A DNA stretch of 64,000 nt from Candidatus Latescibacterota bacterium. Lineage in GTDB: Bacteria > Latescibacterota > UBA2968 > GCA-2709665. A model generated the notes under the pieces. The model was given only the letters and a program-made list of their open reading frames with translations, was not told the origin of the DNA and ran no database searches. The position numbers were made by a program, and so were the translations under genes. Below are positions 1-64,000 of this stretch, piece after piece (position 1 is the stretch's first letter; each line of letters starts with the position of its first letter). Location of the stretch: the NCBI GenBank assembly GCA_963662665.2, contig CAXXJS010000040.1, forward strand, positions 256,001-320,000, written 5' to 3'.

Positions 1-20
1 GTCGAGTGTCGACATTGGCG

Positions 21-857
21 TTACGCCGTCAGACAGAGTCCCCCGTCAGCCGCCGTTTCGACCGGCTCGCCTCTGCCTTTTGACACCAAATTGAACCAGC
101 ACATTCCAACCAGGACCAGAAAAACGCCGCAGACATGCAGCCACCACGGAAGCATCGTCCCTGTGCTGAAATCATCCAGTGATCCAAAAACCTCCAGGTG
201 CGTGGACGTCACTATCAGAAAATTGTTCAACGCGTGTCCCACAATCGCTGGAAGCAGTGAACCGGACCGGACGACCCACCATGCGAATACGAGCCCCAGT
301 ATCAGAGCCGTGGGATATCGCCACGGGTGCAGGTGAGATATAGCGAATAGCAACGCAGACCAGACAATGGCCCGATTCCGCGTTCGGTGAGCCAACAGGC
401 CGCCCAGTATAACGCCTCTGAAGAGGACTTCCTTTACAAGCGGCGCCTGCACCACCATGGCATAAAACGTGAACATGTACGGCGTCTCTCTTCGTGCCGA
501 CCCCCCGAACAGGTCTTGCACACTTTCGGGCACCGGTATCAGGTGCCGGAACAGATTTCCCAGGTCCGATCCAACAATTGCCAGTCCGACAACGCACACG
601 CCGAGCGGCAGGTACAGTTGCCACGAAACGGGCTTGAGCAGCAGGATGTCGGACCACGTCCGGTCCGTTCGACGGTATGCGTACATTGCCGTCAAAATGA
701 AACTGGCCAGTATCAAGAACTGGATTACGTAGGGACTCTTGAACAAGGGCCGGTCGAGAATGGCGCCAAGAACGCCAAACGGCAAGCCTACCACCATGCT
801 GAACAGGAAAAACAGCACCACCAGCCAGAAGGATTGCTTTAAATTCGGATACGCCAT
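21..857 (-). CDS. CPBP family intramembrane glutamic endopeptidase (CAAX/Abi protease), paralog 1
   Basis: Hydrophobic 278 aa. Motifs (K)EVLFRG, FAISH and GHALNN. Shares the MAYPNL.Q N-terminus with the paralogs at 8460 and 10564. The first Glu of EExxxR is Lys here. Confidence 0.9.
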   Translation of the reverse strand: MAYPNLKQSFWLVVLFFLFSMVVGLPFGVLGAILDRPLFKSPYVIQFLILASFILTAMYAYRRTDRTWSDILLLKPVSWQLYLPLGVCVVGLAIVGSDLGNLFRHLIPVPESVQDLFGGSARRETPYMFTFYAMVVQAPLVKEVLFRGVILGGLLAHRTRNRAIVWSALLFAISHLHPWRYPTALILGLVFAWWVVRSGSLLPAIVGHALNNFLIVTSTHLEVFGSLDDFSTGTMLPWWLHVCGVFLVLVGMCWFNLVSKGRGEPVETAADGGLCLTA

Positions 858-1502
858 GAATTCCCTCCCATGTAACGGATGTCAGCACTTCCAACGAACC
901 ACATGCCGGTGCGGGGGATGACTATTCGTCAATGTCCATTTGAGCGATGCTCACGACAAGACTCTCGCGCCGACCTTCACCGTAGCTGACCCGCGCAATC
1001 ACCGCATTTCCCGTCTTCCGCTGAAAGCAAGACGTGCCCTTTGTTGTCAGATGCCCGGCAATCGCATCGATGGCGAAGTCGTGGTAGTCCGTCCTTCACC
1101 ATCTTATGGCGGACGCGCCTGTAACGAACCGCGGTCTGTTTGCCCTCCCGACCCCGGCAAACCCCTTGCAATGAACGCATGATGAACTCTTTGACGTTGA
1201 ACATCCCGGTTTGGACCGCAAATTACAGGCCAGGCTTGATATAGTAAATAACTTATTGTATATGAGCTATTTATTTTAAGAGAAGGTGACTCGAAAGCGT
1301 CCCGACGTGTAGCAAAATGCGCCGCGCTGCCTCAAGGACGATGCCGGTAGGCGCACACGGAAGGGCCATGATGTGTCGTTCATGCCTATTTGTAGCATCA
1401 GATTAAAAGGTGGCGAGAGAAAGTGATGTAATCTGCATCGCATGGCGCATCTTGCAGCGTACGGCGCCGTCGCATCAGTTCACCGAACGTCCCTGAGAGG
1501 CA

Positions 1503-1720
1503 TAAAAAAAATCCCGCATCATCCCCTCGCCATTCGGTGATGAACTTTCCTTCGGCACCCCGATTAAAGGGTGCCGGGCAGTGTCACCACTCACGCAGCT
1601 TTGAGGATGCGGGAAGGTCCTACGTATTCGCCGGGGACAAGGGAGCTACCCCTGCCCCTGAATGTCGGCTATTGTATTCGGTAGGCTACCCGACATACGG
1701 GTCCTGCCCGAGTGGTGACA
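1503..1720 (-). ncRNA. Candidate structured RNA / attenuator, family not recognised
   Basis: 11-bp inverted repeat (1710-1720 vs 1582-1592), two internal hairpins, hairpin at 1553-1576, alternative 9-bp stem (1606-1614 vs 1512-1520) followed by a U-tract. A promoter-like sequence lies directly upstream. Confidence 0.45.
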
Positions 1721-1725
1721 ACCGA

Positions 1726-1754
1726 AATATAATTTCTGTGAATGACAAAAACAA
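1726..1754 (-). promoter_or_regulatory. sigma70-like promoter for the candidate ncRNA
   Basis: TTGTTT-N17-TATATT on the minus strand; the predicted start falls at the 5' arm of the closing stem. Confidence 0.4.
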
Positions 1755-1826
1755 GGGCAAATTTGCTTTTCTACGGAGACGGGTCGATCTGAGAGTAGCG
1801 AGGCCATAGACGCAGGCCACGTTTAA

Positions 1827-2773
1827 CCTTGATTCGCAAGTGCGCCGTGAAAAGGCGCGGAACTTCAGTGGGTGAGAGTCCCACCCGACAGATGTTGCCA
1901 CAGTCGGAAGCAATCGGAGCGGAGACGTAGGTAACGACATCTCCGAAGCCTCCGGTGTAGAGGGTCGCCAGGCGACTCGGCGAGTATGTGGGCTGAAACG
2001 TGAGTAAACGCTGAGCAGGCCTCGAAAAGGGTAATGCGGGAGCCGACCCGGCTTGCGAACGGGGAAGGCCGCCGTCGTTGGGGAAGCAGGCAACGAGAGC
2101 ACCCAACGGTCCCGCCGGGGTAATGGCGGAGGCACGCATACAAGGAGATCCGACGCAACACGGGAAGCCCCAGCGGTGGTGGAGAGCCACCAACCGGAAG
2201 CCCGTGAGGGCCAGGCCGGGCCGTATGGGGTGGCGGACAGGCTCGTAGTACCTGTGATGCCGGGTAACGCCGGCGGAGGAAAGGGGCCTGACTTCGGATG
2301 TGCTTGTGAAGGGGACAACTGTCGGGAGAGTGGCGCAAGCCTATAACCTCCTCCAGAATAAGACGAGGCGACTCCAGATCAAGCTAAGGTTTCAGGTGAA
2401 GCTGTCCGGGCAGATCGGGCAGTGTGTACCTGAAGGCGATGTCCGTCGGAGAGCCGGATGCGGTAACTCCGCACGTCCGGTTCGACGAGCGGGATGTGGA
2501 AACGGAGCAGGGAGGGGCTATTGAGGCACCGCCAGACGAAAGGGGCGGGAACAGACAGGCCACTCCTAAACCACCGCGCCACATCTCGACTCTACTTCTT
2601 CGGGGAAGTAAAACCGAATATATGCAAGTAGATAAAGGCGATTTAACTTCTGATTACCAGGATACACCAGGTCACTGGACGTGGACTGAAAAAACGTCCT
2701 TTTTAACGACCGTTACGCCCCGTTTCAGGGGTTTTCGTCGCGTTGCCGAGTTGCTGTTTTTTTCACATTGAGG
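1827..2773 (+). mobile_element. MITE copy 1 (191 bp without the intron), interrupted by a group II intron
   Basis: Segments 1827-1839 + 2596-2773 match 14251-14442 almost base for base. Ends are CCTTGATT...ATTGAGG (imperfect TIR). TTAA flanks both sides (1823-1826, 2774-2777). Confidence 0.8.
1840..2595 (+). mobile_element. ORF-less group II intron (756 nt)
   Basis: 5' GTGCG. Domain V GAGCCGGATGCGGTAACTCCGCACGTCCGGTTC (2451-2483) with the AGC triad. Domain VI ends ...CGACTCTAC. EBS1 TTGCGAA (2053-2059) pairs with exon TTCGCAA. The intron-free allele at 14251 confirms both boundaries. Only a ~110-nt IEP remnant (KTRRLQIKL) survives in DIV. Confidence 0.95.
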
Positions 2774-2891
2774 TTAAGAACTGTATCGCCGTGCGGGTGC
2801 GACAAAGTCACGTCAGAGAAATGATGGTTGCGTCCCGACCACTGAATTTTCGCCATGGCGGAGGGACCCGTCATCGCACCACGCCTCACAT

Positions 2892-3710
2892 CTACTCCCG
2901 GTTCTCCTTCCCGGCTTCCTGAATCGGATACCGTATGTCCGCACGCTGCAACTCACCTTGAAGCCACTGGCTGAACAGCGTGTCGCGAATTTCGCTTATG
3001 ACGCGTTCGTCCAGGGCCGCCGGATATTTCCGCTGAAGCATATACAACGCGAAACCGCCGGACGCCTTCTCAGGTCCGAAGATTTCACCTGACGAGGCCG
3101 CGAAGAGCCGTGCGGAAATCCCCCCCGGCAATTGCGCGCGACGAACGCGCCCCATATATCCGCCGGCCGGTCGGGTCCGCTCATCCTGCGAGAATTCACG
3201 GGCCAGTGCGCAAAAATCGGCCCTTTCTTCCCGCGTCTGGAGCCCGATCTCCTCAATTACCGCTCTTTCCCGGTGGAAAACCCAGCAGACCTCCGCCTCG
3301 TCGAAATCAAGCGTGTGTTGAGCGAAGTATGACTCGACCCGTCCTTCTGCGACTTTTTCAGACAGCATGCGCTCCAGCCGCCTGGCCTGGGCCTCTTCGG
3401 CCACGTCGTCCAGGGCGATCCCTCGCGAAACGAGCCATGCCTGGGTGTCTTCCACCCGTTCCAGGCGATGTCGATACCGCCAATCGTCCACGGCACGCTG
3501 GATGTCTTCGGGCGTCGCGAGAACGCCTTCCCGGACGGCAAGCTGCCGCACCAGTTCTTTGCGTGCGAATTCACCGAAAAAATCGAGTTTGTCCGCAACG
3601 CCCAGTTGACGTACGACCCGTTTGAGCGACACGTCAATGCCATTCACCCGGACCAGCGTTATTTCAAGGGCCGTGGTTGAGGATTCATCTCCCACCTGAT
3701 GCCGCATCAC
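2892..3710 (-). CDS. PpiC/SurA-like peptidyl-prolyl isomerase (peptide-export-associated foldase)
   Basis: Rotamase motif FCALAREFSQDERTRPAGGYMG...GEIFGP; coupled to hlyD. Confidence 0.85.
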   Translation of the reverse strand: MMRHQVGDESSTTALEITLVRVNGIDVSLKRVVRQLGVADKLDFFGEFARKELVRQLAVREGVLATPEDIQRAVDDWRYRHRLERVEDTQAWLVSRGIALDDVAEEAQARRLERMLSEKVAEGRVESYFAQHTLDFDEAEVCWVFHRERAVIEEIGLQTREERADFCALAREFSQDERTRPAGGYMGRVRRAQLPGGISARLFAASSGEIFGPEKASGGFALYMLQRKYPAALDERVISEIRDTLFSQWLQGELQRADIRYPIQEAGKENRE

Positions 3711-5107
3711 ATAACCCCCGGCTGCTCAATTGACGTTTCCACGGCGTCGTACGTTGCGGACTCATACAGCTTTCTCAAAGGACTCAACAGCATCAGCAGG
3801 ACAGATTGACGGTCCGTCATGATCTCCGCTGTTCCCTTCATGCCGAACAGCAGCGGCTTCTGCTGTCCCTTTACGGCCATCGTGGTTTCTTCCAATTCAA
3901 CGAGACCCTTGAAGATCGGCCCGACGCGCTCATCGATAGTGGCATCGGGCGAAAGCTGTTTCAGCCACCCTCGTTTGATGCCGAAATCCTGAAATGCAAA
4001 TGCGTCATATTTCAGTTTTACTATCTGTCCGGGTTTAAGCAGACCCACGTCCTTGTTCAATACGGCGAGTTCGGCAACCATTGGCGCAGAGGCCGGCGCC
4101 ACTGAAATCAACGTCTGCCCCTTGCTGATCACCTGGCCCAGGGTGTTCACCATCACCTGCGTTACGATGCCCGGCTCCGGCGCCAGAATCAGGTCCGATT
4201 CGGCTTCCAACTGGCGGTCGACCCGTTTGCGCGCCTGTTCCAGTCTCAATCGCGCGGTTTCATATGCATGTCTCATCTGCGAGGTCTCGCGCCGGTGTGC
4301 GATGCGTGCTTCGAGAATCTGCCGTTTGAGATCCTGGACTGACGCCTCGTTCTTGTAGATTTCCGACATGCGTCCCGGAAGCGCCGCCAGAGCGCTGAGG
4401 TACCGCACCCGGGCACGATTGATTTCCGCAGTACTGATCAGCTTGCGTTCATATAACTTTTTCTGCTGCATGTACTCCTGTTTCAATTGATCGATTTCAG
4501 CCTGGCGAAAGCCGATTTGCGCATCCAACTCTTCGTTTATTGCGCTCCCGCCCGCGGAGTCGGCGTGACCCACGTCCGCCCGGTAATCCTGCAAGGCATC
4601 CTGATGCGCCGCCATGAACCGCTCCAGAACAGAGAGCCGTGTCTTCAATGAGGCCATCGTTTCCCGGTTCAATTCCGTCCTCTGGGGCAACACGTGGTGA
4701 AGATCGTACCTGGCCTTCCGATACGCCATTTCCGCCTGTTCCAGTTCGCGAAGGTCTCCCCAGGTTTCCCATGATTTCAGTTTGAACAGCAACTGGCCTT
4801 CTTCGATGCGATCGCCTTCCCTGACGCCAATGTGCTCGATCTCACCGCCGCGACGGGCCTGCAGCGTTTTCACCTTGCCCAGCGGAACCAATTGGAACGG
4901 CGCCGACGCCACGACGTCCACCTTTCCCCACCACGCCCAGATCACGGCGATTCCGACAAACAGAAGCACGAGATACAGCAACGCCCGCCCCCAGAACGGC
5001 CGGAGAGATCCCACGAACGCCTGCATCTCTTCTGCGCCGCCGTCCCGTACCGGGAGTACGATCGGGGACGCTGCCCCTGGCGAGGACGTCCGGGCGGGTT
5101 CTGCCAT
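3707..5107 (-). CDS. HlyD family membrane fusion protein
   Basis: N-terminal TM helix, GG.I..I.V.EG lipoyl-like motif, coiled coil, KDVG..K.GQ.VKLKYDAF..QDFG and GMKGTAEI motifs. Confidence 0.95.
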   Translation of the reverse strand: MAEPARTSSPGAASPIVLPVRDGGAEEMQAFVGSLRPFWGRALLYLVLLFVGIAVIWAWWGKVDVVASAPFQLVPLGKVKTLQARRGGEIEHIGVREGDRIEEGQLLFKLKSWETWGDLRELEQAEMAYRKARYDLHHVLPQRTELNRETMASLKTRLSVLERFMAAHQDALQDYRADVGHADSAGGSAINEELDAQIGFRQAEIDQLKQEYMQQKKLYERKLISTAEINRARVRYLSALAALPGRMSEIYKNEASVQDLKRQILEARIAHRRETSQMRHAYETARLRLEQARKRVDRQLEAESDLILAPEPGIVTQVMVNTLGQVISKGQTLISVAPASAPMVAELAVLNKDVGLLKPGQIVKLKYDAFAFQDFGIKRGWLKQLSPDATIDERVGPIFKGLVELEETTMAVKGQQKPLLFGMKGTAEIMTDRQSVLLMLLSPLRKLYESATYDAVETSIEQPGVM

Positions 5108-5134
5108 AAGGCCGCATCCCTTTCTGGCGGAAGT

Positions 5135-8100
5135 TCAGACCGCCTGCAACTGCTGGCTGCACATATGAAAATAAAGACCGCGTTGAGCCATCAGTTCATC
5201 GTGCGCGCCCACATCGGCGATATGGCCCTTTTCCATGACGACAATTGTATCTGCATCCCGTACGGTGCTCAATCGATGAGCGATAACGAGCGCTGTGCGA
5301 TTTTCGAGGAATAGCGCAAGATTGGATTGAATCGCACTTTCCGAGTCGGTATCAAGCGCATTTGTCGCTTCGTCGAATATCAATATTTTCGGATCGCGAT
5401 ACAGCGCCCGGGCGATTGCAATCCGTTGCCGTTGACCGCCGGACAGTCCGATTCCCTGTTCGCCCACCTTCGTCTCGTATCCCAAAGGCATATCGCTTAC
5501 GAAATTGTGGACGCATGCCAACCCGGCTACTTCCAGCAGCCGGTCAAGATCCGCGTCGGATTCGCCCACCGCGATGTTCTCCGCAATGGTGCCGCTGAAC
5601 AGAAACGAGTCCTGCATAACCATCCCCACCTGGCGTCGGAGCCAGTGAGGATCGAAATCGCGTACGTCCATCCCGTCCAGAACCACGCGACCTTCCGAGG
5701 GATCGAACAGGCGTGGAACGAGCTTTACGAGCGTGGTCTTACCCGCGCCGCTGCGGCCGACAATGGCGACTTTCCGGCCGGGTTCCAATTCCAGGTTGAC
5801 GTTGTTCAACACGTAGGGTTCGTCGGAACCGACGGCGTACCGGAAGAACACCCCGTCGAACGCAAGCCGACCCTCGACCTGTTTCAGCCTCAGGCCGTGT
5901 CCTCGCTGGCGCGCATCCTCCATCCTCGAGTCGTAGACGTCATTCAGCCGATCCAATGCGACCCGGGCTTCCTGGACCTCCGGCCAAACGCCGATCAGTC
6001 CCATAATGGGTCCCATTACATTGCCGATGAGGGCATGGAACGCCATCAACTGACCCACCGACAACTCGCCCTCGATCACCAGGGAAGCGCCATACCACAA
6101 TATTACGGTGGAACTCAAGAGGTTGATCATACTTCCGCCCGCGCCGAACAACATCTCCATTTTCAGCCGCCGAAACCCGATCTGAATTTCCTTCGTAAAC
6201 TTGCCCTCCCACTGCCATCTCGTAACCCGCTCGACGGATTCGGCTTTCACCACGTCAATGCCATGCAGCGAATCGATCAGAACGGAAGACTGTTCCGCCC
6301 GCGCAAGGAAAGCTCGCTGGCTGAAGGACTTCAGAATAGGAGTATAGATCAGCGTCAGCCCCACGGACAGCGGCACGAATATCAACATCACGAGCGTCAA
6401 TTCCCAGTTGTAGTAGAACATCAGTCCGAGATAGACGAATAGCATGACAAAGTCGAGTATCGCCGAGATGGTGGTGTCCGTAAAGAGGCGCTGAATCGTG
6501 GCGTTTTCCTTGAACCTCGTGGTCAGATCTCCGGTACGGCGCAGTGCGAAAAACCGCATGGACAGACCCAGCAGATGCCGGTAGAAACGGGACAGCATGG
6601 TCAGGCTCAACCGGGCGCTCATATACCCGATCAGATACGCGCGCAGCGTCGAGGTGCCCATTTGGAACAGCGCCACCACGACCATGCCCGCCAGCATCAG
6701 GTTCAGGAGATCCTTATCATGGTGAACCAGCACCTGGTCGACAATCGTCTGCGTAAAGATAGGCGAGGCAAGGCCGAATAGGCTGAGTACGAGGGACGCC
6801 AGCAGCACCTCGATCAGGATGGGCGCATAGGGCTTGATCAAAGGCAGGAATCGTTTGAAGGAAGACCTGGAGGGTTCATTCTCCGCAACCTGGTCCGTAT
6901 ATTCCAACAACAGCGCCATGTTGGTCCAGCTTTTCTCGAACTCCGGACGCTTCAACCGTCGAAGGCCCAAACCGGGATCGGCTATTCTCACCTCCTTTTT
7001 GGTGATTTCATACAACACAACGAAGTGGTTGCCTTCCCAGTGCAGTATCGCCGGCAGTCCGGTCCGCATCAGCGCTTCATAGCCCGTTCGCACGCCCCGC
7101 GTGACAAACCCCAGCGTCTCCGCCGCCTCAGCCAATGCCGCCATCGACGTACCGTCCCGAGACACGTTGCACATATCGCGCAGCCTGTTCAGTCCGATCG
7201 GCATCGTGTAATACTTGCAGATCATCCCCAGACACGCTGCGCCGCAATCGGACTGATCGTTCTGTTTCAGGAAGGGAAAACGAAACGACGTTGGCGCCGC
7301 CTGTCTAACTTCATCCGTATCGCGATCCCCGTTACCGGATGGCCGACCGTTCGTCTCAGCCAGATTGCTCCCGTCCGGCCCTCCCGCCGCGATCCGAGTT
7401 CCGGTGCGTCGCGTCGGGGAAGACAGCGACCTGTCCGATTCCTGCTCCGGGGGCAATCGCCGGGCTGCCTCGCGCAGGGACACCAATGCTGGAATTGCAT
7501 AGCTGAGGCGATCGAAGTCGTCTCTTTCCAAATAATAGATAACGCAATCCCCCCGACCGCGGATCGTCCTCGGCTCGCCGCGCGAAGCATCCGTATCCTC
7601 GAAAAAATCACCCGCGACCAGCGTCAGCGCACGACCATCCTCCGAGGCTACTTCCAACTGACCCTTGCCCACCAGGCAGAACCGCCCGCGCGAGCGACCG
7701 GGTTCCGAAACGGTCGTTCCATCCGCGACGTCTGCGCGCGTCATTCGCCGTAACAGCTCTCCCCACGCGTCTCCCGGGACAGACCCTTTCAGATACCGGG
7801 TGAAGTTCCGAAAGGCGATGTTCCTGACATGGTCCTGGAGATGCGCCTTCAGTTCCGGTTCTCTCTTCAACACCTTGAAGAATTCATCCAGGGGTACCCG
7901 CAGCACACTGGAGTCCTCAACCGCGCGCACCGTCGCCCGATGCCCGTCGCCTGTAAGCAGCGCCCCTTCGCCGAAGTGATCGCCGGCGTACAGAAAGCCC
8001 AGGGTTTCCGGTTGGCCATCCGCACTCTGCTTGATCACCCTCAATCGACCCGACTGAAGAATGCAGAAGACATCACCGGTTCCCCCTTGATCGAAGACGA

Positions 8101-8170
8101 CCGACCCGAAAGGAAACCGAACGGACTCTGACTGAACGGACTCTTCTAAAAACGGGGACAAGACGTCCAT
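5135..8170 (-). CDS. Peptidase C39-containing ABC exporter with N-terminal cNMP-binding domains
   Basis: cNMP domain (GDHFGEGALL...RATVRA). C39 triad in QSDCGAACL / NHFVV / IADP. TM domain, Walker A GRSGAGKT, LSGGQRQR, DEATNALD. Confidence 0.95.
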   Translation of the reverse strand: MDVLSPFLEESVQSESVRFPFGSVVFDQGGTGDVFCILQSGRLRVIKQSADGQPETLGFLYAGDHFGEGALLTGDGHRATVRAVEDSSVLRVPLDEFFKVLKREPELKAHLQDHVRNIAFRNFTRYLKGSVPGDAWGELLRRMTRADVADGTTVSEPGRSRGRFCLVGKGQLEVASEDGRALTLVAGDFFEDTDASRGEPRTIRGRGDCVIYYLERDDFDRLSYAIPALVSLREAARRLPPEQESDRSLSSPTRRTGTRIAAGGPDGSNLAETNGRPSGNGDRDTDEVRQAAPTSFRFPFLKQNDQSDCGAACLGMICKYYTMPIGLNRLRDMCNVSRDGTSMAALAEAAETLGFVTRGVRTGYEALMRTGLPAILHWEGNHFVVLYEITKKEVRIADPGLGLRRLKRPEFEKSWTNMALLLEYTDQVAENEPSRSSFKRFLPLIKPYAPILIEVLLASLVLSLFGLASPIFTQTIVDQVLVHHDKDLLNLMLAGMVVVALFQMGTSTLRAYLIGYMSARLSLTMLSRFYRHLLGLSMRFFALRRTGDLTTRFKENATIQRLFTDTTISAILDFVMLFVYLGLMFYYNWELTLVMLIFVPLSVGLTLIYTPILKSFSQRAFLARAEQSSVLIDSLHGIDVVKAESVERVTRWQWEGKFTKEIQIGFRRLKMEMLFGAGGSMINLLSSTVILWYGASLVIEGELSVGQLMAFHALIGNVMGPIMGLIGVWPEVQEARVALDRLNDVYDSRMEDARQRGHGLRLKQVEGRLAFDGVFFRYAVGSDEPYVLNNVNLELEPGRKVAIVGRSGAGKTTLVKLVPRLFDPSEGRVVLDGMDVRDFDPHWLRRQVGMVMQDSFLFSGTIAENIAVGESDADLDRLLEVAGLACVHNFVSDMPLGYETKVGEQGIGLSGGQRQRIAIARALYRDPKILIFDEATNALDTDSESAIQSNLALFLENRTALVIAHRLSTVRDADTIVVMEKGHIADVGAHDELMAQRGLYFHMCSQQLQAV

Positions 8171-8459
8171 TATTTCGTTCCTGTAAGTTGTAGGACTATG
8201 CGACAGTCCGCATATAACTCGATGTCCGCCAGGAGGCCGCGCACAAATTGCCGACTATGCGTCCGGTCAGGTTCACGGGACATCCCGTCGGAGACGGCTT
8301 ATCCTGCGCCCGGCGTTCTGTTTTCGTTTGCCGCTTTGAAATGCGCCAATTCCGTCAAGTATATACCATATATAGTATGCACACGTGCGTCAGCGACCGA
8401 TCGCCAGGCCTGAGAACCCCGTGGCCGATGTGGTTGGGATCAAAGCCTTCAGTGTCCCA

Positions 8460-9308
8460 TTAGCTCCTAACTGCGTCCGACTCGGCATCCGCAGGCGGAT
8501 CCAGGCCCAGGGAAATCTGTTGTGTGTCGTTTGAAACCCGGTAAAACCACCACAGTCCAAGAGCAGCCAACAGCATCCCCGACGCACTCCACCACCAGGG
8601 ATTGAACGCAACTTCGTTAAGGTCTCCTGAAATGTCCAAATGACGAGAATAAAAATGTATAGCGGTCACGGCGATGAGGTTGTTCAACGCGTGCCCGAAC
8701 AACGCCGGCAGCAGTGACCCGGTACGGATTACCCACCAGGCCCAGACAACGCCCGATCCAACAATAGGCGCCAGTTTCCAGAGATCCAGATGCATCGCAC
8801 CAAACAGAACCGCCGTCCAGATAATGGCGGAAGGCCTTGTATGATGCGCCAGCAGACCGCTCAGGATAATTCCCCTGAACAGCAACTCTTCCCCGAACGG
8901 AGCCACTATGACTGCTCCGAACAGCGCAGACATAAAGGATGTTCTGCTGAAGATCTCCAAACGATAGATCTCTTGTATCCACTCCGGCACAGGAACGATG
9001 CGAGTCACGACTTTCATCAATTCAGTATCGAGCATCCCCAGACCGACTACTGAAATTGCAACGCAGGGCCATACCCGCGAATCAAAATCCCTGTTGAACA
9101 GATGCCGTACGTATTTCCAGTCCAGATCGGCGCGGCGATACACGTAGCCCAGAATGACAACGAAATTTGCAAATAACAGAATTCCCAGCACGAAGTCGTC
9201 GTCCAGCTGCCACCCGTCAACAATGGCCACAGGAATTGCCAAAACTGCCTGAACCAGCAGGAATAAAACCAACAGCCAAATCGCCTGCCTCAGGTTCGGA
9301 TATGCCAT
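8460..9308 (-). CDS. CPBP/CAAX protease, paralog 2
   Basis: EELLFRG, FGAMH and GHALNN motifs; MAYPNLRQ start. Confidence 0.9.
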   Translation of the reverse strand: MAYPNLRQAIWLLVLFLLVQAVLAIPVAIVDGWQLDDDFVLGILLFANFVVILGYVYRRADLDWKYVRHLFNRDFDSRVWPCVAISVVGLGMLDTELMKVVTRIVPVPEWIQEIYRLEIFSRTSFMSALFGAVIVAPFGEELLFRGIILSGLLAHHTRPSAIIWTAVLFGAMHLDLWKLAPIVGSGVVWAWWVIRTGSLLPALFGHALNNLIAVTAIHFYSRHLDISGDLNEVAFNPWWWSASGMLLAALGLWWFYRVSNDTQQISLGLDPPADAESDAVRS

Positions 9309-9406
9309 CGACGTCTTACCAGATTTCGTGGCCGGCCTTGATTGATGGCAATCAGTGCGTTCAAGCATGATCTTTCCTGGATTCGTTTCGGATCGTTAGG
9401 CGATCT

Positions 9407-9571
9407 CAATCTGCGGGAGATTCCCCTTCCGGCCAGATGAAACATCCTGGTTTCGATGGGTGATCCAGAACCCACAGGTAGGCGGGGAAATTCTGAACCT
9501 TGAAAATAGGTCAACTGAGTTCTTACATCGTTATCGGGCTACCCCGCAGGCGATCCGATATCGACATTAAT
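9407..9571 (-). pseudogene. Internally deleted DUF3267-like metalloprotease paralog
   Basis: After a 1-nt frame correction it reads LTYFKVQNFPAYLWVLDHPSKPGCFIWPEGESPAD*, matching the C-terminus of 11651-12256 (LTYFRVQDYRSDLWVKDHPSEPGCFIWPDGQTPFE). Confidence 0.75.
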
Positions 9572-9652
9572 GTATTCGTCTCCCAAAGCGTTCGGGAAAC
9601 GGCAGAGCTTTGGAATCAACCAACCCCTTGAAGCGTGTTCAGATACGCATGC

Positions 9653-10465
9653 TTACAGTGCGGGCGTCTCCCCGGCGGGAAATATGATGAAACCCACTTC
9701 CGACGGGTGATCCTGAATCCATCTGTCATTGTCATATCTGCGAGCCCTTAATAAAACCATGACATCTCCCGCACACCCGGCGAATGTAACACTCAAGAGC
9801 AAGACCGACCAGATCGCGGGATCCCACAACAGCACCAAACCAGCAACGGGTGCGGTAACTATCATCGGCAAGACCGCGAATACCCGGAAAGCGCAGACCT
9901 TCATCGGTCTGTCGGCGTGACAGTACAGCGCCCCCAATCGCCAATTGATTCCAAAGTGCAGCGATCTTATTGGGACTCTTGCCCAAGTCAACGCGGCAAG
10001 GCCGTGAATCGCTTCGTGAGTCACAAACAGGGCGATTATACATCCAATCAATTTCCATAGATCGGCGAGCGGGAATTGCAACTCAATTGCCCAGAGAAGC
10101 AAGGCATCTACCACGACGATAGACATTCCCGAAAACCATAACATCAAAAAGGACAGGTTGTGGATATCTTCTTTGTAAAATACCACTTCGGAGACCTTTT
10201 GATTCTCGGCCGTATCTATTTCGCCCGTGCTCGCCTCAAGGAGTACGGAGAGTGCGGTCACCATTCCCGCTGCAGTTACGAAGAATTTTCCTCGGAAGAT
10301 AATAAACGAGACTGCCTGAACAACCAGGACCGCCAGCAGAATGGCTAATTCGATTTGAAAGACGTATCTGAGAATCAGCATGGCAGGCAAAACGGAAAAT
10401 AACCCGTACAATATAGCCGTGAGAATCCAACGACTCCACATTCCCCCTGGGAGGAAATCCTTCAT
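9653..10465 (-). CDS. DUF3267-like membrane zincin metalloprotease with extra N-terminal TM helices
   Basis: HEAIHG, LYCH, GCAGD and IQDHPSEVG motifs. Confidence 0.85.
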   Translation of the reverse strand: MKDFLPGGMWSRWILTAILYGLFSVLPAMLILRYVFQIELAILLAVLVVQAVSFIIFRGKFFVTAAGMVTALSVLLEASTGEIDTAENQKVSEVVFYKEDIHNLSFLMLWFSGMSIVVVDALLLWAIELQFPLADLWKLIGCIIALFVTHEAIHGLAALTWARVPIRSLHFGINWRLGALYCHADRPMKVCAFRVFAVLPMIVTAPVAGLVLLWDPAIWSVLLLSVTFAGCAGDVMVLLRARRYDNDRWIQDHPSEVGFIIFPAGETPAL

Positions 10466-10563
10466 CCGGGAACTCCGATCTTATGTCAATCGACTCTTTT
10501 ATAGGGCAGGTGCGTGCCTCCTGATCTGTTCCTGGCATAAATCGAGAAACAGCCGGACAGCGG

Positions 10564-11418
10564 CTATTCGCTTTCTCCTGGCGTTTCTCCCGTCTCAATC
10601 GCGTCCGGTGCGGCTGATTTGGTGTTTTGAGAAACCCGGTAAAACCACCACAGTCCAAGAGCAGCCAGCGCCACCCCGGTTGCACTGAACCACCAGGGAT
10701 TGAAAACCACGACGTTCAGGTCTTCTGCCACCTCGAAATATGGTATTTCGAAACGCAAAGCCGTCACTCCAATGAAATTGTTCAATGCGTGGCCGACCAG
10801 AGCAGGCCACAAGGATCCCGTCCGGATATACCACCAGGCGAATACGAACCCGTACAGTAGGGCCGGGGGAAATTGCCAGGGGTTCAGATGGCCCACGCCA
10901 AACAGAAATGCCGACCAGAAAATCGCCCGGTTCCTGGTATAGTGTGCCAGCAAACCGGTAAATATCGCGCCTCTGTATAGTAACTCTTCGACGGACGGTG
11001 CGACAAACACTGCACGGAATACGGCTGAGGAATAAGATGTCTTGCGCCCGAACTCCGATCCAAAAATATCCTGGATGAAATCGGTCATCGGAATTAGGCG
11101 AATCACCACTTTGTCCAATTCCAATAGAACCATCCCCAGGCCAACGATCGAAATTGCCACACAAGGCCATACGCGCCAATCAAAGTCCGTATTCACCATT
11201 TGCGATAGGTCTTTCCATGTTCGATCCGTGCGGCGGAAGACATAACGCAAGAAAACGTAATAAACCACCAGAGTTAGACCTCCAGTCAAGAGGTTTTCGT
11301 GTCGAAAACTCTCGCCAAGGATGGTCTGTACAAAGTGGATGATGAGTCCCAAGACAAATTGTGTTATCCAGAATAGTACCACTAACCAGATGGACTGCCG
11401 CAAGTTCGGATACGCCAT
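10564..11418 (-). CDS. CPBP/CAAX protease, paralog 3
   Basis: EELLYRG, FGVGH and GHALNN motifs; a stretch of 3' DNA is identical to paralog 2. Confidence 0.9.
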   Translation of the reverse strand: MAYPNLRQSIWLVVLFWITQFVLGLIIHFVQTILGESFRHENLLTGGLTLVVYYVFLRYVFRRTDRTWKDLSQMVNTDFDWRVWPCVAISIVGLGMVLLELDKVVIRLIPMTDFIQDIFGSEFGRKTSYSSAVFRAVFVAPSVEELLYRGAIFTGLLAHYTRNRAIFWSAFLFGVGHLNPWQFPPALLYGFVFAWWYIRTGSLWPALVGHALNNFIGVTALRFEIPYFEVAEDLNVVVFNPWWFSATGVALAALGLWWFYRVSQNTKSAAPDAIETGETPGESE

Positions 11419-11650
11419 TCGAATATCCTATCATTAGACGTCACGGACCGTTGTTTCCCGTGTGGCCGGAAACTCTAACCGGATCGTGCCTAGAGAAAAA
11501 AGCGACGCAACATTATGTTCTGGAAAAACCATTTACACTACAATCTGCCCGTTCCTCCAGCCTGCCTAATAACCTGAGAGATTGCGAGCGATAAAATGCA
11601 CATAGAGCCGATTTCTCCGCAGCGGCTCCTCTCCGCCGCGCAAGGCTGAA

Positions 11651-12256
11651 TCACTCGAATGGGGTCTGCCCGTCCGGCCAGATGAAACATCCAGGTTCTG
11701 ACGGGTGATCTTTTACCCACAGGTCGCTACGATAATCCTGGACCCTAAAATACGTCAATACATCTGCTGCACTGGCCGAAAATGCTAGACAGAACAAAAA
11801 AAGTGTCCAGATGGCCGGATCCAACAAAAGCACAAGACCGGTCACCGCCGTGGTGACCCCGAGAGGCAGAAGCAAAAAGACACGAAACGCACCCATCCTT
11901 ATCGGTCGCGAAAAATGGCAATAGGGGGCGAGCCATTTCCATTTGAATCCGAAACGAATCGAACTGAATGGGACGTTGCCCCACTGCAATGCGGCAAAGG
12001 CGTGTAGCGCCTCATGAAAGACGACGACCAGAATTGCGCAAGCCAGAAACATCCAGCGGTCGCGATTGGTGAAGCGGAAATCGATTTCCCATAAATTGAC
12101 CATCTCGCCTACGAAAACAAGAGTAGAAGCGAACCAGAACATTACTAAGGAAAAAACGACCATATAGACTTTGTTTACGCGTACCTCAAGAATCTCGTGC
12201 CCGATCTTATCTCGATCGCGAAATCGCCCCGAATCGACCTCATCATTCGTCGGCAT
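11651..12256 (-). CDS. DUF3267-like membrane zincin metalloprotease
   Basis: HEALHA, PYCH, SAAD and KDHPSEPG motifs; start chosen after a GAGGA RBS. Confidence 0.85.
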   Translation of the reverse strand: MPTNDEVDSGRFRDRDKIGHEILEVRVNKVYMVVFSLVMFWFASTLVFVGEMVNLWEIDFRFTNRDRWMFLACAILVVVFHEALHAFAALQWGNVPFSSIRFGFKWKWLAPYCHFSRPIRMGAFRVFLLLPLGVTTAVTGLVLLLDPAIWTLFLFCLAFSASAADVLTYFRVQDYRSDLWVKDHPSEPGCFIWPDGQTPFE

Positions 12257-12471
12257 TTCATCCTCACGCTTCCGTGTCCGAATCAAGATTGCAACACCTG
12301 CCAGGTTTCGTGATTGTGACACTCGGATGATGGAAATCCGGAGCCGCAAAGCAGGGAAGCATTGGAGACTTCTCGAATGGCAACGGCGTCAGGACCGGTG
12401 CAGGCTCCCAAATGCGAACCCACACCGGTCGCGTCAGACACTGGCTACGGGATCTTTCCGACTTGTCGCTC

Positions 12472-12765
12472 TCAGAGATTCGACATCCCGTCAGCCATGC
12501 CGGACATTAGGTCGCCGGCGACGAAGTCGAGGGCGTCGCGGGCCCTGTCGTAATACCATCTAGCAGTTTCAGGTATTCCTGTCGGATTAGTAACAATATT
12601 GACGGCGAGACCAACAACAAAACCGACAAATATCGGATTCAGTCCGCCTGATATTTCGGCCATGAATTGTTCACTTAACACTTCTTGCTTCGTTGGCAGG
12701 GCCGTACTCACAGAGAATCCGTAATTGCCATTTGTCGCCAATGGAATAGCCAATCCATGAGTCAT
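12472..12765 (-). CDS. Double-glycine leader peptide precursor A (bacteriocin-like)
   Basis: AGGAGG RBS. Leader ends LSEQFMAEISGG (L-12, M-7, I-4). The 56-aa core starts hydrophobic with a GxxxG motif. Confidence 0.8.
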   Translation of the reverse strand: MTHGLAIPLATNGNYGFSVSTALPTKQEVLSEQFMAEISGGLNPIFVGFVVGLAVNIVTNPTGIPETARWYYDRARDALDFVAGDLMSGMADGMSNL

Positions 12766-12865
12766 GATGTCCTCCTGAAGAGTTAATGGGACTTGCTGTT
12801 TTGCATCAAATTAACCCGAATCGTCACGTTACGGTAGCGGTGTCTATTCCCGACGGTCATTGGGT

Positions 12866-13099
12866 TCAAGAATCGTGTTGTACTCTTCGTCGGGATGTCA
12901 GATCCCGTGCTCCTTCGATAACCTTAGCGGTCGATCTGCGTCTGATTATCCAGGATCCACCGGACCCCAATGTAACATGGACCGACGCTCTATCACGGCC
13001 TTTCTCGGCCGCTTCGGCGAGGCCCCGGCAGGACCCGTCGCCCGACACTGAATGCAACTTGGGCAATTCTTCGTTGGATTGAATTGTGGACGATTCCAT
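12866..13099 (-). CDS. Possible degenerate fourth precursor / hypothetical peptide
   Basis: Lies between precursors on the same strand. SNEELPKLHSVSGD loosely resembles a GG leader; RBS is weak. Confidence 0.2.
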   Translation of the reverse strand: MESSTIQSNEELPKLHSVSGDGSCRGLAEAAEKGRDRASVHVTLGSGGSWIIRRRSTAKVIEGARDLTSRRRVQHDS

Positions 13100-13193
13100 G
13101 TGGGTTCACGGAATCTTCTGAGAAGCCAACTACATCAGTAGTCGATTTCGGCAGGATAAATTACTTTCCGCCTGACAGACCCCACACTCGATT

Positions 13194-13394
13194 TCAGTCG
13201 TCGAAATAATCGACGATGGCCTCTACCGCCATTATGACAAGGCTCGTCCTTAAAAAACCTCCCCCAACGGGTAACAAACCAATTCCACCAGATGCATTCC
13301 TCATTTCGCGCCGCACAAGATTGGTTTCCCGACCTGGAAGTTGGGCACAGTTCGCGAAGGCCTGCACGGGTTGCAGCTGAATTCGCTCTGTCAT
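13194..13394 (-). CDS. Double-glycine leader peptide precursor B
   Basis: AAAGGA RBS; leader ends LVRREMRNASGG; core IGLLPVGGGFLRTSLVIMAVEAIVDYFDD. Confidence 0.7.
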   Translation of the reverse strand: MTERIQLQPVQAFANCAQLPGRETNLVRREMRNASGGIGLLPVGGGFLRTSLVIMAVEAIVDYFDD

Positions 13395-13475
13395 TTCACC
13401 ACGTCCTTTCTGTTTTGTTTCTGTTATGAACACGTGAGTTTTCCATCCGAACTTTATCTAAGTGCTTCAACTCCA

Positions 13476-13682
13476 CTACAGGACCGGACCGGACGACCTG
13501 TCCGGCTCCGGCAACGTTACGCCGAAAATTTCAGCGACCAGATCTCTGATGAGGCGCCCAAGCCCGGCGTCTCCACCGGAGATTTGCGCGGTCTGCCAGG
13601 CGGTCAAGTCCTCCGTCTGAATCGGCAACCGAGACGGAATTCCGGAAGCGTCCGCAGGGCCTGATACAATTCGTCTGCTCAT
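13476..13682 (-). CDS. Double-glycine leader peptide precursor C
   Basis: Strong AAGGAGGT RBS; leader ends LTAWQTAQISGG; amphipathic core DAGLGRLIRDLVAEIFGV... Confidence 0.75.
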   Translation of the reverse strand: MSRRIVSGPADASGIPSRLPIQTEDLTAWQTAQISGGDAGLGRLIRDLVAEIFGVTLPEPDRSSGPVL

Positions 13683-13910
13683 GTCTATCACCTCCTTTCG
13701 TCGACATCCCCGCGATATCCAGTCCGTCTCCATTATCTCTGTTCGTGTAGCTGGATCCGCATCGCTGAGATGCCTTGATGTCCGAAGCGCTTCGTATGCC
13801 TCTTTTGCGATTACGGCACACGCCCCGATCGGGCGGCTTCGGTTGCAAATATCGGCAATTACCTGTTACGCGACACCCGCTGCCGGTGACTCCGTCGACG
13901 CATTGAACTC

Positions 13911-13925
13911 GCAAGGATTGTGCCA
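13911..13925 (-). promoter_or_regulatory. sigma54 (-24/-12) promoter upstream of the precursor genes
   Basis: TGGCAC-AATCC-TTGC on the minus strand, about 230 nt before precursor C. Confidence 0.6.
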
Positions 13926-14250
13926 CTCCCCATGCCCCGACGCATAACTGTCTGGCTTGCAAACGCGGATTATTTTTGAACTGTTGTCAGGTTGCCGTGG
14001 CGCCGCTCGTTCTTGAAAAATGTGTTCCACTTCTCGTTACTAAAACGAAACGATGTTGCATTTTGGACGACGACGAATACACCGTGAAGCATTGCAAAAA
14101 AAAGACACCGGCGACAAGAGCCACCGATGTTCGATCCAATAAGAAACTTCAGATGGGAAATTTCAGCCTACGCTCGGCGGGCAATCTCGCGAAGGGTATC
14201 TGGTCAACAAAACGCAATGTCGACCAGCGAACTACCCGTTAAGAAACTTA

Positions 14251-14442
14251 CCTTGATTCGCAATTCTTCGGGGAAGTAAAACCGAATATATGCAAGTAGA
14301 TAAAGGCGATTTGACTTCGAATTACCAGGATACACCAGGTCACTGGACGTGAACTGAAAAAACGTCCTTTTTTGACGACCGTTACGCCCCGTTTCAGGGG
14401 TTTTCGTCTCGTCGCCGAGTTGCTGTTTTTTTCTAATTGAGG
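14251..14442 (+). mobile_element. MITE copy 2 (intron-free, 192 bp)
   Basis: Direct-orientation copy of 1827-1839/2596-2773; flanks are CTTA / CTAA. Confidence 0.8.
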
Positions 14443-14489
14443 CTAAACATTGACTGACGCCAGATTCCGACTGAACCGGCGCCCGGCGA

Positions 14490-14600
14490 GGTCCGGTTCA
14501 GTTGCTCGACGTCGATTTTCGCCATTCCCGGCATCGCATCCATCACTGCCGATGGATCGCGCTCCTTCAGCTGCGGAACTGCCTGTACTAAAATGGTAAG
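14490..14600 (-). pseudogene. C-terminal remnant of a VOC/PhnB-like protein
   Basis: QAVPQLKERDPSAVMDAMPGMAKIDVEQL resembles the 'VMxAMxxMxKIDIxxL' tail of PhnB-like proteins. Confidence 0.35.
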
Positions 14601-14830
14601 GCCCCTCGCTCGACCGTTACGATAATACAATCAAACGTCGCGGGTTGCGTAGACGCAGTCCCGCCAGCGACATCCCGTTACTGTTGCCGAGGTTCGGGGA
14701 TATCGTTAAACTTGGTAAGACTGACACAGAGCAGTCCGCATCGCATTCTTGAAATGAAGCAACGGAGCGACAGCGTCAGGTATCGCATCAGGGACCCTGT
14801 CACGCCACCACACGCAACCCGACGACATCT

Positions 14831-15271
14831 ATGCGACGATACCGAAAATTCCTGTCACCGACGTACGTAAAATTCGTGATCACCGGCCTATCGGGCGTGT
14901 TTGTCAATCTCGGTTCGTTTCAGATGATGCTGAGTCTCGGTGTGCACGAATTGCTGGCGTCGCCGATTGCGATCGAGCTGTCGATCATCTCGAATTTCCT
15001 GCTCAACAACTACTGGACCTTCCGTTACCGCGCGCTGGCCGAAAAAAAACGCGTTCGGGGCTTGAAGTATCACTTCGTTTCGCTGCTGACCCTGTTGCTC
15101 AGCTACGGCACGTTCGTATTGCTTTCCTTCCTCTTTCCGGATGTGCCGCTGGTGATCCTGCAGGGATGCGCGATCGCACCGGCCGGCGTACTCAACTACT
15201 CCGCCAATTCTCTTTGGACGTTTCGCGAGGCGCCTCCTGAGGGTAAAGACGATGTCCGGAACGGAGCCTGA
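14831..15271 (+). CDS. GtrA family protein
   Basis: KFVITGLSGVFVN...NFLLNNYWTF...NYSANSLWTF motifs. Confidence 0.9.
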   Translation: MRRYRKFLSPTYVKFVITGLSGVFVNLGSFQMMLSLGVHELLASPIAIELSIISNFLLNNYWTFRYRALAEKKRVRGLKYHFVSLLTLLLSYGTFVLLSFLFPDVPLVILQGCAIAPAGVLNYSANSLWTFREAPPEGKDDVRNGA

Positions 15272-17320
15272 TGGTTCGCGCACACGCCGGAAATGAGTCG
15301 TTCGACCCGATCCGCGACGGCATCGCGCTGGCTGCGTCCCTGGTCGCACCGCTCGTGCTGTATGTACTGACGATGCCGCGCACCGTTGTCCTGGAGGACG
15401 ACGGGCTGTTTCTGATGGCTGGTGCGCACCTGGGCGTGGCCCACCCCCCCTGGATATCCGCTCTATACGCTCATTGTCTATCTCTTCACGCAATTGCCCT
15501 TCGGCAATGCCGCCTTCCTCGGCCATTTGTCCAGCGCGGTACTGGGCGCGCTTGCGTGCGGCTGCCTCTACGCGTGCGGTCGTCTGATTGGCGCCTCGTC
15601 CATTCCCGCCCTCTCCGCCTCCCTGCTGTTCGCCGCCTCGGAACACTTCTGGTCTCAGGCCATTGTCACCGAGGTCTATACGCTCAATGCGCTGCTTTTC
15701 TTCGGGCTTTACGCGCTGCTCCTGTTCGGTATCCGCCAACCTCACCGTAACGGCATCTGGATCATCGCCGCCGCGGCTTACGGATTGAACCTGGCCAATC
15801 ACGTGCCGCTGACCGTGCTATCAACGCCGGGACTCGTGTTGCTGGCCTTTACCGTTCGGCGGACACTGTACAAGAAGCTCCCGATACTCTTCACCATTCT
15901 CGTGTGTTGCGCGGCATTGCCCTATGCATGGATGGTATGGCGGTCGCATCAGAACATTCTGATCAATTTCTACGGCTCGATCGATACCCTGAAGGACTTC
16001 TGGTTCTACTTCAGCCGCCAGGGGTATATCGAAGTCGATATCAGTCCCAGCGCGGGGTGGGACGACCGGTTCAAGTTCATGCAGTGGCTTGGCAACGAGT
16101 TCCTGTGGCAATTGACGCTGCCGGGATTCGCGCTCGCAGTCTTAGGCCTGGTCATCCTGTTCCGGAGGCGACAGGCCGCAATTGCCTGGTCCGGAGCGTT
16201 GGTCTTTCTCACGAACAGCATCGTGCTGATTGTACTGCTGCGCTTCGATTTTGACTTCTTCCAGGTTGCGGTTTTCCGGCCCTATTCACTGTCGTGCTAC
16301 GGCATCCAGGCGTTGTGGCTGGGAATCGGTTTGCAGGTTGCTCATGCCTGGCTGGCAGGAACCGTCTCCGCCAAAACAGGCCATGGGCCGAAGTTGAAAA
16401 TATGCGTGGCAACGCTCTTCGGGATCGTTCTCGTCTGGTGGTCTGTCATTTCTCACTGGCAGTCCAACGACAGAGCGGACAGCGACTTCGCAAAGCGGTA
16501 TGCTGAAGTGCAACTGGACCTGTTGCCGGAAGACGCTATCCTCTTTGTCTTCGGAGATACAACCGGCCCTATCGGCTACTATCGATACGTCGAAAACCGG
16601 CGTCCTGACGTCACACTATACAATCTGCAGGGTCTGGTATACGGCAAACGCCTCTTCGGCCCCTTCCTGCCAAAAGGCAAGAGGAAAGAAGCACTCGAAC
16701 AATTCATCGATTCTACCGATAAAAGGCTCTTTTTTCCAGTGGACGTCGATATCTACCCCAGCCGTCAGTTCCGGCTCTACGGCTTTCTCATGGAAGCTGT
16801 CAGGGACGGCCAACCCGGGAACATAAAGCTCAAGTACCACCCGCGCAGCGATGATTTCTTCGTTCAACTCACCGCACGACAACCGGTTGATCGCTGGGAA
16901 CGCGTCCGGAGAAACGAACTGTTGTTCCATTACGGGAGATACCTGGGATTGGTTGGGTTTACGGGCGACCCGATAGGCAAGCGAATGCAGGAATCACTCC
17001 GTCTAGTTGAAGGAAGCTACGCCTCTCTGCTCGGTCTGGCCTCCGTCGTCCTGGACAACGGTAACAGCGCCAACTGGGATCAGGTATCGGCGTGGCTGGC
17101 TAAGGCTGAGAACCTGAAGCATGAAGCACTCAAGAAGAAATCGCTGGCACAGCTATACTACCTGAAGGGAAACCTGTTGCAGAAGCAGGGTCAGACGAGT
17201 GCCGCCATCAGGGCTTTCAGGATGTCACTGGACGTATATCCTCATCCCGAAAACACGTCGTCCGATGCCCTCGATCAATACCGGATTGACTTCAAGCGGG
17301 TCAAACAGCCGCCTCGATAG
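15271..17320 (+). CDS. DUF2723 / TMEM260-like GT-C protein O-mannosyltransferase with C-terminal TPR (frameshift near 15450)
   Basis: EDDGLF...LGVAHPP in one frame continues as PGYPLY...FWSQAIVTEVY in the next frame. There is one extra C in a C7 run (15444-15450). Confidence 0.85.
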
Positions 17321-17710
17321 GTAGCATTATCCCCGCATCCCCACCTGCCGCGTATCCAATAATTCCCGCTCCTGTTGTCCCGACACGACGGTTCTTCCAG
17401 CAACATTTCGAACAGCATGCAAGGGAGTGTGCCGACCGTGGTAAGGTCTCGCGAAGCAACCGATGGTTATTGCCGGGCCTGGAGGGGAATTGCAGACTCA
17501 GAACCTCACGCGCGCACTCGTGTATTGCGCGTCTCGACGCAATTGTTGCCACTGTGGTGCAGAAGAAGATGGGAAAAAGGTCAACTGCGTTTCGCTAAGG
17601 GATGCTGCGAGGCGTTTCAGCGGAGGATCGATCGGACGGAACGGCAAGGATCGCAAGGCCAGATCGAGTATAGCGCTTCATGGGATAGCGCCCGACGCCC
17701 TGCGGCTCTT

Positions 17711-18124
17711 TCAGCCATGTATCCCGTCCAACTCCGGCAGAAGCCGGACGCTCTCCTGCTCATTGGGGTCGGTGCGGGTGATGACGGCGATGCAGGGTTC
17801 GGTCTCACTGGCGTTATACGGCAGGTGGGGAACGCCGGGCGGGATGTAGACGAAATCGCCGCTGTTGGCGCACATGTGTTCCTCCAGGTTGTCGCCGTAC
17901 CACATTCCTGACTCGCCGCTGATGACGTATACGGCGCTCTCGTGGCCTTCGTGCAGGTGTGGCCTGGAGCGTTCGCCCGGAGGGATTGACAGCAGATGCA
18001 TGCTGAGTCCCCGTGAGCCGGTGTTTTCGGCCGTGACACCCTTACGATATGTAAAGGCCTGCTTGCCGGTGAAAACGCCCTGCGAGCGAATCAGCTTGCA
18101 TGTCTGAGCGGTTGGCGACGGCAT
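17711..18124 (-). CDS. Cupin domain protein
   Basis: HLHEGHES...GDFVYIPPGVPH motifs. Confidence 0.9.
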   Translation of the reverse strand: MPSPTAQTCKLIRSQGVFTGKQAFTYRKGVTAENTGSRGLSMHLLSIPPGERSRPHLHEGHESAVYVISGESGMWYGDNLEEHMCANSGDFVYIPPGVPHLPYNASETEPCIAVITRTDPNEQESVRLLPELDGIHG

Positions 18125-18185
18125 TGTCCATCTCTCCCGGATATCACGACATTGTTGGCTTGATTGCCCACGTGTTTCGCGGGCA

Positions 18186-18953
18186 TTATGTCTTCACGGC
18201 TCGACAACAGAAAACCGGCCAGTAGAACTCGAAATCGTCTTTGCCCAGGCGTCGTATCCCGAACTCGCTCCTGACACCCTGAGACGCGGCCGCGAATTCA
18301 AGATGCAACCCGTCCTGCGCCGCCACAGGCGTCCCGGACCTCTCAACCCACTCCCGAAACGTCATGTCCACCCGTGTGTTTGCGGTATGGGTTATTTCGA
18401 AGCCCGTGTCGGCCACGTCCCTGCGCCAACCGGACGGCGTTGGCGCCGTCACATGGGTGGGATCCCGTTCCACCTCCACCCGATGATGCCACGCCGCGAC
18501 CTCCGGGTCTTCAGACGTCGTCGTGTCGCACAGAAGAAAGACGCCCCCCGGTCTCAACACGCGGTGGACTTCTGAAAGAAACCTGCCGATGTCCGGAAAA
18601 TGGTGGGGCGCCGTCCTGCACGTGACCAGGTCGAGAGATGCGTCCGGATACGAAATATCGCACGCATCGACAATTTCGAAGCGTACGTTGTCAATGCTCC
18701 GCTCTCCAGCGATTCTGCGGGCCTGGTCCAGCATCCCCGGCGCGATGTCCGATGCAACGATTGTGTCGCAGAATCCGGCAACCGAGAATGCCGTGAAACC
18801 GGGACCCGTGGCAATATCCAGTCCCAGGGTGTAGCGTTTGAGGGACGCCCAGGCCGTGAGGATGCGCAGACTTTCTCCTGATGCGTGCGCCTCGCTCACG
18901 GCGTATCTGGCCGCCTGGCGATTGAACTGCTCTCCAGCTGAATTCAATCTCAA
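18186..18953 (-). CDS. Class I SAM-dependent methyltransferase (UbiE-like)
   Basis: LDIATGPG, DLVTCR.APHHF and RVLRPGG motifs. Confidence 0.9.
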   Translation of the reverse strand: MRLNSAGEQFNRQAARYAVSEAHASGESLRILTAWASLKRYTLGLDIATGPGFTAFSVAGFCDTIVASDIAPGMLDQARRIAGERSIDNVRFEIVDACDISYPDASLDLVTCRTAPHHFPDIGRFLSEVHRVLRPGGVFLLCDTTTSEDPEVAAWHHRVEVERDPTHVTAPTPSGWRRDVADTGFEITHTANTRVDMTFREWVERSGTPVAAQDGLHLEFAAASQGVRSEFGIRRLGKDDFEFYWPVFCCRAVKT

Positions 18954-19112
18954 TCCCGCAGTTGTACTTTCTTCCTCAAGTCAGACGCCGATAATCCGGC
19001 ACGGTCGCCGCGACGCCGCTGGTGATGCACAAAAGGCAATCGACGCGCTATCGCACGGGTTCGGAGTACCACCCGGTACAGGCCCGTTGACGCGAAGGAA
19101 GCATGTTTCCTC

Positions 19113-20249
19113 TCACGGTGCCCCGAGAACCTCACGCAATCGATCACCCACGACCTCCAGATCCTCGTCCGTCAACGTGGGCACCGACACGTGGAGCGCA
19201 TCTGCGGAATTCCCCAGCACGACGCTGGGCCGTCCCTCCTTCAGTTCGGCCAGGACCTGCGACAGGGATTTTCCCAGGGCCTTCCCGTCGAACCGGATCA
19301 GCAGCCCGCTGCCGAGCCCGCGTTTTTCCGTCACGTGTTCCACCTGGATGTTTGGAACTCCGTTCAGTGAGCGGAACAGTTGGACGGCCTTGCGCCGGTG
19401 ATCGGCGAAACGCGCCTCGTGGTCCATTTCAAACCATTCCTTCAACGCGGCCGTCACGGCGATCACCTCCTGGCGGTCCACCTTCAGAGGGCGGCCCACG
19501 GTTCGCCGCTCCTCGGTTTCGAATCCGATAAAACCCTGCACGAAAGCTGCGTCCACCAGGTCTTTCCGTCCGCACATGATCCCCGTGGAGTTGCACGCGC
19601 CGAAATATTTCGCGCCGTATCCCACCACGTCCGCGCCCATCCGGGGGTACCGGCACATCACGTCCAGCGGGAATACCTGGGAGGCCGCATCCACAATCAC
19701 CGCAACGCCGCGGTCCCTCGCGATCGCCAAAGCGTCCTCCAGAGGGACGACGCCCGCCCCGCCGCCCGGCGCAACGTAGAGAAGCCCCGCCGTCCGCCCG
19801 CTCATCGCCTCCCGCAGTTGGGCCGCGGTCGTGCCGTTCTCGTCCCCCACCTCCACCAGCTTTCCGCCGTAAACCGTCACGCAACGTTCGTACTTGTATC
19901 GCTGCCTGGACTGAATCAGAAACTCGTTCGGCATGCCGGTTGTGTCGGGCAACCGCTCCATCCTGGCGGGGTCGTTTCCCGTCATGCACGCCGCCGACCC
20001 CAGCGCGAGCACCGAGGCGCAACCGGGTGTGACCAGCGCCGCCTCCGCCCCCAGCATCCCGGCAATCACCTCGCCCGACCGCTTCAGCAGTTCCTTCATA
20101 TCCACAAAATACCGGTTCGCGTCCTGCATGGCCCGGAGCACCGTGGGAGACAGGCGCGAACCACCCAGTACGGTCTGGCTTCCCATCGCATTGATTACAG
20201 GATTCACACCCAGGTCTTCGTAGATCCGGCGTCCTCTTTCGCTGTCCAT
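19113..20249 (-). CDS. SelA-like/DgaE-like PLP-dependent enzyme
   Basis: LGVNPVINAMG..TVLGGS, VIVDAA and GAKY (PLP Lys) motifs; about 378 aa. Confidence 0.85.
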   Translation of the reverse strand: MDSERGRRIYEDLGVNPVINAMGSQTVLGGSRLSPTVLRAMQDANRYFVDMKELLKRSGEVIAGMLGAEAALVTPGCASVLALGSAACMTGNDPARMERLPDTTGMPNEFLIQSRQRYKYERCVTVYGGKLVEVGDENGTTAAQLREAMSGRTAGLLYVAPGGGAGVVPLEDALAIARDRGVAVIVDAASQVFPLDVMCRYPRMGADVVGYGAKYFGACNSTGIMCGRKDLVDAAFVQGFIGFETEERRTVGRPLKVDRQEVIAVTAALKEWFEMDHEARFADHRRKAVQLFRSLNGVPNIQVEHVTEKRGLGSGLLIRFDGKALGKSLSQVLAELKEGRPSVVLGNSADALHVSVPTLTDEDLEVVGDRLREVLGAP

Positions 20250-20476
20250 ACGCACCCCTTTATTGGCAGACAATCCGCAGGGAAAAGCTCGCAAGATAAG
20301 GGACTCCCTTTGCCTCTGACAACGCCGTTAAGATAGCCTTCCTACTATTGTCGATCAATTCCTTTCTGTCCACACGCAAAACAACGAAAGACGACCACAA
20401 TGGCCGACCCTGTCCGCGATTGGACATCTTCACGATGGATTAACCCGATTACCCGACCGCTCAGCGACGGACGACG

Positions 20477-21613
20477 TCATCTCTCGCTGACGGGTTCCCA
20501 TCGGCGGCCCGTCGCGCCGACGTATTCCGCCCGCGGCCGTATAATCCGATCCTGCGCCTTCTGCTCGAGTCCGTGCGCCGTCCACCCGCCAACGCGCCCC
20601 ACCGCAAACGTGGGCGTGAACAACGCGGACGGCAGACCCAGCCCGTGCAGCAGCAGCGCCGTATAGTACTCCACGTTCGTCTCCAGGTTCCTACCCGGTT
20701 TGTATTCGGCCAGCAGCCGCACGGCGGCCCGCTCCACCTCCCGGGCGAGATCGTACAGCTCCCTGTCGCCTTCAGACCGGAAGAATCGGGCCGCTTCCGC
20801 TGCGAGCACGTCCGCGCGCGGATCCCTCACATTGTAAACCGCGTGGCCGAACCCCATCAGCCGTTCACCGCGTTCCAGTTTCGCCCGCAGATAAGGTTCA
20901 ACGTTATCCCTGGTTCCGATCTCGAACACCATGTCCAGCGCCGGACCGGGCGCGCCGCCGTGCAGCGGTCCCTTTAGAGCGCCAAGGGCGCCCGTTACCG
21001 CCGAGGTCATGTCCGATCGCGTGGACACGATCACCCGTGCCGTAAACGTGGATGCATTCATCCCGTGATCCGTCACGGTGTTCAAATACGTTTCGATTGC
21101 GCGGTTTCGCGATGGGCCGGATTCTTCGCCGGTGAGCATGTACAGGTAATTCGCCGCATGCCCCAGGTCGCCGCGCGGCGCAATTGGCTCCGAACCGTTC
21201 AGCAACCGCCAGTACGCCGCGACCAACGTGGGAAACCGCGCCACAACCGTCAACGCACCGGTGCGTTCGTCCAAAGACGCAGGGCATCCGAGACTCAACG
21301 TACTTACGCCCATCCGAAGCGCGTCGATCACCGGCGCCCCCCCTGCCGCCGCCGCCCGAAGCAGCGAGATGGTCGCCTCGGGAAGCGGGCGGGCTATTGC
21401 CAGCGCCTCAGTGACCTCGTTCAATTGCCGGGCATCCGGAAGCCGATCGTTCCACAACAGGTGGAGCATCTCTTCGTATGATGCGTTGTGCGCCAGCGAT
21501 TCGAGAGGAAACCCGCCAACGATCAGCTCCCCGGCGTCGCCATCGATCCTGCTAAGCAGGGTCTGCGCGGCGACTACGCCTTTAAGGCCGGGAACATAGC
21601 CCTTTTCCGGCAT
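20477..21613 (-). CDS. Citrate/2-methylcitrate synthase family protein
   Basis: DHGMNASTF, GPLHGGA, MGFGHAVY, DPR and TNVEYY motifs. Confidence 0.9.
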   Translation of the reverse strand: MPEKGYVPGLKGVVAAQTLLSRIDGDAGELIVGGFPLESLAHNASYEEMLHLLWNDRLPDARQLNEVTEALAIARPLPEATISLLRAAAAGGAPVIDALRMGVSTLSLGCPASLDERTGALTVVARFPTLVAAYWRLLNGSEPIAPRGDLGHAANYLYMLTGEESGPSRNRAIETYLNTVTDHGMNASTFTARVIVSTRSDMTSAVTGALGALKGPLHGGAPGPALDMVFEIGTRDNVEPYLRAKLERGERLMGFGHAVYNVRDPRADVLAAEAARFFRSEGDRELYDLAREVERAAVRLLAEYKPGRNLETNVEYYTALLLHGLGLPSALFTPTFAVGRVGGWTAHGLEQKAQDRIIRPRAEYVGATGRRWEPVSER

Positions 21614-21707
21614 CTGAACCTCCTCCATTTGACGCGCATTCGCGCCGGGTTTGCGTACACCGTTACGTTTTTCCGGCAAATTTCGCTTGTATCCTGAATT
21701 CTATATA

Positions 21708-21743
21708 ATTGATATATATTGTCAATCTTGATTTTAAAATCAA
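21708..21743. promoter_or_regulatory. Palindromic operators between the divergent citrate synthase genes
   Basis: ATTGA-N9-TCAAT (21708-21726) and the perfect palindrome TTGATTTTAAAATCAA (21728-21743). Confidence 0.6.
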
Positions 21744-21785
21744 TATATAGTATCTTTGTCATAATCGAAGAAAGGGAGTTGCGCC

Positions 21786-23027
21786 ATGAAGAACACTCGA
21801 TATCTCACCGCCAGGGAGGCTGCCGGCGAACTGAATATCGCCGTGGACAGTCTCTACGCCTACGTGAGCCGCGGACTGATCCGCTCCGAGGCAGTGGGGC
21901 GCAACCGTCGCTCTCGACGGTATTATGCCGACGACGTGCAGAAACTCAAGGCAAGAAAAAAGGGCCGTAGAGACCCGGAGACGATCGCGGAAGACGCCCT
22001 GCACGCGGGGGCGCCGGTACTCGAATCGGCCATTACACTCATCACCGACGACTGCGTCTACTACCGGGGTCGCAACGCCCTGGTCCTTGCCAGACACTGC
22101 AGCATCGAACAGGTAGCGGCGCTCATCTGGACGGGAAATCCCGAAACGGAGATTCCAGCGCCGGCCACTCCGGATGACAAGGCCTTTTCGGGGAGAATTC
22201 TTGGGGGCTTGCAACACGTTGCGGAACTGCGGCCCGTCGACGCCTTTCAGGTTCTGTTGCCCCTGGCTGCGACCGAAGATCTTTTTGCCTTTGACCTTCA
22301 TGCCCGTTCGGTCGTCCGGACCGGGAGCCGCATCCTCTACCTGCTCGCAGCCCTTGCGTCCGGAGGGGAAATCACGGCCGGAGGCATTGCCCGGAACCTT
22401 CAGCGCGCATGGGCCCCGGACGACGAACACGCCGCGTTCCTCATCAACGCCGCGCTGATTCTGTGCGCCGATCACGAACTTAATGCGTCTGCCTTCACCG
22501 CGCGATGCGTAGCCTCTACCGGTGCGACACCCTATTCCGTGGTGACGGCAGCCCTCAGCGCCTTTCAGGGATACAAACACGGCGGGGCCAGCGAACAGGT
22601 CGAGGCGCTCTTCCGCGAGATGGAAACGCAACCCGATGTCCGGCAGGCCTTGCTGGCCAGGCTCAAACGGGGCGAAACGCTACCTGGTTTCGGTCACGTG
22701 ATATACCGGGACGCCGACCCGCGGGGCAAACTGCTGCTCCGGTTGCTCCAGGAATCCCGCGGAGACCACCCCGATGTCCGCCTCGCGCTGACCACGGTCC
22801 GGGCCGCGGCCGAGGTCTCCAGCCTCCCGTTCAATGTCGACCTCGCGCTGGCCGCGCTCGCCCGCGTACTCAACCTGCCACCGGGTGGCGCGATGACGCT
22901 GTTCGCCCTGGGCAGAACCGTGGGCTGGATCGGTCACGCGATCGAACAGTACCGGATCGGACGGATCATCCGCCCGCGCGCCCGGTACGTGGGCGAACTC
23001 CCGGAGGAAACGGCATCGATCCGGTAA
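21786..23027 (+). CDS. Helix-turn-helix / citrate synthase fusion protein
   Basis: N-terminal YLTAREAA.EL....LYAYVSRGLI HTH, followed by DHELNAS, KHGG, GFGH and NVD motifs. Confidence 0.9.
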   Translation: MKNTRYLTAREAAGELNIAVDSLYAYVSRGLIRSEAVGRNRRSRRYYADDVQKLKARKKGRRDPETIAEDALHAGAPVLESAITLITDDCVYYRGRNALVLARHCSIEQVAALIWTGNPETEIPAPATPDDKAFSGRILGGLQHVAELRPVDAFQVLLPLAATEDLFAFDLHARSVVRTGSRILYLLAALASGGEITAGGIARNLQRAWAPDDEHAAFLINAALILCADHELNASAFTARCVASTGATPYSVVTAALSAFQGYKHGGASEQVEALFREMETQPDVRQALLARLKRGETLPGFGHVIYRDADPRGKLLLRLLQESRGDHPDVRLALTTVRAAAEVSSLPFNVDLALAALARVLNLPPGGAMTLFALGRTVGWIGHAIEQYRIGRIIRPRARYVGELPEETASIR

Positions 23028-23105
23028 GGCATGAAAAGCGGGGATCCCTTTCCCGATGAACTCGGTGGAATCCCCAGATTGTTCGCTTCTTTAGTTGCCT
23101 ATACT

Positions 23106-24251
23106 CTACAACCGCGGCCGGCTGCCCGTCCCGTACCCCACGAGTTCCACGTATCCCTGGCCAATTGGCTTGCCATCCGGGCCGGTGATATCCACCGCGC
23201 CCTCCCAGTAGAACATCGACTTGATCAACACGCTGCGATTCTCCTGGTCCGCCATCACGGGTCGTACCAACAACCGCAGATCCTCGCAGGGCAGCGTGAT
23301 CTCCCATCGCGACGGATACACGGCATCCGTCTCGGGGCTCCTCCAGGTCTCCGTTGCGCGAATGGAAAACGCCTCAGCCCCCAGATATCCGGCGTGACCT
23401 GAAGCCGAGACGATTGTCCCGTGCGAAAAATCCACGGCGCCCGAAGTGTCCCGCAGTACGTAAAGCATCGCCTCGCGGCCGTCGTCAAGCTGCAGGCTGA
23501 ACCAGTCCCACCCCACCTGATGGGCTTCGAGCTGGTTCGACCCGAACTCCTTGTCCATCCAGCTCTGGCCCGTTACCGCCAGCCGTTCGTCGCCCAGCCT
23601 GATCTCGCCCGATGTGGCAAGCCGCGTAAAGCTGTAGTACTGGCTGGCCGCATCATCTCCCCTACCCTTCTTACTGTATCCGCCCGGCCCCTGAAAGATC
23701 ATTGGCTTCGCCAGTCGGGTCGATAGCGAGAATCCCATGCGCTGCCCGCTGTCGGCCATCGAGAAGTCGAACCCGGACCCGTTCCAGCGCAGCGTCCACA
23801 GACCGTCTGTACCCGCCGGCGCCCTGCTCCAGGCGATAAGCGTATCGGGATACGCGCCGAACCCGCCCAGCAGCGGCGTGACCCGGTAAACTACCTCGCT
23901 GAAGAGATGGCGTTGCGATTCGTGATCGCCGATGGCCGCGTGGCCCATAATCAGAGTGCCGGTCGCCCACTCCGACGCCAGCGAGGGGCGCTGCGGCAAC
24001 AGCCCAACCCTGAAGAAGGTGAACTGGTACCCGAATCGCCGGCCGTCCTCCGACGACAGATGTCCCGTAAAATACCACCACTCCGTCTTGTATCCGTCAC
24101 GCGCCCAGTGATCGTGCGGGAAGGACCACGGATAGTCCGGCCGCGCGGTCTTCCACTCCTCGGCGTGGACCACGGGGGCGAGGGCGAGCAGGCAAAAAGC
24201 AAGCGCAGCCCTTATCTTGTCATTCCAGTGACGGGCGCGCTCCATTTCCAT
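23106..24251 (-). CDS. AttH-like lipocalin-domain secreted hydrolase (carotenoid 1,2-hydratase family)
   Basis: FP.DH, EWWYFTG, YYSF, SWMDKEF, GWDWFSLQL, YWEG and GYVEL.GY motifs. Confidence 0.9.
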   Translation of the reverse strand: MEMERARHWNDKIRAALAFCLLALAPVVHAEEWKTARPDYPWSFPHDHWARDGYKTEWWYFTGHLSSEDGRRFGYQFTFFRVGLLPQRPSLASEWATGTLIMGHAAIGDHESQRHLFSEVVYRVTPLLGGFGAYPDTLIAWSRAPAGTDGLWTLRWNGSGFDFSMADSGQRMGFSLSTRLAKPMIFQGPGGYSKKGRGDDAASQYYSFTRLATSGEIRLGDERLAVTGQSWMDKEFGSNQLEAHQVGWDWFSLQLDDGREAMLYVLRDTSGAVDFSHGTIVSASGHAGYLGAEAFSIRATETWRSPETDAVYPSRWEITLPCEDLRLLVRPVMADQENRSVLIKSMFYWEGAVDITGPDGKPIGQGYVELVGYGTGSRPRL

Positions 24252-24261
24252 GATCAATTTC

Positions 24262-24360
24262 ACAATTCGTGCGATTCGTCCTCCTGGTGTTCTTCGAGAT
24301 TCGTCCTTACGACAACGGTGCCCGCGATGAAGTCATGGATGGCGCGGCGCCTGCGGTTCG
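24262..24360 (-). pseudogene. RDD family protein C-terminal remnant
   Basis: LLTNRRRRAIHDFIAGTVVV with no intact upstream frame. Confidence 0.55.
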
Positions 24361-24450
24361 TGAGCAACGAGCGCCGAACCCATCAGGCATCCTCATCGAT
24401 GAGTTCAGAAGTTCAAACGACCCTATTGTCCAACTCTCCATCAGACGGTC

Positions 24451-24664
24451 TCAAGCGACCCCCAACACTCTGTTGAGCCTGTCGTCGAGCCCCTTAATGG
24501 CGGCCTGAATCGCATAGACCTCGCGTTCCTCGAAGTATGCCTCACCCCCTTTAATCGCTTACCAAGGCCGGCACGGTGTCGAGTACCAGGTGATACCCGT
24601 CGCGGTCAACATGGAAGGGCGCCTTTGAGCGTTGCATCTTTCCATGACAGTGGATACAATTCAT
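24451..24664 (-). pseudogene. YgiT/MqsA-type zinc-finger protein, frameshifted
   Basis: MNCIHCHGKM...LVLDTVPA.. shifts frame into GEAYFEEREV.AIQAAI; the second CxxC is destroyed. Confidence 0.7.
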
Positions 24665-26118
24665 CTTGAACTTTCCATTACCAACCCCTCGAAGCCCTCC
24701 CGCCCGCGGCGGAAGAGTTCCCTGACGTCTTCGCGCTGCCCGTCTGTGTTGTACCGGCCCCAGGTATCGATCCATTTCAGCGAGTCGTCGATTCCATCCA
24801 GGAAATACCGGGCGGATTCATTTCGTTCTGCAGGGGGGCGGCCGCACGCGAAATAGACCGGGCTGCCGTGGGCGTAGATGGACTGCCCGAAGCTGTCGCG
24901 CCCGTCGCCCCAGAGCCGCGCGGCGATCCACCCGTCCCTGTCGACCTCCACGCGGTGGCGGATGGCGCCCTCGCGTTTGCCTTCGGCATCGTTCTCGGCG
25001 TGAATGACGCGACCGTTCATTACGATTTCCGCGCGATGGACGGGATAGAAGGAATTGAAACTGACCTCGATATCCAGCGCGCCGCCGGCGGGGAGCTGGA
25101 CCGTCGCGCCCATTGGCTGATCGTTGACGGTCAGATCGATGGCGGGACCATTGGTGATGAAGGTATTGCCCGCCTTCATACCGGCAATCCAGTTTTCGTA
25201 GGAAAACGTTCCGCTGGTGTTGACGTACACGCGGTTGTTGGAGCAGACAAACCAGTCCGTTCCGGTGGACGCGGGAAGACGGATGCCGCAGTTGAGGAGC
25301 TTGTACCAGAGATCGTATTCGGGGTCCATCCAGAAGGGATCGAACAGATTGAAGGCGTCCAGCTTTCCCATCACCGCGGCAATCGGCGCCTCCATGCCCC
25401 TGCCGTTGTGGCACCAGATGACGATACCGCCCTGATCTCGGGCCTCGTCACAGCAGAAGCAAAGAGGAGGATAGTCAGGGTCGAACTGGGCGGTGAGGAT
25501 GTGGCCGCGGCTGACGGGCTGGACGAGGTTCCGAATGTTGAGAAACATCACGTGTCCGTACCCGAAACCCCAGGGCGAGTTCTCGCCGTAATGGCGGTTC
25601 TCTTCGCCGATGTCCAGGACGTGATGCGCGGTGGTGAAGTCATTCATCACGCCTATGGGATACTTGTTGCTGGCGTAGGGGAGTTGCCTCCTGTCCAGGA
25701 CGCTGACGACGGTCACGTTGTAGCCTTCTACGCTGCAGTCGATGGCCAACCGGTCATCCGGCCGGGTCTCCTTCTCGTCGTAGTGGATGTGGGTGTTGCC
25801 CGGGTACCAGTTATTCTCCTGTGGGAAATACCATCGATTGAGGCTGATTTCGACGTCTCTTGCGCCGTGTTCGGGCATGTCGACAACCGTGCGCAGGGGC
25901 TCGTATTCCGTCCCGCGTTCAACCAGAACGTCGGTGCGCCCGCGGCCGCCCCGGACCTCGAAGGAACCGTCGCAGAAGAAGAACGGCGTGCCCGGGCCAC
26001 GCTTCAGCACGGCCTCGCGCGGATGTGCAAATCGGCCATCGGAGGTCAGCACGTGAACCTTGGCGTCGATCTGCTCGCCAGTTGCGCTGTCAATGATATG
26101 CCCGTGCAGGATGCCCAT
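24661..26118 (-). CDS. CehA/McbA family PHP-like metallohydrolase
   Basis: ERGTEY, GNTHIH, GEE.RH, YGHV, IWCH, WYKLLNCG and STGTD motifs. Confidence 0.8.
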   Translation of the reverse strand: MGILHGHIIDSATGEQIDAKVHVLTSDGRFAHPREAVLKRGPGTPFFFCDGSFEVRGGRGRTDVLVERGTEYEPLRTVVDMPEHGARDVEISLNRWYFPQENNWYPGNTHIHYDEKETRPDDRLAIDCSVEGYNVTVVSVLDRRQLPYASNKYPIGVMNDFTTAHHVLDIGEENRHYGENSPWGFGYGHVMFLNIRNLVQPVSRGHILTAQFDPDYPPLCFCCDEARDQGGIVIWCHNGRGMEAPIAAVMGKLDAFNLFDPFWMDPEYDLWYKLLNCGIRLPASTGTDWFVCSNNRVYVNTSGTFSYENWIAGMKAGNTFITNGPAIDLTVNDQPMGATVQLPAGGALDIEVSFNSFYPVHRAEIVMNGRVIHAENDAEGKREGAIRHRVEVDRDGWIAARLWGDGRDSFGQSIYAHGSPVYFACGRPPAERNESARYFLDGIDDSLKWIDTWGRYNTDGQREDVRELFRRGREGFEGLVMESSR

Positions 26119-26284
26119 AGAGAACTCCAGGGAAAGAGTTTCAAGTTACAATGGTGCCGATCGTCCCCAACAGCCGCCGACGAATCCGCGCAGGTTCACT
26201 TCACACAGCCGGTGTCGAACGACACACACGCCACAAGGGTATCCTGACTCAGGCCGTCGCTGAGTACAATGCCACTGTGCCGGG

Positions 26285-27445
26285 CTACTCGCCAAACGCT
26301 TTCGCAAAGATCAGAAAATCGCCGAATCCTATGGTACCGTCCATGTCCAGATCAAACTGCGCATCAAATCCGGTGTCGCCCTGGTTCAATCCGAAATTCG
26401 CGGCAAACTGCACAAAGTCGGCAAAGTCGACGGGACCGCTGCCATCGAAGTCCGCATTGGCGGTTGGAGGGACGATGCGCGGCGCCAGATTCCACAACAC
26501 AATCGTGCTGTCCACGCTTCCACTGGCGAGAGTCCTCCCGTCGGGAGAAATCGCCACGCTAATGACAGGACCTGTGTGCCCTCGCAGTGTGGCTTTCTCC
26601 TTACCACTGACCACGTCCCACAATCGAACCGTATGATCTTCACCCCCACTCGCGAGAGTACTCCCGTCCGGTGAAAATGACAAAGAACCAACGTCCCCCG
26701 CATGCCCAATTAACAGGTTTCTTCGTCGACCGCTGTCCACGTCCCACAGTCGAATCGTAGCGTCCACGCTTCCGCCGGCGAGAATCCTCCCGTCAGGTGA
26801 GAACGCCACGGACGAAATCCCACGCTGATGACCCCAGAACGTCGCCTTCTGCTGACCCCTGTCCACGTCCCACAATCGAATCACACCGTCACGTCCTCCA
26901 CTGGCGAGAGTCCTCCCGTCGGGTGAGAACGTCACGTAATAAAGACTCAAACCCTGCCCGCGCAGTATGGCTCTCTCCTGACCGCTGGCCACATCCCACA
27001 ACAGAATATCCACGAGGCAGACTGCGAGTGTACTTCCATCCGGAGAGTACGACAAGGAGACGGGAACACTTAAATATCCCTGTAGCGACGCCTTTTCCTT
27101 AAGGCTGGCTACGTCCCACAACCGAACGACTCCGCTGGCACTGGCCAGGGTTCTCCCATCCGGCGAGAACGACACGGCATAGACATACCAACTATTCCCC
27201 GTAAGCCTGGCCTGCTCCCGTCCACCGGCCACGTCCCACAATCGAATCGTGCGGTCCCAACTGCCACTGGCGAGTGTACTTCCCTCCGGCGAGAACGACA
27301 AGGACCAAACCCGACCGGTATGCCCTCGAAGTGTGGCGCCGCGTTCGGGAAAACCGTTGGGACTATTGTCTTGAGCGAGGCTGCTCTGTGTCGACAGGAC
27401 ACACACGAACAGGACGGCAATTTCGAATCTATAGCTCTTTTTCAT
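26285..27445 (-). CDS. Secreted WD40-repeat protein with C-terminal dockerin/EF-hand-like domain
   Basis: Signal peptide; about 7 GH...FSPDG.TLASG..D.TIRLWD repeats; DFDGSGPVDFADF...DLDMDGTIGFGDF tail. Confidence 0.95.
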   Translation of the reverse strand: MKKSYRFEIAVLFVCVLSTQSSLAQDNSPNGFPERGATLRGHTGRVWSLSFSPEGSTLASGSWDRTIRLWDVAGGREQARLTGNSWYVYAVSFSPDGRTLASASGVVRLWDVASLKEKASLQGYLSVPVSLSYSPDGSTLAVCLVDILLWDVASGQERAILRGQGLSLYYVTFSPDGRTLASGGRDGVIRLWDVDRGQQKATFWGHQRGISSVAFSPDGRILAGGSVDATIRLWDVDSGRRRNLLIGHAGDVGSLSFSPDGSTLASGGEDHTVRLWDVVSGKEKATLRGHTGPVISVAISPDGRTLASGSVDSTIVLWNLAPRIVPPTANADFDGSGPVDFADFVQFAANFGLNQGDTGFDAQFDLDMDGTIGFGDFLIFAKAFGE

Positions 27446-27803
27446 AGGCTGACCCTTTCTTTCGACAGATTTGGACCTCTCCTCCGACACGTTCAGAAAT
27501 AGCTCTCAGCTATCAGTGGTCAGCTGTCGGCCACAAACAAAAACTGAATCCGGTGACGTCGACGCCACAATGCGGGCGACCGCGACAGGCGGACCTCTCG
27601 CCCCGGCCCTTCTCCTAAGAGCGGTGAGACGTGAGACGTGAGACGGTAGAAGAAATCCTTGCCCGATCTGCTCTTCCTCAAGGCCTCCGGTCTGATCTTC
27701 TGATCTGAAAACTCACAGGGCAGGCAATCTCGCCCGGCTTTCCTCTCCCGGCCATAAGGCGACCTCGCCCACAGCCCCCCCGTCATGTCACCTTCACGCC
27801 AGA

Positions 27804-28964
27804 CTACCCGCCGAAGGCTTGCGCAAAGTTCAGAAAATCATCGAATCCAATGGCGCCGTCGCCGTCTATATCATAACCTGTATAATACCCGACGTCGCCA
27901 AAACTCAACCCGAAATGCGCGGCAAACTGCAAAAAGTCGGCGAAGTCAACGGCGCCACTGCCATCGAAGTCCGGATTGGCGGGCTGAGGGGTTATATGCG
28001 GAGACATATTCCACAGGACAATCGTGCCGTCCCTACTCGCGCTGGCGAGAATCCTCCCGTCCGGCGAGAACAAGACGGTACCAACCGAACCCGTATGCCC
28101 TCGGAGTGTGGCCTTCTCCTTTCCGCTGGCCAGATCCCACAATCGAACCGTATGGTCTCTCCCTCCGGTGGCGAGAGTACTCCCATCCGGTGAGAACGAG
28201 AAGGACGAAACCGAGCCCTCAGGCCCTTGTAATGTTGCCTTCCTCCGTCCGGTGGCCACATCCCGCAAACGTACCGTATCGTTTCCACTGCCGCTTGCGA
28301 GAATACGCCCGTCCGGAGAGAACAACACGGTACCAACCGCACCCGCGTTATCCCAAAACGTGGCTATCTGCTGACCCGTGTCCGCGTCCCACAATCGAAC
28401 CGAGGTGTCATTGCCTCCGCTGGCAAGCGTTCGCCCATCAGGTGAGAACGTCACGGTAAAAGCACTGGGCGAATGACCTCGCAGCCTGGCCTACTCCCAA
28501 CGGCTGGCCACGTCCCACAAATGAATGTCTGACAGACAGGCGGCGAGCGTGCTTCCATCCGGCGAAAACGTCAAGGCAAAAAAAGCCCTCGTATGCCCGT
28601 CCAGCGGCGCCTTCTGCTGACCGCTGGCCACGTCCCACAATCGAACGTCTTCGTTGCTGCTGGCCAGGGTTTTCCCGTCCGGCGAAAACGCCACGGAATT
28701 GACAAGCCCCGTGTGCCCCGTCAGTCTGGACTTCTCCCGAAATGCGACCACGTCCCACAATCGGACCGTCGCGTCATTACTCCCACTGGCAAGGGTTCGC
28801 CCATCCGGCGAAAACGACACGGACCAAACCCCCGAGATATGGCTTCGCAGAGTGATGCGGCCTTCGTCCAAACTGATGGGATTATAGTCTTGAGCGAGGC
28901 TGTTCTGCACCAGCAGGACGAAGACATACAGGACGGCAAGACCGAATCTATTGCTCTCTTTCAT
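27804..28964 (-). pseudogene. WD40 paralog interrupted by an in-frame TAG
   Basis: ORFs 28491-28964 and 27804-28454 are in the same frame, separated by TAG at 28491-28493. Colinear with 26285-27445. Confidence 0.85.
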
Positions 28965-29047
28965 AGGATACCCCTTTCCTTAGCAAATGTGGATGAATCC
29001 GCGTTTTCTCCAAAGCAACGCGCTGGTGGCCCGAACTCAATCGCGTC

Positions 29048-29207
29048 GTCGCAGAAGTAAAACGGCGTGCCGCGGCATGCATTAGCACCGCCTTGCGAGG
29101 ATGCGCAAAGCCGCCGTCGGAACCCAGCACGTGAACCCTGGCGCCGATCTGCTCGCCGGTCGCGTCGGCGATGATATTCCCTCGCAGGATGCCCATAGAG
29201 AACTCCG
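29048..29207 (-). pseudogene. 5' fragment duplicate of the CehA/McbA-like gene
   Basis: RBS + MGILRGNII.DATGEQI.A.VHVL.SDG.FAHP matches the start of 24661-26118. Confidence 0.85.
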
Positions 29208-29387
29208 GGGGCTGGTGTGTACGGTCAGATAGATTGGCTCGTGTAAGGGGCTGGCCAGGTAGAGGAAGAAGCCATATTCAACCTCAACTGTCCATACATG
29301 TCCTTATTGGAGAAACACGAATAAAGCGGATGTTCCGAGTGGCAGTATCGCGGCTTTTTAGTGTCCGATCAAACCCAACATCTACCG

Positions 29388-29416
29388 TTGACAAATCAAT
29401 CAACAGCGGATATATT
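29388..29416 (+). promoter_or_regulatory. sigma70 promoter of the RM fusion gene with an overlapping inverted repeat
   Basis: TTGACA-N17-TATATT; GTTGA-N8-TCAAC overlaps the -35 box. Confidence 0.7.
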
Positions 29417-29463
29417 AGCATAGTCAAGTTCGACTGAATCTTATTTCCAAGCAGACTTCATCA

Positions 29464-32325
29464 ATGAAAGAAAAAATGGAATTCGGCGATTACTTGCGTT
29501 CGCTGAGAGCGAAGGAAAACATCAGCTTACGGTCACTCTCATCTGCCGTGGGAGTCGATCCGGCTCACTTCTCACGAATCGAGGCAGGAAAAATCCTGCC
29601 ATCTGAATCGCTAATCGTGCGGCTCACCCGGGTCTTGGATTGCGATCCAGAGGAAATGTTGCTACTTTCGGGCAGACTGACAAAGGTGATGAAAAAGTTC
29701 GTAGCAAATGATCCTCGATATGCAACATCTGTCCTGAATCGCGTATCTGACGTGTCCGTCGCAGAGACGGTCGTACCCTATGGTGTACCGGACTTAGTGG
29801 AATTCAGTCTTAAATTGGGCGAAGACACTCTATCTGAACGGCCTCAAGCTCAGCGAAAGGAAGCCGGACAATTCCTCACACCCGATCTGGTCGGCCGCTT
29901 TATGGCCACGCAACTCGGACCGCTACGTGACGGCGAAAGATTGCTCGATCCATCCATCGGTTCCGGTGTACTGGCATGTGCCCTCGTCGAGTGCGCGATC
30001 AATGAAGGACGCCCAATAGAACTCTGGATCGACGGATACGAAATCGACAAAGAGTTATCTGAAGTTTCCCGCGTGGCACTTGAACGGGCAGCGAGACGAG
30101 CCAAGGAAAAGGGAATTACCGTTCACGTGCAGGTGTACAATCGGGATTTTATCTTGGATTGCACCCCTTCTTCTCAGCTTGGGTTATTCCAGGCCAACGC
30201 AAAAGGTAAAGCGAGAAAGCCGTTACGTTACAACAAAATTATCGCAAATCCACCATATTTCAAACTCAATAGCGACGACACTCGCGTGAAAGCGGTAGCA
30301 GGACAGATAAACGGACATTCGAACATCTACACACTGTTCATGGCACTCTCAGCGAGAATGCTCGCGCCTGACGGATGCGCGTGTTTCATCGTGCCGCGCA
30401 GCTTCTGCTCAGGCGCTTACTTCTCCTCATTCAGGCGAGAGTTTCTAAGCCAAACGCTGCCCCTTTCACTTCACCTGTTCGAATCACGACACGAGACGTT
30501 CAGCAAAGATTCCGTCCTTCAGGAAAATGTCATCATTACATTCCGCAGGTTACAGAGCAAAAACGTACCTGAATCCGGGTTCATCAGAATCTCATCTTCG
30601 AAAAATGCTCTGGATATAGGTAAATCGAAAACCCGAACGATATCGATGAACCATTTTATTCGGGAGTACGAAAACAAGCTCAACTTCAGATTGCCGACGA
30701 GCGAGTTCGACGAACAGGTCATTGAAGTCGTGGATAGCTGGCCGGATACGTTGCAGAAATACGGTTGGGAAGTGTCAACAGGTCCGGTGGTTGCGTTCCG
30801 TGCTCGACAATATCTCGCGGATGAAGGTGCAGTTGAACAGAAAGAAGCAATCCCGCTTCTATGGATGCGCAACATCCGTCACCGAAAAGTTGAGTGGCCG
30901 GCGACGAAAGGCAATAAGCCGCAGAGCATCCTTCTCGGCGAAGCCACTCACGATCTGTCCGTTCCGGTTTCCAACTACGTCCTGCTTCGCAGGTTTAGCG
31001 CAAAAGAAGAACCGCGCCGTCTGATTGCCGCGCCCGTTCTGAGAGAACAATTTACACACAAAAGGATTGGGCTGGAGAATCATCTTAATTATATATACAA
31101 GAAAGACGGCGAACTGGATGCCGACGAGACGCTTGGACTATCAGCAATTTTCAACAGTGCACTATTGGATCGTTACTTCCGTATTTCAAATGGAAATACC
31201 CAGGTAAACGCAACGGAATTACGCGCACTGCCACTTCCTCATCGAGCAGTCATCAGACAAATTGGTGAACGGTATCGGTCTGCTGATCAATCTGAGACAG
31301 GAGTAGATATAGATGTTCTGGTATTTTCGACGTTGCGAGAATCTGGATGTATTCCAGAAGATTTCCCTACAATAGAGGAAACCCGTATGGCGACAGGACG
31401 AATACAGGAGGCTCAGGACGTCTTGGAATTTTTAGGGCTGCCTTCTGCACAACAAAACGAGATGTCGGCACTGACATTGCTCGTATTGGCGCAGCTTTCC
31501 GAAGAAACACCCTGGGCGGATGCCGAGAGTCGTAGTTTGCGTATACACGATATATTGGCAGAAATCAAGGGCAGATACAATCGCGAATATGCGGAGAACA
31601 CCCGTGAGACGATTCGTAGGCAGGTCATTCATCAATTCGAGCAGGCAGGGCTTGTAGTACGAAACCCGGAAGACCTTTCCCTATCGACAAACAGCCCGCG
31701 CACCCATTATGCATTGTCTGAATCCGCGGTCCGGACCATTAACACGTACGGTACCGAAATGTGGCAACAAGCGGTTGCATCATTCAATGATGCAAAAGGC
31801 GTACTATTCGAGATTTATCGGAAACGCCGGGATCTGCACATGGTGCCATTGCGATTGCCCAGCGGCAAGGCGTACCATCTCTCGCCCGGTTCACACAACA
31901 AACTACAGGCTGCTGTTGTTGAAGAATTCGGCCCGCGATTCGCACCCGGAGCCCAGCTTCTCTACCTTGGCGATACAGAAGATAAGACGTTAATTGTGGA
32001 TGAGGAGACCTTTCACGAGCTTGGTTTGCCTGCGCCAAGCCACGACAAGTTGCCCGATTTAGTTTTATTTGAAAAAATAAGGAAACGGCTGTTTCTGATT
32101 GAGGCCGTCACTTCTCACGGCCCGGTTTCTCCAAAACGCCACTTCGAACTGGAGGAGACGTTCAAAGGCTGCATTGCGAAGCGAATATACGTCAGTGCGT
32201 TTCCTGATTTCAACATCTTTAAAAATTTCATCACCGAAATCGCCTGGGAAACGGAAGTCTGGTTATCCGAAATACCTGACCATCTGATTCACTTCAACGG
32301 AGACCGATATCTGGCACCCATTTGA
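29464..32325 (+). CDS. XRE-HTH + N6-adenine methyltransferase + BsuBI/PstI-family restriction endonuclease fusion
   Basis: N-terminal Cro/XRE HTH. MTase motifs GQFLTP, LDPSIGSG and NPPY. REase part: LGLP.AQQNE.SAL, YAENTRETIRRQ, LSPG.H, PD..L..IEAVTSHGP, IAWETEVW, HFNG. Confidence 0.9.
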   Translation: MKEKMEFGDYLRSLRAKENISLRSLSSAVGVDPAHFSRIEAGKILPSESLIVRLTRVLDCDPEEMLLLSGRLTKVMKKFVANDPRYATSVLNRVSDVSVAETVVPYGVPDLVEFSLKLGEDTLSERPQAQRKEAGQFLTPDLVGRFMATQLGPLRDGERLLDPSIGSGVLACALVECAINEGRPIELWIDGYEIDKELSEVSRVALERAARRAKEKGITVHVQVYNRDFILDCTPSSQLGLFQANAKGKARKPLRYNKIIANPPYFKLNSDDTRVKAVAGQINGHSNIYTLFMALSARMLAPDGCACFIVPRSFCSGAYFSSFRREFLSQTLPLSLHLFESRHETFSKDSVLQENVIITFRRLQSKNVPESGFIRISSSKNALDIGKSKTRTISMNHFIREYENKLNFRLPTSEFDEQVIEVVDSWPDTLQKYGWEVSTGPVVAFRARQYLADEGAVEQKEAIPLLWMRNIRHRKVEWPATKGNKPQSILLGEATHDLSVPVSNYVLLRRFSAKEEPRRLIAAPVLREQFTHKRIGLENHLNYIYKKDGELDADETLGLSAIFNSALLDRYFRISNGNTQVNATELRALPLPHRAVIRQIGERYRSADQSETGVDIDVLVFSTLRESGCIPEDFPTIEETRMATGRIQEAQDVLEFLGLPSAQQNEMSALTLLVLAQLSEETPWADAESRSLRIHDILAEIKGRYNREYAENTRETIRRQVIHQFEQAGLVVRNPEDLSLSTNSPRTHYALSESAVRTINTYGTEMWQQAVASFNDAKGVLFEIYRKRRDLHMVPLRLPSGKAYHLSPGSHNKLQAAVVEEFGPRFAPGAQLLYLGDTEDKTLIVDEETFHELGLPAPSHDKLPDLVLFEKIRKRLFLIEAVTSHGPVSPKRHFELEETFKGCIAKRIYVSAFPDFNIFKNFITEIAWETEVWLSEIPDHLIHFNGDRYLAPI

Positions 32326-32626
32326 GACCGTCTAGAGCTCTCCCAAGTGTCTATCCAGTCCACAGGCTTTTAGATAGTAATTCGTAGAAATGTACCACCC
32401 AGCTTGTTGCAAAATATGTCGTGAGCAGACTGGTCAAACACCATTACTGACTGGGTGGACATTTCGGTGCTGGCACTGCCCCCGCTCTGGCAGCTTCGGA
32501 ACTAGGCCAGATCCACTCCAGTTTCCTGTGGAGACAGCTACAAACGTCGCCTACCTTCCTCCACCGTCTTCAGTTCTTGTTCTCGCCGCCATCCTTTGCT
32601 TGCCTCGCCACACTCTCCCTCTCCGG

Positions 32627-33329
32627 TCAGGCATTCACCTCTCGACACTGAACCAGTACCTGGAACAGAACGATGGGACGGATGTACTCGACGTCATCCC
32701 GAGCCCTTTCTGACAACGCGGCGCGGGCGGCTACGGCCCCGTTTTCCAACATCTCCAGGCCCGTTGAGGTCCGTCGCACCCCAGAGAAATGCGGTTCCAT
32801 TTGCTCGTTGTGCGCGTAGACCTTGCGTCCCTCGGTGCTCTTCACCCTCAGCGTCTGGATGGTGCCAATTACAATGCAGCACTGATAGCGGATATCGTGC
32901 GGTCGGATGTGCGTGAAATCCGCAATGTCAAATGTCCGCACCCTACCTTCAAAGGCCTCGTCCAACACCTGTCGATAAGCATGGCTGGGGCTTTTCAGCG
33001 CGTCGACGGTCTGCCTACGAATGGTATTCGTCGGTACCAGCCAAACACCAGTGGATAGTCCTTCTCAACCCACGCATTGCGCACAACGGATACGGCATGA
33101 GCGGCAAGGATGGTTTTGCCACCGCCTGTGGGAAGGCACAGGCAGACGTAGGGAACGTCCGGCAATTCTATTAACGGCACATCAGCTCCGGCGTAGCCCC
33201 CAGCCGCCCGGCCTGTTCCGGTTCTCTTGTAATCGCCTCGTAGGCGTTCTTGGGTCCGGCTACTCGCGTTTCATCAAAAAATCGGCGCAGAACGGAGAGC
33301 GTGTCGGCTTGATATCGTTTCAGCGGCAT
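32627..33329 (-). pseudogene. Type III restriction (Res, DEAD/DEAH) subunit, truncated and frameshifted
   Basis: MPLKRYQ..., VPYVCLCLPTGGGKT (Walker A) and TIQTLRV...GRKVYAHNE are spread over several frames. Confidence 0.8.
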
Positions 33330-33351
33330 GGATCGGGTCCGTTAACTCCCT

Positions 33352-33885
33352 TTATGACAAGGACGAGTCTGGCAGCGTGGCGTCTTCTTCAAGGCCGAGG
33401 TCGTACAGCAGAAACCTTGCTTTGTCGATCCGTCCACCCGTCGCTTTGAGAGGCTTGCGCATTTTCAACTCTTCGATGGCCCGCTCAGCGTATCCCTCTT
33501 TCATCAGATAGACAATGGCAGCCGCGAGCTCCAAAACGGTATCCGATGCCTCCGCCATCTTCCGTAATCGTTCACGGGCATCGGTAGCCGAAAGCTCACC
33601 CAGGTTGTCCGGATCGTCATCAGACTCTTTCTGTTTGAAACTCAGATACGAGACATCGTACCGGCCGAGCTTTTCCTCGATTTCAATCCGACCTTCGGCC
33701 TGTGCGTCCTCCCATCCCTCGGCAAGCTCGAAGGAATAAGGACCGCTATAGTGATACGCAAACGAGAGCTCAAATTTCGCCCCGCAACGATCCAGAAGGT
33801 AGGCTTCTCTCTGCAGCCGTGTCTGGCCGTTCAGTTCCCGTCCATTCAGTTTTACCAAATTGACCACGACGTCTCTGGCATTCAT
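33352..33885 (-). CDS. YwgA-like winged-helix protein
   Basis: G.TRLQ..AYLL, F.YHY.GPYS.EL and LELAA motifs; coupled to the HD gene. Confidence 0.65.
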   Translation of the reverse strand: MNARDVVVNLVKLNGRELNGQTRLQREAYLLDRCGAKFELSFAYHYSGPYSFELAEGWEDAQAEGRIEIEEKLGRYDVSYLSFKQKESDDDPDNLGELSATDARERLRKMAEASDTVLELAAAIVYLMKEGYAERAIEELKMRKPLKATGGRIDKARFLLYDLGLEEDATLPDSSLS

Positions 33886-35234
33886 GGATTGACCTCCTTC
33901 AAAACTTGACTGATTTCCTCTATCTGGCTTTGTTCCGGTGCGTAAACCCGCTGAATACGCTCCGCGTCACGAAGCGCAGGGACGATTGAGGACACATTGG
34001 CAATGTCCTTCGGTTCTTGATCCTCGGCGCGTGTTTTCACCAAAACTTTATTTAGTGCCGACGAATCGTCAAAATCGTACCATCTGTAGAACACGACCTC
34101 CGCGTCGTCTAATAGAAGGCTGTCATATTCCTTGTAATCGGCTCTCAATTTACGCCGGGAGCGAGTGTATAGATTGCCCTGTGGCTTGTCCCGAATGCCT
34201 ATATCGAAACACTTGTAAAGCCGCCGGTCACGCAGACGGCTTGCCAACTCAGCAATGTTAGTTTGGGATGAAGAAGCAAGAGCCGCCACGGTGGCCCAAA
34301 CTGAGGCATCGTCGAGCTTGAGATACGAACTCAACGAAGACGATTCGGACATAAAGAAATTTAACACTGGATCCTGTTGTACCAATTTATCCTCTCGTAG
34401 ATCCTTCGTGCAGATCCTCAGCAGAGCCTCGAACATTTTCTCAGCGCACCTCGTAGTCTTGTGCATATAGACCGCTTTGTAGAGGCGGAAACGGGCTTCC
34501 AGGTACTCCTCCGCGACCTGCACACCCTTGAGATTGAGATACAGACACTGCACTTCGACCGGTCCATCCATATCAATAGTAACCGGACCGGCCTCAAGGC
34601 AATCAAGCAACCAGCTACAATCGAGATGCGCGAACTCGACTCCAGTCATCAGGCGGTCCCGCTGCAGGTAGTCGAGCCGGTCGGCGTCGAACTGACTGGA
34701 AACAATGGTGGCGTAGATGTCCTTCGGCTCTTCCTCCTTTATAAGCGCGCTGATGTCCTTCGGCAGCCTCGTGTCCACCTCTTGCAATATGCTCTTGACC
34801 TCCGTATCGCCCTGGAGGATCTCCGCACTCCAATCCTCATGGCGTTTGCCCCCGCCGGTCGCCAGAGCCGCGTGTTCGAAGACATGGCTCAATGGACCAT
34901 GCCCGATATCGTGCAGTAGTGCGGCCAACAGCGCCACCCTTGTTCTATCCTCGTCAAACTCCTGGTTCTTTAGACGGCGTCTGATTACGTCAACGATTCG
35001 ACGCGCAATGTGATAGACGCCGACAGCGTGTGCAAAACGGCTATGTGTCGCGCCGGGATATACCAGGTCGGAGAAACCCAAATGACGGATTCGGCGTAGG
35101 CGTTGGAACTCGGGTGTATTGAGCAAACGCCACGCGATCTGGTCCGTCTCATTTTGGGCTTTGTCGTTTCCGTCCCCGAACACAATCAGCCCATGGACCG
35201 GGTCGCGGATGCGCCATGTATTTCTATCGTTCAT
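33882..35234 (-). CDS. HD-domain phosphohydrolase (YwfO/SAMHD1-like dNTPase family)
   Basis: IRDPVHG, FQRLRRI, YPGATHSRFAH, LLHDIGHGP.SH, DADRLDY and VYMHKT motifs. Confidence 0.9.
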   Translation of the reverse strand: MNDRNTWRIRDPVHGLIVFGDGNDKAQNETDQIAWRLLNTPEFQRLRRIRHLGFSDLVYPGATHSRFAHAVGVYHIARRIVDVIRRRLKNQEFDEDRTRVALLAALLHDIGHGPLSHVFEHAALATGGGKRHEDWSAEILQGDTEVKSILQEVDTRLPKDISALIKEEEPKDIYATIVSSQFDADRLDYLQRDRLMTGVEFAHLDCSWLLDCLEAGPVTIDMDGPVEVQCLYLNLKGVQVAEEYLEARFRLYKAVYMHKTTRCAEKMFEALLRICTKDLREDKLVQQDPVLNFFMSESSSLSSYLKLDDASVWATVAALASSSQTNIAELASRLRDRRLYKCFDIGIRDKPQGNLYTRSRRKLRADYKEYDSLLLDDAEVVFYRWYDFDDSSALNKVLVKTRAEDQEPKDIANVSSIVPALRDAERIQRVYAPEQSQIEEISQVLKEVNP

Positions 35235-35313
35235 GCAGCCTCCGCTTGAACGCTCGCATATTTTCGTCGGTGTGACGACGATTATGAACCCCGCCCAAGC
35301 GCGAGATCCCCAT

Positions 35314-35760
35314 TTAATTCCTGGTCTTCACGTCGTAGGTTGTCTGCTTGAAGACGATGCCCTCACGGTCGAGTGTTGACGGCGTCAAGCGCGACTGCTC
35401 GCCATTTACCGTCAGCGTACCATCGAAACCCGCATCCTTTCGCGCAATCTCTCTACGAATAATCGGCAGAGTCTTTCGGGTCAAGACATTGCCGTGGCCC
35501 GGTTGCGCGTCGCCGACGATGCCGTTTGTACAGCAGGGCAAAGGCGCGACCATCGTGCAGACCGAGGAATGGAGAGTCTCTGTTCCCGTCCCACGCACGC
35601 CCGGTCTCGCTGAAATAGACGTGGGCGGCCAGCACGGAAAATCGGATATTCGAGCAAATATGCCCTTCCTCGTCGAACACGGGCGGACCGAGGCGATAGA
35701 ACCGAAACCCGCCGCCCTGCTCGCCGTCGATAACTTTCCGCAACCGCGGGACACAATGTG
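35314..35760 (-). pseudogene. Type III Mod methyltransferase, C-terminal fragment (frameshifted)
   Basis: MGKHA.THC.PRLRKVIDGEQ, GGGFRFYRLG, LLYNGI.GD..P..GNVLT and FKQT.YD motifs. Confidence 0.75.
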
Positions 35761-35764
35761 TCAT

Positions 35765-35917
35765 AGCGTGCTTACCCAAAAACGATGGCAGCGGTTACAC
35801 AGTCACAAACTCATTGAACTCGTCCTCCAGGGCGTTGAATTTCAGGACGGAGACATCAAAGCCGCCGCTTAGTCCATCAGGATGCGCTCGCTACCATCCA
35901 CAACATTTGACAATATA
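35765..35917 (+). mobile_element. IS256-family remnant (transposase C-terminus + right end) inside mod
   Basis: KRWQRL.....I..V.QGVEFQDG..KAAA* followed by ATCCACAACATTTGACAATA. Confidence 0.6.
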
Positions 35918-36029
35918 CGCGGTTCGGATTATTCCGGGAGATGTCGATCATTTTTCGGGTCTCTTGACCTACGCCATCATAAGCCGGCGGGACCGGCTGA
36001 ACCACCCTGTCTGCATTGTCTAGCACGAA

Positions 36030-36375
36030 TTCGTTAAGGTGAATTACTATAGTACCCGTCGGCGCGAGCAAGTCACGTAACAACTCAAGGCGGGCGTACA
36101 TCATACCAAGCCAAATTGAGTGTTCGACATTGTCATCATAATGCTGAAACGCCTGACCCGTGTTAAATGGCGGGTCTATGTAAATACATTTCACTTGACC
36201 TGCATTGAACGGAAGCAGCGCCTTCAGTGCTTCCAGATTGTCCCCCTGGATGAACATGTTACCGTCGTCCAATTCGCAGGTGGAAAGGTCGGGGGCTTCT
36301 TCCAACAGCCGAAAGGGTACCCGCGCGGCAGCCTGGATGTCGGCCTCTCGTGTCAACCAGTTCAAGGGTTGGCAT
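36030..36375 (-). pseudogene. Type III Mod methyltransferase, N-terminal fragment
   Basis: MPTLNWL.., IQGDNLEALKAL, KCIYIDPPFNTG and HYDD motifs; homology breaks off after IVIHL. Confidence 0.85.
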
Positions 36376-37628
36376 CAGCTATCGTCCTCCTGAATTCCCG
36401 ACATCGCTTCGTCGTATTCCGCAATCCATTCTTCGGCTTCTTCCTCAGTGTAGGCCCCGGTAAAGATATGGCTGAATCCCGTCGGCAGTTCATTGCTTTC
36501 CGGCGCGATTATATGCGATTCCAGTTTCCTTCGTAACTTTTTTGCTTTTTCGTTAGACAAGCCTTCGACCAGGGAGTCCACCTCTTCTCGACTCAGTCCC
36601 CCTGCGAATACTATTCCCGACAGATCGGTTTCTTTGTCAATCTGCTGACGGATGCGATCAGCAAATGCGTCAGGGGCTATCGCACTATTGACACCTTCCA
36701 AATGGGCATGTGAGAGATCGGCCCCTTGTAATTTCACACCGCCAAGCCAGGCACCTTGCAAACATGTATGATAAAGCCTGGCGCCCTGCATCTGCGCGCT
36801 GAAAAGCTCGGCCCCATGTAGACACGCCCGGAAAAGCTGAGCCCCCTGCATGTGCGCCTCAATAAAATCAGCCGCCTGCAGGTGTGCCACTTCAAGATTA
36901 GCCCCTTGCAGACGGGCCTTACAAAAATTGGCTTTTTGCAGGTGTGCCTTATAGAAAATGGTGCCTTGCAGATACGCATTGGCCAAGACAGCCTTTTCCA
37001 AATGCGCTCCCCTGATATCTGCACCGTTCAGCCAACTTCCCTGCAAGTTGACGTGGAGACGTTTGAAAACTTCGTGCCGTTGTACGAACAACAACGTCAA
37101 CAGGCTTTGTACTTCTTCCGAGGGGTTCGAACTTTGCTTTTCGCGATACGCATCTTCGCCTGTCGTCTGCCGAATATGTGCGCAAAGAATGTCCAGCACG
37201 GTCTGTCGCAACGCCTCGGTATCTTCCGCCAAATGAAACAGTTCGTATGCTCCTCCAAGGCGAACAGAGTCAGACTCATGTCCGAGGTGTTCGATGGCGT
37301 TCTTCATTCGCTCCTGACGCTGTCCCTCCTCCGTCTTAAGCACGGCGCTGGCTTGGGTATTGGCGGTTTCCTCCATCGCTTTAGCCCGTTTGTAGGACAT
37401 CAGTGCTTGCAATGCGACAAGAACGCCTCCCATACCAATTCCCACGAACTTTAGTGCCTCGTGTTTTGTTTCCTCCCCTTCGGCTAATCCCAGCAACTCG
37501 AAAATCCACTGGGGCTCCCTGGACCACATTGCGATGGCGAATACCGAGATCATCACGACCAAAAGTGCAACTAATCCGGTCTGGAATATCGAAAAGAGGT
37601 TCCGCCTAATCGTATAGTGAAACTTCAT
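36375..37628 (-). CDS. Membrane-anchored pentapeptide-repeat protein 1
   Basis: Two TM helices; ER..NAIEHLG....VRLGGAYEL; A(D/N)L.. pentapeptide repeats; AYTEEEAE.WI tail. Confidence 0.9.
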   Translation of the reverse strand: MKFHYTIRRNLFSIFQTGLVALLVVMISVFAIAMWSREPQWIFELLGLAEGEETKHEALKFVGIGMGGVLVALQALMSYKRAKAMEETANTQASAVLKTEEGQRQERMKNAIEHLGHESDSVRLGGAYELFHLAEDTEALRQTVLDILCAHIRQTTGEDAYREKQSSNPSEEVQSLLTLLFVQRHEVFKRLHVNLQGSWLNGADIRGAHLEKAVLANAYLQGTIFYKAHLQKANFCKARLQGANLEVAHLQAADFIEAHMQGAQLFRACLHGAELFSAQMQGARLYHTCLQGAWLGGVKLQGADLSHAHLEGVNSAIAPDAFADRIRQQIDKETDLSGIVFAGGLSREEVDSLVEGLSNEKAKKLRRKLESHIIAPESNELPTGFSHIFTGAYTEEEAEEWIAEYDEAMSGIQEDDS

Positions 37629-37721
37629 CGCTTTTCCTCAGAAACGAACAGTCCGAATTCCGAAGGAACCGCCGCTTAAGCTAGATTACCGCGTCCCGGA
37701 TCAATCAGATCTGGTTCTGCA

Positions 37722-39076
37722 TCAGCCTTCGTTCTCCGACGCCTCTCCCGTCGCTTCTTCATATTCGTCGATCCATTTCTCAGCTTCTTCTTCGGCATAG
37801 GATCCTATCATGGCGCCGCTATCTTTCGGCAAATCATTGTTCGCCGGCCTGCCAACATGACTGATCATTTTCTTTCGTAACTCAACTTCCGCCTGTTGTA
37901 GCTCATCTTCCTTGTAGAGCAAACCGCCTGCTTCTTCTCTCGGAAAGTTACTCAAAAAGGAGTCGACATGCTTTTGGCACACACCTCCTTCGAAAATCAC
38001 AGAAGACAAATCACTTTTTCGTTCGATCGCGTGCCTTATCTGTTGTGAGTACGATCTATCTAAATCAACCTCGCGTTGGATCCCGTGCAGCTGTGCATGC
38101 TTAAGTACGGCTCCTTGTAGCTGCACGTCCATAAGAACGGTTCCCTGCAATTGTGCCTTAGCGAGATTAACCCCTTGCATCTGTGCATACAAGAAAACTG
38201 CCCCGCGCAGCTGTGACTGGCCAAGATTAGCTCCTTGTAACCGAACTTCGTAGGTATGGACACCATTCAATTCTGCTTTTTCCAAATAAGCTCCGCGCAT
38301 CTGCGTACAATAGAGCACAACACCATTTAGTTTCGCACTAGATAAATTAGCTCCCTCAAGATGCGCCTCGTACATGTGGGCTTGAGTTAAGTTCGCATAT
38401 GCTAAACCGGCTCCGTTCAGCCAGCTTCCATTAAGGTTGATATGGAGTCCCTCGAATAATTCTGTCTCGCTTCCGAATAACAAATCCAATATACCTTGTA
38501 CTTCCGGTGAGGGCTTAGACGTGTGCTTTTCCCTATATCCGATTTCGCCAGTCTTATGGCGAATGTGAGAGCAAAGAATATCCAATACTGTCTGTTGTAA
38601 ATGTATGGCTTCATCCGCTGAAGTAGTGTCTCTCGCCAGATGAAATAGCTCGTACGCCCCTCCCAGTCGCACGGATTCGGAATCATGCCCGGAGATGTTC
38701 AATTGCGTTTTTCATGCGCTCCTGACGCTGTCCTTTTTCCACGTGTGCGACAGTATCCTCCACGGCTTGTGCTCGTCTTTGGGTAGCCAGAGCCTGAAGG
38801 GCAACTAGAATTCCACCCATAGCAATTCCAACGAATTTCAGGATTTCCGCCTTTCCGGACAGGCTCCTAGCAAGAAAGTCACGTGCTCCTCGATATTTAC
38901 GGAAAACACTACACCCACAAATACCGTGAATCCTCCAACAAGCAGGAATATGAGGAGGAGTTGAAACAATAGGAAGAGGTAGTGTGTAAACTTAGCATAA
39001 AAACCCATCTCGAATTCCCTCCAATTGTTGTCAGGGTCTTTTGCCAAAAACGATGGCTTTCCGATTTCTTAACCAT
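37722..39076 (-). pseudogene. Pentapeptide-repeat paralog 2 (several frameshifts in the 5' third)
   Basis: TM fragment (38838-39047) and QERMKNAI / GHDSESVRLGGAYELF lie in different frames; the start overlaps the upstream stop. Confidence 0.8.
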
Positions 39077-40338
39077 CAGCTCTCATCCTCCCCCGCCTCT
39101 CCCGTCGCTTCCTTGTATTCCGCAATCCACTTCTCGGCTTCTTCTTCGGTGTAGGCGCCGATAACCGCGCCGCTTTGTTCAGGAAGTTCGTAGGTCCTGC
39201 CCTTGCCGACGTGGGGCGTCAGCTTTTCCCTTAACGCGTTTGCCGTTTCGTGGTACATCCCATCCAGAACCGATTCCACCTCCTCCAACGTCAATCCGCC
39301 GCCGAAGACGGCCCCGCTCAGGTCGGTCTCCTCACCGATTGACTGCGTCACCCGCTGAGCAAAGGAATCGGGGTAATCAACGTGACTCCTCACGCCCTGA
39401 AGCTGCGCGTCATTGAGGTCCGCCCCCTGCAGATTCGCTCCCACGATAAAGGCGCCCTGCAGATGCGTCCGGGAAAGCGAGGCGCCACGCAACATCGACC
39501 GCGCAAGGTCGGCCCCCTGCAGATTCGCCCTGGAAAGGCCCGCGGCGTCGAGGCGCGCGCCGACCAGGTCCGCTCCCTGAAGCCTCGCCCAGGAGAGACC
39601 GGCCACCTGCAGATGCGCCCATGACAGGTCCGCGCCCTGGAGCTGCGCGCCCACAAGGTCCGCGCCCTGAAGCCTCGCCTCCGCAAGATTGGCTCCGCAA
39701 AGGTACGCGGTGCATAGCGTCGCACCGTTCAACCAGCTTCCCTGCAGGTCGATGCGAAGGCCTTTCCAGATTCCGTCGGGCGAGGTGAACAGCAGGTTCA
39801 GCAGGCCCTGGACCTCCTCCGATGGTGTCGACATGTACCTTCTACGATACGTGTCCTGGCCCGTGGTGCGTCGGATGTGCGCGCAAAGAATGTCCAGCGC
39901 CGGCTGGCGCAATATTTCGGTATCCTGCGCGAGGTGGAAAAGTTCGTAGGCGCCGCCCTGGCGCACCGCCGCCGAGTCGTGGCCAAGGTGTTCCACTCCG
40001 TTATGGAGGCGTTCATGCCGCCGCCCCACTTCGGCGTCTCGGCTGGCCCGCGCCTGCTCCATTGCTGCCCTGGCCTGCTCGCCCGCAGCGTCGGCCTGCG
40101 CTCTCGCGACGCCCTCCAGTTCTCGAGCGCGTTTATGGGATATCAGGGCGTTCAGGGCTACCACGATACCTGCCGAGCCGATCCCCAGGAATTTGAGTGC
40201 TTCGGAATTCCGGTATAGACCCAGAAGCGCGGATAAATAAATCCCGAAGGACGGGAATAACAGGAGGTACAACAGCGCCGCCAACGCAATGACGAGCAGG
40301 GCAACCAGAACCGTCTGCAAGATCAGAAAGTGATTCAT
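39076..40338 (-). CDS. Membrane-anchored pentapeptide-repeat protein 3
   Basis: Same architecture as paralog 1, with LQGADL repeats. Confidence 0.9.
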   Translation of the reverse strand: MNHFLILQTVLVALLVIALAALLYLLLFPSFGIYLSALLGLYRNSEALKFLGIGSAGIVVALNALISHKRARELEGVARAQADAAGEQARAAMEQARASRDAEVGRRHERLHNGVEHLGHDSAAVRQGGAYELFHLAQDTEILRQPALDILCAHIRRTTGQDTYRRRYMSTPSEEVQGLLNLLFTSPDGIWKGLRIDLQGSWLNGATLCTAYLCGANLAEARLQGADLVGAQLQGADLSWAHLQVAGLSWARLQGADLVGARLDAAGLSRANLQGADLARSMLRGASLSRTHLQGAFIVGANLQGADLNDAQLQGVRSHVDYPDSFAQRVTQSIGEETDLSGAVFGGGLTLEEVESVLDGMYHETANALREKLTPHVGKGRTYELPEQSGAVIGAYTEEEAEKWIAEYKEATGEAGEDES

Positions 40339-40522
40339 CGGACCCTCCGGATATGGTGTCAACGTTTACAATCAGGAATCAATGGTCTGCCGGCGCCTGC
40401 AATATACGCATTGCCGCCACCGCACGTCAGATGTTACGTGCAACCTGAAATATCCCGCCACACCCCTGCTTTGGCAAACACATTCGTGCCGCCGGGCTTT
40501 CCCGATTCGCAACCTAACGATT

Positions 40523-43054
40523 TCACGCCAGCAGATCGTCGCGCCCCAACTCCGTCGCCGGCGTCCGGCTGGCGCGGACCGCCGGATAGAGACTTGCCAG
40601 CACGGCCGCGCCGAGTATGGCCGCAGCCTGCTGAAGGATGGGTCCCCAGGGCCAGTATACCTGAATGGTCCACCCGAAATACGCCCTGTTGATCTCAAAA
40701 ACCAGGACCCCCGCCAACAGCACGCCACCCAGGAGCCCCAGACCCAACCCCAGCAATCCGAAACCGATGCCCTGGCCCAGAAACACCCGGAAGACCTGAC
40801 TGCGCTTCGCGCCGATTGCGCGGTACAACGCCAACTCGGAAACCTGCTCCCGGACCAGTACAAGCAGCATCAACAATATGCCGCACACGGCAATCAGCAG
40901 ACTCATCCCCTGCAGTATCCGCGTTACCAGAAACGTCTGATCGAAAATCCGGATTACTTCGTCTCTAAGCCGTCGATTGCTGCGTATTTGAAGGGGCGCC
41001 TCCGAAAACCGCGCCTTCAAACCGTCTATGACGGTGTCACCGTCCCAACCTGGCTTCAGAAAGAGTGCAGCGCCGTTGACCGGTCCGGGGCCGAAAGCAG
41101 TCTCCATTGTCTTCAGATCCATCACGACCGCGCCGCCGCCGGTATGGTAGTCATAGTACACGGCAGCCACGGGAAACCGGATCTCGCCTTCCGGCCCGGA
41201 GACGGGGACTTCGTCGCCGGTCCACTTATTGATCGCCCGGGCGAGCGTTTCCCCGACAAACACCGCTCCCTCCTCCCGCACCAGCCGGTACGCCTCATCC
41301 ACGTCCCCATCCAGCAGCGGAAAGCGCGCCTCGCCGCCCGGGAGCGCCATATCCACGCCGGCAACTCCTATCTGGCGGTCGCCGGACCAGGCGGGGAACC
41401 CGCGGAGGCGGTCCAACGCCGCCACGCCCGGATGAACGAACAACGTTTCTATCAGGTCATCCTCCAGAACACCCTCGGCACCCCGCCCCCGCCACGAAGC
41501 CGGCGAAATATACACGTCCGCCCGGATCGACGCATCGATCCACACCTCAAGCGTCCGCCGGAAACTCCCGATCATCAGGGTGATGCCCACCAGCATGCTG
41601 ACCGCGATGGCCAGAGAAGCCACGGCAAAAGACGTGGTGCGAATCCGAACGGCCAGTCCCCTCAGACTGTACCCCGGCCCGAATCCTCTTACCCGCACTC
41701 GCCCGCAAACCTGCCGGATTGTGAATGGCGCGCAAAGCGGCAGTCCGATCAGGAGCGCCACGCATAGCACAAACCCCGCGTGTTTCCATTCCCTACCCCA
41801 CACCAGGTACCAGATTCCAGCCGCTGCAAGAATGCCCACACCCGCTGAAAGGAGCCTCAATGCCAGCGAACCCGTCCGCTCCGGAAGCGGAAACGCCGAA
41901 AGCAGGGCGCGGGTATCCCGGCGGCTCATATCCAGCGCCGGCGCCATAGCGCCCGCCAGGGCGCCGCCCATTCCAATTGCCACGCCCAACCCGTACAGCC
42001 ACCGCGGCAACGCCAGGGTCGAGATCTCCTCCAGCAGGTAGAGATTGGTGAGCGTCGCGCTCACAATCTCCAGGTTCGCTTCGGCGGCCCAGTACCCCAG
42101 CGGCAACCCAAGCAGCACGCCCATCGCGCCCAGAAGCGCCACCTCCCCCAGAATCAACCCGAGGACCTGAGACCGCGTGGCGCCCAGAGAGCGCAATAGC
42201 CCGAATTCCGCTCGCCGCCGTACCAGCCCCGCCTGAGTACTGCTGTAGACCAGGAAGAGCCCCACGAACAGGCTGATGAGACTCATCGCGGTCAGATTCA
42301 GGCGAAATGCCGAAAGCAACCCCTCCGCCTGCCGGGACCGCTGCCCGGGCGTCGCCACGCGCACGCCGGGGCCAAGCCGTGTCTGCAACCGTCTCCTGAC
42401 GCCCTCGGCACTGGCGCCCGGGGCAGTACGTACGTCAATCTGGTGAAGCTCACCGCTCCGCCCCAGCAGCGCCTGCGCCTGCGCGATATCCATTACCACG
42501 AGTTTCCGGCTGGCCAGCGGGCTCAGTTCCTGGAAATCCACCAGCGCCCCAACGCGCAACCGCACGCGTCGAACCCCACTGTGAACTTCGAACGTATCTC
42601 CCACGGCCCAACCGAATTGCCCCGCCAGGGCCGGCGTTACCGCGCTCCATCCATCACCCGCCAGCGCTGCCGGGACGTCGCCGCGGCCGTCCCGCCAGGG
42701 TATCCGCATCGGCGTGAAAAAATCGACCCCCAGCACCTCCAGGAAAAAACGGTCGTGGTCCGTCAGCGCAACGTCCACCCGATAGAGCGGCCAGGCCGCC
42801 GCGACCCCCTCCGAGGCCAGCACGTTGGCGTACAAACGCTCCGAAAACGCCGGCGTTCTTCCCAGCACACTTAAATCAGCCTCCCCGCTCACCGCCCGCA
42901 CGGTTCCCTCGAACGCGGCCAGCGCGTTGTAGTTGACAATCTGAATGGAGAGCACCGACGCAACGCCAAGCGCCACGCCGAATACCGTCAGAAAATACAG
43001 GCTGCCTCCCCCGCGAAGTTGGGCGCCCAGCGAATTTGTGAAGTAGCGGACCAA
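40523..43054 (-). CDS. FtsX-like ABC permease (AttF/G type, two MacB/FtsX units)
   Basis: GVALGVA, AFRLNL, RR.EFGLLRSLGA and INRAYFGWTI motifs. Confidence 0.9.
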   Translation of the reverse strand: MVRYFTNSLGAQLRGGGSLYFLTVFGVALGVASVLSIQIVNYNALAAFEGTVRAVSGEADLSVLGRTPAFSERLYANVLASEGVAAAWPLYRVDVALTDHDRFFLEVLGVDFFTPMRIPWRDGRGDVPAALAGDGWSAVTPALAGQFGWAVGDTFEVHSGVRRVRLRVGALVDFQELSPLASRKLVVMDIAQAQALLGRSGELHQIDVRTAPGASAEGVRRRLQTRLGPGVRVATPGQRSRQAEGLLSAFRLNLTAMSLISLFVGLFLVYSSTQAGLVRRRAEFGLLRSLGATRSQVLGLILGEVALLGAMGVLLGLPLGYWAAEANLEIVSATLTNLYLLEEISTLALPRWLYGLGVAIGMGGALAGAMAPALDMSRRDTRALLSAFPLPERTGSLALRLLSAGVGILAAAGIWYLVWGREWKHAGFVLCVALLIGLPLCAPFTIRQVCGRVRVRGFGPGYSLRGLAVRIRTTSFAVASLAIAVSMLVGITLMIGSFRRTLEVWIDASIRADVYISPASWRGRGAEGVLEDDLIETLFVHPGVAALDRLRGFPAWSGDRQIGVAGVDMALPGGEARFPLLDGDVDEAYRLVREEGAVFVGETLARAINKWTGDEVPVSGPEGEIRFPVAAVYYDYHTGGGAVVMDLKTMETAFGPGPVNGAALFLKPGWDGDTVIDGLKARFSEAPLQIRSNRRLRDEVIRIFDQTFLVTRILQGMSLLIAVCGILLMLLVLVREQVSELALYRAIGAKRSQVFRVFLGQGIGFGLLGLGLGLLGGVLLAGVLVFEINRAYFGWTIQVYWPWGPILQQAAAILGAAVLASLYPAVRASRTPATELGRDDLLA

Positions 43055-43141
43055 GGGACCTGTCCTGATCTCAAAAATAACCGCGGAATACGGCGCCCGC
43101 GGCGCTGGTCACGCGGGGGCGCGAGACAGAGGCGGAAGGCT

Positions 43142-43238
43142 TAACAGCCCGTCGAAAAAGTCCATCCGGGCTGCGTCCGGCCCTTGTGGCCGAATGACTC
43201 GGCCTCGCCTGCAGAGCGACTTTTTCAACGGACTGTTA
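43142..43238. mobile_element. 97-bp MITE/REP-like element
   Basis: Terminal inverted repeats TAACAGCCCGTCGAAAAAGTC / GACTTTTTCAACGGACTGTTA match at 19 of 21 positions. Confidence 0.7.
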
Positions 43239-43902
43239 TCTCTCCGCTGTGCAGTTCCAAGATCTCGTCGGCCAGCGACGCGAATTCCCGGCTGTGGGTC
43301 ACGTATACCAGCGTTGCATCCTCACGCGCCACGAGGTCCATCATTATGTTCATCACCCGCCGCCCGTTCTCGTCGTCGAGATTACCGGTGGGTTCGTCCG
43401 CAAGCAACAAACCGGGACGGCGCAATAGCGCCCGGCAGATGGCCACCCGCTGCTGCTCGCCTCCCGACAGCTTCTGAACCGGGTCCGCGGCGCGATCGGC
43501 CAGTTCCACGCGTTCCAGCAACTCGCGGACCCGCGGCCTGTAAGTCCGCGGCTTCTCTCCGGCGATCATCGCCGGCAGCGCGACGTTATCCGCAACCGGC
43601 AGGTGCGGCATCAGATAGAAAAACTGAAATATCAGTCCGACCTCATCCCGTCTCAGCAACGTTCGCGCTTCTTCCGACAGTGCGCTCACGTCCTGCCGGC
43701 CCACGCGCACCACCCCTTCGGTGGGAACGTCGATGCCCGCTGCCAGGTGCAACAACGTGGACTTGCCGCTACCACTGCGCCCCACGACCGCCACCTTCCG
43801 GCCCGCGTCCACGACAAACGACACGTCGCGCAGCGCATACCGTGCGCCGCTGCCGGCATCGTAAGCTCTGGAAACCCTTTCAAACGAGAGCGCTGGCGCC
43901 AT
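43225..43902 (-). CDS. ABC transporter ATP-binding protein (LolD/AttE type)
   Basis: GRSGSGKS, LSGGEQQR and DEPTGNLD motifs. Confidence 0.95.
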   Translation of the reverse strand: MAPALSFERVSRAYDAGSGARYALRDVSFVVDAGRKVAVVGRSGSGKSTLLHLAAGIDVPTEGVVRVGRQDVSALSEEARTLLRRDEVGLIFQFFYLMPHLPVADNVALPAMIAGEKPRTYRPRVRELLERVELADRAADPVQKLSGGEQQRVAICRALLRRPGLLLADEPTGNLDDENGRRVMNIMMDLVAREDATLVYVTHSREFASLADEILELHSGEITVR

Positions 43903-44068
43903 GTCGATTTCTCCATTCTTCAAGACCGCACGGCCGAACCACGTATAGAATCGCATGGACGGGACCGACGCTCCCGTGCACGAATGGATTGGTGTTGCGA
44001 TCGGGGTCCTTTTCGCGTATCTATTTCAGCACCGATCGCGATGCGTGGCAACTCCAGGAGGCATCCCG

Positions 44069-45127
44069 GTGTTTTCTTTCAGTAAAAAAAAATATACGCT
44101 CACGGGCCTCGCGCGAACCTGCGGCTGAGCGGCCAAAATCAGTCCGGTCGGACTGAAGAAGCTCCTTGACCGCCTGCCTCAAAACGCCGATCCGAACCTG
44201 ATGGTGGGATTTCAGACCGGAGACGACGCCGGGGTCTACCGGATGGACGATGAGACCGCCCTGGTGCTCACCGCGGACTTCATCACGCCGCCGGTGGACG
44301 ATCCCTACGTTTTCGGTCAGATCGGTGCGGCCAACGCCCTCAGCGACGTCTACGCCATGGGCGGACGGCCCATCGCATGCCTGAACCTTATCGGATTTCC
44401 TTCCCGGCGCCTCGGGCCCGAGATCCTGGAAGGCATCGTCGAGGGCGCACTCAGCAAGATCACCGAAGCCGGTGCCGTCCTGGCGGGCGGACACACCACC
44501 GACGACGAGGAGCCCAAATTCGGGCTATCCGTAACCGGCGTCGTGCACCCCCAAAAATACTGGCACAACGCCGGCGCCCGTCCGGGCGATACACTCATTC
44601 TGACCAAACCCGTGGGCAGCGGGGTGCTGTTTAATGCAAACCTCAAGGGATGGGTCTCGGACGCTGCGATGCAGGAATGCCTGAGCACCACCGCCGCCCT
44701 CAACAAGACCGCGGCAGGTGTTCTGGCCGGGTTCGACGTCCACGCGGCTACCGACGTCACCGGCTTCGGTCTGGCAGGCCACGCCCTGGAAATCGCCGTT
44801 GCTTCCCGCCTCACGCTGGAGATTTCGGCCACCGACGTGCCAATAATGTCTGAGGCCATTGACATGTACGAAAGAGGCATGAGCACCGGCTCCAATGACG
44901 CCAACCGGGAACTTATCCGGGACGCAGCCCGTTTCGACGCAGCCCTTCCTGAACGATACGAGGAAATATTCGTCGACCCCCAGACCAGCGGAGGTCTCCT
45001 GGTTTCGGTACCGGCCGATCAGGGACGGCGGCTCCTGACCGCCCTGCACGACGCCGGCGAGAGCCGGGCGCGCATCATCGGGTCCGTAAGGCCGGCGGAT
45101 GACGACGCGCGGATCGTCTTCGTATAA
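44069..45127 (+). CDS. selD: Selenide, water dikinase containing selenocysteine
   Basis: AGGAGG RBS and GTG start. In-frame TGA at 44126-44128 within CG-U-AAK. DDAGVY, DFITP, NALSDVYAMGG, GGHT, TDVTGFGL and DPQTSGGLL motifs. Confidence 0.95.
44139..44156 (+). promoter_or_regulatory. Bacterial SECIS hairpin
   Basis: TCAGTCC-GGTC-GGACTGA; the G-starting loop is 17 nt after the UGA. Confidence 0.75.
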
Positions 45128-45189
45128 ACGATGCGTCCCAACGCCATATGGCTGGCAGGCGCAAACCGCCGGCCCCAACGGCCCGGCGT

Positions 45190-46209
45190 CTACCGGCCGA
45201 TGGCGCTCTCGGCCACCCGAAGCCCGGAACCCAGCGCCAGCACCATCTGCCCCACCTTGCCTACCGCCTGCTTCACCCCCCAGGTGGGCCGTGGCTGTCC
45301 GATCGGCGACAATTTAACGAGCACCCGATTTGGCGGGCGCTTGAGAACCAGAACGCCGAAGTGCTGGGAGAATGCGCCCTCCTTCACCATCGTCTCCACC
45401 AGACAGTCCCCATTGCGGTCGGTATAGACGGCAACCAGCTTGATCACCACGGTCACCCCGCGGTGATCCGTCCGCCACGAACCGGGCTCGAAACCCGCCG
45501 GCAATCGGGTACGGTCGTACTTTCCTTCCAACAGCATATTCGGCATCGGTCCGACCTTTTCAACGGGTTTCGGGAGGGAGGCGCGGGTATCCCTCCGCCA
45601 GACGAAATAACGAACGGGCACGCCGGCATCCAGGGCTTTCCGCTCGTACTTGGTGGGCTTCCGCCCGGGCAACCCCGGCACCGACGCCGACGGGAAGCCG
45701 GACCGCAGTAACGGCTGCGCTTCCAGCACCTCGGAAATCCACGAGGCATAACCCCCGTGATCCGTCGCAACGGTCACGGTGCCGTCCGGCTTCAGTCGCT
45801 CCGCCAGCGCCCCAATGAAGTCCGATTGGATCAGCCGTCTGCCGTGATGCCGTTCCTTGGGCCAGGGATCGGGAAAGTTGATATAAATCTGTGCGACGCT
45901 ATCCACGGAAAAGAGGCGCTCGAACACAACATCCGCCCCGCCGTGAACAACCCGCACGTTTGTGGGGCCGCCCCGGTCCAACCGCCTGAATAACCTCTGG
46001 ACGGACACCCAGGATCGTTCGACGCCGACGAAATTCATATCAGGACTCGCCCGGGCCCGATCTACCAGAAACTCGCCGGTGCCGAAGCCTATTTCCACGA
46101 CCAGCGGCCCGGAACGGCCGAAGATCGCCGCCCAGTCCGGCGGCCAGTTCGCCGTAATCCAGGGGACCATGTGGTTCCGGATGGCTTCGCTAAGCGGCAT
46201 GGCTGCCAT
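45190..46209 (-). CDS. trmB: tRNA (guanine-N7)-methyltransferase with C-terminal extension
   Basis: VEIGFGTG, NFPDPWPKERH..RR, ATD and TKYERK motifs. Confidence 0.92.
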   Translation of the reverse strand: MAAMPLSEAIRNHMVPWITANWPPDWAAIFGRSGPLVVEIGFGTGEFLVDRARASPDMNFVGVERSWVSVQRLFRRLDRGGPTNVRVVHGGADVVFERLFSVDSVAQIYINFPDPWPKERHHGRRLIQSDFIGALAERLKPDGTVTVATDHGGYASWISEVLEAQPLLRSGFPSASVPGLPGRKPTKYERKALDAGVPVRYFVWRRDTRASLPKPVEKVGPMPNMLLEGKYDRTRLPAGFEPGSWRTDHRGVTVVIKLVAVYTDRNGDCLVETMVKEGAFSQHFGVLVLKRPPNRVLVKLSPIGQPRPTWGVKQAVGKVGQMVLALGSGLRVAESAIGR

Positions 46210-46596
46210 AACACCGCTCCACACGGGGAATCAGATCCGGTGTAGAATACATACACGGGACGGACGGTCACCCGTTCTCTCTGGAATCGCGCAAAGGGCC
46301 GCGGGGCTTCATCGGCCGGTGGGCGGACGCGCCGCCCCGTTGAATTTAGTGGATAAGGGAACCCGAATCAAGCGGCGCGTCTCACCGCGCCCGACGCCGT
46401 GAAATACCGTTGACATCGTAGTTAACGGGCCGCATGTTTGGTCCCGTCTGCGGAGGCGGAATTGAAGATGAACCAAGTCTCCGCTTCAAGAAACCAGGCA
46501 GTTTCAATAGACAGTGAACGCCGCGGGAGGACAGACAACGGACCGTTCACGTCCGGGGTATTCGAAGGACAACGGTCTTCGAGAGGAGGTATTACA

Positions 46597-47238
46597 ATGA
46601 ACGTGTTGATCCTGTCGGGAGAGAATCACGGATTTGATCAGTGCACAGGGATGATCAGGGGGTTTCTGGATGCACAATCCGATCTGTCAGTGGAACTCAG
46701 CGAGAACATGGACTTGCTGGCGCGCGGGATGGACCGTTACGACGTTTGCGTGTTCGGAACGGGATTTACACGTACCGTAAGGCGAAAGGACGGTTCGATT
46801 GCCCGTGAACCGGACCTGACCCCCGCGCAGGAGGATGGCCTCTTCGGGTTCGTGGCGAGCGGGAACGGTCTGGTGGGGATTCATGGAACGGGATGGTGGA
46901 TCGGCGGTCGGGCGGCGGACCTCCTGGGCGGGCATGCCAACTGGCACCCGCCGGGATTGACGTTTACCGTAAACGTGGAAGATCAGGACCACCCGGTAAT
47001 GGAGGGCATCCAGGACTTTGAGGTGGACGACGAGATCTATATCTCGGCGTATGAACCTCAATTGAGAATTCTGGCGTCCGCGCAATGGCTCGGCGGAACC
47101 TTTCCGATTGCGTGGGTGAAAGCTTACGGATCGGGTCGGGTATTCTACACTGCGCTCGGCCACGGGCCGGGGACGTTTGCGCGGCCGCCGGTTCAGGCGA
47201 TGCTCTGCCAGGGCGTACGGTGGGCCGCGGGTGGTTAG
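46597..47238 (+). CDS. ThuA-like domain protein
   Basis: G.GLVGIH, HPP, DEIY and G.GRVFYTALGH motifs; GGAGGT RBS. Confidence 0.85.
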   Translation: MNVLILSGENHGFDQCTGMIRGFLDAQSDLSVELSENMDLLARGMDRYDVCVFGTGFTRTVRRKDGSIAREPDLTPAQEDGLFGFVASGNGLVGIHGTGWWIGGRAADLLGGHANWHPPGLTFTVNVEDQDHPVMEGIQDFEVDDEIYISAYEPQLRILASAQWLGGTFPIAWVKAYGSGRVFYTALGHGPGTFARPPVQAMLCQGVRWAAGG

Positions 47239-47364
47239 CCGGGGGCCGAGAAATCCACCGGGACGCGGACAGCCCGCTCGACGTTGTGTGGATCCGACCA
47301 CGATTGCGTCCCGTCTCCAAAGGCTGGTTCGACAACACGGCAAATCGAACGAAGGAGGGATGAG

Positions 47365-48150
47365 ATGCTGGACTTGGATCTATCCGGGCGGGTGGCGCTC
47401 GTAACAGGCGGCAGCGAGGGCATTGGCAAAGGGATCGCACGGAAGTTGGCTGACGAGGGATGCAGGGTTGCAATATGTGGGCGCCGGCAGGACGTTCTGA
47501 CTCGCGCCGCGGAGGCCATCAGGTCGGAATCCGGCGCCGAGGTACTCCCGGTGGCGGCGGACGTCACGATTGCCGCGGACGTGGAACGGTTCGTAAACGA
47601 GGCGGCGTCCGGATTCGGCGGTATCGATATCCTGGTCAACAACGCGGGCCGTTCCGAAGCCCATCACTTCGAGGATGCGACCGAACCCGTGTGGCAGGAG
47701 GATTTCAATCTGAAGTTCTGGGCGGCGGTCCGCGGTTCAAGGCTGGCGATTCCGCACATGAAGACGCGTGGCGGGGGCAGCATCGTGAATATCACGCATC
47801 CGGGAGGCAAGGCGCCCGGGCCGGGTTCGGTCCCCACGTCGGTGAGCCGCGCCGCGGGAATCGCATTGAGCAAAGCGATGTCAAAAGACCTGGCGCAACA
47901 CCGGATTCGGGTGAATACGGTCTGCCTGACAAATATCCGGTCCGCGCAGGCAAAACGGGCCTGGACGGCCTCCGGCAGCGACATGGATTTCGATGCCTGG
48001 TGTGAAGAACTGGGAAAGGACGTGCCGCTGGGGAGGATGGGCGAACCCGGAGAGGTGGCCGATCTGGTCGCGTTTCTGGTGTCCGAGCGGGGTGCCTTCA
48101 TTACAGGCGCGGCAATTAACTTCGACGGCGGATCCGGGGAAACGGTTTAG
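47365..48150 (+). CDS. SDR family oxidoreductase
   Basis: VTGGSEGIG, LVNNAG and PLGRMGEP.EVA motifs. Confidence 0.92.
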   Translation: MLDLDLSGRVALVTGGSEGIGKGIARKLADEGCRVAICGRRQDVLTRAAEAIRSESGAEVLPVAADVTIAADVERFVNEAASGFGGIDILVNNAGRSEAHHFEDATEPVWQEDFNLKFWAAVRGSRLAIPHMKTRGGGSIVNITHPGGKAPGPGSVPTSVSRAAGIALSKAMSKDLAQHRIRVNTVCLTNIRSAQAKRAWTASGSDMDFDAWCEELGKDVPLGRMGEPGEVADLVAFLVSERGAFITGAAINFDGGSGETV

Positions 48151-48156
48151 CGAGGT

Positions 48157-48930
48157 TTAAACTGCCAGCTGATGAGCCCGCGTGAAGCAGCGGCGGCGGA
48201 CGACGTGTACGACAACGACGGAGCCGATGGCCGTGGCGGCAACAATCATCAGCATTACGATTATCTGATACTTGATGGCGGTCATCGGATCCGAGCCGGC
48301 AAGGATCTGACCTGTCATCATCCCGGGAAGCGACACGAGGCCAACGGTCATGAGGGCGTTGATAGAGGGAATCATGCCGGCTTTCACCACGTCGCGCAGA
48401 ATGGTGGCGGTGGCTTCCTGGTAGGTGGCGCCCAGACAAAGCGCGAGTTCAATCTGGGCCCGCTGTTTACGCAGGTCGGAGAAGAGACGTTCCAGTGCGA
48501 TCGTGACGGCGTTCATGGAATTACCAATGATCATCCCGCCAAGGGGGATGAAGTACTGTGGCGTGTACCAGGGTTTGACCTGAACGATTACCCCTGTTAC
48601 CAGGACGGACACGGTGGTATAGCTTGCGACCATGGAAATAAAGGTGGGCACAAAGTAGGCCACCTCCTTTTCCTTTACCCGGCCGCGAATGGCGTGGGCG
48701 GCCCAAAAGACCATCCAGACGAAGAGGATGAGAATCAGGTACGGGTTGTTGATCTGGAAGATGTACTTGAGAACGTAGCCGACGAGGAAGAGTTGGGCGA
48801 ACGTACGCACCGTGCCCCATGCGAGGTCCCGTTCCAGGTTGAGCCGGAAGATAACCGAGCCGGCGCCCGCAATGAGGACGAAGACGAGACACAGCAGCAG
48901 TTGCAGCGGAGAGAACTCGATCAGGTTCAA
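48157..48930 (-). CDS. fetB: FetB/UPF0014 ABC permease
   Basis: QL..VGYVL, IPLGGMIIGN, VGLVSLPGMMTGQILAG and YQI motifs. Confidence 0.85.
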   Translation of the reverse strand: MNLIEFSPLQLLLCLVFVLIAGAGSVIFRLNLERDLAWGTVRTFAQLFLVGYVLKYIFQINNPYLILILFVWMVFWAAHAIRGRVKEKEVAYFVPTFISMVASYTTVSVLVTGVIVQVKPWYTPQYFIPLGGMIIGNSMNAVTIALERLFSDLRKQRAQIELALCLGATYQEATATILRDVVKAGMIPSINALMTVGLVSLPGMMTGQILAGSDPMTAIKYQIIVMLMIVAATAIGSVVVVHVVRRRCFTRAHQLAV

Positions 48931-49589
48931 GCGGAGACCTCCTGAAGATCGCCGTCGAGCCGGTAGCGCCGGACGCCGGCCCGATCGGGCGTGAAATCCA
49001 TATGCGTGACCTGGACAACGCCTATGTTCTGTTCCAGCGCGAGTCGTTCCAGCCAGGTTTCGACCACGGATTTGGAGTCGGGGTCGAGGGCGGAAGTGGG
49101 TTCGTCGCAGAGGAGGAAGCTGGGCTCGGACAGAAGCGAACGGATCAGGGCGATCCGCTGTTTCTGGCCCACGGAAAGGGTTTCCGCGTCGTCGTCGAGA
49201 TCCACGTCCTGAAGCAGGAAATCGTCCAAAAGGGCTCGGAGCCGGCCTTCGTCGGGCAGCTGCCCGTCCCCTGCGGCTTTGAACGTGAAGGACAGCGTCA
49301 GGTTGTTGCGTACGGCGCCGGCGGCCATTGCTGGTGTTTGCTGGACGTAACCGACCTTTCGCCGCAGTTCCGGGACGTGGTGGCCCGTCACGGGTTTGCC
49401 GTCCAGCAGGATGTCGCCCGAGGAGGGTTCCTGCAGCCGGTTGGGCAGCCTGAGGAGGCTGGATTTGCCGCTTCCCGAAGGTCCGTGAATAAGAATGTAA
49501 TCGCCGCTTTCAACTGTGAGATTCACCCGTTGAAACAGCGGTTTTTTTTTGCCGTATCGAAGTGATAGGTTCCTGATCTCGAGGCGCAT
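48927..49589 (-). CDS. FetA-like ABC ATP-binding protein
   Basis: GPSGSGKS, LSVGQKQR and DEPTSALD motifs; coupled to fetB. Confidence 0.85.
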   Translation of the reverse strand: MRLEIRNLSLRYGKKKPLFQRVNLTVESGDYILIHGPSGSGKSSLLRLPNRLQEPSSGDILLDGKPVTGHHVPELRRKVGYVQQTPAMAAGAVRNNLTLSFTFKAAGDGQLPDEGRLRALLDDFLLQDVDLDDDAETLSVGQKQRIALIRSLLSEPSFLLCDEPTSALDPDSKSVVETWLERLALEQNIGVVQVTHMDFTPDRAGVRRYRLDGDLQEVSA

Positions 49590-49613
49590 GGCTGTCCGGA
49601 TTTCGGAGGATGG

Positions 49614-50999
49614 TTACGCATTTTCGAATATTTCGAGCACGTCGATGATACTCAGGCCGGTGTGGTATCCCGGATCCGCGTCCGCGGTGGCGGGAATGAC
49701 CGGCGCGACCCGACCGGATTCGTCGCGTGTCTGATACGCCATCAGATGCAGGTCCGGTCGGACGAAGTGCCGCGTGAACGCGTTGTGGCAGGCGCAAAAG
49801 ATGCCCAGCGCGTTCTCCCGCTGTACGTTGGATCGGGCGATGGAATAACAATACGCGGCGGCCCGCAGCGTCTCGGGCAGGTTCCACCACGGCATGTCGG
49901 TATTGGCGGGTGTGCGGGAGACCAGATCGAAAACCTTGCAGATACCGCCGGCACGTGGCTGGAAACCCCCGGCAAATGTATGTTCCAGCAGTGCGGACAT
50001 ATGGGCTTCAACGCCGGCGATTTCCTTCAGTTGTCGGGGACCCGCCAGGGCGTTAACCCTTACGGCCGAGGTGTATTTCAGCGTCAGGCCGATGAATTCG
50101 AGGACGTGGCCCGGATCGGAAAGGATCTTTCCGTTCTCCTCGAAAGGCCGTCCGTCGTCGTCCACTGCTTCCCAGAAGTCGTACTCCCGGAGCCCGGGAG
50201 CCCGCCCGTTCAGATTGACGTACGTCCGAAATTCGTGCCGAATGAGGCGCATCCCCATCTCCACGCTTTCGGGAATGCCGTGTTCGGCCAGCAGGGCCGC
50301 GGCGCCAATCTGAATCATGAATGCGCCGTGGGGGTGGCGGCCCGGTCGGGGCGCGGTGGGATTCCTGGGATCCAGAGAGATCTGATCGGTGATGAAACGG
50401 CCCCGATGAATCGAATCGTCCACGCGACGGCAGTATTCCATCGCTTCGGTTTCTGCATCCTGCAGCTCAAGGTATCGTGCTGCGGCGACCATACCCTTGG
50501 CGGCAAACAGATCGCTGAATCCGTAGCTCGATTCCTTCGTGAGCTTCAACGGCCTGGTCTCGCCATGCTCGTCCAGTGTAAACGGATTTCCCTGCGGGGA
50601 CATGAAAAAGGAAAGACGACCGGCGTTTCTGGCCCGGATTTCACCCAGCTTCGCCAGCACGTCGGCCGCGATGCGTTCCAGGCGACAACGCAGTTCCAGT
50701 GCCAGGTCGTGGCGGCGCATCCAGAGACAATGCCCCGCAAGGGACTCCAGACCGCGCCCCTGGATCCAGCCATAGACCGCGTTCCGACCCTTCAGCGGAT
50801 CGTTGTCGCCGAAGTCCTCTCCCGTGATGAGGTCAAGTTTGGTGTCGATGAAGGGATAGTCGGGCGTGCGTTCGTACCGGTCCGCGATGACGGCCATCAC
50901 CGCGAGCAACATGGCGCGGTAGTCGGAAAGAACGGACCGGACGTCGTCGGGGACAGGACGTTCGGGCAGGAGAATTCCCCGGTACAAGACTTCTGGCAT
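49614..50999 (-). CDS. AGE (N-acylglucosamine 2-epimerase)-like alpha/alpha-barrel protein
   Basis: W.QGR, HG..MI, PGH..E, WW...E and D..YH motifs. Confidence 0.6.
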   Translation of the reverse strand: MPEVLYRGILLPERPVPDDVRSVLSDYRAMLLAVMAVIADRYERTPDYPFIDTKLDLITGEDFGDNDPLKGRNAVYGWIQGRGLESLAGHCLWMRRHDLALELRCRLERIAADVLAKLGEIRARNAGRLSFFMSPQGNPFTLDEHGETRPLKLTKESSYGFSDLFAAKGMVAAARYLELQDAETEAMEYCRRVDDSIHRGRFITDQISLDPRNPTAPRPGRHPHGAFMIQIGAAALLAEHGIPESVEMGMRLIRHEFRTYVNLNGRAPGLREYDFWEAVDDDGRPFEENGKILSDPGHVLEFIGLTLKYTSAVRVNALAGPRQLKEIAGVEAHMSALLEHTFAGGFQPRAGGICKVFDLVSRTPANTDMPWWNLPETLRAAAYCYSIARSNVQRENALGIFCACHNAFTRHFVRPDLHLMAYQTRDESGRVAPVIPATADADPGYHTGLSIIDVLEIFENA

Positions 51000-51085
51000 C
51001 GCGGCGCCTCCCGGAATCCGGCCCCGGTTTCCTTTCAAGGAACAGCGAATGAACGCGACAGAACCCAACGCGCTCCCTGATAGTG

Positions 51086-51922
51086 CTACGACCAGACGTA
51101 GATCTCGCCGTCGTCGTCTGAATAGCCGATGAAGACCGCCAGGACAATTCTGGGATCGCTGCCCGCCACTGCGGGGACCTCGTGGATGCATCGGGTATTA
51201 AAGAAGTAGAGATCGCCCGGCTCGAGGTCAACGCGGCAGCGTTCGACGTTGTTCAACCTGGCGTATTCGTGAAAAGCATTTGCGGCAACATGGGACTCAA
51301 CGTCTTCCGTCCACAGGCAGCGATGCAGGATGGCCTGGGATGCAGGTCCTGCCTGGGCCGCGTTCTGGAAGCAGAGTACGCCCGCGAACTGGTGCTCGAA
51401 TCGGGAGACCTCGTAATTGAAGCGTCTTTCGCGCAGCGTGACGTGGTCGATGTGCGGCTGGTAGGCGTGATGGGTGTAGTGGACGCGGAAGATGGCGGGC
51501 CCGTAAAGGCGGCCGTCCGGTTCGCGCGCCGTCACCACCCGTTTGCCCGCGGCGAGGGCAGTGAGGCTGTTGTAGATAACGTCTACCGGGTTGTCGAAGC
51601 CGTCGAATAGGTGTTCGAACAGGTCACGGGTCTGTACGGCGTGTTCGAGAAAATCCTGCTGGTCGTTACCCCTGTTTCCGAGGCTGGTGCCGATGTCGAT
51701 TCGGGTGCGGGTATCGTCGGATTCCACGTCAGCCGGATCCCGCATCAGGCCCCGGTCGATGAAACGGCCGATAAGCCCCGCACAGTGGACCGGGTTGTAG
51801 GCCTGTCTCAGAAGGATGGCCGGTATCTCGGCCGTTGACAGGGCGTGGAGCGGGTTTTCGTACCTCGCGTTGACGGCTTCCAGGTCCGGACCAACCGGCA
51901 GCCATGATTCGGCGGCTGGCAT
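51086..51922 (-). CDS. Fe(II)/2-oxoglutarate-dependent oxygenase-like protein
   Basis: HxD (PHID) and GDLYFFN..IHEV motifs. Confidence 0.65.
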   Translation of the reverse strand: MPAAESWLPVGPDLEAVNARYENPLHALSTAEIPAILLRQAYNPVHCAGLIGRFIDRGLMRDPADVESDDTRTRIDIGTSLGNRGNDQQDFLEHAVQTRDLFEHLFDGFDNPVDVIYNSLTALAAGKRVVTAREPDGRLYGPAIFRVHYTHHAYQPHIDHVTLRERRFNYEVSRFEHQFAGVLCFQNAAQAGPASQAILHRCLWTEDVESHVAANAFHEYARLNNVERCRVDLEPGDLYFFNTRCIHEVPAVAGSDPRIVLAVFIGYSDDDGEIYVWS

Positions 51923-51954
51923 ATCGGTTTCCTCTCTGAAGCTGTTTTATATTC

Positions 51955-52449
51955 TCAGGCCAGGTCCCTGAATTCGATGTGCAGGTGTTCTCTGTGCCCG
52001 GTGAGTTGACGGTAGTCGACGCCGGCGCTGTCGAACATGCGTTTGGATGCCCTGACGGAATCGGTTTCCGCGTACTTGTCCGCCAGGTAGATCACTTCCC
52101 GAATGCCGGATTGAATGATGACTTTGGCACATTCGTTACAAGGAAAATGGGTGACGTAGATCGTACAGTTGTAAAGATTGGTGTCGATCTTGTTCAGGAT
52201 CGCATTGAGTTCGGCGTGACAGATATACGGGTACTTGGTGTTGAGAAAGTCGCCTTCTCGTGCCCACGGGTATTCGTCGTCGGAACAGCCGATGGGCAGG
52301 CCATTGTAGCCGATGCCCACGATTTTCTTCTTCCCGTTGATGATACATGCGCCCACGCGGGTGTTGGGATCCTTGCTCCTCAGGGCGGATAGCAGTGCAA
52401 CGCCCATGAAATATTCGTCCCAGGAGAGATAGTCTTCGCGTTTGTTCAT
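51955..52449 (-). CDS. dCMP deaminase
   Basis: SWDEYFM, RSKDP, GYNG, HAELNAI and PCNECAK motifs. Confidence 0.95.
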   Translation of the reverse strand: MNKREDYLSWDEYFMGVALLSALRSKDPNTRVGACIINGKKKIVGIGYNGLPIGCSDDEYPWAREGDFLNTKYPYICHAELNAILNKIDTNLYNCTIYVTHFPCNECAKVIIQSGIREVIYLADKYAETDSVRASKRMFDSAGVDYRQLTGHREHLHIEFRDLA

Positions 52450-52727
52450 GCCAATTCCAGGTGATGCAGAAACGCGGGTCGCGCGGGGGCGGACCGCCTG
52501 TCCCGGGGGCGGAGAGCATCTGGAGTCCCGGTACTCACATGGTTGCGCGGCTTCTCGCGAACGTCGTCAATACCCGGAGTTTAAAACGATTGACGGTTTC
52601 TTCCTCTGCTATTGAGGAGGGTGTGAACCGCAGGTTGCTCCCCGTAATAATATGCCGTTCGATAATTGAGATTGCAACGCTTTCCTCGGCCGTACCGGTA
52701 TAGCTCCCATTGCAGTGAAATAACCAA

Positions 52728-52764
52728 GCAAAGGGCATCCGACCGACTGGCGGATGCCCTTTGC
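52728..52764. terminator. Rho-independent terminator downstream of the TonB receptor
   Basis: Perfect 14-bp stem GCAAAGGGCATCCG / CGGATGCCCTTTGC. Confidence 0.75.
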
Positions 52765-52788
52765 ATGTTCGTACAGGAAAATGGGAGG

Positions 52789-55700
52789 TCAACGTCCCAG
52801 TTGATACGTAACGGCCAGCTTCAGGCGCCTGCCCTTGGGATCGTGGGTGAATCCGTCATAGGCTTGCTCGATGTTCACAAGCGGCGGCATTGTATCCAGC
52901 AGATTCATCCCGGAAAGCGCGATGTTCATCCCGTTGGGCATGTTCCACAGGAACGTCACGTCCCAGGTAACAAACGATTCGATGGTACCGAAAATACTCT
53001 TGATCTTCGAATTATCGGAACCCATCGAGCCCCGGTCCTCGTACGAAGAAATATAGTTCAGATAGCTTGCGACGCTGTAGTCCTGCCAATAATAGGTGCC
53101 CGATAACCGGCCCTTGAACTTGGGAAGCGACGTCGCAATGGGATTGCCGAAATTCAGGTAGCCGGCGGCATCCGCCTCCTCCTGAAGCACCAGGCTGCCC
53201 AGCGTCAGGGCCTTTGTCTCGTACGCCAGCGTATAGGTGCCGTCCAGGCTCGCCGCGAATCTCCCTGTTCCCCCCTGTGTTCGCGCGCCCAGATGCAAAT
53301 CGAGTCCCGAGGTCTTGACCCCCGGCCAATTGACGATATCGACCTGCACCCGCTCAAGTTCGGAGGCCGCGCACGTGCCGGTACCTATCCCGTCCGGGCA
53401 GACGATGAATTGCTTCAGGGCGTCCTTGTTCGCTTCATCGGCGTACAATGCGGTAATCGCGCCGTGGGGCATGGAACCGATCACGTCGCTGAAATCGTAA
53501 CTCCAGTAGTCGAGCGTCGCTTCAAATCCCGCCTCGGTGACCAGGGCGAGGCCCGCGTTGTAGGTAAACGCCCGTTCGGGCTTGAGGTCCTTGCTGCCGA
53601 ATCTGTCCACCGTCTGGTAGGCGCCGGTCTCGTTGATCCACTCGAGCGTCGACAGCGGGCTTTCATTCACGTCGTCAAGCGCCGGCGTGCGGAACGTGGT
53701 CTGCACCGAGCCGCGCAGGAACAGGGACTGAGCCGGGTTTTCCACCATCTGATAGCGCCACCCGATCTTGGGGTCGAAACTGCTCGCCACGTCGTGGAAT
53801 TCGTAGTTGGCGGCGAGCTGCAAGTCGAGCCGTTCTCCCAGACTCAGGGGAGTTTCGGCAAATAAGCGATGCACCGTTTGAGATTCATCGTAAGGCCGAT
53901 GCACGTTCGTGAACGCGTAGGGCCCGAACCTGTCCTCCGCCGAGCAGTTGTTATCGCCCACAACCGGACAGGGGTTGATCGTCACGTCCCCTTCGTTATT
54001 CGGGTCGCCGCTGGCGTTGAACTGACGGAACTGGTAGCCAGCCGCGTAACTTGCGACGTCTTCGACCCAGGTTCCGGTCAGTGTCGCCTCAGCGACCAGT
54101 ATATCGGCGGTGCTTTGCAGATCTACTTCCTGGTTGAGCCACTGCCGCAGTTCGGGGCTGTTGGCAAGGTTGGCGCGGTAAGTGGGGTTCGCCCGGGTTG
54201 CATAATTCGAGCCATGTTGATCCGTGAACTCGATGGCATTGCCGAAGGGATTGTAGTATTGGCAGTCGCCCTGGCCCGCCACCTGGCCGCTCAGCGGACC
54301 CAGCCGCATCCCGGCGAGGGAACTGCGATCCGCCTCCACGCGAACGCCGCAACGAGGCCCACCGAAGCCCCGGAAGCCGAGGAAAAGCCGTTCGATGTAC
54401 ACACCCGGCAGGTTGTAGTTACCCTCGGTTCGGGAATAGGTAAGACCCACGTCGAAATGCGCGTCCCTCCCGCCGAATGCCTCGAAGTCGCCATTCGCGG
54501 AGGCCGCCACCCGCCACGTGCGTGAGTCCCGATCCAGTGTGCGCCCGGGGCCCGAGTTTCCGAACGGACGACCGTTGAAATACCAGTTCTCGCCACCCTG
54601 GCACGCCTCGTAGTACGGGTCGGACGGATCGGCGCCGTAGTCCGCGCAGAATGCCCCACGGCCCGGGTGGCCCGGCGCCACCTCCATGATACTCGTGTCC
54701 GTGAGGGGGAACGGGGGATACGAAGGCGTGGTGTACCAATCGTCAATCCTGGCCAGGGCCCACAGGCCCTCGATGTGATACTCGGTACCATTGTCCAGCG
54801 TTCCGTTGAGCTCGGCGAAAGCGCGTGTATGGCTCATGTCCTCGATCAGATTCTCGTACTGCTGATAGCGGAAACGGCATGTCCAGGACTCACGGAAGCC
54901 TCCGAATTCCTCGCATCGCGGTGCGTGGATCGCGGCGGTCCACGGGGCGGGGGCCCCGATGGCGAAGGTCCCGGGATTTCCCAGGCTGGACCATCCCAGG
55001 CGCTGCCCGCCGCCGTGCCACGGTTGCAGCAGGTAATCCCTCTCGGTAGCCGGTAACGCTTGCCGTCCCCTCCATTCCGCGGAGACAACCGCGTGGGCCT
55101 TGCCGAGTTTTCCACCCCATATCGCACCGCCGTTGGTATCCCCGGCGCCCGGGAAGTATTCGTGCGCAGCGGAGACTTCGAAGCCCTCGAAGTCGCTGCG
55201 CGTGAGGAAGTTGGCCACGCCCGCCACTGCATCCGACCCATAGATGGCGGAAGCCCCCTCCTTGAGCACTTCAACCCGGTCAATGGCGATGGAGGGGATC
55301 ACATTGACATCGACAAAGCGCCCGCCGATCAGGCGCGCGGGCACGTAGGTCTGGCGGCGGCTGTTGATCAATACCAGGGTGCGCGAAGCGCCCAGGCCCC
55401 GCAGGTTGACGTTCGCGATGCTCTCCGTAAGAGTGGCGGCCTGACCAGCGTTGTACCAACTGCTCCGCTCGCCGATCACGCCGTGGCTTGCGCCCAGGTT
55501 TTTGAAGAAATCGACGGCCTGCGGAGACCCCTGCTCGGCCATCTTTACGCGTCCCACCACGGCAACCGCGTAGGGAAGATTGATGGGGGATTCCTTGAAG
55601 GCCGAGCCGGTCACAACCAGTTCGTCCATGTAGAGCATGACAAGTTCCATCTGCAACGTGACGGTCAGCGTCGCTCCGGCAGCCACGTTGATCGTGCGGG

Positions 55701-55965
55701 TCACCGGCGGGTAGCCGATCAGGTTGGCCTTCAGTTCGTGGGCGCCCGCCGGCACGTTCTGGATGGTAAACCGGCCCTGCGCGTCGGAAACGCCAACCAG
55801 GCCCAGGATTGCGATGGACACGTCCACGCCTTCCAATGGGTCCCCGCTTTCCGAGTCGACCACGGTACCCGTTACGGTCCCGGTCGATTGTCCAACCGCC
55901 GCGGGGGCATGGAGAAGCATCGCCGCACATATCAGAAACGAAATATGCAAGCCTCGGAAACTCAT
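52789..55965 (-). CDS. TonB-dependent receptor with N-terminal carboxypeptidase-regulatory-like domain
   Basis: Signal peptide; ELVVTG; NLRGLG..RTLVLIN; RVEVLKEGASAIYGSDAVAGV.N plug motif. Confidence 0.95.
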   Translation of the reverse strand: MSFRGLHISFLICAAMLLHAPAAVGQSTGTVTGTVVDSESGDPLEGVDVSIAILGLVGVSDAQGRFTIQNVPAGAHELKANLIGYPPVTRTINVAAGATLTVTLQMELVMLYMDELVVTGSAFKESPINLPYAVAVVGRVKMAEQGSPQAVDFFKNLGASHGVIGERSSWYNAGQAATLTESIANVNLRGLGASRTLVLINSRRQTYVPARLIGGRFVDVNVIPSIAIDRVEVLKEGASAIYGSDAVAGVANFLTRSDFEGFEVSAAHEYFPGAGDTNGGAIWGGKLGKAHAVVSAEWRGRQALPATERDYLLQPWHGGGQRLGWSSLGNPGTFAIGAPAPWTAAIHAPRCEEFGGFRESWTCRFRYQQYENLIEDMSHTRAFAELNGTLDNGTEYHIEGLWALARIDDWYTTPSYPPFPLTDTSIMEVAPGHPGRGAFCADYGADPSDPYYEACQGGENWYFNGRPFGNSGPGRTLDRDSRTWRVAASANGDFEAFGGRDAHFDVGLTYSRTEGNYNLPGVYIERLFLGFRGFGGPRCGVRVEADRSSLAGMRLGPLSGQVAGQGDCQYYNPFGNAIEFTDQHGSNYATRANPTYRANLANSPELRQWLNQEVDLQSTADILVAEATLTGTWVEDVASYAAGYQFRQFNASGDPNNEGDVTINPCPVVGDNNCSAEDRFGPYAFTNVHRPYDESQTVHRLFAETPLSLGERLDLQLAANYEFHDVASSFDPKIGWRYQMVENPAQSLFLRGSVQTTFRTPALDDVNESPLSTLEWINETGAYQTVDRFGSKDLKPERAFTYNAGLALVTEAGFEATLDYWSYDFSDVIGSMPHGAITALYADEANKDALKQFIVCPDGIGTGTCAASELERVQVDIVNWPGVKTSGLDLHLGARTQGGTGRFAASLDGTYTLAYETKALTLGSLVLQEEADAAGYLNFGNPIATSLPKFKGRLSGTYYWQDYSVASYLNYISSYEDRGSMGSDNSKIKSIFGTIESFVTWDVTFLWNMPNGMNIALSGMNLLDTMPPLVNIEQAYDGFTHDPKGRRLKLAVTYQLGR

Positions 55966-56055
55966 GGAACTACCTCCTCTTGTGGATTCACGCGAAGTTG
56001 GATAACGTCCTGTTTATAACGCTTCGGTGACGGCATTCACAACCGCCCGTCGAAT

Positions 56056-57609
56056 CTATCCTGGACGGGTCTCGCTCCGGAGTCCCTTCCAGAGGCAGAA
56101 CGCCATTGCCAACAGGACGATGGCGAATGGTAAACCGGTTGCCAGGGAGGCGGCCTGCAACGCCTCCAGTCCGCCGCCAAGCAATAGCGCAATCGCCACC
56201 AGCCCCTCGATTGCACACCAGAAAACGCGCTGTGCAACAGGCGCGTCAACCCTGCCGCCGGCCGCGATCGTGTCGATAATGAGCGATCCGGAGTCCGACG
56301 AGGTTACGAAAAAGACGATGGTCAGTAGCATCGCGACAGATGAAAGCAATGTCGAAAACGGGAGTTTGTCAAGCATTTTGAACAATGCAATTTCAAGCTT
56401 CCACGCCTCGACGTTCGCGGTTACGCCGGTATAGCCCTCTACGATGTGCTGGTGGAATGCGGTGCCGCCAAAGGCGCCGAACCACAACAGACACAGGAAC
56501 GTGGGCAACAACAACACAAAGACAACGAATTCGCGTACCGTGCGCCCCTTCGAAACGCGGGCGATAAACGTACCCACGAAAGGCGCCCATGCGAACCACC
56601 AGGCAAAATAAAACGTGGTCCAGTCCTGTACGAATCCGGTATCCTCACGCCCGATCCAGTTACTGAGGGGTACGGCCGTTGACAAATACCCGCCAATGCC
56701 GGCAACGATACTGCTGATCGCGTAACTGGATGGTCCCAACAAAATCACGGCCAGCAGCAACAGGAGCGCGAGAATAACGTTGAACTGGCTGAGACGCTTG
56801 ATCCCCACGTCGATACCGGTTAACACCGATGTCAACGCGATGGACGTGATGACCACGATCAGGACCACCATCGTCGTATTGTTCGCGGGGATTCCGAACA
56901 GATAGTTGAACCCGGACGTGACCTGTTGAACGCCCAGACCGAGGGAGGTGGCAAGCCCGAACAACCCGGCAAATATGGCAAAGGTGTCGATGACGTGCCC
57001 CGGCCAGCCCCAGACGCGGTCGCCCAAAAGGGGATGGAACGCCGAGCGGATGGTCATCGGCAACCCGCGGTTGTACGCGAAGTACCCGAGAGCGAGTCCC
57101 ACGACCCCGTAGATCGCCCAGCCGTGCAGCCCCCAGTGAAACGCGGTCGCCGCGATCCCCGTGATCGCGGCTTCATCCGTCCCCGGGGCGATGCCCAGAG
57201 GCGGGTTCCGGAAGTAGTAAACCGGTTCCGCCACCCCAAAAAACAGCAGACCGATCCCCACGCCGGCCGCGAAGAGCATGGCAAGCCAGGTTGAATTCGA
57301 GTATTCCGGTTTCGCGTCTGCCCCTCCCAGACGCACCCTTCCAAGCGGCGAAACGGCGATATAGAGGCAGAACAGCACGACGAGATTCGCTGAGACGATG
57401 AAAAACCAGTCGAGATTGGCAGTCAGCCACTCGCGCGTCGTCTTGAAACCTTCCGTCGCGGTTTCCCGGAAAACAAGGGAGCCAACAACAAAGGCGACGA
57501 TGGTAATACCTGAAATCACGAAAACGGGCGTCAGATAGATTTCCAGACCGAACAGCCTGCGGTATTGCCGGACGTCGGCTGGCGGCTGCTGTTTTCCCTC
57601 TGCAGACAT
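56056..57609 (-). CDS. BCCT family transporter
   Basis: W.AMLF.AG.GIG, FHWG.H.W, WT.FY.AWW..WAPFVG.FIAR.SKGRT and TSSDS motifs. Confidence 0.95.
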   Translation of the reverse strand: MSAEGKQQPPADVRQYRRLFGLEIYLTPVFVISGITIVAFVVGSLVFRETATEGFKTTREWLTANLDWFFIVSANLVVLFCLYIAVSPLGRVRLGGADAKPEYSNSTWLAMLFAAGVGIGLLFFGVAEPVYYFRNPPLGIAPGTDEAAITGIAATAFHWGLHGWAIYGVVGLALGYFAYNRGLPMTIRSAFHPLLGDRVWGWPGHVIDTFAIFAGLFGLATSLGLGVQQVTSGFNYLFGIPANNTTMVVLIVVITSIALTSVLTGIDVGIKRLSQFNVILALLLLLAVILLGPSSYAISSIVAGIGGYLSTAVPLSNWIGREDTGFVQDWTTFYFAWWFAWAPFVGTFIARVSKGRTVREFVVFVLLLPTFLCLLWFGAFGGTAFHQHIVEGYTGVTANVEAWKLEIALFKMLDKLPFSTLLSSVAMLLTIVFFVTSSDSGSLIIDTIAAGGRVDAPVAQRVFWCAIEGLVAIALLLGGGLEALQAASLATGLPFAIVLLAMAFCLWKGLRSETRPG

Positions 57610-57834
57610 ACGGTTGTATTCCTTGCGATTGTTTACAAGGCGACGTCCAACCGGGAGACGCACACCGTGCGAAATCCCGTCGGTTCGTCGTGAAGCCCTT
57701 CATTACATTAATGTAAGCCATTAGTGGCGTTCGGCAAGTCAAATAGACGGGATATCGACTGATCTTGCAGGTGGTCAGCCGGTCGTCCGGGTCTGCCAGT
57801 GTCGGCGAGCGGCGTTGTCGAACACCGTCGATGA

Positions 57835-59151
57835 TCAGGCCTCCCGGGTCTCGCCGGCGCGTGTCAGCGCCTGTTTCATCGCGATGGGGCCGATCAACTG
57901 ATTTACCGCGATAACGGCGACGATCACCGTCACAAATGCTTCTCCCCAGCCCGGAAAGCGCCGGGTGACCTCCAGCGCCAGTCCCAGGCTGACCCCGGCC
58001 TGCGTGAGGTAGGCCATCCCCGCGATACGGTTGAAGCGCGGCGGGGCGCCGCCGAGGCGCCCTCCGGTGTACGCCCCCATGTAGATGGCGGCGGCTCGGA
58101 CGCCGACAAGCAAAACGGCGATGGTCCAGGTCTGCATCAGGGCGTCCAGGTTCAGGCCCGCTCCGGCAAGCGTGAAAAAGAGTACGTACACGGGAAGGCT
58201 GACGGACTCGATTGCTTCAATAAAGTGAGAACCATGGCGCGAGACGTTCTGCACGGTGAAGCCGGCCGTCACGCAGATGAGTAACGGTTCCGGGCGGATG
58301 GCAAGGTTGTGGACCTCTTTGAGGTAGCCCGCGAATCCGTGTGAGATGCTGGTCACCAACAGGGCCGTGCCCAACAGGAGAAGCGGAAGGTTCGCCCGCA
58401 CGCGGTCGATGTAGAAGCCCAGAGCCAGTCCAACGACCACGCCCGCGCCGATACCGAGGAGGACTTCGACGCTCAGGGCGGCAATGAACCCGAGATCCAG
58501 GGAGGCGGCGGGGGACATCATGACCTCGCAGAAGGAGATCGCTGCCGCAAAGAGCACGATGACGAAAACATCCATTGCGACCGTGACGCCGAGTGCGGTC
58601 TCCGTGAAGGGACCCAGTGCCCGGGTTTCGTTGATAATGGCGATGGCGCTGGACGGCGACCGCGCGACGGCAAGTACCCCGAAGAGCATACCCACCGCCA
58701 GCACCTGGAGACTCGAAAAGGCGGCGGTGAACGGTAGCATTGATCGCATTAACCAGACGAACAAGGTGATGACGGTAAAAACGATGGCTGTGAGCGAAAG
58801 TATCGTCAGGAGGATGACTTTCATCCGGTCCTTCAGATCGGCAAGTCGCAGTTCGCCCCCTGCGGCCAGGGCGATGAAGGTCACCGCCAGTTCGTTCAAA
58901 AACCCCAATTGGCCAACGGCTTCCCGGGTCAGGAAACCGAGCAGGTACGGTCCCGTGAGCATCCCTACGCAAAGGTATCCCGTGATCCGCGGCAGGCGCA
59001 GCCGGGAGAGAACGTGGCCTGCCACGTAGCCTGAGAGGAGGAGGAGCCCCACGACAAGGGTGGTGTATGCGCCGGGAGCGTCTCCGGGAGGGGTGACTCC
59101 GGCCCACGCCATGAGCATGCTCAGCGCGACGAAGACGAGAATCATCCTCAT
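57835..59151 (-). CDS. Cation:proton antiporter (CPA2-like)
   Basis: LP.ITGY, AGGEL, SP...AII.E..A.GP, FFTLAGA.L and QAGV..GL motifs; start overlaps the upstream stop (ATGA). Confidence 0.85.
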   Translation of the reverse strand: MRMILVFVALSMLMAWAGVTPPGDAPGAYTTLVVGLLLLSGYVAGHVLSRLRLPRITGYLCVGMLTGPYLLGFLTREAVGQLGFLNELAVTFIALAAGGELRLADLKDRMKVILLTILSLTAIVFTVITLFVWLMRSMLPFTAAFSSLQVLAVGMLFGVLAVARSPSSAIAIINETRALGPFTETALGVTVAMDVFVIVLFAAAISFCEVMMSPAASLDLGFIAALSVEVLLGIGAGVVVGLALGFYIDRVRANLPLLLLGTALLVTSISHGFAGYLKEVHNLAIRPEPLLICVTAGFTVQNVSRHGSHFIEAIESVSLPVYVLFFTLAGAGLNLDALMQTWTIAVLLVGVRAAAIYMGAYTGGRLGGAPPRFNRIAGMAYLTQAGVSLGLALEVTRRFPGWGEAFVTVIVAVIAVNQLIGPIAMKQALTRAGETREA

Positions 59152-60335
59152 CGAAAGCTTCCCAGGAGGCGCCGCGTGGAGGCTGGCGCGATGAGTTCGC
59201 TGACGATGATGCCCAGCAGGACGATGGAAATCACCGCGTCGGTGAGCTCGGAGCGGTGGATCTGGTGCAGGTTGACGACGATGGCCACCGCCATTCCGCC
59301 ATGAGACAGAAGCCCCATCCCCAACCCGTTCAGCGCTCGGGATTCGGGCAGAAAGAGACGGACCGAAACAAAGCCCCCGAGGGTCTTGCCCAGGATTCGC
59401 ACGAGGATATAGACCGGCACCAGCGTCAGAAGCCAGACGGATTCGATGGCCCATCCCGCGCCCACCAGGATGAGAAAGATGATGTAGATGGAGTGTTCGC
59501 CTCTCAAGAGCACATTGCGAATGCCCGCTCTGGCTCGTTCTCTTGCCATGTTCGCAATAATGACGCCCGCAATGAGATTGACAAGGAGGGGAGAAAGGCT
59601 GAGATACAGCGCGAGCCCTCCGGAGAAAGCGATGGCGCCCATAACCACCACCAACGTCTCATCGTCCTTGAGCCGATACGCGGTGAGCGCGACTACCAGC
59701 AGTCCAACGGTGAGGCCCAACCCGGCGGAAACGCCGATCCAGACAATGGTTAATGTGCCGGGATGCAAAACGGCCAGGCAGGATATGAGACCGAAGGCGG
59801 TAAGGCCGACGAGGTCGTCGATATTCGAAACGTTCGTGAGAAGCCGCATGAGGGGCCGCGCCGGAGACGGCGTATTTCGGGCAAACAGCGTCAGACCGCT
59901 GGAAGCTGTGCCCGACGCCGCGGCCGCCAGCGTGACGGCGCCGATCAGCAACAGTTCCGTTTCATGCGAGTACAGGACGCGGAACAGCAGGAAAAAGGGA
60001 ACGGCGACTACAAAGACGGTAATCAGACTCTGGACAAGCGCAACGCCGAAGACCCGTCTGGGAATATGGCTCAGCCGCCTGAATTCCCATTGAACGCCAA
60101 AGAGCATGCCAATCCAGGAGAGGCCCATGCCCATGAAGGGATACAGACCGTCGAGGGTCTCCGCGTCGAGCAGGTCAAGCACGGCGGCGCCGAGCAGCAG
60201 GCCGACCACAACGTATTCTATACCGGTAAGAAAGAGATTTCTGACACCCAGTGGCAGCCGGATATGGACGAAACTGAGGCGGGAACCGACAAAGGCGATA
60301 ACGACGACGAGGATGGCTGCGGAGACCAGTTTCAT
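59148..60335 (-). CDS. Divergent cation:proton antiporter-like membrane protein
   Basis: About 12 TM helices; NIDD motif; LLS.GG.AVAI motif. Confidence 0.7.
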   Translation of the reverse strand: MKLVSAAILVVVIAFVGSRLSFVHIRLPLGVRNLFLTGIEYVVVGLLLGAAVLDLLDAETLDGLYPFMGMGLSWIGMLFGVQWEFRRLSHIPRRVFGVALVQSLITVFVVAVPFFLLFRVLYSHETELLLIGAVTLAAAASGTASSGLTLFARNTPSPARPLMRLLTNVSNIDDLVGLTAFGLISCLAVLHPGTLTIVWIGVSAGLGLTVGLLVVALTAYRLKDDETLVVVMGAIAFSGGLALYLSLSPLLVNLIAGVIIANMARERARAGIRNVLLRGEHSIYIIFLILVGAGWAIESVWLLTLVPVYILVRILGKTLGGFVSVRLFLPESRALNGLGMGLLSHGGMAVAIVVNLHQIHRSELTDAVISIVLLGIIVSELIAPASTRRLLGSFR

Positions 60336-60667
60336 GGAGGCTCTCCGCTTTCCGGACCCAGACAGAAGTCGACGGGCAGCAGAAACAGCCGGCCGACGTC
60401 GTTCTGCCTGAAGTCAACGCCTGTTTCTCTGAAGAGCCGGATGAGTGGGTCGAGAAGGGTGCGTTCCTTAACGGGTGCGACGATGGCGCAGGACCGGCCC
60501 GGTCCGGCCTGTAGCAGCCCCGCGAATATGGGCACATCCTCGGAAAGGATCCGCTCCATGGCGGTCCCGTCCAGCACCGTTGCGCCGGTAATTTCCATCT
60601 CTACGAGACCGGAGAGGACTTCGTCCAGAAGGTCCTCCCGGTAAAGTGTGATAAAAAGCAGATGCAT
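60332..60667 (-). CDS. PII-like small protein
   Basis: 111 aa; LDEVL..L....ITGATVLD..; C-terminal G.LF.LPV. Confidence 0.6.
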   Translation of the reverse strand: MHLLFITLYREDLLDEVLSGLVEMEITGATVLDGTAMERILSEDVPIFAGLLQAGPGRSCAIVAPVKERTLLDPLIRLFRETGVDFRQNDVGRLFLLPVDFCLGPESGEPP

Positions 60668-60760
60668 GGCTATAGCAAGTCCGCCAGAGCTTGTGGCCGC
60701 CGGACTCCGATCGGGGATTCGGCGGTCCGTTTTTCTTTATTCCGTGCCCTGCCCTGGACG

Positions 60761-61219
60761 CTAAAACGGCTCCTGTGTGCGAATGATTTCAATTATCTCT
60801 GCGGAAGACGCGGCCCCGAGTACCTGCCGCCGGTTCTCCTCGCGGTCAAAAATGCGGGCGGTTCGGCTCAGTACACTCAGGTAAGCCGGCAAGGACGCTT
60901 CGGAAGAAAGAATAAGGAATACAAGGTGTACGGGCTGCCCGTCCAGACTCTGAAAGTCGATGCCATTTCGTGATATTCCCAACGCCGCGACCACACCCTG
61001 GATGTCGTCCGACCGGGCGTGAGGAATCGCAACGTCCTGGTCCACGCCGCTGGTCTTGATGGCCTCCTGTTCCAGGATGAGCCCAAGCAGCGCGGTCGGG
61101 TCGGGCAGATTGACCGACCGTCCCATCATTTCGATCATTTCGCGGATGGCACCGTCCCGATCGGGACTGACAAGATTGCGTTCGATGCGGTCGGTGGACA
61201 GTGCGTCGCAGAGTTTCAT
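60761..61219 (-). CDS. PTS EIIA (PtsN/fructose-type) domain protein
   Basis: VAIPHAR (phospho-His) and GIDFQSLDGQPVHLVFL motifs. Confidence 0.9.
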   Translation of the reverse strand: MKLCDALSTDRIERNLVSPDRDGAIREMIEMMGRSVNLPDPTALLGLILEQEAIKTSGVDQDVAIPHARSDDIQGVVAALGISRNGIDFQSLDGQPVHLVFLILSSEASLPAYLSVLSRTARIFDREENRRQVLGAASSAEIIEIIRTQEPF

Positions 61220-61235
61220 AGGTCCGGTTTCCAAT

Positions 61236-62471
61236 TTACTGAATGCCAACGGTGGTGGTGCGGCGTTGCGGATCGAATGCGACGTACGTTGCGCCGTTCT
61301 CCTCGTAAAAGGTCTGACTTCCGAAAGCGGCACGGGCGTGCACGCGGTGAACCGGCGCGCCGTCTACGGAAACAGAATTGATCTCTCTGCCGGTGAAGCA
61401 CAGCGTCAACTCCGGCGTACGCACGGGCAGGTCGAGAGTGACGGAGCTGTCTTCAACAGCGAGTTCCGCCATCTCCCGCATAATGGCGTAGGTTGTAATC
61501 TCGCTGCACTTGCGCCATCGGGTACGTTCTCCTGCCGGATCGCGTTCCTTCAGCCGGCGTACCACGGTCTTGAAGGCGTTGAATCCCCGGCGGTCGGCGT
61601 CATGAAGTCCGTAAAAGCCCTGCCAGTGGCTGATGAGGACGGCGGGATCCCCCGCATCGATGAGGGCCGGCAATCGCCCGCCTTGAAGGTCGGCCGTGAT
61701 GTATTTGTCCGGGTTAACTTCCCCGTAACCCGTCCACGATCCCGTCCAGTCGCCCGTGCCGGCGATAATCTCGCCCATGGCTGTTCCGGCGTTTCTGTCG
61801 GGATACCACACAGGGGTCTCAACCGCGCCATTGGACACACGTTTGAACAGGTAGGGCGTGGGGTTGCCGGTGACGCGGCGGCAGGCGGTCTCGGCACATT
61901 TCGCGTAGAAGTCGAGCGGATTCCCGAATCCGCCGGGCGAGGTGACGCCATCGGGCGTCAGGCCGACGTTGTGGAGAATTTCACAGGCGAGTGCGATGTA
62001 GTCGGTAACCAGTTCCTCCCGGTCTGTGGGCAACCGGTTCCATCCCCACTGTTCCCAGAGGTTGGGATCCACCGGCTGCAGGGTCTCGAGGTCCACCACA
62101 AATGTGTGTGTAATCATTTCCGGTGTGATGTCGTAGTTGGGTACGATGAATTCGCGGCACATATCCAGCCAGCTTTCCTGCTGGGCCTTCCCGAATAGCG
62201 GCAGACCGTGGTCGATCCGTCCGAGGGCCGCGGGACACGGCACGACGCTGAATTTACCCTTGACGCCCTCGTCGAGGCAGTATTCGGCGAATTCCCTGGT
62301 GAAGGACTCGGGGTGAACGACGGGCACGTCTTCCCAGCGGCGGTGCTGGCCGTCGATCGGGTTTCTGTCCCTCATGAAGAAGTAATTCAGATTGACCAGC
62401 AACGTGGAATCGTCGAAGATGATCGAGAGGGGCACACGGTCAAGAGGGTGCCGGGCGATTTCAACGCGCAT
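61236..62471 (-). CDS. Hypothetical protein, polysaccharide-deacetylase-like fold
   Basis: IIFDD, KGKFSVVP, E..TH and GVTSPG motifs. Confidence 0.55.
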   Translation of the reverse strand: MRVEIARHPLDRVPLSIIFDDSTLLVNLNYFFMRDRNPIDGQHRRWEDVPVVHPESFTREFAEYCLDEGVKGKFSVVPCPAALGRIDHGLPLFGKAQQESWLDMCREFIVPNYDITPEMITHTFVVDLETLQPVDPNLWEQWGWNRLPTDREELVTDYIALACEILHNVGLTPDGVTSPGGFGNPLDFYAKCAETACRRVTGNPTPYLFKRVSNGAVETPVWYPDRNAGTAMGEIIAGTGDWTGSWTGYGEVNPDKYITADLQGGRLPALIDAGDPAVLISHWQGFYGLHDADRRGFNAFKTVVRRLKERDPAGERTRWRKCSEITTYAIMREMAELAVEDSSVTLDLPVRTPELTLCFTGREINSVSVDGAPVHRVHARAAFGSQTFYEENGATYVAFDPQRRTTTVGIQ

Positions 62472-62540
62472 GCGGGGCTCCTTGAGGCTCTGTCTCCGTG
62501 AGGTTTTATGGCCGGGTCTAACAGGGACCCGGTCGCAACC

Positions 62541-63656
62541 CTAGGCTGGCTCCGCGGCTTCGAGAACCTGTTTCAGGCGACGGGCGACAATGACTTCCTC
62601 GTCGTCTTCCATCATATAGGGCATGACTTCCACGCCGCTCCCGGTGTGAAAAAGCTCGATGCGCGGGTCGGCATTGGAGAGCTGACGTCTGGCCTCCTCC
62701 GGCGTGATGCGGACGGTTTCCCGATCCCAATTGACGGCCAGCACGGGTGCGACGTTGGACCGGCCGGGTTGACGGATGGCGGTTGTCAGGGACTGGATGT
62801 GCGCGATCGCGCCCGCGATGACTTCAAGGCGGCGCTCCCATTCTTTCCACTCCCCGGCATGGTCTCGTCTGACCCATTGTTCCACGGCCGCGAGCAGGCC
62901 CATCACCTCCTCCTTTCCCGCCTTCATCGGGCGCGCGAGCGCATGGTGCGGGGCGCCGTTCATAAAGGCGGCGTGGAGGACGTCCTTTCTGCCCAGAACC
63001 AGGCCGGACGCCTGGGGACCCCGAAGGCACTTGCCCCCGCTGTAGGCAACCACGTCCACCCCATCTGACAGATAGGGATTCGGCACGTCCGGGCGTTCGG
63101 CGGCAGCGTCGACGAAGGTCGGGACGTTGTATTTCCTGGCAATGGCGACCATGTCGGGCACAGAGATGGTGCCGCGGTCGGCCGCGTCACCGAAGATGGC
63201 GATCATGGCGGTGGATTCGTCAACGGCAGCCTCCAATTCGCGAGGGGTTTCGACCTCGACGATTTGTACGCCCACCATGCGGATGGCGTGGTCATAGACG
63301 TGCCTGTGAGAGGGCTGCGTGATGACCCGGTTCTTCATCCCCGTCGTATCCGGCAGACGTTTCATTTTAGCCGGATCCAGGCCGGCCACGCAGGCGGCCG
63401 TGACCTGGCACAGCGCCGCGGCGCAGCCGTTGGTGACCAGGCCCCATTCGCATTGCATGAGATCTGCGATCCTGGCGCCCACTTTTTCCATCAGTTCGTC
63501 CAGATGCACGTACGCCTTCGAGGCATCGTGTATTGCCCACCGGACCTCCGGCAGCATCAGGGAGCCGGAGATGATCGTATAGGTCCCCATGCAATTGATC
63601 AGGGGACGGACGCCTATGGATTCGTACGTGGGGTGGCGCGCGGACAACGTGGACAT
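62541..63656 (-). CDS. SelA-like/DgaE-like PLP-dependent enzyme
   Basis: GVRPLINC.GTYT, VDAAAE, YSGGKCL.GPQ and RPMK.GKEE motifs. Confidence 0.88.
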   Translation of the reverse strand: MSTLSARHPTYESIGVRPLINCMGTYTIISGSLMLPEVRWAIHDASKAYVHLDELMEKVGARIADLMQCEWGLVTNGCAAALCQVTAACVAGLDPAKMKRLPDTTGMKNRVITQPSHRHVYDHAIRMVGVQIVEVETPRELEAAVDESTAMIAIFGDAADRGTISVPDMVAIARKYNVPTFVDAAAERPDVPNPYLSDGVDVVAYSGGKCLRGPQASGLVLGRKDVLHAAFMNGAPHHALARPMKAGKEEVMGLLAAVEQWVRRDHAGEWKEWERRLEVIAGAIAHIQSLTTAIRQPGRSNVAPVLAVNWDRETVRITPEEARRQLSNADPRIELFHTGSGVEVMPYMMEDDEEVIVARRLKQVLEAAEPA

Positions 63657-64000
63657 GGCCGGTTTTCCAGGGAAGGACAATGCAGGAGACGTGCGTCGTT
63701 GTTTTGGGCCCGTGCCGGGTGGCCGTTATCAAGAGTCTACAACAACACCGCCTTGATTGCAAGCCTGATATCGCCCTTGGTTTCCGGGGGCTTTCCCGCG
63801 ACTCGTAACAACACGCCTTTTTCTTTTCGGCAACGAATCTGCAGGATAACGTCACGGCAACGCAGCGCAAATGTGATACCTGTAATGGATGTCTGTTGCT
63901 CTGAGGGTGTGACGCTGGAGGCTGGGTTGTGGGGTCCGCCGGCGATCGGTGCACGCATCAAGGGAATTCGTGACGTGTTCCGCGATGGCGAGAACGGACA

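What the first reader, a model, noticed from the sequence alone, without database searches (positions are those of the whole stretch)
1827..2773. ORF-less group II intron that targets the terminal repeat of a MITE (a non-autonomous element inside another)
Seen: a complete ribozyme (GTGCG start, DV, DVI, AC end) with its RT ORF cut down to ~110 nt. It is inserted exactly 13 bp inside the left end of a 191-bp TTAA-flanked element. The EBS1 loop TTGCGAA (in stem CCCG...CGGG, 2047-2063) is perfectly complementary to the element's TTCGCAA. An empty copy of the same element, with an intact target CCTTGATTCGCAA|TTC, lies 12 kb away. Established: group II introns home through EBS-IBS pairing and can be mobilised by an IEP supplied in trans. 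Inference: the intron is programmed to the end sequence of an IS/MITE family, so every copy is a landing site. It may either hitchhike on transposition or disable the element by splitting its end, a group II counterpart of IStrons.
Basis: partly seen in the sequence, partly recalled or inferred. Interest (0 to 1): 0.8.

Follow-up and report, generated by a model that had tools for sequence, protein, structure and literature searches.

The report
ORF-less group II intron homing into MITE ends
A small self-splicing intron that has lost its own reverse transcriptase sits in eight near-identical copies at the same spot, 13 bases inside the end of a miniature transposon, in an uncultured Latescibacterota genome; it is a clear new example of known group II intron behaviours, not a new kind of element.

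Summary
Window 1840-2595 is a 756-nt group II intron with no ORF. It lies 13 bp inside the left end of a 191-bp element (1827-1839 + 2596-2773, TTAA on both sides). An empty copy lies at 14251-14442.

- **The element is a real MITE.** I found 77 BLAST hits in the genome. It has a 13-bp imperfect TIR. Its 4-bp YTAA-type duplications are identical in 34 of 50 complete copies.
- **The intron targets it.** All 8 ORF-less copies (at least 99.87% identical) sit at the same MITE position, in MITE copies only 86-97% alike. This points to independent retrohoming, not transposition of a composite.
- **A possible trans helper exists.** Three full-length sisters carry the only intact RT/maturase genes in the genome.
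- **The pairing rule holds across the genus.** EBS1, EBS2 and EBS3 covary with their targets. These include the same MITE site, an IS5-like IS end (again 13 nt inside) and another inverted repeat.
- **The ORF-less lineage is old.** Its domain IV remnant is conserved in five species. It also occurs in a single-contig genome with no group II RT.

Close precedents are RmInt2 in the ISRm17 inverted repeats and the Thermosynechococcus ORF-less introns. I found no support for the hitchhiking or IStron-like reading. Verdict: new variant of a known kind.

The parts
1823..1826 (+). Left target-site duplication (TTAA) of the MITE
   Evidence: Same 4 nt at 2774-2777. 34 of 50 complete empty copies have identical 4-nt flanks, against a shuffle mean of 11.3 and a maximum of 20 in 2000 shuffles.
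1827..1839 (+). MITE left terminal inverted repeat (13 bp), which is also the intron's 5' exon recognition sequence
   Evidence: CCTTGATTCGCAA, against the reverse complement of the right end, CCCCAATTCGAAA, in the family alignment.
1826..1830 (+). IBS2 (ACCTT, -14..-10); spans the last base of the duplication and the first four bases of the TIR
   Evidence: Complementary to the AAGG(G)T loop at 2027-2032. That loop changes with the target in relatives: AAGGC with GCCT, ACTGC with CAGT, AAGCT with GGCT or AGC. Read by eye.
1833..1839 (+). IBS1 (TTCGCAA, -7..-1)
   Evidence: 7 of 7 Watson-Crick pairs with EBS1. Over 26 distinct intron/target combinations, cognate pairs average 6.42 of 7 against 3.60 for non-cognate.
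1840..2595 (+). ORF-less group II intron (756 nt)
   Evidence: Rfam hits. 8 copies at least 99.87% identical in the genome. No RT frame: tblastn with the IEP finds only the 3 full-length copies.
2025..2032 (+). EBS2 loop (AAAAGGGT)
   Evidence: Covaries with positions -14..-10 of the targets. By eye, no formal count.
2047..2063 (+). EBS1 hairpin; EBS1 = 2053-2059 (TTGCGAA)
   Evidence: Local fold gives a 4-bp stem with a 9-nt loop. Covariation with the 5' exon.
2123..2123 (+). EBS3 (A), pairs with the first 3'-exon base
   Evidence: The column GTA[N]TGG reads A with +1 T, C with +1 G, T with +1 A, G with +1 T. Paired in 25 of 26 distinct combinations.
2290..2445 (+). Domain IV remnant (about 155 nt) specific to the ORF-less lineage
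   Evidence: Not alignable to the full-length copies by BLAST. Highly conserved in 12 ORF-less copies from 5 genomes, but only 2 pairs show compensatory change. Contains the hairpin homologous to the IEP start region, with the ATG lost.
2451..2483 (+). Domain V
   Evidence: Rfam alignment. Invariant in 12 relatives. Fold.
2487..2593 (+). Extended domain VI with bulged A at 2589
   Evidence: Folds. The A is unpaired between paired columns, 7 nt from the 3' splice site.
2596..2773 (+). Rest of the MITE (178 bp); 2596 T = IBS3
   Evidence: 94% identical to the empty copy. 100% identical over 178 nt to the empty copy at G000:C10:386190.
2774..2777 (+). Right target-site duplication (TTAA)
14251..14442 (+). 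Empty copy of the MITE with an intact perfect target (CCTTGATTCGCAA|T)
   Evidence: Flanks are CTTA / CTAA, one mismatch.

Best explanation
Window 1840-2595 is a non-autonomous (ORF-less) group II intron retroelement. It is En-minus and IIB-like, because it uses EBS3. Its three exon-binding sequences read the outermost 13-14 bases of the left end of an IS5-like MITE plus the next base: IBS2 A|CCTT, IBS1 TTCGCAA, IBS3 T. The intron therefore reverse-splices into MITE copies exactly at the inner edge of the 13-bp terminal inverted repeat.

Because it has no reverse transcriptase, copying must depend on a protein supplied in trans. The only candidates in this genome are the three intact 441-aa RT/maturase genes of the full-length sister introns, whose ribozymes are 95% identical to it.

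The eight copies are the product of a very recent burst of independent retrohoming into MITE copies that had already diverged. The MITE, about 66-77 copies here and present across the genus, serves as a dispersed, selectively neutral set of landing sites.

Across the genus the same ORF-less lineage and its full-length relatives have changed EBS1, EBS2 and EBS3 to follow different repeat ends.

Shown: the anatomy, the copy pattern, the covariation and the presence of the IEP genes. Inferred: splicing, mobilisation in trans, and any effect on MITE transposition.
For: (1) Ribozyme identity: RF02003 at 89.7 bits; domains V/VI found and folding with z -5.1.

(2) Site specificity: 8 of 8 ORF-less copies and 1 of 3 full-length copies lie at CCTTGATTCG..A|TTC(T)T in the MITE. 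Of 66 MITE copies with a left part, 9 are occupied and 57 empty. IBS1 is perfect in 6 of 8 sites occupied by ORF-less copies, against 11 of 57 empty ones (Fisher p = 0.003).

(3) Recent independent insertions: the introns differ at 2 positions in all. The occupied MITEs are 86-96.6% alike, and for all 9 an empty copy is the nearest or tied-nearest neighbour. The 3' exons differ right at the junction; for example C23 carries the other MITE subfamily.

(4) The MITE is real: TIRs, plus 4-nt duplications identical in 34 of 50 copies, including rare ones such as TTCA x3 and TAGA. It is present in 13 of 14 other genomes of the genus and 0 of 8 of the sister family.

(5) Trans helper: tblastn finds exactly 3 IEP genes, all uninterrupted. 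They have RVT_1 + GIIM and no endonuclease domain, and score 354 bits against TIGR04416.

(6) Pairing rule across genomes: EBS1 pairs 6.42 of 7 for cognate targets against 3.60 for non-cognate, and EBS3 pairs in 25 of 26. G009 has ORF-less copies at the same MITE position with IBS1 TCGTCA and EBS1 TGACGA. A G013 full-length copy lies 13 nt inside the right end of a famA-like IS.

(7) Old ORF-less lineage: the same domain IV remnant occurs in 12 copies from 5 genomes.

(8) Weak hint of intron RNA: contigs of two RNA libraries (X18, X20, two studies) cover only 1840 to about 2590, including the ORF-less-specific domain IV, and none of the flanks.
Against: - No splicing or mobility was observed. 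No exon-exon joint was seen in the RNA libraries, whose flanks had no cover at all, and DNA carry-over in those libraries is not excluded.
- RF00029 is below its gathering score.
- None of the 3 full-length copies has the ORF-less EBS1. Their own EBS1 loops fit their flanking exons poorly (5 of 7, only 3-4 of them Watson-Crick) and look swapped between copies. This could be misassembly of a short-read MAG, or recombination.
- 11 perfect targets are still empty.
- The intron strand is antisense to both neighbouring genes, and no sigma-70-like promoter was found upstream. This scan does not cover other promoter types.
- Retention of an IEP-binding DIVa hairpin is only suggested: the local folds are no better than shuffles.
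- ORF-less copies also occur in a single-contig, 99%-complete genome (G009) with no group II RT. A resident IEP is therefore not always present.
- The genome is a MAG: 92% complete, 5.4% contamination.
Confidence: 0.8

Rival explanations
1. The MITE plus intron (947 bp) moves as one unit by the transposase (hitchhiking; an IStron-like composite).
For: The 13-bp TIR and both duplications remain intact around the composite in most occupied copies. A 1553-bp IS with a similar TIR core and a CTAA duplication is present.
Against: Occupied MITE bodies are 86-96.6% alike and scattered in the MITE tree, each next to empty copies, while the introns are at least 99.87% identical. No two occupied copies share an identical MITE body.
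Confidence: 0.04
2. The intron was present in the ancestral MITE and has been lost precisely from most copies.
For: The empty copy at C10:386190 is 100% identical over 178 nt to the occupied copy in the window.
Against: The introns are far younger (0-1 differences in 756 nt) than the MITE bodies that carry them (3-14% divergence). The intron family uses other targets in other species.
Confidence: 0.02
3. The intron spreads among MITE copies at the DNA level, by gene conversion or homologous recombination using MITE homology, without an RNA intermediate.
For: 178 bp of MITE homology lie downstream. The ribozyme tree places the G000 full-length copies next to the G000 ORF-less copies, which could reflect recombination between copies.
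Against: Only 13 bp of homology lie upstream. There is no co-conversion of the adjacent 3' exon; C23 keeps the other subfamily sequence right at the junction. Occupied sites are enriched for a perfect IBS1, and EBS/IBS covariation across genomes is the signature of reverse splicing.
Confidence: 0.04
4. The copies are now inert relics: the burst is over and the ORF-less introns no longer splice or move. The helper IEP may not recognise them, or may be absent as in G009.
For: 11 perfect targets remain empty. The full-length copies have different EBS1 loops and odd EBS1/exon fits. Three genomes carry ORF-less copies with no IEP found: G009 (one contig), G006 and G005.
Against: 5 of 8 copies are identical, and the catalytic elements (domain V, bulged A, EBS loops) are intact. 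The IEP genes are intact. RNA-library contigs cover relatives of the ORF-less form.
Confidence: 0.1

Closest known systems
RmInt2 of Sinorhizobium meliloti GR4, homing into the inverted repeats of ISRm17 (passages read in PMC4615759 and PMC5894124)
   Same: An En-minus group II intron whose natural copies all lie within the terminal inverted repeats of a transposable element, with IBS1, IBS2 and IBS3 (-14 to +1) inside the repeat. The same logic applies: many neutral, dispersed targets. The G013 full-length copy inside a famA-like IS end is the direct analogue.
   Different: RmInt2 encodes its own IEP and its host is an autonomous IS. Here the intron is ORF-less and the host is a 191-bp MITE, so both partners are non-autonomous. 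RmInt2 uses both repeats, whereas in G000 only the left end is used. Class membership (RmInt2 is class D) was not tested here.
Thermosynechococcus elongatus TeI3 ORF-less introns (passages read in PMC2882425)
   Same: An ORF-less lineage derived from one deletion, outnumbering the ORF-containing copies and mobilised by sister IEPs in trans. EBS sequences have diverged to new targets. There is a preference for inserting into other mobile elements.
   Different: A different phylum. Here the lineage is shared by at least 5 species of a genus, targets transposon ends specifically, and occurs in at least one complete genome without any group II IEP. Trans-mobilisation is experimental there and only inferred here.
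RmInt1 in ISRm2011-2 (passages read in PMC5894124; abstract of PMC1802570 from the search listing)
   Same: An En-minus intron whose homing site is a multi-copy IS. Intron insertion has been proposed to limit spread of the IS.
   Different: As I recall, that target lies inside the IS rather than in its terminal repeat. The passages I read do not give its position, so this difference rests on no call. RmInt1 is ORF-containing.
IStrons (group I intron fused to an IS200/605-type IS; abstract of PMC4227781 from the search listing)
   Same: A self-splicing ribozyme physically associated with a DNA transposon.
   Different: IStrons are a single chimeric unit moved by the transposase, and the ribozyme is group I. 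Here two independent elements are nested, and the evidence is against joint movement.
Thiomargarita 'MITEtron' (passages read in PMC4853749)
   Same: An intron and a MITE nested in one another.
   Different: The nesting is the reverse (a MITE inside a group I intron), and no homing specificity was shown.
C.te.I1 of Clostridium tetani, the 'sole known' bacterial ORF-less intron without an IEP in its genome (passages read in the review PMC4424553)
   Same: G009 carries six ORF-less copies, and no group II RT was found in its single-contig genome.
   Different: C.te.I1 is a single intron in a gene. The G009 copies are multi-copy, and three of them are nearly identical (L027 and L029 identical, L028 a little different), so they were copied recently by some RT that is not in the assembly.

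Membership tests
Group II intron (ribozyme) | Conserved 5' GUGYG and a domain I-IV core | tested here: met
   GTGCG at 1840. RF02003 at 89.7 bits against a gathering score of 49.
Group II intron (ribozyme) | Domain V (34-nt hairpin with AGC triad and 2-nt bulge) and domain VI with a bulged branch A | tested here: met
   Found by RF00029, but at 35.7 bits, below the gathering score of 40. Fold z -5.1 with bulged A at 2589. Invariant in 12 relatives.
Group II intron (ribozyme) | EBS1/IBS1, EBS2/IBS2 and EBS3/IBS3 pairings with the flanking exons | tested here: met
   EBS1 pairs 7 of 7; covariation over 26 combinations; EBS3 pairs in 25 of 26. EBS2 by eye.
Group II intron (ribozyme) | Self-splicing or IEP-assisted splicing | not testable with these tools
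   No exon-exon joint was seen. The flanks had no RNA cover.
ORF-less (non-autonomous) group II intron mobilised in trans | No RT ORF in domain IV | tested here: met
   Domain IV is about 155 nt. tblastn with the IEP hits only the 3 full-length copies.
ORF-less (non-autonomous) group II intron mobilised in trans | A closely related IEP-encoding intron in the same genome | tested here: met
   3 copies with ribozymes 95% identical and intact 441-aa IEPs. Not met in G009, G006 and G005.
ORF-less (non-autonomous) group II intron mobilised in trans | Retained IEP-binding site (DIVa) | tested here: inconclusive
   A block of about 29 nt homologous to the IEP start region is kept. The local folds are not better than shuffles.
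ORF-less (non-autonomous) group II intron mobilised in trans | Mobility that depends on the trans IEP | not testable with these tools
   Inferred from 8 near-identical copies at cognate sites.
MITE (IS5-like) | Short, non-coding, multi-copy | tested here: met
   191 bp. 77 BLAST hits, 50 of them complete. Genus-wide.
MITE (IS5-like) | Terminal inverted repeats | tested here: met
   CCTTGATTCGYAA against CCCCAATTCGAAA, 10 of 13.
MITE (IS5-like) | Target-site duplications | tested here: met
   The 4-nt flanks are identical in 34 of 50 copies, against a shuffle mean of 11.3 and a maximum of 20.
MITE (IS5-like) | A parent or helper IS with matching ends | tested here: inconclusive
   G000:C57:49338-50890 is 1553 bp with a DDE_Tnp_1 frame and a CTAA duplication. 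It shares the TIR core (14 of 17 with the MITE right end) but no internal similarity.
IStron-like chimeric mobile unit | Ribozyme and transposon move together as one element | tested here: not met
   The occupied MITE bodies are diverged and interleaved with empty ones, while the introns are near-identical.
Bacterial intron class (A-F, CL, ML) | IEP and ribozyme phylogeny against reference introns | not tested
   Only this much is known: no En domain, EBS3 in use, Rfam subfamily D1D4-4, and best plasmid-borne relatives 50-65% identical and annotated ltrA.

The most novel reading that the evidence does not exclude
[quoted passage not shown] EBS1, EBS2 and EBS3 track variants of the terminal inverted repeat, so the intron always lands at the inner edge of the 13-14 nt end and splits the transposase-binding site. 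It would then act as a parasite of parasites that curbs MITE and IS mobility. This lineage can also persist and multiply in genomes that have no resident group II reverse transcriptase (G009), which implies a helper RT from outside the chromosome or of another kind.
Probability: 0.25. Interest if true: 0.7.

Novelty: new variant of a known kind. Interest (0 to 1): 0.5.

Why it matters
- **Double dependence.** This is a clean natural case of one non-autonomous element (an ORF-less intron that needs a sister's RT) living inside another (a MITE that needs an IS transposase), in a phylum where I know of no described group II introns (recalled). The only search touching this was, where 'Latescibacter' was one of four terms (two required); none of its 20 listed papers held that term, and no search paired it with 'group II intron' alone.
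- **ORF-less introns may be under-counted.** The 2015 review (passages read, PMC4424553) describes bacterial ORF-less introns as rare and short-lived. Here the lineage is shared by at least five species, outnumbers its ORF-containing relatives in G000 (8 to 3), and occurs in a complete genome with no group II RT.
- **A natural retargeting series.** The set of EBS1, EBS2 and EBS3 variants with matching targets gives a ready-made rule set for an En-minus intron.
- **A testable question.** Does insertion into the TIR silence the transposon end, as has been proposed for RmInt1 and ISRm2011-2?

Tried and rejected
- **Parent IS search by fuzzy TIR pairs.** Too noisy. It yielded only one real candidate, C57:49338-50890. 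The two abundant IS families in G000 have other ends and are not the MITE's parent: famA (1701 bp, 15 copies) and famB (about 1641 bp, 9 copies).
- **IS-C against the MITE consensus.** No internal similarity, so the candidate is a possible helper but not a deletion parent.
- **G006 locus L036.** No transposase lies next to the intron, and the TIR-like 5' exon there could not be assigned to an element.
- **Promoter and terminator scans.** No sigma-70-like promoter upstream of the intron. The MITE hairpin was not called as a terminator. Nothing can be concluded about transcription.
- **DIVa hairpin folds.** No better than shuffles.
- **Intron class.** tblastn against plasmids gave only generic 'ltrA' annotations, so the class is left unassigned.
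- **Ribozyme tree.** A FastTree of 22 distinct cores, midpoint-rooted. The G000 full-length copies group with the G000 and G006 ORF-less copies instead of with the other full-length copies. I could not decide between recombination among copies and weak signal, so I do not use the tree to claim that the ORF-less form is monophyletic. That claim rests on the shared domain IV remnant.
- **Reads.** All runs were Logan contigs. They cannot phase EBS1 with the exons, so the apparent EBS1 swap in the full-length copies stays unresolved. No empty-site joint and no spliced-exon joint were seen, and RNA cover of the flanks was zero, so absence of splicing is not shown. DNA contigs of X5 and X10 bridge the 5' junction, and one of X5 reaches 30 nt past the 3' junction, one short of the tool's 31-nt rule for bridging; the site is occupied there too.
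- **TPP riboswitch hit inside the intron (19.9 bits, E 0.39).** Chance.
- **Not done.** Supplementary files of the papers were not opened. Figure S1 of PMC4615759, which gives the exact RmInt2 positions in the ISRm17 repeats, may bear on how close that parallel is.
Full report
**What is at the coordinates**

Window 1840-2595 is a 756-nt group II intron that begins GTGCG and ends CTAC.
- Rfam's D1-D4 model RF02003 matches 1866-2003 at 89.7 bits, against a gathering score of 49.
- The domain V/VI model RF00029 matches 2449-2595 at 35.7 bits. This is below its gathering score of 40, with E 4.6e-5 in the local search.
- The same stretch folds far better than shuffles (-67.9 kcal/mol, z -5.1, 0 of 200). 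It forms a canonical domain V and an unusually long domain VI with a bulged A at 2589, seven bases before the 3' splice site.
It is the exact complement of the last seven bases of the 5' exon.
- The intron interrupts a 191-bp element (1827-1839 + 2596-2773) flanked by TTAA on both sides. An uninterrupted copy lies at 14251-14442.

**The host element is a real MITE**

BLAST of the empty copy against the window's own genome (a 4.86-Mb MAG in 66 contigs, 92% complete, 5.4% contamination) gives 77 hits, 50 of them complete.
- The ends are imperfect inverted repeats: CCTTGATTCGYAA against CCCCAATTCGAAA.
- The 4-nt flanks are identical in 34 of 50 complete copies. Shuffling the right flanks among copies gives a mean of 11.3 and at most 20 in 2000 trials. 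The matching flanks are mostly CTAA or TTAA but include TTCA (3 copies), TAGA, CGAA and others. That is the signature of DDE transposition with a YTAA-type preference.
- The family occurs in 13 of 14 other genomes of the genus and in 0 of 8 genomes searched in the sister family.
- A single 1553-bp IS at G000:C57:49338-50890 has a DDE_Tnp_1 frame, a CTAA duplication and a similar TIR core, but no internal similarity to the MITE. It is a possible helper, not a proven parent.
- Two abundant IS families in the genome (famA, famB) have other ends.

**The intron is aimed at the MITE end**

The genome holds 8 ORF-less copies. They differ at only two positions in all, and five are identical. It also holds 3 full-length copies of 1975 nt whose ribozyme parts are 95% identical to the ORF-less form.
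- All 8 ORF-less copies and 1 full-length copy lie at the same position, after base 13 of the MITE left end.
- A second full-length copy lies in the opposite strand of a MITE, at an internal look-alike site.
- The third lies outside any MITE.
- Of 66 MITE copies with a recognisable left part, 9 are occupied and 57 empty. Eleven of the empty ones carry the perfect TTCGCAA.
- A perfect IBS1 is enriched among sites occupied by ORF-less copies: 6 of 8 against 11 of 57 (p = 0.003).

**Independent homing, not a travelling composite**

The 178-nt MITE bodies of the nine occupied copies are only 86-96.6% alike. They are scattered over the MITE tree, and for every one of them an empty copy is the nearest or tied-nearest neighbour. 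The window's copy is 100% identical to the empty copy at C10:386190.

The 3' exon differs right at the junction; C23, for example, carries the other MITE subfamily. Near-identical introns in diverged hosts mean recent, separate insertions. This argues against three alternatives: transposition of a MITE+intron composite, ancestral presence followed by loss, and spread by gene conversion. Gene conversion would in any case have only 13 bp of upstream homology to work with.

**How the target is read**

I aligned domain I of 14 variants from six genomes with their exons. Besides EBS1, this shows:
- an EBS2 loop (window 2025-2032) that changes with positions -14..-10 of the target (judged by eye);
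- a single EBS3 base (window 2123) that pairs with the first 3'-exon base.

Over 26 distinct intron/target combinations, EBS1 forms 6.42 of 7 pairs with its own exon against 3.60 with others. EBS3 pairs in 25 of 26.

In this MITE, IBS2 is A|CCTT (the last base of the duplication plus the first four of the TIR), IBS1 is TTCGCAA and IBS3 is T. The intron therefore reads exactly the conserved terminal 13-14 bases. That explains why it lands at the inner edge of the TIR.

**The same habit across the genus**
- In G009, ORF-less copies sit at the same MITE position, but with IBS1 TCGTCA and EBS1 TGACGA.
- In G006, the ORF-less copy (97% identical to ours) follows TTAG|CCTCAATTCGAAA, with EBS1 TTTCGAA.
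- In G013, a full-length copy lies 13 nt inside the right end of a famA-like IS that carries its transposase.
- Further copies in G007 and G013 follow CTAA plus 13 nt of another sequence.
- Many copies in G001, G009 and G007, both ORF-less and full-length, lie at the inner end of a different 25-nt repeat ending in ATCCATG, with EBS1 CATGGAT. In one locus this repeat occurs as an inverted pair.
- A few copies sit at ectopic sites that share only IBS1.

**The helper**

tblastn finds exactly three IEP genes in the genome. All are uninterrupted (100, 100 and 99.3% identical) and all lie in the full-length copies. The 441-aa protein has RVT_1 and the maturase domain, has no endonuclease domain, and scores 354 bits against TIGR04416. 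These are the only candidates to splice and mobilise the ORF-less copies.

The ORF-less domain IV (about 155 nt) is nearly invariant in 12 copies from five genomes. It keeps a block homologous to the IEP start region with the ATG lost. The lineage therefore stems from one old deletion and is maintained. Whether that block is the IEP-binding site is not shown.

**Things that do not fit**
- None of the full-length copies has the ORF-less EBS1. Their own loops also look swapped: the C16 copy carries AATCGAA, the perfect partner of the TTCGATT exons of the C61 and C24 copies. Those two copies carry TTTTGGA, which pairs through wobbles with the C16 exon TTCGGAA. In the long-read, single-contig relatives the full-length copies fit their exons. 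I therefore suspect misassembly of this MAG, but recombination among copies is not excluded.
- Only 6 of the 15 genomes of the genus (G000 included) have a group II RT/maturase over the family cut-off. G009 is a single contig, 99% complete. It has six ORF-less copies, three of them nearly identical (L027 and L029 identical, L028 a little different), and no group II RT. Its one RT-like gene is a DRT8-type defence RT. G006 and G005 (drafts) also show none.

**Reads**

Contigs of two DNA data sets from other studies (X5, X10) bridge the 5' junction with 0-2 differences, and a contig of X5 reaches 30 nt past the 3' junction, one short of the tool's 31-nt rule for counting a bridge. The site is therefore occupied there as well.

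Contigs of two RNA libraries from two studies cover only 1840 to about 2590 and nothing in the flanks. One of them, X18, is labelled sponge metagenome. The cover includes the ORF-less-specific domain IV (X20, 2306-2474, 14 differences). These contigs come from relatives that are 90-95% alike. This is a weak hint that the intron RNA accumulates. It does not show splicing, and DNA carry-over is possible.

**Comparison with what is known**
- Passages I read in PMC4615759 and PMC5894124 describe RmInt2, whose copies all lie within the inverted repeats of ISRm17, with IBS1-3 inside the repeat.
- Passages in PMC2882425 describe an ORF-less lineage from a single deletion. It is mobilised in trans, has diverging EBS, and prefers to insert into other mobile elements.
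- The review PMC4424553 (passages) calls bacterial ORF-less introns rare and names a single case without a resident IEP.
- My three searches found no paper describing a group II intron that homes into a MITE. The nearest is a MITE inside a group I intron (PMC4853749). Subscription journals are not covered, and I did not see any supplements.

**Verdict**

The hitchhiking or IStron-like idea is not. The find combines two published behaviours in a new phylum, with three extras:
- both partners are non-autonomous;
- the ORF-less lineage is old and genus-wide;
- it occurs without a resident RT in one complete genome.

I rate it a new variant of a known kind, with interest 0.5.

Noticed in passing
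G000:C61:80849-82823, C24:8271-10245, C16:124183-126157 (L011-L013): The EBS1 loops of the three full-length introns look swapped relative to their 5' exons. The C16 copy's AATCGAA fits the TTCGATT exons of the C61 and C24 copies. Their TTTTGGA fits the C16 exon TTCGGAA through wobble pairs. Either the MAG is misassembled or the copies recombine.
   Followed up: partly
G009 (single contig): ORF-less copies at L027-L032; RT gene at L123:745-2313 (-): Six ORF-less copies (three nearly identical: L027 and L029 identical, L028 a little different), but no group II RT/maturase was found in a 99%-complete one-contig genome. The only RT-like gene is a DRT8-type defence RT (530 bits in PADLOC).
   Followed up: partly
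L014, L017-L019, L021, L027, L029, L041-L044: A second target family: a repeat of about 25 nt (..ATCCTGTNNATCCTGTNNATCCATG) with the intron at its inner end. In L044 an inverted copy lies about 60 nt downstream, so it may be another small inverted-repeat element.
   Followed up: partly
G000:C24:7973-10273 (L012): A full-length intron inserted in the opposite strand of a MITE at an internal look-alike of the left end. A further partial MITE lies beside it.
   Followed up: no
L120 (G013): A famA-like IS has inserted into the IEP ORF of an intron copy (the IEP match stops at residue 305 and the IS starts 6 nt later), so intron and IS disrupt each other.
   Followed up: no
G000: famA e.g. C10:121086-122786 (15 copies); famB e.g. 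C4:29738-31378 (9 copies): Two abundant IS families, each with a DDE_Tnp_1 transposase. famA makes 4-nt NTAR duplications. famB has the TIR CCTAGGAGTCTGCGCC.
   Followed up: partly
G000:C9:10021-10323, C36:43133-43446, C30:42475-42736: MITE copies in tandem or nested next to partial copies.
   Followed up: no
window 2195-2299: Sub-threshold TPP riboswitch match (19.9 bits, E 0.39) inside the intron. Taken as chance.
   Followed up: no
core tree of 22 intron variants: The G000 full-length ribozymes group with the G000 and G006 ORF-less ribozymes rather than with full-length copies of other species. This may be concerted evolution between autonomous and non-autonomous copies.
   Followed up: no
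G000:C5:13735-13948 and C10:148815-148958: Two short matches (78% and 70% identical) to the first 136-214 nt of the intron. They may be remnants of other copies or of another intron lineage.
   Followed up: no
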